DNA from: Podospora anserina
Lineage: Eukaryota
Assembly: GCA_017654855.1 (NCBI GenBank)
Contig: CM030336.1
Span: 4,092,001 to 4,156,000 of the forward strand
DNA: 64,000 bases
Direction: 5' to 3'
Shown piece after piece: positions 1 to 64,000 of this stretch. The notes beneath the pieces were generated by a model. The model searched no databases. It was not told the origin of the DNA and saw nothing but the letters and a program-made list of their open reading frames with translations. Within the stretch, counting starts at the first letter, position 1. Every line of letters begins with the position of its first letter. A program made the position numbers and the translations under genes.

Positions 1-451
1 GTTGTTCTCTCGCCAATTCTTTCGCCCATCAGAGAATTGTTGAATATCAGGCGGTGTAGCTGCTGACCAGACCCAGCCAAATATGGTCACGATGGCGATA
101 CCGATAATGTTTCCAGAACCACTCGGCACGCCACGTATCCATCATCGATGTGTCATATTAAGTCCGATTCAAGCCAGAAAGCTCTGCAAGCTCTGGTGTT
201 GTCTTTTTTCATGCTTTAAGCTTTTCGACCTCGCTGACTCGGCAATGGTTCCGCGGACCGAGCACATCATCACCGGCAGCGGCCTGCTGGGTTGTTTCTT
301 TTGAGGCTAGCCCAGCGGCTGTCACCGGTGCTCCCAAGAAACACCAAGCACCCGCAGCTCGCCTACGACGTTTACATTTGTCATAATTGAACGGTTTGGC
401 CTCTGGGGTGCAGCGGGTTGACCGGGACGTGGAGCGGTTCTGGAGCAGGTC

Positions 452-479
452 GTGGTGGTGGTGGTGGTGGTGGTGGTGA
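452..479. repeat. (GGT)n trinucleotide microsatellite
   Basis: gtggtggtggtggtggtggtggtggtga; gives the poly-His/poly-Val runs in the ORF track. Confidence 0.9.
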
Positions 480-1488
480 TGGACTGCCGGACAGGGCATT
501 GTGTGTGGCTTGTGGATGCTACCGTACCTTATGTTCCGGGGGACCCTGAGTGGCAAAGCTTTTCTCCGAGAAAACTCCCGGTGAGTCCGGCCGAGATTGT
601 CGGTGCCGCTCCGGAGCCGAGGTGCTTGGGCATTGCTTGTCTTGATCCGTGTCTGAGTGATGTGTAAGTTGGCGATGGCTTCATTCAGTCATATAATTCT
701 TCAGCGTACTTGGGTGAGAATTAGAAAATGTGTTGGTAAAAAGCCCAGCATGGTTGGAATATCAATGACGCTAAAGCCCCAGAAGATAGCACATAGCTTT
801 TTCAAGCTGTCTCAAAGGCATGTACTTTTTCCAAGGCCATCTTTCATCAAGGCCTATCGTCCATGTCAGAAGTTCTACCACCTTCTTACAGGACCTATAC
901 ATCATCCTGAAAGGATTCCTAGCTACTATCTTGAGGTCTGCCCAAGATCTTATTGTTCTATTCTGACAGAAGGTCAGATGGCATATCCAAGTTGTTTCCC
1001 AGGTACCCACATTTTTATTTATGAGCTAAGGACATCTGTAGCTCAATGGGAGACATTGAAGGCTTAGAGAATCATTCATTGACGAATCTAAAGGTACTTC
1101 CAAATCAGAGATGGACATCCTTCTTGATTTCCTGTTTGCGGTGATAATTCGCCAAATAAGGGGCTTCTTGAAGGCTCTCTTTGATGAAGCTAAGGGTCAT
1201 TTTACTTTCATCTTATAACGTCCAGACATTCTACTTCCTGGCTGATCTCATTGTGCCCAGGTAGCTGGCCAGCTCAGACTTCGCTCTCGAGAGCAGACAC
1301 AATAGCAATTCGCACAGCTTGCTCCCGCCTCGCAACGATGGAGTTATCTCTGCTTCCGCCTGTTCAGATGCTACTGGGGAGCACACACAATAGCAAATTT
1401 CCACAGATTGTTCCTGCCTCAGATCAACAAAGCTCTATCTGTTTCCGCCTGTTAGAAGTCCAAGAGCCTTGTGACTTCATCCCATCTA

Positions 1489-1584
1489 TTCACTTGTTCA
1501 CTTGTTCACTTGTTCACTTGTTCACTTGTTCACTTGTTCACTTGTTCACTTGTTCACTTGTTCACTTGTTCACTTGTTCACTTG
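1489..1584. repeat. Perfect 8-bp tandem repeat (TTCACTTG)x12
   Basis: 96 bp of exact ttcacttg units; explains the HLFTCSLV repeats in all three + frames. Confidence 0.97.
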
Positions 1585-2228
1585 CTCCTGGGCGGGTACC
1601 TGGAAGTGGACGGAAAAGCCACCGTCCCATCTGTCCCCGGCGTCAAACCCTATTTATTGCCCGTTGCTTGGTTTTTTGCTCTGTCATCTCTTCCTCTCGC
1701 ACAACAAACGACCAACGGCAGAATACTTCCAACTGCAGGTATTCCCAGTCACAACCTCGAGTTTCCGCTACTGATCTGCCAAACCGCTTGGTGCCAACCT
1801 ACCAATTCAAGAAACTACAAATTTGGAACAGCACCGCACAACAAAGGTACGTGCAAATATTCACCACCCTCCAGAGTTCCGACTCCAACAACTGTACAAC
1901 CCGTTCGACTCTCTGGCACCTTCCTCCCAAGATCCAGGCGCCCCTCCCTGCCCCTCTCACATATGCCCTCCTTTTCCCAACCATTACCCATGGCGCAGTC
2001 ATCCAACTGATTCGAGTGGCTAAAAGCCTTTAGGCAGACGATCATTGGAACTGCTCACCCACATTCAAGGGACTGGAGCCAACTAGCAACAACCGAGATC
2101 GACTTATTCACTGACTCAGTCGTAATCAGCCATCCAGTAGAAATCAAGACCTGTAAGTGAATTGTCGACATTACTGTGTTTAATTGCATTTGGAACGGCT
2201 TGCTAACATTTGTTCGACAGCTCCAATC

Positions 2229-4991
2229 ATGGCTTCTGCCAACGTCAGGAATGGGTTTCCCAAGGATGTGCCGGCCTACGGAAACTGGCCTGGCCAGTAT
2301 CTTCTTCTCAGCTATGGCGACAGGGTCCGCATCATCGCCCACGCAATGACTTATGACCAGCTCATCAGCATGATCCGTCGCGGATTTGGCATTGGCCGAT
2401 ACGACAATCTGACCCTACTTTTCAAGCATATGATGCCCCAGGGCAATACCATCGAGGCCGAGCTGGATGAGTCCGCCTACTATCTTATCAAGAACCAGTC
2501 CGAGATTCGCTGCGTCGATACGCTTCAGTACCTCAACACGAAGCGCCAGGCTCCCCAGGTACCTCTTGCGGGTTACACTCAGCCGAACGTTTATCCCAGG
2601 TACAGTTCTGGGTACGACAGATTGTTCGCACCTTTTTCGACTGCGCCCTCGAATCCATATGTGGTGCTTATGCCCGCCCCTTCAATGCAGCACCAGCATG
2701 TTCCCCAGATCACTGGAGTGACGGCCACCGGTGAAAAGAGCAATGCTTTCGGTGGTGTTGCTGGCCAGCCTACGAGCACCGGAGCTGCCACAGCTGCCCA
2801 AGTTTCCCAGCCGGCCCCTGTCAACGAGCCCGAGAGAGATCCCAGAACTGATCTTCCAAAGGGCTGGCTTATGTTTTCTGACGACGAGCTGCCCAGAGAC
2901 TCAACTGTGAAGCTGGGTAACAACCTTTTCGGTAAGAAGGCCATCAACACTGCCGCGACAGAGGGACCCAACCAGACCAAGAATTCCATCATCCATCCCA
3001 ATCTGTGGAGGCCCGTCATCACGTCCGAGAAGCAAACCGAGGCGCCCCAAGACAAAGGGAAGGGGGTCATGAAGAAGGAATCAGCTGGGGAATCTTCCAA
3101 AGAAAAGAAAGCCACAGGGTGGTGCGAAGTCACTGCTACTTACACTGCCATGAAGTCTGCTTTGGCGTCACGCTCTACACCCGTGGATCGCCGTCTCGTT
3201 CACGATTATCTGGTCGCAAGCACCTATATGAATGGCGGCAAGGAGCCGCTCTGCGAGCCCGAGAGAAAGTTTCTCCTGAGCGTATTCGGCCGTTGCTATG
3301 CAACGAAACCAATCAAGTACCTCGCGGATCTCCGCCACGACAGTGAGATCTTGGAGATCCTGCTCAGTCATACCCCTGGTTGCAATATGAGGTGCGCGGC
3401 AGATGTCAGGGACAAGTGCACCTGCGGCGGACCTCAGGGGCCCAAAGAGTGCTGTGAAGAGAGGCTCAAACCCTCCACGATCGGAAACATTTTGGAATGT
3501 GCAAAGAGTCGCCTCAGGGATGCTCTGGACCGCACTGGCATCGTCTCGCAGCGCGACATCAAGGGCGAGACGTTTTACTTTCACCATGAGAAATGTGTCC
3601 AGAGCATGTGCATCTGTACCATCTTCGCAACTCTGGCGCAGCATGAACCTATTTGTCTGATGAGAAGTCGCCTCGATGTCGAGATGGTCTGTGACTGTGA
3701 CCGCAACACCAAGCGCAGTCAACTTCCGAAATCTCAAGACACAAAGTTGATCCAGACCACACTTGGGTGGGTTGGTGATCTTGGGGAGGTTGATGGTGAG
3801 ACCTGTGCCCAGGAAATTTTCCGTCGGAAACATATTGACAGCCTCGTGCGCAACTTTCACGAGCTCACTTGTAGTCCGCTCAAGGATGAGAATTGCGGTG
3901 ACTGCTCAGTGTTCCGGATCCTGCTGGGACATCACTGGGATTGTCCCATGAGGCTAAAAGTGGACCTCGGCGATGAGTGCCAATGCGACCGGCTTCGGCG
4001 GGAGGACGATGAATATCTGGAAGGCGATGATGAGGTGGGCAGTATCAAGTGGGTTACCGATGGTCTGCACGAAGCAGCGAAACTGTACCGCGGCAACAAC
4101 CTCACCAGGGAGGAATGGAAGGAGGCCATAACGGACTTTCACAATGAGTGGTGCCACGGCTGGTGCTGCTGCATGCGTCTGAGGGATATTGCCGAGCATG
4201 ATCCTGACTGCGGGGGAGTTCAGGATACATTCGAGGATTGGAAACTTTGCAGCTGCAAGAAGAGTCTTAACCCTCGCGGCACTTCTGACGTTGCAGAAGA
4301 GGCCATTCATGTCGAGGCTTCTACCAAAGTCAAGGAGTCTGGTGTTGATGACGAGAGCGACAATGGCGAGGAGTGGACACCCACCACCAGTGTGGTTGAC
4401 GAAGATGATGACGATCTGCCCGATCTCATCCCTCACCTTGGTTCTGATACCGGAGGCTGGAAGTTTCCAGGTTGGTGTGAACCCCTGTTGGAGGAACGTA
4501 CGCGCAGTTTTGAGGCGCCAGAGCACCTCAGCAAGCAGCTGACATCGAAGCAAAATTGGCTTCGCAATATGACAGACAAGAAGCCAACGGAGGAGAGGGA
4601 TATCAATCTCGAGGAGCTGACCGCTACGAACAGGCAAGGACTGAGCATGGACGAGACGACGGAATTGATTGCTAAACAAGTCGACAGATTGAATCAAGCC
4701 AGTTACAGGTACTGGGAATCTAAGAAGGCGAAGCTCGAGGATGATTCGGTGAAGGAGAGTTTGCAGACCTCTGAGAGGGAGCACGGGAGCAACGACAATG
4801 AGTCGAACGCAACAGCGTCTTCCCGGGTTTCCGTCCAAATGCCTGAGGCGAACCCGGGTGCTTCCAGCTCCAGGGCTAGCCACAGGGCCACTGTGGAGGA
4901 CTTCCCTGAGATGCCCTCGGACATCGCTACTGGGGGTGGCTTTGATTCGGCGAAGAAGACTCACTCAGCCTTTGGCCAGCCAGACCTGTGA
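2229..4991 (+). CDS. Uncharacterised ~920-aa protein: ubiquitin/PB1-like N-terminal domain, central tandem His/Cys (HCCC) zinc-binding repeats, acidic C-terminus
   Basis: Long ORF; ATG at 2229 in caatcATG context just after a canonical 5'-UTR intron (2153-2220, GTAAGT..GCTAAC..CAG); repeated H-x3-C-xn-C-x1,2-C motifs at 3369-4256. Confidence 0.85.
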   Translation: MASANVRNGFPKDVPAYGNWPGQYLLLSYGDRVRIIAHAMTYDQLISMIRRGFGIGRYDNLTLLFKHMMPQGNTIEAELDESAYYLIKNQSEIRCVDTLQYLNTKRQAPQVPLAGYTQPNVYPRYSSGYDRLFAPFSTAPSNPYVVLMPAPSMQHQHVPQITGVTATGEKSNAFGGVAGQPTSTGAATAAQVSQPAPVNEPERDPRTDLPKGWLMFSDDELPRDSTVKLGNNLFGKKAINTAATEGPNQTKNSIIHPNLWRPVITSEKQTEAPQDKGKGVMKKESAGESSKEKKATGWCEVTATYTAMKSALASRSTPVDRRLVHDYLVASTYMNGGKEPLCEPERKFLLSVFGRCYATKPIKYLADLRHDSEILEILLSHTPGCNMRCAADVRDKCTCGGPQGPKECCEERLKPSTIGNILECAKSRLRDALDRTGIVSQRDIKGETFYFHHEKCVQSMCICTIFATLAQHEPICLMRSRLDVEMVCDCDRNTKRSQLPKSQDTKLIQTTLGWVGDLGEVDGETCAQEIFRRKHIDSLVRNFHELTCSPLKDENCGDCSVFRILLGHHWDCPMRLKVDLGDECQCDRLRREDDEYLEGDDEVGSIKWVTDGLHEAAKLYRGNNLTREEWKEAITDFHNEWCHGWCCCMRLRDIAEHDPDCGGVQDTFEDWKLCSCKKSLNPRGTSDVAEEAIHVEASTKVKESGVDDESDNGEEWTPTTSVVDEDDDDLPDLIPHLGSDTGGWKFPGWCEPLLEERTRSFEAPEHLSKQLTSKQNWLRNMTDKKPTEERDINLEELTATNRQGLSMDETTELIAKQVDRLNQASYRYWESKKAKLEDDSVKESLQTSEREHGSNDNESNATASSRVSVQMPEANPGASSSRASHRATVEDFPEMPSDIATGGGFDSAKKTHSAFGQPDL

Positions 4992-5150
4992 GGAAGAGCA
5001 AAGGGGTGACGACATCAAGTCGAACGCGAGCACATATTCCTGGGTGTCCGTCCGGATGCCTAAGAAGAGCTCTCGTGCTTCTAGCTCCAAGGCTAGCTAC
5101 AAGGTCACTGTGGAGGACGGTGTCGCTACCGGGGGTGACTTTGGCTTTGG
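4764..5150 (+). repeat. Diverged direct duplication (period 217 bp) of the C-terminal coding segment of the 2229-4991 gene
   Basis: cagacctctgagagggagc.. (4764) vs cagacctgtgaggaagagc.. (4981); QTSEREHGSNDNESNATASSRVSVQMP..ATVED..IATGGGF vs QTCEEEQRGDDIKSNASTYSWVSVRMP..VTVEDGVATGGDF. Confidence 0.85.
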
Positions 5151-5642
5151 GTCGTTGCTGGCCTTTCCAGGAATAGTCGATCTGCCTGGCACCCTCTGCC
5201 GAATCCAATCGATCATGACAGGGATCTTGCAATTTCTTTTCTTTTCTGGGCTGGGCTGGGTTTGTCGGGCAATAGGTGTATTGGTTGGGCGTTGGTTGGC
5301 TTTTTGATACCCGAGACTGGTAGTCTCCATGGACTTTGGGACGGGGTATTATGCAGGTACTGGATCCTGAGAGCCAAGGATTCATTATGGGGGGGGAATG
5401 GAAAAAAGGAAACAATCACCAAAAAAAAAGGGAGGTATGTTTGGTAGTGTAGTCTAGGTTCATCTGCTTGTTTGGCAGCCATAAGCGCTGGGTTTCTGTA
5501 TATCCTCATGCTTTGTTTTGCTACGTGAGGGATCTGTTTTGTTTTGGCCAAAGAGCGCACGTGAATGTGAAAATAACTTGTTTTGGTTTCCTGATATTTA
5601 CAACGCTAGGAGACTACCGACATGCCCCATCATTGAAGATGC

Positions 5643-6753
5643 TCAAAGCCTAGCACCGCCCTCCTCCCCCTTGACCTCCACCATCAACTTGCCGGTATTC
5701 TTGCCTGTAAACAACCAGTCAAAGGCCTCCTCGGCACTCCTCACACCACCCTTGACAACCGTCTCCTTCCTCCTGAGCTTCCCCTCAGCCAACCACTGCG
5801 CCAGCTGCTTCCTCGCAACATCATACTCGGTGATGTAATCAAAAACAATAAATCCCTGCATCCTGATCCTCTGGGTAATCACATTGAAGAAGCTCGCCCC
5901 CGGCCCCTTCTTCTCGGCCGAGTTGTACTGCGAAATCCCGCCGCACATGACAAACCTGCTAAACTGCGCAGCCCTCGCCATGACCATGTCAAGGATCTCG
6001 CCCCCGACATTATCAAAGTACACATCCACAAATTTCGGTGTCGCCTCCTTGAATTTCTGCTTATAATCCGGGGACTTGTAGTCAATCGCCTCATCCAACC
6101 CCAGCTCTTCCTTGAGCCAACGGCACTTTTGCTCCCCCCCGGCAATACCAATCACCCTCGCGCCGGCGATCTTTGCAATTTGCGCGGCTACTGAACCGGT
6201 CGCGCCAGCGGCGGCGGAGACGACGACCGTGTCGCCTGGCTTCGGGAGGCCGATTTTCGTCATGCCGAAGTAGGCTGTTAAACCGGTGGACCCGAGCACG
6301 CCGAGGAGGTCGGTGAGTTTGCCGCCCTGGGGGAGGTCGTACGCTTTTTCGACTTGGGAGTCGGGCATGATGGCGTATTCTTGGATTCCCGAGGCGGAGG
6401 TGACGATTGTTCCCGGGGAGAACTTGGTGGATTTGGAGGCGAGGACGCGGGAGACGGTGAGGGCGCGCATGACTTCGTTTAGTTGGACGGGGGGGATGTA
6501 GGAGCGGCGGTCGTCTAGCCAGCCGCGCATGGCTGGGTCGAAGGAGACTGAGGGAGGGGGTGGGGGGTTAGTTTGCGCAAACTTGGATGCTATGAGTGAA
6601 GGGGCGCTTACTGTAGAGAGTCTCGAGGAGGACTTGGCCATCTTTGAGGTCGGCCTCGGTGGGGGCGGGGGAGGATTTGAGGGAGAAGGTTTTGCCTTTC
6701 TCGATTGGGCCGGAGGGGCGTTGGGAGAGGACGAGGGAGGTGTTGGTTGTCAT
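5643..6753 (-). CDS. NADP-dependent MDR oxidoreductase (prostaglandin reductase / LTB4 12-hydroxydehydrogenase family), C-terminal PTS1 (ARL)
   Basis: Exons 6753-6612 and 6547-5643 (intron GTAAGC..CTAAC..CAG); motifs SFDPAMRGW, GLTAYFG, VSAAAGATGS, YFDNVGG, CGGISQYN, GKNTGK. Confidence 0.95.
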
Positions 6754-7908
6754 GATGGTTGTTGTTGTGGTGATTGATGGGTGAGGAGGTGTATAAGTGG
6801 AGCCTGTATGGGAGGTTGAGATACACACACAAATGAATGAAGAATATGAGATCGAGAGATTACAATGAAGTGAGGAGTGAGGTCAAGGGAGGATTTATAT
6901 ACCTATACCTCCTCATCAACATGCAGGGTCCAACATCCTACTTCTAAGCGATGTCATGAATCCTCCCCTCCCCTCCTTTCTCGCCCCCCTCTCTCCAGCA
7001 CAAAGTGGAGCGTCGATGGTTATCCGCTCCGTTCCCACGCCTGCATCGAGGGAACCATGGAATTCTCTGCATTCGAATTCTTTCTCTCTATTGCAGCAAT
7101 TCTGCATGTCGACTGCCAAACATTCTCCGCAGTTTACCTTACCAATCCTGCCCCCCGCCGCAAAGAGCCCCTCCATCGTCATAGAAACCGGGGGGCTGCC
7201 GGCTTGGCTTTCCCAACTACCGAGGCTTGTTTTCTTTGAGGGTGACAATCGACAATGCCTAGGTTGGTTGGTGATGTAAGCTTCCGAATGATCCTAAATT
7301 GCCAAATTATGTAAGTGACCGCCGCGGCGGTACCGTTCGGAACACCGTTCATGCAGCTGGCGGCTCTTTTTGTTCGGAGAGTTGTGGGTTATGAGAGTGG
7401 TTGAGGGGATGCGAATCCCGAATTCCGTGTTACACCACTGCCTTATAAACCACCAACAGCGTCAATTACAACCTGACCAATTATGCCGTCGGCCATCAAA
7501 TCGGTCCGTACCATATTTGGGAGAAGCCTTCCGAGAGTTTAAAGCATATAGGTAGATTAGGGGTGAGCTGAATGCCGTCATGACCATCCATCATCCATGA
7601 GCCCCCGAATCATCCACAACGCCACCCCCTGAACCTTTTGTTTACGTTGCTTCTCATGTTGTACAAAATACTTCTTCTCTATTCCCATAAAAGAAAAAAA
7701 AAAGACCCATTCTTTGAACCCATCCGCTTTCCCAAATGCAGAAAAAAATGAAAAAGATGTGTTTCCGCCTATGTACACTTAAATGTGCTTTTCCCGTTGC
7801 GCGTGGTTGATGTTAGTAGTACAATAGAAATGCCCAGCCCGAGTTCCACCCCCGGAGCCAAGCTTTTTAGACTTGGAGATCTAGATCTTGAAGCTGTGTT
7901 CTACACAT

Positions 7909-9333
7909 CTATTTCTTCCGCTTCAGAGTCTTGACAGCCATCTCGATGAGGCCATCCTTGGCCTCGCTGCCTGGGAACGGCGCGATGGCATCAATGGCCT
8001 TCTGTGCGTAGTCCTCGGCCAGCGCCCGTGTCTGCTCGATACCATCACTCTGCGCAACCAGGTCGCGTGCCTAGAAAATAGTCAGCCGGTCGATTCCTCT
8101 CACGGAAGACGATGAGGAAATAAAACCCACCCTCACAACATCACCCTCCTTCTCAAACTTCCTCCCAACCAGCGCGCCGAGCTCTGGCATCGTTTTCCAC
8201 GCAAACAGCAGAGGCGCCGTCGCAAGTCCCAGCTCCAAATCCGCCCCCGCCGGCTTGCCGAGTTCTTGCTCGCTCCTGGTGTAGTCGAGCATATCATCCA
8301 CCAGCTGGAACGCCAAACCCAGGTTCTTCCCATAGGCATACGCCGCATCCACCGTCGCCGCATCACTTCCACCAAGCAGCGCCGCCGCGCGACAGCTCTT
8401 GCTGATCAGCGACGCAGTCTTGAGGTACGTCTTCTGGAGGTAATACGTCAGAGTCTCCTCCGACCATTGCGGGTTGCGCTCGTCGCGTGCAGTGTTCTTC
8501 AGCTGCATGAACTCGCCCTCCACCAAGTTGGCAATGACCGTAGCCAACAGCTCGATAACCTCGGCATGACGCAACCTCGCAAGAGCCACAGACGCTCTCC
8601 CGAGAAGGAAATCACCTGCCAGGACAGCCATCTTGTTGCCAAACTCGAGGTTGGCAGATGGTGAGCCTCTTCGGGATTCAGAGTGATCAATCACATCGTC
8701 GTGAAGCAGCGAAGCAGTGTGAATCAGCTCGGTGATCTCGGCGAGTCTCCTTTGCGAAGGGAGAATGTCGGGGTGGTCGTTCGTCTCGGCTTCGGGGGCA
8801 ACGGCTGTCGCGGAAGGGTTGAAGTCGGAGAGGACGGAAAGCGGGGAGATGGAGCTGTCGATGCCCATCGAGGCCTGGAGGGTGGCCTGCTGCCTCTGGG
8901 GGGCTTTGGGGCAGAGGGAGGTGGCGCGCGACATGAGCAGGACTATTAGTGGCCGGACATGCTTGCCTTCGGCTTGTGTGTAGTACTTTGCTGCTCTGTC
9001 CAGGGAGGGGTGGCCGGACCCGAGGAGTTTCCTGATGTTGCCTGTGAGAAACTTCATCTCCTTGGCGACGATCCGTAGGGGGTCGACGGAGGGCATGTCC
9101 CCTCTGGTGGCGCGGGTGATCGCATTGTTGACGATGTTGCCGGCGACGGAGACGGCGGCAGCCCAGGCGGAGGAGTCTCGTCTTCCGGTGTGGAAAGGAG
9201 CTCTGGACTGAGCTATCCTACTATCGAGGGGAGCTGTGGATCTGAGGCAGGTGGAACATGTTGTCGTCGTCGCCCTCGAAAATGTTGACATGCGAAGCCG
9301 GCTGACCCCGCGCACCATTGTAGGCCCCTGCAT
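7909..9333 (-). CDS. COQ1: Mitochondrial hexaprenyl/polyprenyl pyrophosphate synthase (ubiquinone side chain)
   Basis: Exons 9333-8131 and 8070-7909; GKHVRP, ELIHTASLLHDDVID (FARM), RRG, KTASL, FQLVDDMLD (SARM), GKPAGADL; Arg/Ser/Thr-rich presequence. Confidence 0.95.
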
Positions 9334-9780
9334 TTCTCTCTGGAGGTGGGATGTTTCCCACACACACTCGTTCCCGGTCGAATCCTCCTCTGTGATATCC
9401 AATTGACCTCTGTAGGTTTACTGTGTGGTCATCTGCCGTATCCGGGAGGAATTCGACGCCGAGGTATCCTCCGAAAGCCGTGATCTCCGGCCCTGTCGTA
9501 CGAAAGATCTCTACGCACACAAGTTGCTTTAGGCCGGTGATGTGGGTCCCGAAAACTTCCTTTCCGATAATTTTTTGGCATCCGGTTCTGAAGAAGGTGG
9601 CGTTCTCGGCTTGTGGTTGTGGCTGGTGGCCTCTGAAGACCCACCGGGTGCCTGCATCCTTGCAAGCTTTGTGAGGCTTGGCGATCCGTCATTCTGGGCC
9701 GCATCAGCTTGAGCTCCAACAAGCTCTCGGCGGCGTCGCAAACAAAACATTGTCTTCTTACATATCATCAACACCCAACC

Positions 9781-10641
9781 ATGGTGCTCCTCACAATGAC
9801 GCGCTCCATCGTGGAGGCTCTGCAAATCTGGGACAATCTAGGCTACCCATCAAAAGACAAGCTCCAGGCAGGCAAAGACGACCCCGCGCTCGACGATGCC
9901 GCTGTCGGCAAGCCCATTCTACACTCACAAATCATCGAGCTCTGGTTAATACTCAGGGATGCCGGGCATGAGGAACATACTTTGGAAAACATGCTGAAAG
10001 GCGCCTGGGTCTACGTCCCACCACCGCCACCAAAGCCAGAACCAGTATGTACCCCGTCTTGTACCAGACGCCGGTTGGTGCTGACGAAGTAATAGTCAAA
10101 CGAATACAAAGCCTTGATGGCCCGTCTCCGGCGCGAAGAAGAACAACGAGCATACGAGCGAATGACGAACCCACTTCCCCCAACCGAGACCTTTGCTCAA
10201 CGATTTCCTGCTGCGAATATGGCGAGGAGCTTTGCTGCTGTCAATCGAGTAACGGTCGATAAAGACCTCGGCGATGACGATGTTACATATAACGACGTGC
10301 ACAGACAGCTGATGCTGATACTGAACTTTATGGTCAGTATCCTGGGTGTGGCAGGCACTCTGTGGGTGTTGGCCAGATGGTGGAGCACACCAGCGCGACT
10401 GTTTCTGACTCTGGGGGGAAGTCTGTTGGTGGGGATTGCTGAAATTGCTGTATACTCGGGATACATATGGCATTTGGGTGAGGCGAAGAAGCAGGATAAG
10501 AAGTTTAAGGAGGTGAAGCAGATTGTACAGACGTGGGCTGTTGGAGTGGATGAAAAGGAGGAGGCCACTCTTATTGGGGACAAGAGCTCGTCAGATGAGA
10601 ATACGGATCTCCGGAGGCGCAAGAAGGATGCTCAAATTTGA
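9781..10641 (+). CDS. VMA12: V-ATPase assembly factor (Vma12/TMEM199 family)
   Basis: Exons 9781-10044 and 10096-10641; MVLLTMT start, VYVPPPPPKPEP|SNEYKALMARLR, two C-terminal TM helices ending AEIAVY. Confidence 0.88.
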
Positions 10642-10787
10642 ATGGTTTGTAGCCCCTATGTTTACCAAACCCCTTTCGAATTATGAGCTTTTGACCTTGA
10701 ATTCCATGTTGGGCGCAAATGGCAATTGTGACTTTTGAATGGGGGAAACATTTACAGTGGGTAGGGGTGCTAATTGAGTGGGGCTGC

Positions 10788-10847
10788 CCGCGTCATAGCG
10801 CGCTGCGGGGCCCAACGCGCTGAGCAGACGCGTTCTGCGCAACGCGA
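10788..10847. promoter_or_regulatory. Cluster of MCB-like (ACGCGN) cell-cycle boxes upstream of the Eco1-like gene
   Basis: cgcgtca, aacgcgct, perfect ACGCGT at 10828-10833 and aacgcgat within 60 bp. Confidence 0.6.
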
Positions 10848-11012
10848 TCTTCGATCTTGACCCATGTCGCTACCGAGTACAACTTTTCTGCAAGTTGGGA
10901 TCTTGGTGCATCTTCTTGGCAGCATTTTTATCTGATTATATCGCCGCATCTCTATCGTCCGAATAAAGCTCGCGCGCCGTTACAGCTCGTTTTAGACTCA
11001 GTGGGCGCAACA

Positions 11013-11882
11013 ATGTCACTTGACCCATCACCAGAAGCCGTCTTCGATTCTTCGATATCGACCGCGACGACTGGCCTACCACGCCAGCGCAAGAGACCTC
11101 TGCGAACCTACGGTCGTCAGTCCACCTCTGCGAGAGACAACGACCAGAAAGAACGCCCTTTCAAGAGGCAAAAGGTCGCGCCGCCGGTGGTGGACCGAGA
11201 GAATCAAGAAAACAGGGTGCCGAAGTCGACGGAAGAACCACCAGTACCATCACTGCCGGAACCCTCAAAACAGGCGCCGACGATACCGGAAAAGAAGGGC
11301 GGGTCGATATTATCGTACTTCAAACCGCTCTGCCTCCCTGCCCAGTCTACCTCCGACGCACCAACCATAACTCCAGCCACCCCGACGACCCTCTCCGACG
11401 CACCAGACCTCGACAAAGACTCCACAGCAACAACACCCCCCTCCTCCCCACCATCAGGCGCGCTGTTCAAAAGGTCAAGGGAGAGGAGGAGATTGCAAAG
11501 CAAAGTCACGATATGCACCCTCCCAGGTGTCGCCTTTAGTCGAGAGCCGTCCCCGGAACCCATCATCGCGTCAGACGGGGAGGAGATCTACGACCAGATT
11601 GTTGTCAGGGGCGACTGGGGGGATGAGAACGACACAGCCAGTGAGGTATCGGAGGATACAAGGTCGATTACTACGGAGACGAGGGAGAGGAAGCGGACGC
11701 TGTTGAAGCAGAAGCAGATGGTGCAGACTGTTTTGAATCTGTCCATCAACAAGGACCCGGGGATTCAGATATGTAAGGACTGTGGGGTGTTGTATAACCC
11801 GCTGAATGAGCAGGATAGAAAGGAGCATAAGAGGCAGCATGCGGCGCATGTGAGGAGTTTGAGGGGGAAGTTGGCGTTGTGA
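11013..11882 (+). CDS. Eco1/ESCO-type C2H2 zinc-finger protein with PIP-like motif, no acetyltransferase domain
   Basis: C-terminal QMVQTVLNL..CKDCGVLYNPLNEQDRKEHKRQH matches the Eco1 PIP + zinc finger; disordered N-terminus with LRTYGR and SILSYF motifs; stop 10 codons after the finger. Confidence 0.8.
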   Translation: MSLDPSPEAVFDSSISTATTGLPRQRKRPLRTYGRQSTSARDNDQKERPFKRQKVAPPVVDRENQENRVPKSTEEPPVPSLPEPSKQAPTIPEKKGGSILSYFKPLCLPAQSTSDAPTITPATPTTLSDAPDLDKDSTATTPPSSPPSGALFKRSRERRRLQSKVTICTLPGVAFSREPSPEPIIASDGEEIYDQIVVRGDWGDENDTASEVSEDTRSITTETRERKRTLLKQKQMVQTVLNLSINKDPGIQICKDCGVLYNPLNEQDRKEHKRQHAAHVRSLRGKLAL

Positions 11883-12388
11883 GTTTTGTGCATTCTTGGG
11901 CAGCACATCATGGCAGGGTAATGTTTGTGTGGTGTTAGCTCTGGATTAATGATTGGTTTCCATCGTTTTTTTTTTATCATGGGATGGCGATGGTGTGTGG
12001 TTGAAGATGTTTGGGCGGGACAGGTTATGATAAGTAGGAAATACCCCTGAATTGATTACAAAGAACAATGCAAGGTTTATCAACAGAGAGTGGCCGGAAT
12101 AGGGGCCGTGATTGATCGATTTGCTAATAATTCAGGTAGATCGACCTCGAGTCAAGATGAAAATTGCCGGCTTTGTGACGGGGTGATTGGATTGACTGAA
12201 GTGATGAGATGGTGACATCATGACCACCGCGAATTCGCTGTGCAACGGTATGGATGAACAATTGATTGAAAACACTGGACTACGGATTTTTCAAGGATAA
12301 AAAGGGTTGGTTTTTCTTCAGTTCTTGTGGTCTTTTCGACTTTGATCAATTGACAGGCGCTGGAACGAGTAACACCAACACCGCAATC

Positions 12389-13881
12389 ATGGTCCATCAA
12401 CACGGCGACCACCACGACATCCCGACCCATTCGCTCGTGAAGCGGTTTGTCCCTCCCCCCCCCGATACCCCCCGATACCCCTCATGTCTAACAAACACAA
12501 CACAGCATCGGCGGCTGGCTCCCAACCGACCACCGCATCCACCATGAATGGCTCAGCCGCACCATCGACCGCGCCCACAAACGATCCGGCCCCCCGGAGC
12601 AGACCAAGCTCATCCCCGTGCTGCGGGAGTTCAAGGAGCTGATTGAGGGCAATGCGAGAATATACATGTACTTCAACCAGATGTGGGACGAGGTCCCGCG
12701 TCGTCCTCCGTACAACAAGGACCCGACTGGCAAGAGCCAGATCAGAGACTACAAGCACATGCTTGCTGTGCTGAACGAAGTTTTTGGGAGAGCACCAGAA
12801 TGGACGGATGCTGCTGCTCATGCTGGCATGGTGGGGGTTCCGATGGCTGCTATTTTCGACTATGCGATGGGGACGCCGAGCGGGCATGCGGCGTTTTTGG
12901 ATCCGGATGTGAACAAGATGTTGAAAAAGATCTTGAATGAGTGGGGGAGGTATCTCAAGGTTTGTTTATCTTTACTGGGCACCTGATCCCTGACCGACTG
13001 ACTGACTGACATGATGGTGGCAGACGCCGGAATCCGCCGAGGTTTTGGGGGATCACTCGGCTGGCTGGTTCGGCGAGACGGGCTACAAAGACCTTATGGA
13101 AGTGGCCAACACGCCGACTAAGACGTCGTTCAAGTTTGAGGAGATGTATCATTGTGATCCGTCAAAGAAGCACTACGGTTTCACGTCTTGGGATGACTTC
13201 TTTACCCGCAAGATCACGGACAAGTCCCGCCCTGTTGCTAGCCCGGATGATGACAAGGTTGTTGTCAACAGCTGCGAGTCTCGGCCTTACTGCGTGGCGA
13301 ACAACGTCAAGTTGCGGGACAGATTCTGGGTCAAGGGACAGCCTTACTCTGTAACTGACATGCTCGCGCACGACCCCCTGGCGGAGAAGTTTGCCAGGGG
13401 GACGATTTATCAGGCGTTTTTGTCGGCTCTGTCGTACCACCGCTGGCATGCCCCCGTGTCGGGCACCATCAGGAGGGCGTTTGTTGAGGATGGGACGTAT
13501 TTCTCGGAGCCGCTCATGTTTGACCAGAGCGGGGGGGAGGACAAGGTTGATATTGACACCAAGGGGATCCAAGGGGCCTTGGGATATCTCACTGCGTTGG
13601 CGACGAGGGCGGTGATTTTTATTGAGGCGGATAACCCCAAGATTGGGCTCATGGCCTTTATCGGGGTGGGGATGGATGAGGTGAGCACGTGTGAGATTAC
13701 GGTGAAGGAGGGGCAGAAGGTGAAGAAGGGGGAGGAGTTGGGCATGTTTCATTTTGGGGGGAGTACGTATTGTTTGATGTTTAGGAAGGAGACGAGGTTG
13801 AAGGGGTGGCCGGATATTGGGAAGTATGCGGAGGCGAATGAGAATTATCCGGTTAGGGGGGCGTTGGCGGTTGTCGAGTGA
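12389..13881 (+). CDS. Phosphatidylserine decarboxylase family protein, PsiD-like subgroup (pyruvoyl-dependent)
   Basis: Exons 12389-12444, 12506-12959, 13024-13881; RIGGWLP, GMVGVP, SWDDFFTR, YQAFLSALSYHRWHAPVSG, self-cleavage motif FHFGGST. Confidence 0.92.
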
Positions 13882-16800
13882 GTGGTGATGTTGGAGGCTA
13901 ATGATGGTGTTTGTATTGTTGAGTAGTAATTTGAGACTGGTGTTATGTTGATGTCGGATGAGCTCAAGGGTTATTGTTCCGTTGTGTAAGTGTCAAAACA
14001 AAACAAAACACCATGAAAACTACAAAAAGCCCACCAGCGTTGCTGGCTACGAAAGCCCTCTATTTGGAGTTTCACCATTCCAAATTGCTCTCCCCTATTA
14101 TTGCCTGGGGGAGGCAGTTCATCCAGGGATTTTTCATATTTAGAGCCGAAGTCAATGGCTATGCTCATAGATGTTCTCGATTAGGAATCAAACCTGCCAC
14201 CATTCGTGGGCAACCCAGTCTGTTTCTACAGTACCCGACAGGTTGTTCGGTCGTCGCTTCTGGCCACTGCGCTAGACAGACAGTCAGGTGCCAATTGAGT
14301 TGGCGAAAGTCTGAGAGCAATTGGGGTATATGTGGGGAAGGAACACTCTCCCAGATAGGCTGTGCTCTGGCTGTTCCCTCCTTGATACATCAGACAAGAT
14401 GTCCACCAAAAAGAATTTAGTGGGTGCTGAATCGACATGCCAACCACCTACTGGAAGAGACATTAAATGACCTGGATAAAGTCAGGTAACTACCTTGGTT
14501 CCTTTACAAACCCCATTTCCTCGCCTTCAACCCGAGACGGTATGCTGGAGTATGCACCTCTTCGTTCCTCGGCTGGACTTGGGATTGCTAGATGACGCCC
14601 CCCATGCTGACAGGGCGCAAGATCAAGAACTGACATGACCTGACATCGGGTGCTATCAGCTGCACGAAATGTGACAATTCCTCCAACAACCAAGCTCGAA
14701 AACTGCACTTTTCACCGTCTTCCATCGGCAGTTATAAACGCCCCCAAAACACGCTGGAAATAGAGACTGTCGGTCGTCGGATGTGGCTGTCACAACATGG
14801 ATCGTCCTTTCGGGGACCGAGATATGTACTATAGCTTGACATGCAGATACAAGCAGTGGCTGGGGTAGATGGCTTGCCTCAGTTCTTCCTCACCGACACA
14901 ACCCCCCTCAGTACCTAGCTAAGACACATAGACCGCCTCCCAGCCTTATGAGGAAAGATCTGGAGATGAGAAACAGCAGGAGAAACTGAAGCACTGACAA
15001 GAACTCTAGGCTTTCTCCACTTTCACCTGATAGATGGTTGAGTCGGGAGGCGAAGATGCAGTCTGTCTAAGACCTACATATCAACCTCCCGTTGGCTTCA
15101 CCTCACGAGCTGCTTGCCATATCCACACAAAACACCGAACGAACCGGTCTCCCAAGGTAGCAAGCGGCAGCTGTGTGCAAGTTCAACAAGTCGAACCAAA
15201 TCACGAAATATCACTAAACAAATCCTCTGAATCGATTATGATACATCACACCACACCATCAGCTCACAACCAAAAATCCAAAAAGTTCCAGACCACCCAT
15301 CACCAACAACCATCTCGGATCAAATTAACACTGGACAGAAATTCTCCAATCCCGGAGAGTCCCGGAGATAAACCACCCATTTATTTCCCTCCCACCCCGA
15401 CTTATTCCCCCTCTTGCATACATCAGTCACCAAGGCTTCCCCCCCTTCAAAAAAAGCCTGCAGGTCGCACCGGTGTGACAGATCTCAACCCACCATCTCT
15501 GTTCCCCATATCGCCGTGATAGTCTGCAGTAGAAAAAAGTGTGGTGTGAAAACCCCAAGCTGCATGCTACTGGGGTCCCCCATAGGGTCGGTTATTATGA
15601 GTGGTCTTGTTGGGCTGATTGAGAAGCTCATTGGGTGGGCCTACCTACCTTCGGCGGTGGCGTCTTTTTGGGCTTTGGGGGAAGCGGCTGCATTACCTTT
15701 GCTCCAAAAAGATAATATTGACACTTTTTTTCCAGTTGGAAGACCGGGCAGGATGTGTCTTGTCTCTGGTGATGCCATCTAGAGGGAAGAGACGGGATGG
15801 ATACTCCAGCCGCCCGTCTCATCATAGGGAACTTTTGTTATCTGGTTGCGTGGCCAGTTACCCAAAGCAGCCTTGAGTTGATGGGCAAGAAACTGCAATT
15901 GGGACTGGTTATTGATAGCTTACCGAGGACTTGCTCGGCCCGCTACTGTTGTGCCTTGTTACTTACCGTCCCCGGAGTTTTCGACTGCAAAGGCGGCGGT
16001 GGCGGTCAACTGTGAGACTTGATCTCTCATATCCTGCCGGGTTGGCGATGTGAGACAGACGTTTTGTTACACAAGACTTCTTGCCCAGTGATAGGCTTTT
16101 GACTTGGTTTAGAGATCTCGGGAGGGCGAGGTGCCGGAATTATCACGTTACCGGTTGGGAAGGTGAAGATCATGAAGTTATATCGGTTTGTTGGAAATGT
16201 GAGATGGCGATCAAAGAGTCTAGACTTTGTGTGTCGAGTTGAGATGCGAAACTTGTGTCTCTGAACGGCTGCTACCTGTAACTTATGGACTTTGCCGATC
16301 GTAGAGTATGGGTAGAGCTCCATTCTTCTCATCAAGCCACCGTGCTTCACTCTTCAGATATGATATCCAAAAGCTTTGCTAGCAATCATCTCTCCATCGA
16401 TCATACAAACTGTTGATTAGGTAGACTTCATTCAACCCAGGTTGTGATCTGCATGTATATTCCAAGCTCTACATCCACAACATCCATCCATCATCCTTAG
16501 CCTTTTGCTCTGTTGGTCTGAACTCCGTTTCCAGCCCTACTTCGACTTCAGCTGTTTGTGACTTCGGCTCGACGAGGCCTATATCTAAGCTTCTTTTTAC
16601 CCACCCACCTTGTGGAGATCAGAAATTGGCGGCTGTATGTATGTATGTGTGCATGTCTCTACATCCTCTCTACTCTATGTATTCCTATCATCTCCCATCC
16701 TTTTTATACCCAACCCCTGCCCATATCAGCCTCCATATCCCGCCCCGGCGGCCCCTTGCCCTTCCCCGGCAAACAGTGGATCCCAGATCGGAGTGGGGCC

Positions 16801-17069
16801 GAGCGGCAGCGCCGTCGCTTAAGTGCCACTTGTGTCCGTGCCCGCCGAACCGACACAGCGGATTTTCCCCTCCTCCCACTCTTTGTCTGTGCGTACACCA
16901 CAGTCCTCCTCATCATCATTAGTGCAGTGGCCTTCTCGTTTACGGATGATCGGGCATGTGGGAGATGGGATTATTTTAGGGCACTTTCGTTTTCAGTCCA
17001 ATAATCTGCACGCTCAAAGTAAGTATGTCTCGCTGCGCAGGATTTTTTCTGCTCACATGCTCACTTGCC

Positions 17070-17070
17070 C

Positions 17071-17103
<33 letters not shown>

Positions 17104-17104
17104 G
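17070..17104. repeat. (CAGA)n tetranucleotide microsatellite
   Basis: cagacagacag.. about 9 units. Confidence 0.9.
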
Positions 17105-20100
17105 CTCTCTTCCGCTTCGTTGTTGGTAGGTATCGGATAACGTCGCGGTCGCGGATGCCGAGACAGTCAGCCATCCTAACAGCAAACAAGGTGAAGAAGG
17201 CGCGGGGTAAAAATCAGGTCAGAAATTCACAAGAAGCGGTCTGTCTGCTGTTCAGCTCACCACTTCGCCAGAAAATGGATTGGTTCAGTCGGTTATCGGC
17301 AGCGGAGCTCAATGTCGTCATAGCTTGATTCGCGGGGTGGATATACGCTAATTGTAAATGGGGGAGGGAGGGAGGATGGCGTGGATGGGGAGACGTTTAC
17401 GTAGGAGAAATTTAGAGAGAGGTGAACTGAGTGAGTATGTATATGCGGTTTTTGTCAGGTGGAATTTTTTGAGAGAGGAGGAGGGAATTGTTGATCGTAT
17501 CCTCCGTAGTGGAGAGAGAGAGAGATCAACTGTTTCGAAACAATGTGTAAAGAATGAATGCTGGTGGTTCCCGATATGGCAGGTGAGAGGTGAGCAGGGG
17601 GCTGTTGAACTTCATGGCTGGTTCTTGAGAGAACCTCATGGGCTACACGAAAAGAGCTGTTCAAAGAGTTGAGAAGCTTATTATCAGGTTGGTTCTCTTG
17701 CTTTCCATTGACTCCTCAAAGGACTGTTATTCCGCGCGCGAGTTTAAGCTTCCCTGATTTTAACCCAAAACCACCAATTCTCTTACCCCCTCATTTCCCC
17801 GCATCGCATGTTGTGCGTGTCGAATTGGAGGACACACACACACCTCTCCTCCCTCTCCTGCCCATCATCCACTCGGCCGCGCAAGAATAACCCGGAGAAG
17901 ATCCCGGGGTTACATATTTCCAAGAAAGGCCTGCCCCCGGTGTCGCAGAGAGTCAAAGTCTTCCAGACTGATATATCAAGCTTGTAATAGACAAAAAAAG
18001 GTGGTGTGATAATGTCCCATTGGACAGGTTTTGTCCTGCCACATAACTAAATCTCGATCCCTTTCATAAAAAAAAACGACTTGTCTGCTGCTGCAGCAGC
18101 TGTCACCTTGCTTTGAGGGGAAGAGAGATGTATCATGAAGCGCGAGAGAGGCTCTCAGGGAAGAACCCCGGCATATCAATCTGCATGTATGTACACAGCA
18201 GCGAATGTATGTCCGCGGCACAGTTGATCCGTGGATACCTACCACAATGTACCTCTCCTCACAAGCACGTCAGGGGGTGCATGATGCCGTTTCGAAAAGG
18301 CCTTCTGACAGTGAAAAGACTGGAAACTCTGCGGGGTGGTGGAAACGCCAATGCATCGTTGCTATCATCCATATTGTTGTTGTCCCTGTCAAAACATCTG
18401 TCATGGATTATAAAAACAGGCAAGCTGCTGAAATGGTCTCATTTTGACATGCAGAAGAAGTTTTGGGAGACATGCAGCGTGGGGGGTTCCATTTCTTCGC
18501 TTCTTTTTAATGTGCAGTTGTTGTCTCGGGCCAATCCAATGGCTGTCTCTGGCTTTTTTGCTCATCTCCATTGATGAATCAAATCGTCTTTGCCCAGGTG
18601 GAGAATATTGGCGCGAAGTGCATGCCGTAGCAAAGTGCAGTACTGACTGGAATCCATGGCATGATGATAGTGCAGAGTCGAAGAAGACTTTTTGAGTGTA
18701 ACTGTCAGAAGAAGAGCTGATCAGGACTTTGAGATTTGTGTGTTGACTTCGGGCAAATAACGTCCCGGGAAGGAGAAGGCAAAAGACGGGACTTTCTGAG
18801 CCAGTAGAAATTGAAGAAGGGATACGGAGGACTGGAATACGAAAGCCAGTGGAGGCTCGTGCCAAAGTGTTGGAGGTCAATGCTGGGGAAAATCGATTCA
18901 GATAATGCAGCTTGCCGGAATCGAAGAAATGGCGATATTCGGGTCCTTCGTGTGCTGCACTCTACACTCGTACAAGACAGACCAGTCAAGGCGGCCCAGC
19001 GGCCTGTCACCGGAGGGGAAGGGCCGCTGCGGATGATCCCCATGCAGAGGAGAGGTTAAACAAACACTCCCGTGTCTCTGTAACCCTCTGTTTTGCTTTG
19101 CCAACTTTGACATGCTGAGCACATGTACGCAAGACCAGGTTGGGAAAGAGGATTGTGATTCATGGTGATCAAGCTTTCAGCATATGATGATTTTAGCTGA
19201 ATTGGGAAAATGAGTACGCCAGCTAGTTGGATTCATGTTGATGGAAGGCGGGGTATCGCAACTGGGGAAAGGAAACGTTCAGGCAGGTCTTGCGAGACAG
19301 ATCGATCAACGATCAGACTCCAGCCTCTTCTGAGGTGGTGCAAGTGGGACAAATACTGTCTCGAAAATCTCCGGGAAAAGCATGGCAGACGTCAAGTCAT
19401 TGCACAATGGCTTTGTTCGCCGTTCGCCCGTCGAAGGTCGGTGATTTGTCGTGTGACATCCCGGTGGTGGTGGTTGGTGATTCTCAAGCAAGAAGATGGT
19501 GGTGATGGTTGGGCATCCACAAGGTTCTCACTCAAACCCAACCTGGCCGCCTCAACTCGCTGCGCCGAGAGTAGTTCGCTTCAACCCTCGACGGCACAGG
19601 GAATCGGGTTGCAACGGAGCACATCTGTGAGTGGTCAACCACCAGCGAATCCCACGAATCAGCCCCGCATCTGATATCTGTGCCCAACGACATCAGTCAG
19701 TGAATCTCTTTAGCAGCCGCGGCAATGTTGCTTTGATCGATATGCTGAGTGTCCAAGCAGCCGAGATTGGTGACACTGCATGGTAGCTCACCGTCAAAGA
19801 CCGATAGATGACCTGGGCTGGGACAAGGCTGGCTGCCATGGACGCTTCGACAGAGGCGCCACACGCAGCCATGGTAATCTGTTTTATTTAAAAATGCTGA
19901 AGAGTATTGATGCGCAGTGCCATGTTGCACTCAACAACAACTTGAACAATGCTGCCGTCGACGATATACTGTCGCCGTCATGGTCTAGGCTCTGTTCAAC
20001 GTCCGGAAGCGAGACGGCACCGGAGACACGGCCGTGCTCTTGATGTTCAGGACCGCCTCTACAGCCGCCGACGTGCATAACCGCACTGCCGAATTGCATG

Positions 20101-21741
20101 AAGGCGTTTGGGAGGGTCTGCCATGATATCATGGCACATGCGGTGCATCACCGGAAATTATTCAGCTCGAGAGCTTGCCATCGGGTGACTGGTGACCTGG
20201 GGGATACCCTTTGGGCAACAAGGCTGGTGTCGAGCTAGGTAACCTTATCTGTGGCGGCTTCTTTTACTAGCGATGGTAGAAATCTTGGTGAGAATTTGTT
20301 GGACACGCTACTGCGGCAGCAGGAAGGGTGCCTCTGTGGTCATGACATTCTGTCTTGGACGGCAGGTGTGGGGGCGTGATCTCCGTGTCTGATCTGAAGA
20401 TCGTCTTGTTTCCATCTGGCTTCTCCCGATCATGTATTTGATGAGGGGCTGAGGGGGCGGTTGTCGTTCGCCGGGCAGGCAAGACACAGAGACACGGTGT
20501 TGAGATGGATGGAAGTTCCCAAGAGCGGAATCCGAAGCGCACAGACCATGACACCATTGGCGGGAAGTTCTTCAGCTGTGCACAGGCCATGATGTGGTCC
20601 GAGTAAGGACTGGACCCTGAACAACGCTCACCACCAAAGGTTCCCTCTGATGAGAAGCCGTGCAGGAGGCAGCAAGGACGACTCGCAGGTCTCTTGCAGG
20701 CTTAGATCAAGATGTCGATGCACTAGCGGCATCAGCCCGGTCCTTCTCTGATTGATTGTGATGGGATCGCGTGCGCCAAGAGGAATTCTTTGCGAAGTGT
20801 CGTCGTCGACCAACAACCTTGATAGTCACATCGTATGTACCCGCAAGGATAAGTGGCCTGCCCTGCTCGACAATGCGGGGAAAAAAGAGACTGATGAGAA
20901 AGTAGAGGCCGAAACCCCACGACACGGAAGCAAAGCTCGACGCGCTGTCTCTCCGTGTTCATTCGCATCCCACTCCCAGGGACATCTTGGCTCAGCACCA
21001 GCAATGTAACGCTACATGTGCCCCCCAAACATTTTCTCTTGTCGTCTTGCCGCTAACAGCTAGCCTCGTTGTATTCCTATCACCACTCACCGCAGAGAGT
21101 CCGCAGAAGCGCAGGAGGCAGGGGCAGGGGCAGGGGCATGGGCAAGCACAAAAACACATTGTGGAGAAGCCCTCCTCTCCACAAGATCACGACTCTGTAC
21201 CCTACCCAAATTCGCGAGCAATGGTTCCCTCTCGTCCACCTCGTCCACCTCGTCCTCTCCACCTCCACCGTCTCCTCTGTCTCTTCACCTCTAATGCCTC
21301 TACTCTGTAGACTGCCCGGTTAACCGTCCGCCACACCGTCCCAATCAAGCGCTGCGCAGCAAAAGCAAATAAGACACTGCGCTCGACCTGCCACTTGAGC
21401 CCCCCCTGCTCGTCCTCTGCGACATCTTCACTCCATCTTGTTCAAAGCCTCTCCAACTCTTTCCTCCCACACTGTACTTCGGTACAACTCTCTGTCTCTC
21501 TACCTTCTCCGGGCCTATCTTGATCGGCAAGCCAACCAAGGCTGCAAGTGTCACCCCCGACCTAAAGCGGCTCTATCCTGTCTCACACCCTCCAACTCGT
21601 CGTCCCGTTCCCCAGTTATTCCTCCTCTTTTCCTCACCCTTGGTATTTTGTCGCCTTAAGAGCCACGGCGCCTCATCCCTATCCTCTGCAGACAACACCC
21701 TTGTTCCTACCCCGTGGGCATGGTGTCGTTATTGACGAGCT

Positions 21742-24207
21742 ATGAGTCGTTCCCTTCCTGTCGTGTCCAGCGACGGAAACCTGCCGTGGTCAGACAGCCA
21801 TAGCCATAGCATGGACTCCGATGAGATTCCTCATGTTGGCTTGCCTTCCCCCTGGTTGGACTCCCTTCCGACAGCCTCCAACTCTCTGTCCACATCGTCG
21901 TCGACTTTGAGCTTCGCCCGTACGGGCCAGCTCTCGCCCCAGCTGTCACCCATCAGCACTGGCATGGCCATGTCCTGCGGAGGCTCCTCCTGCCTTGCCT
22001 CGCCGTCCCTCTCGCCCCCCACTGCTGCCATGAATTCGCACTCGCTTTCCTCGTCGGCCTCGACGGAATCCTCATGGACCATGAATTACTCGGGCTCGGA
22101 CGAGGGCCATGAGCACGAGCAGCTTCCGCGGGGCGCCATGAGCCACCACCATGACATACACCATGAACACATGCCCTGGGAGCAGGACGATCCGGATGAG
22201 CTGTTGATGGCCCCAAAACTGGAGCCCTTGGATGATGATGGATTCTGTATGGATGATTTGGGGGAAGCCCCTGCCACTCCCATTGGAGGAGTTGCCCATG
22301 CGCTGGGGCTCGACCAACCAAAGCCAAAACGACCCAGAGGACGTCCTCGGAAGCACCCCCTTACCCCCAATCTGACTGCCAACAAAGTCACCAAAGGCCG
22401 CACCAAGACTGGCTGCTTGACATGCAGGAAGCGAAAGAAGAAGTGTGACGAAGCCAAGCCGCGATGTAAGTGAGCAGCTGTTGTCTTTGGTCTACATGGT
22501 CTAATGCTCGGACAGGCATGAACTGCGAAAAGAACGCCGTCGTGTGTGAAGGCTATCCGGAGAAACAGATCTGGAAAAGCGGCAAAGAAAGGGCCGAAGA
22601 GGGTAGGCAATCCCTTTCCCCTCTGTCCATGCTGTTCGTCCTAACCAGTAGCTTCAGAACGTCTCAAGTCACACAGCGTCATGTCCATTACGATGCAGCC
22701 CATCTTCCACGGGCTCGAGACGGTTGAAGACATGATCTTCTGGAAGCACTACAATGAACACCTCAGCGCCGTGCTTACTGTCGAGGGTGAACACAAGAAT
22801 GCTTTCAAGGACATGATGGTGCCCATCGCGGTCAAACACCAGGGCCTCATGCATTCCATCTTGTCTTTGGCAAGCAAACATATTGACTTTGACACACCCT
22901 ATGGAGCCACCGTCTTGCGCAACAACCCCTCCACAAGCCTGGACCTCATCCGGGAACGATCCATTTTCCATCACGACGCCGCCAGGCAGAAGTTTTTCGA
23001 AGATGTCGAGTTTAGCAAAGGAAAGCCCTGCACCGATGACGAGGTTTTGGTGTCTGCCCGCTATGGACAGATGCTGTGCTTCCTCTTGGAAGCTCTGGCA
23101 GAGGGTAACCCCCGTGGCGAGCATCGCGTCCACCTTTCGGCATACCGCAGTCTTATCGCCAGCTCGCCTCCTGGAGATTCGGCCTTCTTGTCGTTCATCG
23201 CCGAGTTTTTCCAGTACCACATCTTCGCCGACGAATTGATCCACTCGTCCGACAAGTCAGGCTACCGTTCCATGTCGGACGCCCAAGAGCTCCCGTCGGT
23301 CCCTCATATCCACCCGCCCCGACTTCTTGGTGTTGCCGATGGACTGCTCGAACATATTGTCCCCATCACCACCATCAGAAACTCGATCCGGCGTAACATG
23401 GCCGCCCACGAGCCCGTGATTGTCGACTACATTAGTCTCTATCGCGCAGCCGAGATCGATGCTGCGATTCGAGAATGGGCTCCCAACCTGCCCCCTGGTG
23501 ATAATCGCGGAAATGTCAGCCTCCTTTACAAGCACATGATGCAGATTTATCTCATCCGTACCATTTGGCCCCCGGTCGCCACATCACCCACGCCGACGGC
23601 CGCCTCCGTTTCCTCGTTTTCCCACATCCGCAGCTCGCCATCCGTCGGCCGACCGACCTCCTCGGTAGTCAATACCCCGCCGCAGTCTGCATCTACCAGC
23701 TGTGCCTCGTCCCCGAAACTTGGAGCCTCCCACCCGATGAGCGAGCCAAACGTCTACAAACGAAACAGTACCGGAATGGGTTCCTCCTCGAACGTATCCC
23801 CGATTCGCAAGAACAGCGGCGGAGGTATTGCCGCAGCGCTGGCCGCCGAGAACCGACCCGACTCCCCCCCTCCCATCCGTCAACCTGTTTCTCACGACGA
23901 TCGTATCACCCGCGCCGTCGAAGAATCCCTCGACATACTCGACACCTTCAAGCCGAGCGATCCCTCCCAGACCCTGTTGTTGCTGCCGTGTTTCGTCATC
24001 GGCACCGTTTGCTTCAAGCCCCGCCAACAAGAGCGCATCAGGGCCGCCATCAAGTCTGTCAGGGGCTACACCGGACTAAGAAACGCCGATCGGGTTGTGG
24101 AGGTGCTCGAGGAGGTGTGGCGACTGATGGAGATGGGTGAGTGGGTGCGTGTGTGGGACTGGGGTCGTGTTGCAAAGGATATGGGGTTGGATTTTATCCC
24201 TGCTTGA
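21742..24207 (+). CDS. Zn(II)2Cys6 transcription factor with AT-hook and fungal-specific TF C-terminal domain (possibly OefC-like)
   Basis: Exons 21742-22465, 22516-22602, 22658-24207; KRPRGRPRK AT-hook; [32 protein letters not shown] binuclear cluster rebuilt across intron 1. Confidence 0.93.
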
Positions 24208-24252
24208 TATTTCTTTCTGTCTTGGCATTTTGGTTCTGCAGCATGTCCTTGC

Positions 24253-24407
<155 letters not shown>

Positions 24408-24930
24408 GAAATATCTCTGGCGATTTTGAACCATGTTTTCTTGTTTTTGTTTGTGGAAACGCCAGAGACAATATACCCCCACCCCATATAAAGCAGTCTC
24501 TTGTTTTGTTTGTTTATCACATCATGTATTTTTCCCCCTTGTATTCCTCATACTTTCCGTTTCAGTGAACGGAACAAACAAGTTTATTGTTTTTTGTGTT
24601 GCTGTTTTTATCTGTCTGTTTTTGCGGAAAAAGAAAACATACAAAACAAGTCGTTGGCTTTTGACAAGAAAGAAAGGAGACGGACACACAAAAAAAGAAT
24701 TACGTTGTATTGGTAGGAGTTTTGGGGATGGGGGCTGGGTTAGGTCTGGGGATATAAAGGGGTAGGGGGGCATAGGTAACGGTACGGAGCAGAAGGGTTT
24801 TCGGGTTCTAGTTCAGGGTTTTTGGTTGGGGGTGGGTTGTAGTAAGTAGGAAGGTTTTCTTTACGGGGTTGCTGCATAGTACGGTCGTTATTTTTGGATT
24901 TGTTGTTTTGTTCACCACTTTCCTCTTTGG

Positions 24931-24932
<2 letters not shown>

Positions 24933-24973
<41 letters not shown>
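24933..24973. repeat. (AC)~20 microsatellite
   Basis: acacac.. run. Confidence 0.97.
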
Positions 24974-24974
<1 letters not shown>

Positions 24975-25417
24975 GAGGGGTTGGAGTTGGAACATTTCTT
25001 TTCTGGGAGAGTTTTGGTGCATGTATATCTTGGGGAAGGGTTTTCTTGGTGGGGGATGGGAGATCATAAAGGAACATTTAAGGGCATGTAAGCGGATAAA
25101 TGGGGGGTTTGGTTATATAGGTAGTTAATGGTTTGGCATATTTTTCGAGGGTAGGACATGGAATTTACACACACAGTCACGTTCGTTACATTTTGTTTAT
25201 TTTTTGGCATTGACTGATGGTGATATTGACTAGTTAAGAACTCCAAACATGCTTCTTGGCTAGGCTAGTGTGATGCAAGATATCTTACAGGGATCCTAAT
25301 GGGGGACATATATCTTACACATTTACTCTCTCCTCTTTCTTGACCACCAGATGTGATGCTCCGGTTGATGCTTATGTACACTGACCCCCACCCCCTTCTC
25401 AAAATTACACCCCCTAT

Positions 25418-27501
25418 CTAGTCATCACTCTTCCCATCATCATCATCATCCTCCTCCTCAACAACAGTAACATCCCTCTTCTTCCCCTCCTGCTTCAACG
25501 ACACCTCCACCCCCCCATAACTCTTCTTAATCTCATACTTGCCCCCCCAAACCAGATCCTTCGCCACAATCTCCCTCGTGCGCCCCAAGCTCTCAATAGC
25601 AGCAATCCGATCAATAGTAGCCTGCAAATGCTCCCTAAACCCGGGCTGCGCCACAATCTCCCTGAACGCAATATGCATCGGCACACTGCTCGCCCTCACC
25701 TCGGCCTTGCTCGTAATGCTAAACAGATTCAACCTATCCAACGCCCTGACAAAATCCGCCCTCGTCATGATCTCCTGCGCGATATGGAGAGGGTAGCTAG
25801 GCAGGATATGGCCCTTTGCGGGATCATACGTCTCCTCCATCTCCTCCTCCTTATCCACAAGCGCAGTGGCGAGAACCACTGCAGCAGCCGCCCACTTCTG
25901 CTGGTCCATCACGTCGTCATCCATCTCCTCGCCCAAAATCCAGCATTGGTTCAAAAACCAGGTTTTTTCCACTCGCTTGATCTCCTCGCAGGTAGCGAGC
26001 ATGTCTTGTGATTTCGCCACCCTGTTGAGGAAGTTGAGGCGCCCGCCGACACGGTCGTAAATCTCCTCTAGGATTTCGCTCGACGGGACCTCAGAAAAGT
26101 ATCTCCTGCGGTAGTTTTTCAGCGCGGCAATAGCCTGGTGCTTGGGCAGGTCAAGGACCGTCAGCACGGCCATCCTGGTGGAAAGCTGCTTCAGTCTCTC
26201 ATAAACCCAGTAGTCGTCGCTGTTGAAGACCATAGTAACAAGATTAGACGCAGCCCACTGCTCCGCCCGCTGCTGAAGCAGTTCAATCAGGTCCTTCCCG
26301 TCATCATCGTCCCGGATGAGGTGCATTTGGTTAATGATAATCACCAACGGCCTGCCCACCCTTGCCCGTCTTTTGAGCGCGACTTTTTCAACCTTGTTGA
26401 GGGCGCGTTCAATGTCGAGGAGGGCGGTGGTGTCACGGGGCCCGCGCTCGGAGAAGTAACTCCCCATGTAATCTTCGTGGAATTCATAGTCTAGTGCCTT
26501 GCCGAGGCGGATGCGAAAGATTTCGAGGTCGGCGTGGGCTTCAAACATGGCCACGCCGTCGCCGTCGATCTTGCGCATCGCTTCGAGGAGCATGGAGGAT
26601 TTGCCGGTGCCTTTTTCTCCGATGAAGAGGTGGTAGTGGCCTACCTCCTTGCCGGCGACGATTTCGTCCACGATGGACTGCTCGGGGCGCTCGATCCAGT
26701 GGGTTGCCGCGGCAGTTTTGGAGAGGGGGAGGTCTTTGCCTATGGCGGCTAGGTCAAGGACGGGATCGCCGGGTTCGAAGGCGTTGGACATTTTTTTGAG
26801 GACAAAGTACTTGTAGGATTTGTGGTAGGTGTAGGCTGCGAGGGCGAAGCCGGTGCCGAGGACGAGGATGGAGGCTAGGGAGGTGGCGGCGGACTCGAGC
26901 ATCTTGTACCATATGGAGGGTTCGTGGCGGTGATCGTCATCTGGGGGGGCATTTTGTTAGTATCGGGCGTCTACTCCGTGATGGTGTTTTGGCGGGATAG
27001 CATTGAGGATGTTGTAAGTGAGAGCCTCGTAGGGGAAATGTTGGATTTAAGGGTGGATCCCTGCACCAGTCCCGACCCGTGGATGTTGCGTCATTCTGAT
27101 CATCCCAAGCTCTCGGGTCCCTGATAGATATGCCCATGATTGGGTCAATTGTCGGCGCGTTCCTGAAGCTCTCGAGATATCTCACGCGAGCTCAGGTACC
27201 TACGCCATTCCAGTCGCGAGATGCCCCAAGTGCACGCAAACCACCAAAATAAAAGAGCTGAAAATAACGTACCATTGCATTTGTCTTTATCCTTGGAATA
27301 ATGTCTCCTTTCCTGTCGTGGTCCAGGTTGTGGCGTCCAATGTATCCTTCTCAACGTCGTGGGTGGTGGTGGTGGTGGTGCGCTCCTCTCATTTGGTATC
27401 CTTGGCCCACGAGCCCAAAGCCCCCTTTGTGCTGCCACCGCTGCTGCCCCACCCGAATATCCACGGGATGCCAACCGGCTCCCTGCCCGTATTAGACCCA
27501 T
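25418..27501 (-). CDS. Uncharacterised P-loop NTPase (AAA-like), probable mitochondrial membrane protein
   Basis: Exons 27501-27273 and 26940-25418 joined in phase by a 332-nt intron (GTACGT..CTAAC..CAG); Arg-rich presequence, TM segment, Walker A GEKGTGKS, variant Walker B LVIIINQ. Confidence 0.88.
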
Positions 27502-30300
27502 ATGTGGTGATTACCGGCGTGCCCCTTTTGGCGAAGAGAGTTTTAAAAGAAATAAATGGCGAATAGAAGTCCGGAAAAACAAGAAGTGAAAACGGTGGGA
27601 AGATGTATCAACACCCAAGCAACGACCCAAAGGAAAAAAGTGGTGGCTCCCTCACTGCCCGCGGCAGTTGGGCTTTTGCTAGCTGCAGGAAACAATGATA
27701 GCGCCTGAGCTAGACTGGGATGTCGCTACCGGCGGGGCGGGAGTGATCGATGTGAGGATTCGGAAAATGTGACTGTACAAACAGGAAAATATGGGGGTTG
27801 AAGTGAGTGAGTGACTTTGACGATGTCTGATGATATCAGGTAACACCAAAAAGAAAAATTCGGGAAATGGAGTTCAACGAGTGGATAGCGGGATCGCCAA
27901 GAACAAACAAAAAAAGCAGAAAAAAAAAACAAAGCCAATTGTCAAAATCTCCAACAAGGGATCTCGTGAGTTTGTGAAGGTGTGTTGTTTGTCTCTCTCA
28001 AAAAGAGGGAGAGGGAAAAGAAAGGGGAGCATTGAGCACGGGACAAGGGACGGAGACGCGATAATCGGAAAGCTATCTAGGGTTACAGCGGTGACATCAA
28101 TTTCTGGGCAGGCAAAAGGGTGGTCAATTCGCGTTGGCTGTCCCTTCTGCCGGCAGGCCCAGAGGGAGGGCAGACGGCGAAACACAGCGCCCCGAAACTT
28201 GACGCCGTTCCCACAAATAGTGTAGCGGTCGCTGAATTGGCGGGCCCGATAACCACCCACAAGCTCACCAAGCTCACCAACAAGCTCAGCTGAGGGATTT
28301 CGATGGACAGGGACCGACTGCACAGTAAGAAGCTTGGCAATGCGGGGGGTCCATTTTTGGGTGCTTGTGTTCTGGAGGCCGCACATCGAGGCCAGACCAC
28401 GTGGGCTTGGAATGAGTGTTGAGCATGTGCCACTGCCTGCCGGCTGGTTGTCAGCTGCCAAAGCTGCCCCTGAGCCCCTGAATCCAACGACATCTCAACA
28501 TGACGGCGATGAGCACTTCGATGAAGGGGCATAATGTTGTTGGAGAAAGCATACGTGGTGTTTATTTGGTTACTGGCGGCTCTCAAAATGCCAGTGACAC
28601 CAAAACCGGAACTGCAAGAGGGATAGAAGGGAAGCTTTCTCTTCTGAACAAAATCTACTTGCTCTCCCCAACCAAGAAAAGCTCGATGACATCCCCCACA
28701 GCAACAACTCCCGCAAATACTTGGAGTAACATAATGCCGTTGTCGCCTCTTCTCAGAATGCGCCTGCTGACCCCGAGGCGGAACCACCTGGCTTACACCA
28801 GATAAGTGACAACCTCCACGCAGCATGCTCGAAACACTGGGAGACCAGAGGCTCAAGCACCTCCCATGCTATGCGCAACCTTTGGGATGTGCTACTACTA
28901 TGTCTCTGTCGAATTCTCCGGAAATACTGTGTTTTTCCTTTGTATTTGCCATATCTGAGAGACGTGTAGACCGGAGGATGCCGTTCCTTCCAATTTTGAC
29001 GATTCCCAGCCATTAAATACCGTGGAAAAAGCCCTACAATCGCAACCCTCAAGGTAAACAATGGAAAGAGCGATCTGAATAGCCTCCTGGACCGTGCGCC
29101 CGGCCATCGAGGTGCGCGGCTTTCCAGGTCTCTTGACAGAAAATCTCATGACTTTTGTTCTTAGTCTTCCTCAACTCCACCGATCAAATCGCCTGCTCTC
29201 GCCGCTGCTCTCCGACCCCCGGCGCCCGCGAACGAACTGGCATCTCGCCAGCAAACGAGAGGGGTATGGTATGTGACATTTCCAATATCTCATCCTTTTT
29301 CCCATCGCCAGCGTTGTTCAGATTGCTTGTGTGGTGTGGTCGCTGCTGGCTCACGAGTGCGGGTTCGATGGCGGCCATCCCACTTTCAAAACCGATCACT
29401 CAGTGATGTCTCTTTTTTGGACACTTTTGTGCGTTTTTGGAAAGAGTTGCTGCGGACGTTTTGCTCCGGGGATGGGTGGCCTGGCCTGATATTTCAGACA
29501 CTGGGGTTTGGCAGTTGCTGGGCCTTGTGCTTGGGAGGGAGATTAACTCGTGAAAGGGCTCACTTGGCAAGTGCTTAAGTTGTTGAGTTTCCAAGCAACT
29601 TTGGCTTACTCCCATACCCCCTTTTGCTTGTTTACTTACAACACATCACCCGAGTTACCTTACCTTTTTATCCACTTACAAGCACTTCTTTTCACATCAA
29701 CCTCATTCATCTGCCTTCATCCTACTTCAGCATACCCCCAATCTACCTCAGTCTTTCTTTCTTTTATCCCAACTCTCGAGAGACTCTACACCATCCTCTT
29801 CCATTATTATGATCATCTTCACCAACTCTATCCCAACAATGGCCATTCCTTATCCCACGTTTCTACACCCTTCACCTCATTCTTTTATACGATCATGCCC
29901 AACTTCTCACACGCCCAATACTGGCTGTTCAACACTAACATGTCAACTTCATAGTACCAGAACACATTTCGTCCAGATTCACACCTCAACCCGCACCTGA
30001 AACTCATCACCTTCTCACCAACCTTCGAACATCTTCGGCAGACACTCACCTCACTTTCCTCCTTCCAAAACCTTCTCATCCTGCCTGATCACAGCCACAA
30101 AGACTACACTCCTACTTCGAAATCACACAACTCGTTTCCCCAATCCAAAGCCCCAAACTCACTTCCCATCAAGCTTGTTCATAATCAACAAAACCCCTCA
30201 GCATTTACAACACCATCCTTTGCTATTTTCTCAAACCTCACTTTCACCCCAACCCCTAAACCTGGTGATGGTTCCTCAAAGCTAACAAGTCACAGTCACA

Positions 30301-31822
30301 ATGGAAACGGGAAACTGGAGCGAGGAAGGCGCAGCGGGCGGTAGCTCCTCCGCCTTCAGCTGGCTGGACGAGCTGGCCGAAGAGGCCTGGCTTAACAAGG
30401 AGGCAGAAGAAGACGTGGGGGTCCGCGGTGACGGTTTGGTCAGCGAAAGCTGGCCTTTCCCTGCCGTGGAGGCTGCGAGGCCACTCCCGCGTCTGCCCTC
30501 CACGGCGTTCGCGGGCCAACGGAGCCGGCGGTGGCAGCCTCGCTTCCAGCCGACACTCTCTGTGGTCCGGGACCTGTCACCGGCCCCACCCCCGCCGACT
30601 CCAAGCTGCGCTCCGCCCTCGCCTCCGACGACGTCTGTCGTCGGCCAGGCAGAGGAAAGCTTGGACCGGTTGGGCCCGGTTGACAAGGGCAAAGGTAAGG
30701 CAGTGGACGAGGAGCAGCCGGCTGGGAGACCCACCTTCCAGCAGACGGTGGCCACAGCACCCACATCTTCTCCCTCCCAGGCACCGCCAATTCCACGGCT
30801 GCCCTCACCATTGCCTTCCTTTGTGCGCCGTATGTTGGAGACTTCTGCCCCCCCTCGCTTGGCCGACCGCCCGCTGCATCCCGATCTCCTCAGAGAGAGG
30901 GTGCCGGTCGCGACTGCCTCACCGCGTGAGTTTACATCCTATCTCTCAGTTCTCTGGGGCTTTATCACTGACTTTCTGCGTAGCAACTTCGGCCACGACT
31001 CTGCCTGTGCCGCAAACCAGGCCACCCATCCCACAGCTCCCGCCGTTCGTCCACTCTCCTTCGCCAACCAAGAGAGCCTCAACCACACCAATGGCGCCGA
31101 CAGAGAGGCCAGTCACACCTCTGCAAGTCGCTCAGCCAGAGCTCAAGAGTCGCTGGAGCCCCTCGCCTCCTCCCTCACCGACCAAGGTTCAAAAGCTCAT
31201 GAAGGCAATGAGCTTCGCAAGTTTGAGATCCCAAAAGTCGAAAACCAGTCTTCGCGAGCAGTCGAGTTCCTCCGCTGTTCCTCCGGTTCCTGATCTCCCT
31301 CCGACAACTCCTGACACTACAAAACGCAAATCCGATCGATCAAGTGCAAGCACAAAGAAGAGCTTTGGTTCTTTCGGCAAAAGCTCTTTGGGCAGAGGTA
31401 GCTCGTCCTCCCAAAAGTCCAATTGGGTGGCAGCAGCATTCGGCTGTGATTCCTCCTCCATCACACGTCCAAGAACTGCTTCTGGAAGGACCGAGAGAAG
31501 CTCGACAACAGAGAGAAGCTCCGGCAGCAGTTTGATGAGCTCGGCGTTGAGCAGACAAGCAAGCACGATCACCCCAGAGAGACCACAGGCTGGACTGTCG
31601 TCTTTGCCTCTTCTTCCAGCAGCTTCTACTTTCCACCCCGAACCCCCCTCCGCTACTCACATAGTTCCGCCAATGCCACCTGTGCCTCAGTCTCCCCCCC
31701 ACCCTTCAGATCTGCACAGAAAGATCTCCATGCCGAGCATGTTCCTGCGGAAAAAGAAGTCGAGCTTGAACAAGAAAGAGGACCCTCAAGAGAATAAGGG
31801 TGAAGACGAGGAGGGCAAATGA
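30301..31822 (+). CDS. Uncharacterised Ser/Pro-rich disordered protein
   Basis: Two overlapping ORFs join through intron 30926-30983 (GTGAGT..CTGAC..TAG); ATG in cacaATG context after a long G-poor leader. Confidence 0.75.
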
Positions 31823-33277
31823 GGGAGACACCAATCCTTCAAGCTATCACTGGCTAATTTAAACAACCCAACAATTACCACAGGGTCACGACCAACGACC
31901 GTATGCCACACAGGGTAACTTACGATTCAACACCGCCGACCGCCGTCTTCAACAACACGCGAGTCTTCATACAACAAGTCCAGTATGTCGTTGACTTCAT
32001 CTCCTTTCACCTTGAACATTTCCTATTCTTGATTCTCCTTCTATTTCACTAATTTCGCGTTTTTCTTTTCTTTTTCTCAATTTCGGTCTGCATTTCGAAT
32101 CCGGCGTTTGGCACACAGGACATTCGCCCAGGGATACAAGACTTCTACTCCTTTATACTTGTACCAGAAGTTCCCGGTACGAGGGATCAAAGCAGCATCC
32201 ATGATACCCCCATCGTTCAGCTTACGGCATAAATAAGTCTCAACGAACATGGTTTAGAGAGATGATATACCCTGAGACACCCATCCCCATTTCATTATGG
32301 TCAAACAGAGCATCACCACGGAAGTATCACCATGGAGGCATACAGTACTCAGAAAACATGGTTCATCACCAGATACCCGGTATTTCAGGCGTTAGCACTG
32401 GTAGGCGGCATCACCAGCGAGGAAATACAGTACTTACAGGGCTATGGTTGTATTGACACGGCGTCAGGGCGAGGTGGATCACAAAAAGGGGCATGAACAA
32501 GGGCGTGCAGGATTGGGAGGAAAAGTCATTTTGCTTTGCATTTACATGTTTGGGGTTTGATAAGGGGTTACGATCATTGCTGGCATGGGGTTTGGTGTAT
32601 TTTGGCATTCACAAGGGAAGGGTGACGGTGTATGAGAACGGTTACGGATGAATTCAGATATTTTGGGGCTTTGAGACATGGACTTTTGTGCATGTGAGAT
32701 GCGTGAGATATGTTGCTGTCTACGAGCTGTGCTCTGTGTATGAGCCGTAGCTCTGTGTAGGGTATGTCTCCTGTTCACAGAGATGTTATTCAATGCAACG
32801 AAGGATGTGGTAACCTCGGCTTTTAATCTCATGTAGGTGAACGTCTCACCATCTCGACCTTGTATTTGACCTTCTCGTCCTTATTACTGTTTAGTCTTTT
32901 CACCATCGCAGTCAAAGCTTTAGGTAGGTAGCTAAAAGATGATATGTGCATCCTTGGAATCGATAGCTCAGACAGGTGACAGTCAAAGTTGGGACCGTGG
33001 ACACCAACAGCTGAAATAGCTGAGATGGCAGCTTTGGATCAAGTAGACTGGGGGAGTAGAAAGCTCAAACATTGCTGAATCCTGCTTGGATAGATGGGCG
33101 TTGAAGGTCCATGTTACTCAAGTCGACCATAAGGTAGGTCAGACAAGACTCTGCGCAACACCAGGAGAGGAGAAATTGAAGAGATATGCTGCATAACCCC
33201 AATCCGTTGTTTTTCCACTTGGATTTCGACCCTTCGCACCTGCTGACTTTTGATGCACGACTCAAAAGTTTAACATC

Positions 33278-33415
33278 ACGCGTCCGTTTGCTCAATTGTC
33301 GAGGAAGTGCGAGGTGGTGGTCGGAGTCTGAGCTCAAAAGCCTAGAAACCAACAGCTAACCCCAACCCTAGGTACCTGGTCAACGCGTCGGTGGCTGCTG
33401 ACCCACCCAACGCGT
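33278..33415. promoter_or_regulatory. Three perfect MCB (ACGCGT) elements upstream of the Reb1-like gene
   Basis: ACGCGT at 33278-33283, 33383-33388 and 33410-33415. Confidence 0.6.
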
Positions 33416-33649
33416 GCAATCGTTTGCCAAAAAAAATTTAGGCTCCCAAAAAGACCTACCCGGCACCCCACGTGGACCAACTGCGCCCTCAACCTTCTAT
33501 CGCAAAAACCCCTGCGGACTATCCCAATTCTTCCATGCAGAAAAAACGACTCCACAAACCATGCAAGATTTGCGCCGGCGCTCTCCAGCAAACTGAAACT
33601 CTGGGTCTGGATTGATTCTCCTCCCTCCAACTCGGCGGCCGCCCGCCGA

Positions 33650-36600
33650 ATGACAATGGGCCAAGAACAGAGCGCTCCTCGCGAGAACGACGACGACAAC
33701 ACGGACATCCAAAGCGGCCGCTCATCCCCACTTCCCCGCTGGGACCACCCGGAAAACCAGGAGCAAGTAGAACGACAACACGCGGCTACTACCGAGCCGC
33801 TCCCCGAGACCGAGCCCCCTCCCGAGGCGAGCAAGAAAGAGAAGAAGAAGAAGAAGAAAAAGAAGAAGGATCGCGAGAGGAGCGTTGGTGAAGTTATGGA
33901 CTCACCGGGCCGATCTCTGTCGCAGCTGACGCCGCTGAAGAGGAAGAAGACGCGTCCTCCGTCTTTGGGGAATGTCGAGAATGTTGGTCAGAGCTCGGAT
34001 GGTGGTGGGTCGGCGAGGCGGAAGTTGAAGAAGTCGAAGCGGATGTCGTTGGGGACGATTTTGAATGACAACGCCGATGCTGTTGAGAACAATGACAGTC
34101 AGGACTCGTTTGTTCCCCAGCCGACGCTTCCAGAGCTCGAATCTGAGCCTCGGCTTGAGAATAATGAGGAAGAGGACGAGGGAATGGAGGATGCTATGGC
34201 TTCTCAACGGCGCAAATCGAGTAGCAAGAAGAAGGGCAGGAACAAGAAGGCTGAGCCAGAACCAGAGCCGGAACCAGAGCCAGAGGTGGAACCAGAGCCG
34301 GAGCCGGGGCCAGAGCAAGAGCAGGAGTCAGTGCCAGAGGTGGGACCGGCCCCTGAAGCCGCCGCCGTGGAGGATGATATGGAATTGGACGAAGCTGAGG
34401 AGGATCTTGCCAACCTGAAGACTGAACGCCCGGATCACGATTCTGACGATGACGTCGACATGGAGGACGGTTCGCCAGCACGATCCCAGCACGTTTCCGA
34501 GACACCCGCCCCTCAAGAGGAAGAGGAGGAATCGCCTACTTCGCCCATCGTGCACGTTAAGTCCGAGCCAGGGGTGTATGACGAAGACGAGGACATGTCG
34601 AGGCTTGGGCAGGGAGATGCCACGGACGAAGAAGAGTCACCTGTGCCAACCAAGACCGAGAGACTACAAAGGGTGATGGATGAAGCACAGTCTGCCTACG
34701 ACTCTGGGTATGTCGAGACGGATGGCAGCAACGAAAGAAGTCAGAGGTTCGCGACTCAGGTTTCGCCCGCTCTGGACCATGAAGAGGCTACGCCGTCGGA
34801 AGATGAGGTAATGCAGAATGTGAAGTCTGCGCCGGAGGAGGATGAGGAGGAGATGAACGGGATACCGGCGAGTGAGGCCAGCCCTGCTCAGGCGCTTAAG
34901 GCTGCGCCTGAGAGTGAGGGTGAGGAGGAGGGAGCACCAGAGAGCGAGGCCGAGGAGGAGCAGGTATTGAAGGCCGAGGAGGAAGAAAGCGAGGTAGACG
35001 ACGAAGAGCCGGTTAATGACCCCCTCGAAGACAGTGCGGACGAGGAGGAGGTAAGCGAGGAGAGGTTCTCCGAAATCCCCGAAAGCGACATTGAACAACC
35101 AGAAATGCAGCACGAGGAACCGAGAGTCGAACCACCGTCGGAAGCTGGGAATGTGCCGACCAGTCAGAGCGAGCAAGCTCATGTCAATGGGACCACCGTT
35201 CAATCTTCACCAGATCTTGGCGGCGACGATGTTGCTTATGCGGCTTCGCCATCACCCCCTCCCCCCTCATCTGCCAGGGCCCGTTCTTCCACGAAACGTA
35301 AGGTGAAACGTGCTTTCAATCCCGACGCCCCCGTCAGCGAGCCAGACGCACAGCCGGAGACATCCTCAGCTCGCTCCCAAAAGAAGCGTAAATCAAGAGA
35401 TCAACCAGAGGAGCCTGAGGAGGAAGAGAAACCTGAGGAGCCCGAGGAGGAGCCCGAGGAGGAAGAAGCTCCTGCTCCCACCCCAGCACCCAAGAAGAAA
35501 AGGTCCAAGAAGATTCGCGAAGTTCTTCAAGAGCAAGAGGGCGGCGAGATCGACGAGGAGGCCCCCGCTGCCTCTACACCTGCCCCAAAGCAGAAGAAGA
35601 CACCAAGGTCAAAGAAGTCGAAGAAGGCGGCCTCCGAGGAACAAGAAGAGAAACTCGATAAGCACGGTTACGCTACTGGGAGACTTACTGCTGTTGAAGA
35701 AGATAAGGTCACCAAAGCAGTGAACAAGTTTCGCAAGGACGAGGGCCTAACCCAGGCTGAAATCAACAGGATCATCCAAGAAAACCCTGCCGTAGCCGTG
35801 CACAATGCCAAGGGCGCCCCGACATTGCATGCCGCTCTTTGGACCGCTGTGTGCGAGGCGTGCCCTTCAAGATCACGGTTGAAGCTGCAGAAGTTTTGCA
35901 GACGAAAATTCCACAACTTTGTGGCACGTGGTCAGTGGACTGCTGAACAGGATGAGGAGCTACAGGAAATGATGAAGATTCACGGCAACAAGTGGACAGT
36001 CATCGGAGGTCTGATCAACAGACATCCCCAGGATGTTCGTGACAGGTGGAGAGACTATATCGTTTGCCGGGACAAAGTAGTGAAGCATGACTGGGGCAAC
36101 GAGGAGGAGGCGAAGCTCACCCAAGCAGTCAAGGAGGCCGTCGACAAGATTCGGAAAGACCTCATCTCGAGGGGGGAGGACGAAGGACAAGCCGAGAGCC
36201 TGGTCAACTGGCAGGCTATCAGCGAGGCGATGGGCCGGACGAGAAACCGACTTCAGTGCATGGAGAAGTGGAAGAGAATACTCAAAGCTGAGCCGATTGC
36301 GGACCGGGACAGGGTCATCACCTTGCTCCCTGATACTGACAACTGGAGAGTGAAACTGGCTCGCCAGGATTTGACCAAGATTACACCAGCTGAGAAATAC
36401 AGATTGGCCTGCGTCATCCGCGATGGCTGCACGGAAACCGAGCGGGAGATCGACTGGAAGAAGATTACCGAGAGGATCTTCAAGGACAAGTATCAGCGTC
36501 AAGCCCTGGTTGTTATCTGGGGCCGGTTGAGGTCGTCGGTGCCACACCATGGGGATAAGACCGTTCATGAATGCGCGCAGCATATTGTTGATAGGTATGA

Positions 36601-37477
36601 TGAAGAGGGAGGATTTGGGGACAGCTACGGCAACTACCCTGATGAACAGTCCCTTCCTCCCAGCGCCAAAAAGCCTCGCGGCAGTGCCAAAAAGCCGAAA
36701 GAGCCGACGACGAGACGCCGCTCGACCTCCGTCGCCTCCGCCAAAAAGAAGAAAGAGTTGAGTGAAGCTTTTATTGTTGACGAGACTGACTCTGAGGGTG
36801 AGACGGTGGTGGAGGACACTGTGATGGAGGATACGGTGATGGAGGATGGTGCCTCGATCGCTTCCGATGCCCCACCGATCGACTCTGATGAGGAGCATGA
36901 AGAAGAAGCGCCCGAGGAGGCCGCAGACGAAGAAGCAGAAGCACCACCTCAGTCCTCCGTCGTGAAGCGCCTCGCCCCTGAAGAGGACGACACCTTGGAT
37001 CAAGAAGACGAAACACGCCCCCCATTTGTGCCGTCCCCCTCGGTCGAAGCAGATGCAGCCCGCACTCGTCGCCGCGAGCGTTCTCTCTCCAACAAGCCCC
37101 CCACCCCTGCCGCCATCGAGGAAGAATCTGGTGAAGAGGTCCAGGACGAGGACATGGTCACCAGCACTCGTCTCAAGTCGGCCAAGAAGCGCCCCGCCAC
37201 CGAGGAGATGTCGCCCCGCAAGAAGAAGAGAAAGACCAACTCGGACAGTACTGTCCGGCCTGCGGTCCTGAGCAGTTCTTCGCCTGCTGTTACGTACGGG
37301 AGGAAGTCGAATAGCAGGAAGGAGAACAAGAAGGCGGCGGCGGAGGCGGTGAAGGCGAGGCAGGCGAGGGCGTTGAGCACGATCAGCAGTGATATGGATG
37401 ACATGGATGATATCCCTGCGAGGCTGCCGGGGCAGACGCCGCCGGGGAGGGTGACCAGGAGAGTTGCGAGAAAGTAG
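33650..37477 (+). CDS. Myb-repeat DNA-binding protein, Reb1/Nsi1/TTF1 family (Pol I termination / general regulator)
   Basis: 1275-aa ORF; RRKFHNFVARGQWTAEQDEEL..HGNKWTVIGGLINRHPQDVRDRWRDY and VNWQAISEAMGRTRNRLQCMEKW Myb repeats; long acidic low-complexity flanks. Confidence 0.9.
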   Translation: MTMGQEQSAPRENDDDNTDIQSGRSSPLPRWDHPENQEQVERQHAATTEPLPETEPPPEASKKEKKKKKKKKKDRERSVGEVMDSPGRSLSQLTPLKRKKTRPPSLGNVENVGQSSDGGGSARRKLKKSKRMSLGTILNDNADAVENNDSQDSFVPQPTLPELESEPRLENNEEEDEGMEDAMASQRRKSSSKKKGRNKKAEPEPEPEPEPEVEPEPEPGPEQEQESVPEVGPAPEAAAVEDDMELDEAEEDLANLKTERPDHDSDDDVDMEDGSPARSQHVSETPAPQEEEEESPTSPIVHVKSEPGVYDEDEDMSRLGQGDATDEEESPVPTKTERLQRVMDEAQSAYDSGYVETDGSNERSQRFATQVSPALDHEEATPSEDEVMQNVKSAPEEDEEEMNGIPASEASPAQALKAAPESEGEEEGAPESEAEEEQVLKAEEEESEVDDEEPVNDPLEDSADEEEVSEERFSEIPESDIEQPEMQHEEPRVEPPSEAGNVPTSQSEQAHVNGTTVQSSPDLGGDDVAYAASPSPPPPSSARARSSTKRKVKRAFNPDAPVSEPDAQPETSSARSQKKRKSRDQPEEPEEEEKPEEPEEEPEEEEAPAPTPAPKKKRSKKIREVLQEQEGGEIDEEAPAASTPAPKQKKTPRSKKSKKAASEEQEEKLDKHGYATGRLTAVEEDKVTKAVNKFRKDEGLTQAEINRIIQENPAVAVHNAKGAPTLHAALWTAVCEACPSRSRLKLQKFCRRKFHNFVARGQWTAEQDEELQEMMKIHGNKWTVIGGLINRHPQDVRDRWRDYIVCRDKVVKHDWGNEEEAKLTQAVKEAVDKIRKDLISRGEDEGQAESLVNWQAISEAMGRTRNRLQCMEKWKRILKAEPIADRDRVITLLPDTDNWRVKLARQDLTKITPAEKYRLACVIRDGCTETEREIDWKKITERIFKDKYQRQALVVIWGRLRSSVPHHGDKTVHECAQHIVDRYDEEGGFGDSYGNYPDEQSLPPSAKKPRGSAKKPKEPTTRRRSTSVASAKKKKELSEAFIVDETDSEGETVVEDTVMEDTVMEDGASIASDAPPIDSDEEHEEEAPEEAADEEAEAPPQSSVVKRLAPEEDDTLDQEDETRPPFVPSPSVEADAARTRRRERSLSNKPPTPAAIEEESGEEVQDEDMVTSTRLKSAKKRPATEEMSPRKKKRKTNSDSTVRPAVLSSSSPAVTYGRKSNSRKENKKAAAEAVKARQARALSTISSDMDDMDDIPARLPGQTPPGRVTRRVARK

Positions 37478-37832
37478 GAATATTGCAGGTCTCGGTGGCG
37501 GGAGCAAGGGAGGGAAGAGGAGATGATGAAGCGATTTGGGGGAGTTGAAGGATGATGATGTCAGAGGGGAGAAGGGGCAGGTAGTCAGTCGTGGGTATCC
37601 AGCGAGATTGAGTCTAGTTTGGAGCGGAAGTTGGGTGGGGGGAAGCGTGTGTGTGTGGTGAGGAGTGGAGGGTGAGGGTTTACATTTTAATTGCATGGAT
37701 TGGTTCTACCTGTATGATACTTGATGTGTTTTCGGAGAATTGCCAGCGTGCATGGTAGATAGGGGGTAAAGGAAGGGTGTGTGTTTTGCATCTATAGAAT
37801 GTTGTCGTGTGTACCATCTTGCGAACTCAGTG

Positions 37833-38330
37833 TTATGGGATGGCCCAGCTTAGCTTGGGCCGGAGCATGTAAGTCAGATCATCGTCCTTGTTGTCGCTGG
37901 CCTCAGCCCTGGTGTTATGCATTTTCCTGGCGTAGGCGTTGTTGTCTTTGAGGAGCATTTCGCATTCTTTCTGCACCCTTAATCAGTCAATCATCAGTCT
38001 GCAAGCAGGTGATGTCGAGAGGGGTGCTCACCTAGCTTCTGTACCGGTCTGTGAACTCGACGGTTGAGATCTGGATTGCTTCTGGCTTGTTCTCGTATTG
38101 GGGGTACCAGGTCTTTGAAGCCGGGCCAGGGGGTTAGTAAGGTTCGGCAGAGAGTAGGTAGGTAAGTTAGATGGCTATACCTTTAAAACGAACTCATCCT
38201 TGCTCCCGCAAAGAATGAGGAGCTGTTGCTCGAGGTATTGCTTGTAGTAGCACCTGTTTTTGAGGGGGATGTCGACTCTTTTTTGCTCGAGTTGGTTAAT
38301 CGTGACGGTTCCCTGTCAAAGACTGGACAT
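37833..38330 (-). pseudogene. Three-exon small-protein gene with two in-frame stops; paralogue of 59818-60397
   Basis: Exons 38330-38181, 38112-38032, 37970-37833, all phase 0; TGA at codon 5 and TAG as last codon of exon 2; IPLKNRCYYKQYLEQQLLILCGSKDEF aligns with IPYSKRHHCLYYFERQLVEFCGSRADF. Confidence 0.75.
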
Positions 38331-40187
38331 GGTCCGAGCTAACCTGTTGGTTCTTTAGGAAGTGATCTCATGCTCATCAAACTGGCCAAGACCGCCTTCG
38401 AGGCAGCCTCCTGGCCAACTGCAGTGGCTACCGGGCGGTATATGTTTCCCCTCGGGGACAATGTGCGCAACGTGCAACCCGTTTCTCCTCGTTCCGGTCG
38501 GTACTTCAAAGAGCGCACTTTAACTGCGCTCTCCCATCTACATCCATCTTCGCTACGTGACCAAGAGGGCAAATCGTTTCCAACGCTCATACCATCTGCC
38601 ACAGGAGCCACCCCTACTCTATGACACTCCACAACGGACACCCATCTGTGGAACTCAGCTGATAAAGAAACTGCACGGCATTTTGGGCAGGATCCGTATC
38701 TTGAAGCGACAACCCACCAGAAAGGACCTTATCTCAATGGAGTCCCCGCGGTCGACAACCAAGGCAGACGAATCAAAGGCAAATAAGGAGTTGGAACTGT
38801 GATCATATGTCGAAGCTCCCAATTTGGATTCTTCACGGGCTGCGAGGGCATATTATCGTCTGAAGGTGGGCGCCTTGGTCCTCGGAAGGTAGGTGCTGAT
38901 GCTGGAAGCCTTTCTCACTTTGGGGTTTGTCCCTCAACCCATCTGTTCCTATCAGTAACTGCAGGCCGTTAAAGATGAGTTTTTCCTTACCAGGGAGAGT
39001 GATAAGTCATTGCTGTAGAGGTTGGTAACCTGCTCGCAGCAATGATATGCCATTGATGACAAATTTCTTGTGCTTGATGTATCTCGTGTGACTTGCGAAT
39101 GCCGGATCCAGAAATTACATGTGTTTACTTCAGGAATCAAGTGTGAACCAGACAGTTCCGGCAATACACCCCCCTTTAATGCCGCTGCCCGGTGTTATTT
39201 GATTCGTTAACCACTATGCTGTTGCACTTGGAATATTAGAGATGGGGGGCAGTAACTAAACATCATCGCCAACATCTTGATGTGCATGTACCTGGGGAGG
39301 CCAAAGTTCAAAGTCTGATCATCTCTGATGTCAACATAAACTCCTTGCACTGCTCGGCTCGCAGCTGCTCTGGGCCACTCAGGGTTAGGCGTGCTGGTGC
39401 TCTGCCAGCAGCACTCTGAGCAGTGCCCTCCCCCCCCCCAACCTTCTGTTCTAGTACCTATAGTTATCATAGGTTTGCACCTGCTGGAAGCTGCAACAGT
39501 GAGAACCATCCCATCGGACCTCCTTCCATCTCTCTTGTTTGTTATATTCTACTCCGTAATCACAGCAATCCTCCCCATAGTCAGCTGCACTAATGGCAAG
39601 CTGCGAGCTTGGCTAGGCATCAAATGAAGTCTGACCATCGTGCTCAGCGTTCCTGCGTCCAGTGATAACATCCTCTCTCTCACCATGCAGCCCTCCCTTC
39701 TTCATGAAGCCGCCATCTTACTCCCCATTGTCAAAATTGACCCGGTTAATGCCCCATATAGTGACTGTGTGGCGAGAGATGTATATTGCAGTGGGAGTTC
39801 GAGCTGATAGTGAACGCTGTGGATCATACGGCCTGTCTACGGTCAACCCACTTGTTGTTCAACATATAGTTTGGTATCCCCATGAAGAAAAAGGCCAGGC
39901 AACCTGGCCATACACAAAGCCCGTCAGCAATCATAGTCTGTCAAACAAGCAACGCAAGTAGCAATTCGGATAGGTGCCCACACAAACGACTATATCCGTT
40001 ACAATATCACTAGAAGACCGCAAAACCGCAACAGCAGACCACCACCGCCATCTTACTCCTTCCATATAAAACCCTCTGAAGCCACCCATACCAAAACCGA
40101 CCAGACCTATCTTGTCACCGACCACCAAAAAGAAAACAGAAAACACCTTTCCCACCCCCAGATTCCGAACCAGCCGATACCACCACA

Positions 40188-40396
40188 TCAACGCTCCTCA
40201 AAATAAAACCTCCCCAACTTCTCGCCCTCCTTCGGACTCCCCAGACCATCCCCTCTTCCCCCTCTCTGACCACCCCCACCACGCCCACCCTCAAACTGCT
40301 CCCTAATAATCCTCTCCGCCGCCTCCCTACTATTAGCACCAGTCCCCGTTGACTCAGACCCAACAGACAACGTACTCGGTGACGTTACATGGCCCC

Positions 40397-40428
<32 letters not shown>

Positions 40429-41678
40429 GCCAAAGCCAGCGCCTGCTGCTGAGCAACATGCTGATGCGACCCCGGCTGCTGCGTCTCCCTGATAGCACTC
40501 GTCGGATGCGTCAAAGGCTGCCCCTCCTGCATCGGAACCGGCCCCCCAGTAGTAGTATCGACAAAGACATCATCCCCCACACTGCCCGGCATCGTAACCC
40601 CCTGCGCGGCAGCCACCGTCCCCTCCAGCGCAACCCCATCCACCATCCTCGCTCGCTGAATCTCCCTCGCGGCGGTCTGGCTGACGGGGGTGTCCCTGTT
40701 GCTGCCGTTATTGTGACCGCTATTGTTATTCTCCGCCAGCCTTGCATCAGCAACCGGCCTCCCAACCCCAAGCCCACCACCAATATTCCGCCCCGTCATC
40801 CCCAATCCCCCCCCAGGTGCACCCTCACTAAATCCAGAATTACTCCTCTCCAAACCCCCTATCCCCCCTTGCCCTCCACCACTCGGCATCCCCCTCCGAT
40901 GATAAATAGGCCCACTAACCGTACTCCCCGCCCCCTCCCCAAAGCCCACCAAACTCTCTCTCCCATCATCCTCCTCATCGTAAGTCCCCGCACTCCTCCT
41001 ACTCAACCCATCATCATCCATCTCATCAATCATCATATCCTCATCCACATACCCGCTCCCCCCCGCAACACTAGCACTATCCATCTCAGTCAACATATCC
41101 TCATCCCCATCCTCCCTCCCCCTCATCGTCGTAGTCCTGCTCCTCCCGCTGACTGACCCACCCCCCAGAGAAGGGGACACTTCTGTTGCCGAGGCAGACC
41201 CAACAGTGCTCATCTTGTTTTGCATTTGGGGTTGACCTTGAGCATCAAAGTAGGCTATACCTGTTGGGGGTTGGAATTGTTGGGTTTGGGTATAGGGTTG
41301 GATAGGTTGTTGTTGGCCGGATCGGAATTGTTGTTGTCGAGAAAAAGCGGCGGGGGCCAGACCGGTGAGGCGGGAGATGCGGTCGGCGCGTTCGGCTTCG
41401 AGGGAGGAGTTGGATGGGTCATATTGGGGGGGTAGGCCGCGGGGATTTAAAGGGTGAGGGTGGTGGTGGACGGTGCCCTTGTGGCCGTCTTTGATGGCTG
41501 TTGTGGAGAGGGCCGAGAGGGAGGTGGTCGTGGAGGTTGGGGTTCCGCTGAGTGAGAGTCAGGGGGTGATTAGTAGAGGTGGAAGGGGAAAGGGAGATAC
41601 ATACGGAATCTCAGGGGTGTCTGGGTTGGAGGGGCCTGGAGGGAGGTTGATGAGGGTTGGATGGGAGGTCTGCGACAT
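40188..41678 (-). CDS. Conserved-type fungal hypothetical protein, Gly/Gln-rich and disordered
   Basis: Exons 41678-41605 and 41547-40188 (GTATGT..CTGAC..CAG); blocks TLINLPP, SLSALSTTAIKDGH, LEAERADRISRL, SLVGFGEGAGSTVSGP, LGRFYFEE; poly-Q from (CAG)n. Confidence 0.85.
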
Positions 41679-43144
41679 CTTTGCTGATGGTATATGTGGG
41701 TGCTGGAGGTGAGGCTTCGTGCGAGGCTGAGGGCAACTGATAATAGGGGTTGCGACACACGGAATCTGTGCTTTCTGAGTTGTAGTCCGACGATGCCGAC
41801 GAGGTACAAAGACGAAGTGGGTGGTGTTATCCACGCGTTTGGCTGGCTCGCTGTTATTACTTGTTGATGCTAAAGAGACGACGAACAAAACGCGACGGAG
41901 ATGGATATCAGAAGCAGCTGGATGAAACGGAGAAAGGATCGCTCGGTGGACTTGCATGCGCTGCTCCCATCCCAAAGAAAGACCGAGCGACGGCTTCCCG
42001 GGGCTGCTGGACGGTCTGAAGTCGCGGAGGGTGTGGGGCCATGACGTCTGACCTGGGAGTCTAACCAATCACAGCACGAGATGCACCCTTATGGTTCGAC
42101 GCTGCGGGGTCAAGCAACTGTTAAGCTTTGAGCTCAGCGGGACCCGCTCCATGACAGCGGCAACGACGACTCTCTCTCTCTCGTGGTGAGAATAGCATCA
42201 GATACAGCGACGCTTCATTTATGATAACAACAAGAAGAAGATATTCTTGTATCATTCGTATTAAAACTTCCCAGGCATAAACCCCACCACCTCCGTCCTT
42301 TCCACAATCCCCTTTGCACCCTCCCAAAAAGCAGCATACGCCGGGTCTGTCTTGAGATAATATTCCCTGTCCTCGTCACTGTCGAACTCGCTCACAAAGG
42401 CATGGGTTACTCTGTCCTGTTTACCCCTTCAGTATACTGTTATCATCTCCCTAGAAACCACAGATGACAAGGAAAAGAACGCACTTGGGCGTCACTCATG
42501 TGCGTATTCACCCCTCCAGTTATATTCTTCATATACGGCCGGTTGGTCTCTGGATGGAGGCAGGTGTCTTTAAGCGCTAGGAGCTTGTCACAGACCTGAC
42601 ACAAAAATGGTAAGAGTTAGCCTTCTTGACTGGGTGATGAAAAGAGGTGGGTGGCTGTTTGGCCATGACTGACTTCTTGAACCTCCTCCGGTGTGGCCAG
42701 CGGTTTGAAGCTGAACATCACCACGTGCATTACGCCCATGTTGACTGTTTCTTGCGAGAAGTTGAAGATGAAAGATGATTCTTGTGTGTCTTGTTTTGCT
42801 TGATGATGATGATATGCCTGAACTTCCAGTGGAGGTGGTCAATCTGATGCTTTTGAGGGTCTGATCTTTGTGCTCCCACTCATCCAACCCCGCATCCATT
42901 ACATCACTGTTCACCAACCAAAACCGTGATCGATCAGCAGCATCTCGACCAAAAGTCACCTGTTCCAGGCCTCACTCACCAGGCTCACAAATCAGGGGAT
43001 GATCACCTGCTCTGAATGCAACAATGCAAAGAACCATAAAAATGGAATTGTGTGGGTATCTGGTACGAAACCCATCTCATGCAAATATGCGTAAATCAAG
43101 GCCAAAAAAATTAACATACAGAAAAAACCATCACCCCATCACCC

Positions 43145-45427
43145 CTAAGCCTTGCAGCACCCCTTCATCTCCCCCCCCGTAACAGCCAACCCATCCACCT
43201 TCTTCGCCAGCTCATCAGCCGTATTCAACGCAGTACTGCAGTTGAAACTCTGCTTCGAACTCGGCACATCCAACGCCGGGTTCTTGTCAAAAAAGTTCAC
43301 CGGCCTCAGCATAACCTTCAACATCTCCATCGGCATAACCGGGAAATCTTCAACCCTGGGGATGTGATTGATCCCAAAATTCACCCACAACACCGGGTCC
43401 TGCTCCTTTGTCAAATCTTCCTTCCTCTCGGCCCAGCTCCTGACTCCCTTGCCGCCATGGCTCTGGTTGGTGTACTTCCCGCCCGCAAACAGCTCCCCGT
43501 CAACATACTTGGTGACATAAAAACTCCGATCGGCAAACTCGGCGCGCTTGTAGTGGTAGCTGTCCTTGTCTGCGAGGATGGGTTGGAAGGGGGGCACGTG
43601 AACCTTGTAGCCTACCGGGAGCTTGTTGACCGTGTTCTTGACTGATGGGTTGAGGATCTTGAACGTCCGGTTCTTGCTCGGGTCGAGGTCGTAACCACCG
43701 GTGGTGTCGATGACCGTCTTCTTGACCATGTAACCGTGGCCGTTGGGGTTGAGCTTAGGGTCGCGGGGCATAGCCTCGGCTTCTTCGTACGCGATCTGGT
43801 TGCCGTGGCCGCCGATCATGGGGTCGACGCGGAGGGAGAAGAAGTGCTGGTGGTAACCGCCGAGGACGCCGGGGTGGACGACGGTGCCAAAGGGGTGCGG
43901 TACCTCGGTGAGGTCGAGGTCGAGAGGCTGGGTGGACAAGATACCCGTTGCCCTGACTTCGTACGTGATGTCACCGGCTTGGTTGAAGATGAAGGCGAGG
44001 ATGTACTCGTAGTTGCTGACCGTCAGGATAGACTGGAGGACGAGCTCGCGGTTGCGGACGACGACGGCGCGGTTGGTGCGGTAGTTGGTGTGCTTCCAGA
44101 GGAGACCAGAGTCTTGCTCGTGGATGCAGACGACGTTGGGGGCGTCGACGGGCTTGCCTTCGGCGTTGCCGAGAACAGAGGAGATGTAGTAGATACTGCC
44201 GAGGCAGTCGCAGCCGAGCTGGAGGTTGTTGGCTGTCAAACCAGCACCGACGTCACCCAAGTCAAAGGCACACTTGCGGTGGAAAGGGTTGCGCGGGTCA
44301 CCGTAAGGGATGGCCATGTCGGAGAGAGACAGGCGGTAGAACAAGGGGCGGTTGTCGTAGTGAACATCGTAGAGGACCATGCCCTCTCTCTGGTTGAAGC
44401 CGACCTTGAAGTCCCACTTCTGCCACTTCAGTGTCCGGCCGAGCTCAGAAAAGGGCTCAACTGTGAAAGAGGCTCCCTCAGGCTGGACAACCTGGAGAGG
44501 CTTGAGGTCGGTGCGCATGGTGTGGGCTTCAGGGATGTACTCGTTTGCTGGGCGGTCCTGCCATGTGAAAGGCTTGATGGTCTCGTCATGGCCGGTAGGC
44601 ATGATGTCGATACGAACCAGCTCGAGGGTGGCCGGGTCAATGACGGGAGAGACGGGAAGGGGGAAGGAGTAGTGGCAGCTGTCCTCTTCGGATGAGTTCT
44701 TGGGGTCGCGAAGGTAGAGGTTGCATTGCATGACACGCTTGTCGTCGAAGAACTTGGCCTCCTTGATGCCGTCGGCACCTGTATAGTGTTAGTTCATGTT
44801 CGGGTTCCCAAGATCAGCAAAAAGACATACCATAAATCCAAGGATCCATTACAACCACCGCCCCCTCGGGAAGACCCAGCTTCTCAATCTCGGCCTTCAC
44901 CTCGGGAATCTCCAGCACGGCCTTCTCAACCTCCTCAAGCTCAGCCATATCACTGTTGGGGTGCTCAAAAGGCCCAAGCTTGGCGTTGAACTCGACCTTT
45001 TGAGTGGTCAAGTTGACAACCGCCTCATGGACATTGTGCTGTAATGGAGTTTAGCATTTTGAGCAGTGACGGTAGAGTGGAAGGGCAGACTTACAGTTCC
45101 CCTAAGTGTATAAACAATAAAAGACTTCCTCTCAAGCGGCGCAGGCTTCTCACCCGCCCTCTCAGCAACAAGCCAAGGGGCAAGAATCTTCTTCTCGGGC
45201 TCATGAAGAGTGTTGACCTTGAACTGGAGCTTCGTCCCTTCAGGCCACACAGACCTAACCAAGTCCGCACCCTTGCTGATCTCCTCACCAGTCAAAGGAC
45301 CAAGAGGATGTGTTACCGGCGCAGCCTTGGTCGCCTCGCTGGAAACAATAGCAGCCTTGACCGCAGCAGTGTTGTCAGTCTCGATGACCGGGGCCTGGGC
45401 GGCCTTTGCGTCTTGATTGGCAACCAT
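43145..45427 (-). CDS. Copper-containing (TPQ) amine oxidase
   Basis: Introns 45094-45039 and 44830-44779; HPLGPLT start motif, AFDLGD catalytic Asp, SNYEY topaquinone motif, HQH and HIPRVEDFPVMP copper ligands. Confidence 0.97.
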
Positions 45428-46279
45428 TGTGAGGATGTGGCGAGTGTGTCTGTGTTGTGTGATGAAAGGAGAAACAAGTGAATCAACCAAAGAGGATATC
45501 CCCTTTATATATATCAAAACCATTTACTGAGGCGGAGTGCAGGGAGAGATGAATGAACAGTTACTCCACCCTATCCTCATTGATAATGATAAGACAGACA
45601 GGTCGAGATACGGAATAGCTAGCCCAATCTGTTCCTAAAAACCGCAGGTAAATGGTGGGTTCGCATCCCGGTTCTTGGGCGCCCAGCACTTGTCCAATCT
45701 TTTGTGCCGTTGACTGCCGTTGCTGTCTTTGGTGTGCCGGTGTGGCGGACGCATACGTTGTCCCCACGTGAACCTACTTCGTCGACCATCTGTTCTGTTA
45801 GAGTCTGCCATAGATTGTTCCTCGCTTCCGTTACCGTCAGGACCCCGCCCTGATATGCATGGGCTTCCGTGACACTTGCTCGACATCTCACACTAGTATC
45901 AACAGGATATCCTGGTGTAAGCAAGAAACAAAGAGTGACACTTTCGATCGGATGCAGGGTGGATGGAGGTGTTCGATAAGGCGGGAAAGCCCCGCTCGCT
46001 TACCCCGCTGATCTCCGCATCCGCGTTCCGGACACATCGGAAATGTCATGCTCCAGGCCGAGATTCTGAAAAAGTGATCTGAACTCCAAGAAAAGGTGTA
46101 GTAGAAAGGCACAAGACTTTTAGATTCCGGTGTATGAACTGTAGATAGAAGTCTGTATGCGTGTCCAAGATCGATGTCCAAAAGGCTGAGCCAGCCCCGA
46201 GATGCACGCTGTGCTGTGGTGGTGAGATCGGTTACCAAGCCAAACCAAACGAGAGCGGAGGGGTTCACAAAAAGTCCAA

Positions 46280-47050
46280 TCACAAGAAGGAAGACGTAAC
46301 CCTCCAAGACCCTGTAACAAGCCAAAGACGGGAATACCATCTGTGCAGCTCCTCCATCCATCCCGGCATTGGCCCCTGAATACCTTCAACCCTGCTGTTG
46401 CCGTTAAAAAAGCAGCTCTTAAGTCCAAGAACCACCTCGCCACGAGCCTTGTCAACACTGGCACTGATGACAAAAAGGCCATCCGAGTCTCTTGGGCCCG
46501 CATTCCTCGGCGTATCACCGCAGCGGACAACAATCTCAGTTGGTGTCTTCTCAACAACCTCAAAGTGGTCAGTCAGCTGTGTACCTGGCTCATAGGTCGA
46601 CTTGGATAGCTGGTCAGCAGTCCATAGCTGGGCAGCGGTGGCGGGTCTCTGGTATTTCCGGGCAAGATAGGCCCGTTGAAAGCGATATCCTGCAGGAGAT
46701 GTAAAGTTAGTTCCAAAAATGGATATGGCGTGGTTTGTGACTGATAGGGTGGGCGGTGGATGAGGGTGAGCCTCACCTAATCCTCCCCAGACACCACGGC
46801 AAAACTCCAGAGCCAGATCGCCCTCGCGCTGGAGGAGCTCGGGCTTGATTTTATCAAGTGGAATGCGCTTGTAGACGAGGTCTTGCGTTGAGGCATTATT
46901 GTGTCGGTTGTATTTGCGGAAGCTCTTTGAGCGCCATAAGGGGTCGTCTTCGGGCAGCGGGCTCTCAAGGCGGGTGGTTGTGCCAAGATAGCCAACAGTT
47001 CCGGCCGTGGCCAGGAAGGCAGTCGTGAATGTTTTGCGGATGATGCCCAT
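46280..47050 (-). CDS. Uncharacterised fungal protein with mitochondrial-type N-terminus
   Basis: Exons 47050-46777 and 46689-46280; the 87-nt intron (GTGAGG..CTAAC..CAG) is in frame; LTDHFEVVEKTPTEIVVRCGD, LHRWYSRLW. Confidence 0.85.
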   Translation of the reverse strand: MGIIRKTFTTAFLATAGTVGYLGTTTRLESPLPEDDPLWRSKSFRKYNRHNNASTQDLVYKRIPLDKIKPELLQREGDLALEFCRGVWGGLGEAHPHPPPTLSVTNHAISIFGTNFTSPAGYRFQRAYLARKYQRPATAAQLWTADQLSKSTYEPGTQLTDHFEVVEKTPTEIVVRCGDTPRNAGPRDSDGLFVISASVDKARGEVVLGLKSCFFNGNSRVEGIQGPMPGWMEELHRWYSRLWLVTGSWRVTSSFL

Positions 47051-47699
47051 GTTTGTTGGTTTGTTTGTTGTCGCTGCAAGAAGGGTTCACCTGGTCTCGG
47101 TTGTATTGAAAGGATGGTGGCCGATGGGTTGGCCACTGTTGGGTGACCCGATCGGTTGGACGGGCGGCTGGACGGCTGCGGCACGGTCGGAGGTTGGCTG
47201 GGTGGGTCGAAAGATGAGGGGCATCTCCCGATTAATTGGTGCATTTTGATTGGCTGCAGTGGATCAGCCCTATTCCCCTTCTAAGATGGGCAAGTCCACT
47301 TACACGGGACTTATCGGCAGGGCACATGGCCTGAAGGCCGCTACCACGGCGCTGGTAAGACTCAACTGCTATCGGATTTGTGTTTGCAACATCAAATTCA
47401 TATTACTGAAATTTTGGATCACTTATCGGGAGTCGATAAAGATCCCCATCTGTGTTATTTTCCTGAATCTGGAGCTGAGTGCTTGAGTGAGTCGATTCAT
47501 GTGGAGCACGTTGTCTTTTATCATTCTCACCCATCAACTTCGATCATGACATGTCAAATTACCAACTACACTCCTGAGGCGCCATCGTGGCGTTTATCTA
47601 TTTTTGGTTTTCCTAAGCAACCTGGCTTAGCTGGTTAGTTCCCCTACTTCAGTGCCACCTCCCCCAATACTATTCCAGAGTCCATCCACGCCCCTGACC

Positions 47700-48330
47700 A
47701 CTATGGTGAGGAAATAGGTTCACTACCTTCGTCGTCTTTGCCGGTATCGGCATCATCATTATAGGCGCCTCGGGTTGTGATGGTTGAGTCACAACACTCT
47801 GCCCAACACTTCTCCTCGCTCCCTTCCGTCCAAACAAACTCGTATACAACATCAGATACGGTTCTGTACTACACTACCACCCAGCTGACCAGACACACGG
47901 CCACACCCATGGCCATACATGTAACATACTGGCAACAAAAGAAGAGCGAAATCATTCAAGAGGGAGTAGAGCGGGAAAAGAAAGAACTCTCCACGCCAGA
48001 AATTTAGAAACATGAGATCCTTACTGTTGTCTAACAAGCTTAGACAGGAGATCCTTTTGGATTTAACCGATGAATTGCGAGTTAACAACATAATGAAGAC
48101 CGAGACTGCCCAGAATATACACGGCCTGTAAATATGTGCTGGCTTGAGCTCGTTGTTTGTATCTTGGCTTGGTGTTGTGTTTGTCTGAGGATTGTGAAGC
48201 ATGGTGGATACAGGCTCGAAAACAGGTATGACTGCCCTTGTGTTGATGGGTATGATATTCCGAGTTTAGTTGCTTTAGTGATTTTCGATAACAGGAAGTT
48301 GGCTAGGTAAGGTAGATAGTTCGATAGCAA
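47700..48330 (-). pseudogene. Probable decayed PTH11-like / rhodopsin-domain membrane protein remnant
   Basis: Frame-switching fragments in the expected order: YLFSSLYPPCFTILR, CIFWAVSVFIML, PLYSLLNDFALLLLPV, MGVAVCLVS; stops and frameshifts between them. Confidence 0.4.
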
Positions 48331-48704
48331 CCTGGAATTTGAGGAGCGGCACTTTATATACCTAAAGGGAGGTACAGTAAACTGACCAACATAATGGAGC
48401 TGGAAGGAGAAGGAACTGATAATGGATCAAGAAGTGAACTCAAATTTATTGAGATATTGTGACCGAATGATTGGCCCTTATAGACTCAAATTTGCTCTGA
48501 CTGCCACAGAGGTTAAACTTTTATAATTATCTGCCAGGCTTTTGTCACCAAGGTATCTGACCAGAGGTAACTTTGTCATTGACGCAAACAGCTCTGTTCA
48601 GCCACCATTGCTTGACTCATTGGTATTAATCCAGTCATGTGGATGAGATCGCATCCGGGACCAAAGGTTTAACCCATCACCAAGACTGGTCCCTCTCCTT
48701 CTCT

Positions 48705-60556: not shown

Positions 60557-62030
60557 CTAAAGCCCCCAGACCCCCCTCCCCTTCCCTTTCCCCTTCCCAA
60601 ATCCCTTACCCCACCCCTTCCCCCTCTTCCCCTTCCCCTTAACCCACTCCCCACCTCTCCCCGTCTTCAACTCCCCAAACCCAACCTCCATCTCCCTCCC
60701 ATTCCAAACAGTATAATACCCCTTCAACACCGGCGTCCCCAAAACCCACGCCAGCCTCCCCCTAATCGGCTCCCTCGCCGTCTGCGTCGGGCTGACAAAC
60801 ACCGCTTGACAGATCCCGGGCCTAGAGTCATCAAACACCCCCAGGTTAAAAGCCCCCTTCACCAACCCCACCTCCACCGACCTCTCCCCAGTCCCAACCG
60901 TAAAAGTGATATCTTCCGTCCACGCGATCTCATCCAACACCTCACACGGCCCTCCCCAACTCCCAAGATTATCCAGCGGCCCAATCTCAGGCGAGAGAAA
61001 ATTGTAGATTTGTGCCGCGGTGGTGAAATCAGGCGTGAGAATAATCGCCGACCCCGTGTCCAGCAGCGTGACGTCGTCACGGATTGCAGAACTGGTGTTG
61101 CTCAGGAGGTACTGGCTGTTGACTCTAACCGCTCTCAATCCCGCAACCCAACTCGCCCTCATAATCGAAAGCTGAACATCAAGGCCGATGGTGCGGACGG
61201 TAGAAGGGTAATACAACCTTGCATCCGTCCCCCCAACCGTCAACTGCGGTTTTGGCCCCAACAGATAAAACCCAAACTCAGGCCCAAGATCACCACCAGT
61301 GTTGTTGATCCAGTTCCAATACGCCGTCTCAAACTCCGCCGTCGTGTTGCTCGCCTGGTCTGGCCAAAAGTCTGTCGGCAAAGGTCCGAGACCAAAGATG
61401 CCATCTGCTGGTTGGGTCGCCAAGCCAGAGGAGTAATAATCGCAAAGCAGAAACTGCTGGTCATAGCCAGTGATAGGAGGGGAGGAGATGGCGACCGTAT
61501 CCGTAACAGCCGTGCAGTTCGCTCCCTGGGAGGTATTCGTCGGCCTCGTCCCCCCGCCCGCCGTCCCAAAAAACAGCTGCAGCGGAATCCCCGGACTGGA
61601 AGAAAACGTCGAAGACAAAAAAGGGTTGAACAAGTTCTGCTCTGGGGAGCATTTCGTGCAATTGTCCCGCGGGAGGAGGAGGTAAGGGGAACCAGTGTCA
61701 AAGATGACTTTGCTGTGTGTTGGGCAGAAGTGTTAGCTGATATAACATACCAGAACAAGAAGAAGCTTACAATCTCTGCGGGGGAATCCCGACAGTAATC
61801 TCACCCGCCCACTGAAGATCAGTCTTTCCCCTTCTCCAGACTTCGAGAGGGATGTTGACTCCCGACGACCACGTCGACCCGACATCCTGCTGCGCTTCAT
61901 TCCCTCCAAGCCCGGGGATTCTCCCAGGGAACCTGTAGATCTCGTATGGCTCGCGGCGGTCGATGGACAGAGCTGATCCAGCAGCTACACAGAGCGCCGC
62001 GCTGGCGGTGAGTGAGAAGGGAAGCTTCAT
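60557..62030 (-). CDS. Secreted pepsin-like (A1) aspartic protease
   Basis: Signal peptide MKLPFS..; intron 61770-61713; ITVGIPPQRFKVIFDTGS, DGIFGLG, LLDTGS, WVLGTPVLKGYYTVW. Confidence 0.93.
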
Positions 62031-62623
62031 GATACTGAGTGTTGGGCGAGGGGTATCTCGATCTTGAACGTAAAATGAGTGTCGTGGAAGCTGGAGCTCG
62101 TATCTCGTGAAGCATCCAAGCGGTTTGTGACGTTTCAAAGATCGCAAGAAAAAAAGAAGAAAAAAAGCAGGAAAATATCCTCCTAAAGAAGATCCCATAT
62201 CAAATATCATAGCAATGAAGCCATGTACAATTGTTTGTTGTTGACAATCCTTGGTGTGTCTCATCCATCAACCTTGTGTTACGATTGTCTACCCCTGAGA
62301 GGATAATACCAAGATGTGAGACCCACCTGAATGCCAGGCACACGCTGCCAACAATCAGCATCATGGCGACCGACAGAGCGGAACAATCCCAAGTAGCTTA
62401 GTATTATGCTCGGTCATCCGATCTGTCAAAAAATTCCAGCCCTTCTAGAAAAGGCTTGCGGAAGCAGGAGCAAGGGACAGTAGGCGATGGCGCAGGCAGG
62501 TCATCCAAGTGATCAAAATTATCAATTATGACGACATCAAATATCCAAAAAGCCATGTACACGTCGTCCGTGGTATTCTCCAAAACGCATGCAAACAAAA
62601 ATAAATACCACAAGCCAACATTA

Positions 62624-63719
62624 TCATTTTTGCCCTCCCACAGGACCACGCATCGGCCCAGTCGTCGCAAGTTCAGTCGGCACATTATGCCCCATCCTGA
62701 AAGCCGTCGAGTCAGTCGCTGACAACTCCGCCATATTCGGGCTCGGCCCCATCGGCGGGAACTGGTGATAGTAGGTAGGCGTCTGCGAGAACTCCGAGAC
62801 GGTTCGGCTGTGGCCGTGCGGTTGGTATGCTTGGAATGAGTGGTGTGGATCATATGGCGAAGGTGATCCTCCAAGCCCTGCTTGCTTGGGCGGGTGACCG
62901 AATCCAGGGAAGGAATTTTGCAGATAAGGAGCTGAATGCCCGTCAGCTTGGAAAACCGGAGAAGTTGGGAAGGGACGTTGACTTACTGCTCTCGGGGCTG
63001 CTGAAGGTCGAGGTCACGGTTGGCTCATAGCCGACAGGTTTGAAGGTTGGAGTTGGCTGATAGCCACCTGCCTCTGTCACGAATGGTCTGATGTGGTTTT
63101 CTTGACTCTGTCGTACATTGCGTCGCCATCTCCAGAGAAGGAAGGCAATGAGGGCGAGGAAAAGGACAGCAGCTCCTGCCGCTATGCCCCCGATTGCTGC
63201 CGGGGGAATGCCACTGTTTGAGCTTGGCGTGGTGGTTGAGAGCTCTGGTCGCGGATCAGCGCCCGTGGTTGGAGTTGGAGTGGCGGTTGGTGTGCTTTGA
63301 GTTGTCGAGGTTGGCTCAATGCTAGTGGTCGTGGGTGAAGCTCCAACGAAGATTTGGCGATTATCCGGGTCAGGACTGAGGCGGGCAGCAACAAGCCGGT
63401 CGGTCGGGCACGATCCTCTATGACATGGGTTTATCTTGCAACAACCCAAGAAGGGTGGTGTGTTGCCAGCACAGGTCCACCACAATGCGCTCGAATCCGA
63501 ACTGTCGCATTCCTGGGCTGGAAGATCGAGGTAGCTGTCCTTGGAGAAGGATGCTGGCCGAAGGTTTTCTGGGGGACACGTTCCCGGTTCTCTCTGATAC
63601 CCAGTGGTGCACGGGTTGATGGTGCAGCAGCCGATGAACTCAGTCTTCTTTCCAAGACAAACATAAAAGGTGCCACCACTGGGGCAACTCGCGCCGAGGG
63701 AAGGAGGGATGTTTGCCAT
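62624..63719 (-). CDS. Single-pass membrane protein with Cys-rich N-terminal domain, Ser/Thr stalk and cytoplasmic tail
   Basis: Exons 63719-62987 and 62931-62624; two repeats CPSGGTFYVC..FIGCCTINPC and WWTC..FLGCCKINPC; TM AIGGIAAGAAVLFLALIAFLLW followed by RWRR. Confidence 0.85.
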
Positions 63720-64000
63720 GTCTGAGATAGCAACGTTCAAAGATCAAAACAAAGATGAAAGGGGGGACTAACAGAGCACCAAAGTCGCACATTGTCCACG
63801 AAAGAAAAGAGGGGCGAACACAGCAGAATATCTATCCCAGACCTCATCCACTATCGTCAACCAGGCTGTAGAGCCTGCAGCTGACACGGTGAGAAAGCTA
63901 CAGTATGCACCCTTACCCGCTCTGGACATGGAGCCCTGCCAGTCAATCTCAACACCAACATCGATAGCTGCAAGCCCACCGCACACCCATTATGCAGCCG

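Follow-up and report, generated by a model that had tools for sequence, protein, structure and literature searches.

Introduction

To our knowledge, only a few kinds of helical domain rely on His-Cys3 zinc sites to hold them together (TAZ, ALOG and ZAS-type), and each of these is an old and widely spread family. TAZ domains are basic, zinc-associated anti-sigma factors (ZAS) with the motif H-x3-C-x2-C release zinc on oxidation, and scaffolds of the p62/NBR1 type combine PB1 and ZZ domains. The ligand numbers of TAZ1 and TAZ2 give the spacing H-x3-C-x(4-12)-C-x(2-4)-C-x(8-9)-H-x3-C; in TAZ1 a helix closes with H-x3-C, and the last Cys of the site opens the helix that follows (PMC11328122). TAZ folding is zinc-dependent (PMC3534135). 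In the ALOG domain the ligands 103-HxxxC...119-CxC amount to H-x3-C-x11-C-x-C, and the knuckle itself does not read DNA (PMC10927535). An earlier note on the Podospora anserina DNA analyzed here had named the HCCC sites and C-x8-H link of TAZ as well as the ALOG spacing, and both agree with these published ligand numbers (PMC11328122, PMC10927535).

Here we compare these systems with a protein encoded in a 64,000-nucleotide stretch of P. anserina DNA (the window), in which one open reading frame contains, by regular-expression scan, three full units of the form H-x3-C-x(3-7)-C-x(1-2)-C-x8-H-x3-C-x(11-12)-C-x-C and one half unit, giving seven HCCC sites. The earlier note had listed the same units, and all the spacings it quoted were recovered in place by the motif scan; its order needs correction, as the half unit stands first in the protein, not last.

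Gene and transcript structure

The gene is real, transcribed and spliced. Contigs of the sequencing runs X1, X2 and X6 (3 studies) span the coding sequence from end to end and show 0 differences there; no run is on record as RNA, and X1, X2 and X6 are taken to be RNA from the splice joints that their contigs carry. The longest open reading frame of the spliced mRNA begins at the same ATG (position 2229) as the genomic frame, no upstream ATG was found in the spliced leader from position 1555, and the start Met-Ala is common to the three orthologues in the alignment. In addition to two introns in the 5' leader, there is an optional in-frame intron (Table 1) whose splicing takes out 18 residues and yields the 902-residue product; its retention was seen in one X8 contig (4513-4682) that reads into it. 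The zinc-motif region is encoded within a single exon. A 105-nt GT..AG skip (~4471-4575) was not accepted as an intron, as it is carried by a single X6 contig of low depth, in which one flank is just 27 letters long. The gene is single-copy, paralogues having been sought in protein databases only. Its neighbors are ordinary metabolic and housekeeping genes, a neighborhood that is uninformative on function.

Table 1. Features of the gene and its protein, with positions in the window, in order of first nucleotide.
Feature	Positions	Strand	Basis
5' leader intron, GT..AG, 180 nt	1847..2026	+	joint 1842>2023, cut +4, in X1, X2, X6 contigs
5' leader intron, GT..AG, 68 nt, ends 8 nt before start codon	2153..2220	+	joint 2152>2221 in X1, X2, X6 contigs
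Orphan-protein coding sequence	2229..4991	+	uninterrupted frame, 920 aa if nt 4634-4687 kept; 902 aa if spliced
N-terminal beta-grasp, PB1-like domain, ~residues 20-105	2286..2543	+	predicted structure only
Module 0 (half unit): helix and site B only, H381 C385 C397 C399	3321..3425	+	motif scan, ligand conservation, hhalign
Half-unit motif H381-x3-C385-x11-C397-x-C399	3369-3425	+	motif scan
Module 1, residues 418-490: site A H452 C456 C461 C463; site B H472 C476 C488 C490	3480..3698	+	motif scan, alignment
Full-unit motif, residues 451-490	3579-3698	+	motif scan
Module 2, ~residues 520-586: site A H544 C548 C556 C559; site B H568 C572 C584 C586	3786..3986	+	motif scan
Full-unit motif, residues 543-586	3855-3986	+	motif scan
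Module 3, residues 604-676: site A H638 C642 C646 C648; site B H657 C661 C674 C676	4038..4256	+	motif scan, alignment, AF2
Full-unit motif, residues 637-676	4137-4256	+	motif scan
Acidic, probably disordered linker, ~residues 680-760	4266..4508	+	net charge and AF2
In-frame GC..AG intron, 54 nt, optionally retained	4634..4687	+	joint 4629>4684 (shift +4) in X1, X2, X6 contigs
Conserved C-terminal short motif, residues 886-896	4884..4916	+	alignment of four proteins

Protein layout and the N-terminal domain

The encoded protein (902/920 aa) is acidic and largely disordered. Its full-length AF2 model, built on a 4-row alignment, has a pLDDT of 31.7 and was used for the order of secondary-structure elements only; in it the N-terminal domain is followed by the zinc modules, long disordered regions and a predicted long helix. 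No secondary structure is predicted for the linker at ~680-760, where the 40-residue windows starting at residues 681 and 721 each carry a net charge of -8. Near the C-terminus, the four aligned proteins all share A887, T888, V889, E890, P893 and P896.

The N-terminal domain is the best-conserved stretch between orthologues. Residues 1-111 matched 0 Pfam families at E<=10, PB1 (PF00564) included. For the ESM Atlas model of residues ~12-111, the look-alikes were PB1 domains (TFG-like, NBR1-like and Par6-like), with TM by query of 0.57-0.64 over ~20-100; the aligned part was good enough to carry the name PB1 in 3 of 10 rows, with feature scores of 0.81-0.88, which is lead level only. AF2 predicts strand-strand-helix-strand-strand-helix, the right order for PB1, at a pLDDT of only 41-52. 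A predicted complex of two copies of residues 1-112 returned no verdict (score 0.00, the alignment not being used) and is evidence neither way. At lead level, then, the N-terminus may resemble PB1 in predicted structure only, and the ubiquitin/PB1-like domain proposed in the earlier note survives as a structural likeness without a Pfam PB1 match.

With a PB1-like N-terminus followed by zinc modules, disordered regions and a predicted long helix, the protein would be laid out somewhat like a p62/NBR1-type scaffold. It differs in that the zinc modules are of another type and in that no PB1, ZZ, UBA or NBR1 profile match was found in Pfam.

The zinc motif array

The region 3360-4260 (301 residues) holds 27 of the 32 Cys of the protein and 12 of its 25 His. 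Chance origin of the motif array is excluded: in 20000 shuffles of residues 370-680, at least four half motifs never occurred (0 shuffles, maximum 2) and at least one full motif occurred in 1. In six frames of the window the full motif was found at these three places only, and the half motif in the four modules and once more at 16827, a loose match that is unrelated. The site B spacing is x11 in units 0, 1 and 2 and x12 in unit 3.

Module 0, the half unit, aligned with the full modules in hhalign at a probability of 96.9% (E 1.3e-10, 32 columns), an alignment that covers the inter-site helix and site B only. All four of its ligands are invariant across orthologues. S372 of module 0 aligns with the second Cys of C-x-C, and two of the four orthologues have a Cys at that place.

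Orthologues and conservation of the ligands

Among 1.84 billion representatives scanned with HMMER there were 5 matches, namely three orthologues, all from Sordariales (Cercophora samala, Triangularia setosa and Apiosordaria backusii), and two C-to-T converted copies of the same gene. The species with this gene belong to one small group of molds that live on dung and in soil. The latter (P0003 and P0006, in which every substitution is of the C-to-T class) were left out of all alignments because they resemble contigs of bisulfite-converted reads. A module-profile search for longer proteins returned the same four proteins and one C-to-T converted contig; this search needs shared 5-residue words and may miss distant carriers.

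The four proteins are 34-54% identical to one another. In the three units common to the four, all 20 alignable ligand residues were invariant, whereas the invariant share was 35 of 255 among the other columns and only 1 of 11 among non-ligand Cys/His. The difference between ligand and other columns is significant (Fisher p = 6e-14) with the ligand columns taken as 20/22, the two missed columns being unit-2 columns aligned against a linker. Where a non-ligand cysteine column is filled in every one of the four proteins, C356 alone is invariant, and C342, C389, C409, C424 and C647 vary; the column of C408 is present in three proteins, and they all keep the Cys. The loss of His/Cys positions in orthologues, which the earlier note had named as grounds for abandoning its proposal, is thus the reverse of what we found.

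This pattern bears on whether the Cys3His sites could be reactive, acting as a redox- or metal-responsive switch or buffer that frees zinc on oxidation, or as a zinc/copper store. The dense local cysteine content (27 in 301 residues), the variation in unit number between species, and the H-x3-C with a close Cys pair at site A, which recalls the ZAS motif, would all suit such a role. That conservation is limited to the ligand cysteines (C356 aside) weakens it, since this fits fixed structural sites better than a thiol or metal sponge, and no redox partner domain was found by Pfam (E<=10); we consider reactive sites quite unlikely.

By pairwise scores the nine full units of the four proteins fall into three types, and each orthologue is without a different type. 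Relatives of module 1 (type 1) occur in C. samala and A. backusii. Module 2 has no counterpart in C. samala, and the unit nearest to it is T. setosa 438-481, with a score of 134 (38-96 for that T. setosa unit against units of the other two types). As each orthologue lacks a different full unit, single units are dispensable and probably fold on their own.

Predicted structure of the module

The AF2 model of module 3 (residues 604-681), built without zinc on a 7-row module alignment, has a pLDDT of 80.3 and a pTM of 0.70, and ligand positions were read from sequence order. Three helices are predicted, at model positions 3-17, 24-37 and 44-53. His35 lies in the last turn of helix 2 and Cys39 two residues past it; Cys43 and Cys45 are at the start of helix 3, and His54 and Cys58 come just after it. 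The eight-residue helix between C-x-C and His is the reason for grouping the ligands into two sites. Site A would join the His and Cys at the C-terminal side of helix 2 (F-H-x3-C) to the C-x(1-2)-C knuckle that starts helix 3. Site B would join the His and Cys that close helix 3 (H-x3-C, exactly eight residues past the knuckle) to a C-x-C knuckle 8-12 residues on.

The same helix is relevant to the idea that, instead of zinc, the module contains disulfides or an iron-sulfur cluster held by its cysteines. Cys3His sets are also known from some Fe-S proteins (e.g., the CDGSH type), and C-x-C pairs from disulfide-rich secreted fungal proteins. A CDGSH-like use of C-x-C-x8-H-x3-C would be geometrically unlikely, as the predicted helix parts C-x-C from the next His by ~2.5 turns. 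Furthermore, no hydrophobic N-terminal signal was seen in the sequence, judged by eye, which suggests an intracellular protein and favors metal over disulfides. Finally, the zinc sites of TAZ and ALOG classically have H-x3-C at the end of a helix (PMC11328122, PMC10927535). We regard disulfides or an Fe-S cluster as highly improbable.

Searches with the module model gave no convincing relative: the best Foldseek E against the PDB was 2.3, and the best VIA-align Z over 48161 chains was 4.2 (rmsd 3.7, 61 aligned), with a best Z of 4.1 in a second look. The top rows (the helical part of the P-element transposase, the saposin-like PAS factor and the Ffh N domain, Z<=4.2) were set aside as generic helical matches, as was the ESM Atlas result for residues 370-680, which gave no usable feature match and TM values of 0.20-0.28 to unrelated bacterial families that we take as noise. 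TAZ and ALOG entries are absent from the rows of the three fold searches, an absence that, with a zinc-free model, is compatible with those folds.

Searches by sequence were equally empty. The whole protein matched 0 Pfam families at E<=10, and queries with each of the four modules, with the N-terminus and with each orthologue gave sub-threshold noise only, with no zf-TAZ, ALOG or PB1. A PDB sequence search at E<=10 returned 0 matches with the protein and 0 with the module profile, and hence no CBP/p300 chain. In the literature on Podospora PB1/zinc proteins, on fungal TAZ/HCCC domains and on the orthologue loci, no description of this protein was found. The module matches no described family or solved fold among the Pfam, PDB and fold searches (Foldseek and VIA), a confident match being another finding that would have spoken against the earlier note. 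Its proposal of an undescribed fungal repeat accordingly stands as to "undescribed" and has to be narrowed from fungi broadly to four species of Sordariales.

Comparison with TAZ and ALOG domains

The module resembles the TAZ domain of CBP/p300 (PF02135) in several respects. In the module model the HCCC sites lie between consecutive helices, with H-x3-C at a helix end and the last Cys starting the next helix, as described for TAZ1, and consecutive sites are joined by C-x8-H (x(8-9) in TAZ) (PMC11328122). H-x3-C and C-x8-H are both present in 9 of 9 full units of the four proteins. Zinc-dependent folding would also be expected of the module, as for TAZ. The differences are equally plain: the Cys pair is spaced x1 in 8 units and x2 in 1, and so falls within the x2-4 range of TAZ only once; the module has two sites and three helices where TAZ has three sites and four helices; and no His stands at x8 distance after the last C-x-C in any module, as the third TAZ site would demand. 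The modules are, moreover, acidic and in tandem, in a protein without acetyltransferase or BTB context.

Could the module be a highly diverged, truncated descendant of TAZ by common ancestry? Over two consecutive TAZ sites, the order and spacing H-x3-C ... C-x(1-2)-C-x8-H-x3-C match those published, as do the predicted helix positions (PMC11328122). No zf-TAZ match at E<=10 was found in Pfam with the protein, its modules or its orthologues, however, and none in the PDB profile searches, and as no relatives were found beyond the four Sordariales species there are no intermediates towards TAZ. Together with the missing site and helix, and a net charge opposite to that of TAZ, which is basic, this makes descent from TAZ very unlikely in our estimation.

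The likeness to the plant ALOG knuckle (PF04852; LSH3 structure) concerns site B, which has the same ligand set, follows a helix and keeps H-x3-C-x11-C-x-C in 3 of 4 units; by analogy with that structure, site B may serve as a structural brace (PMC10927535). It differs in closing a three-helix module that also bears a TAZ-type site and is acidic. No ALOG match was obtained at E<=10, and three helices are predicted rather than a four-helix recombinase-type DNA-binding bundle around the knuckle. Membership in the TAZ or ALOG family is not supported, and the likeness is one of ligand spacing and site architecture rather than of demonstrated homology or shared fold.

The ALOG-type spacing would also suit modules that are nucleic-acid-binding zinc domains, with site B bracing DNA-contacting helices like the ALOG HC3 knuckle and the protein acting as a transcription or RNA regulator. 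Long disordered flanks, common in transcription factors, agree with this. The charge does not: of the 9 full modules, T. setosa 438-481 alone is basic, and the other 8 have a net negative charge (pI 4.3-6.3). No ALOG or other DNA-binding family was matched in Pfam at E<=10, and the ALOG knuckle is itself, as noted above, not the part that reads DNA (PMC10927535). A regulator of this kind seems to us unlikely. The negative charge of the modules, set against the basic nature of TAZ, also means that what TAZ domains do may be a poor guide to what these modules do.

A candidate two-zinc module

On balance we favor, as somewhat the more probable account, a lineage-restricted and undescribed two-zinc helical repeat carried on a disordered scaffold, probably for protein binding. 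The central 300 residues would be built from a helical module of ~75 residues, present in three full copies and one half copy, and in each full copy two structural metal sites, which we infer to be almost certainly Zn(II), would clamp the helices together. Seven zinc ions are predicted for this protein and five for each orthologue. Less certainly, the modules may be independent, zinc-dependent protein-binding units on the disordered scaffold, the N-terminal PB1-like beta-grasp domain may supply a further protein contact, and the protein as a whole may be a multivalent adaptor or hub. Given the acidity of the modules, basic or amphipathic peptides would be the expected partners, not nucleic acid or acidic activation domains.

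More tentatively, and with some doubt on our part, the module may be a new zinc-dependent fold, born and duplicated within one young clade of Sordariales, in which a three-helix, two-zinc unit has independently combined a TAZ-type site with an ALOG-type knuckle. If this is true, it would be a rare, datable case in which a metal-binding domain with its own peptide-binding function arose recently and was gained and lost module by module.

What sets this locus apart is a module that is unclassified yet shares its local chemistry with the old His-Cys3 domains, arranged in tandem, in a gene seemingly confined to a handful of closely related fungi. Should zinc binding and the fold fail, this would be an ordinary lineage-specific Cys-rich protein. 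If they hold, the module would be a new entry in the catalogue of zinc-binding folds and a tractable example for studying the origin and duplication of such domains, and it would give a handle on the function of an anonymous protein in a genetic model group of fungi.

A Repeated Two-Site His-Cys3 Unit

An uninterrupted forward-strand frame spans window positions 2184-4991, and its product from the first ATG (2229) is a protein of 920 residues (P0001). A pattern scan of P0001 identified four H-x3-C-x(11-12)-C-x-C motifs (site B; residues 381-399, 472-490, 568-586, and 657-676), the last three of which are preceded by F-H-x3-C-x(3-7)-C-x(1-2)-C-x8 (site A). The resulting three full units, or modules, and one half unit bear out the seven His-Cys3 sets claimed in an earlier note on this DNA. 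The 301 residues encoded by 3360-4260 hold 27 of the protein's 32 cysteines. When residues 370-680 were shuffled, four half motifs arose in none of 20,000 shuffles and a full motif in one of 20,000, and a six-frame scan of the whole 64 kb found no full motif elsewhere in the window. By hhalign, the half unit matches the latter part of the full units over 32 columns (probability 96.9%, E 1.3e-10), with no relation to the full units detected for its first half. Ser372 of the half unit falls in the column of site A's last Cys, where two orthologues have Cys.

Features of the orphan gene and its protein (X1, X2, and X6 are sequencing runs; unit types list residue numbers)
Feature	Window position	Strand	Residues	Basis
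5′ leader intron	1847-2026	+		GT..AG; joints in X1, X2, and X6 contigs
5′ leader intron	2153-2220	+		GT..AG; joints in X1, X2, and X6 contigs
Intron	4634-4687	+		GC..AG after allowed 4-base shift; 54 nt, in frame; joints in X1, X2, and X6 contigs
Half unit (site B only)	3369-3425	+	381-399	Pattern scan
Full two-site unit (module 1)	3579-3698	+	451-490	Pattern scan
Full two-site unit (module 2)	3855-3986	+	543-586	Pattern scan
Full two-site unit (module 3)	4137-4256	+	637-676	Pattern scan
Type 1 units			Window 452, C. samala 507, A. backusii 628	Pairwise scores
Type 2 units			Window 544, T. setosa 438, A. backusii 721 (less clear)	Pairwise scores
Type 3 units			Window 638, C. samala 606, T. setosa 572	Pairwise scores

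Distribution and Conservation

The distribution of the protein is narrow. With residues 300-690 as query, word-indexed searching of 5.8 billion clusters recovered this protein (13 member sequences from 8 contigs) plus a single relative; with residues 301-690, a full HMMER scan across 1.84 billion representatives gave five proteins at E ≤ 0.001. Neither a profile of the four full-length proteins nor a module profile searched against longer proteins added relatives, and no paralogue was seen in the protein database searches. The orthologues, all unnamed hypothetical proteins, are those of Cercophora samala (P0002, 938 aa), Triangularia setosa (P0004, 870 aa), and Apiosordaria backusii (P0005, 1080 aa); NCBI assigns these three species, which belong to the Sordariales, to Lasiosphaeriaceae or Podosporaceae. 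Two entries found in Logan only, P0003 and P0006, carry every C-to-T type substitution (His to Tyr, Pro to Phe/Leu, Thr to Ile, Ala to Val, Arg to Cys) and were left out of the set of relatives, being the same gene after complete conversion of this type, most likely from assembled bisulfite-converted reads. Such entries can mimic diverged homologues in searches.

The earlier note had named loss of the His/Cys positions in orthologues as evidence against a zinc-binding repeat; in a four-way alignment, all 20 ligands of the three units common to all proteins are invariant, against 35 of 255 other gap-free columns in residues 300-690 (Fisher p = 6e-14, calculated with 20/22 ligand columns, the two misses being unit-2 columns aligned to linker). 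Among the cysteines of the unit region conservation is nearly limited to the ligands, with only 1 of 11 non-ligand Cys/His invariant, which argues for two structural zinc ions per unit; that these residues serve some non-zinc chemistry is the least probable of the four rival readings we considered.

By pairwise scores, the nine full units of the four proteins fall into three types, and only the window protein keeps all three. The likeliest history, as judged from these sequences, would be an ancestor with all three types followed by a different loss in each orthologue.

Transcription and Splicing

Twenty runs were found to contain the stretch, none on record as RNA, and contigs of four (X1, X2, X6, and X8) were aligned to window 1000-6500. 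Contigs of X1, X2, and X6, from three studies, contain intron-like joints, span the entire coding sequence, and agree with it at every base. A single exon (2221-4633) carries the zinc region; in the spliced mRNA the longest ORF begins at the same ATG, and there is no upstream ATG in the leader from 1555. The gene is real, transcribed, and spliced. In X8, one contig extends into the 54-nt intron, making two isoforms (902 and 920 aa) possible. This segment is treated as coding in the database version of the window protein and in the C. samala orthologue, and its 18 encoded residues show partial conservation; its retention may define an alternative isoform. A 105-nt skip at 4471-4575 (GT..AG after a 3-base shift, in frame) was rejected as an intron, since one low-depth X6 contig with 27 letters on one side was too weak.

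Twelve copies of an 8-bp unit (TTCACTTG) form a perfect tandem repeat at 1489-1584, within the transcribed leader upstream of the gene, and the RNA-like contigs are interrupted there. A further forward-strand GT..AG joint at ~1003-1093 is indicated by loose ends of X1, X2, and X8 contigs matching 977-1000; it would be either a third leader intron, with the leader start upstream of 977, or part of a separate forward-strand RNA. Position 2092, in a 5′ leader exon, is A in the window and T in the RNA-like contigs of X1, X2, and X6, probably a strain difference. Contigs of the orphan gene stop at ~5435-5489, and the oxidoreductase gene on the minus strand (5643-6749) has its poly(A) end marked by a poly-T loose end before 5566 in X8, so the convergent transcripts end within ~100-130 nt. 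The neighboring genes (MDR-type oxidoreductase, polyprenyl synthetase, ESCO-type protein, and phosphatidylserine decarboxylase) offer no hint of function.

Family, Fold, and Comparison with TAZ and ALOG

The confident match to a described family that the earlier note had named as a refutation did not appear in Pfam (whole protein, no families at E ≤ 10; four modules, N-terminus, and orthologues, only sub-threshold chance matches) or among PDB sequences (nothing at E ≤ 10 with the protein or the module profile), and no literature description of the orphan protein was found. The full-length AF2 model (pLDDT 31.7) is unusable as a structure; it has helices throughout 318-480 and 604-656, a long predicted helix at 764-836, a strand-strand-helix-strand-strand-helix N-terminus, and no predicted structure at residues ~110-300 and ~680-760, the latter strongly acidic.

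Module 3 (residues 604-681) was modeled from a 7-row module alignment; the model is confident (pLDDT 80.3, pTM 0.70) and places helices at its positions 3-17, 24-37, and 44-53. His35 falls in the final turn of helix 2, with Cys39 two residues beyond the helix. Cys43 and Cys45 mark where helix 3 begins, His54 and Cys58 follow closely behind that helix, and the final C-x-C is in a less confident tail. The predicted layout is TAZ-type and would fix which ligands belong to site A and which to site B. No solved structure matched the model by Foldseek (no matches at E ≤ 0.001, best E 2.3) or by VIA-align against 48161 representative chains (best Z 4.2, with rmsd 3.7 and 61 aligned), and a second comparison with Foldseek's 104 chains gave a best Z of 4.1; by the tool's notes, Z 4.1-4.2 is below the usual level of unrelated helical models.

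PMC11328122 gives the zinc ligands of the CBP/p300 fingers as H362 C366 C379 C384 / H393 C397 C403 C408 / H417 C421 C426 C429 (TAZ1) and H1744 C1748 C1753 C1758 / H1767 C1771 C1779 C1782 / H1792 C1796 C1801 C1806 (TAZ2), with a common spacing of H-x3-C-x(4-12)-C-x(2-4)-C-x(8-9)-H-x3-C and the His and first Cys at helix ends. The ALOG knuckle (103-HxxxC...119-CxC, or H-x3-C-x11-C-x-C) is, in PMC10927535, a structural brace inserted into a four-helix DNA-binding bundle. The spacings quoted in the earlier note agree with these ligand numbers. The description of the units as TAZ-like in spacing holds for site A and its link to site B, but the Cys pair of site A is closer than in TAZ; site B has the ALOG spacing. 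As ligand set and predicted geometry are those of proven TAZ and ALOG zinc sites, we propose with good confidence that each unit is a small helical domain with two putative structural zinc ions, seven in the window protein. A redox or metal switch is the second most probable of the rivals. True descent from TAZ, which we rank third, has the shared spacing and predicted layout in its favor. No TAZ or ALOG entries were among the fold matches listed, although the module may still share either fold. The modules are best filed among helical His-Cys3 zinc domains, and a new fold recently born in this small Sordariales clade is possible, if the less probable outcome.

Putative Role of the Protein

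The ubiquitin/PB1-like N-terminal domain suggested earlier drew no Pfam PB1 match; structural look-alikes of an ESM Atlas model of residues 1-112 provide leads only, among them PB1-carrying TFG-like, NBR1-like, Par6-like, and RWP-RK proteins (TM by query 0.57-0.64), with Atlas feature hits to ubiquitin-like families, PB1 included, that score 0.81-0.88. Inspection of the sequence gave no hydrophobic signal peptide at the N-terminus, an indication that the protein is intracellular, and the four-way alignment has a short conserved motif at the C-terminus. Net charge of the whole protein is -31 (pI 5.4), and eight of the nine full modules are net negative, the exception being T. setosa 438-481 (+9). 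This acidity argues against DNA or RNA binding by the modules, although nucleic-acid binding is still the most probable of the rivals, and against a simple transfer of the TAZ function of binding acidic activation domains.

With modest confidence, we favor putative independent protein-binding modules, which would be carried on a multivalent, disordered scaffold whose contact domain is PB1-like. Few members make up this family; the structural idea is clean and testable.
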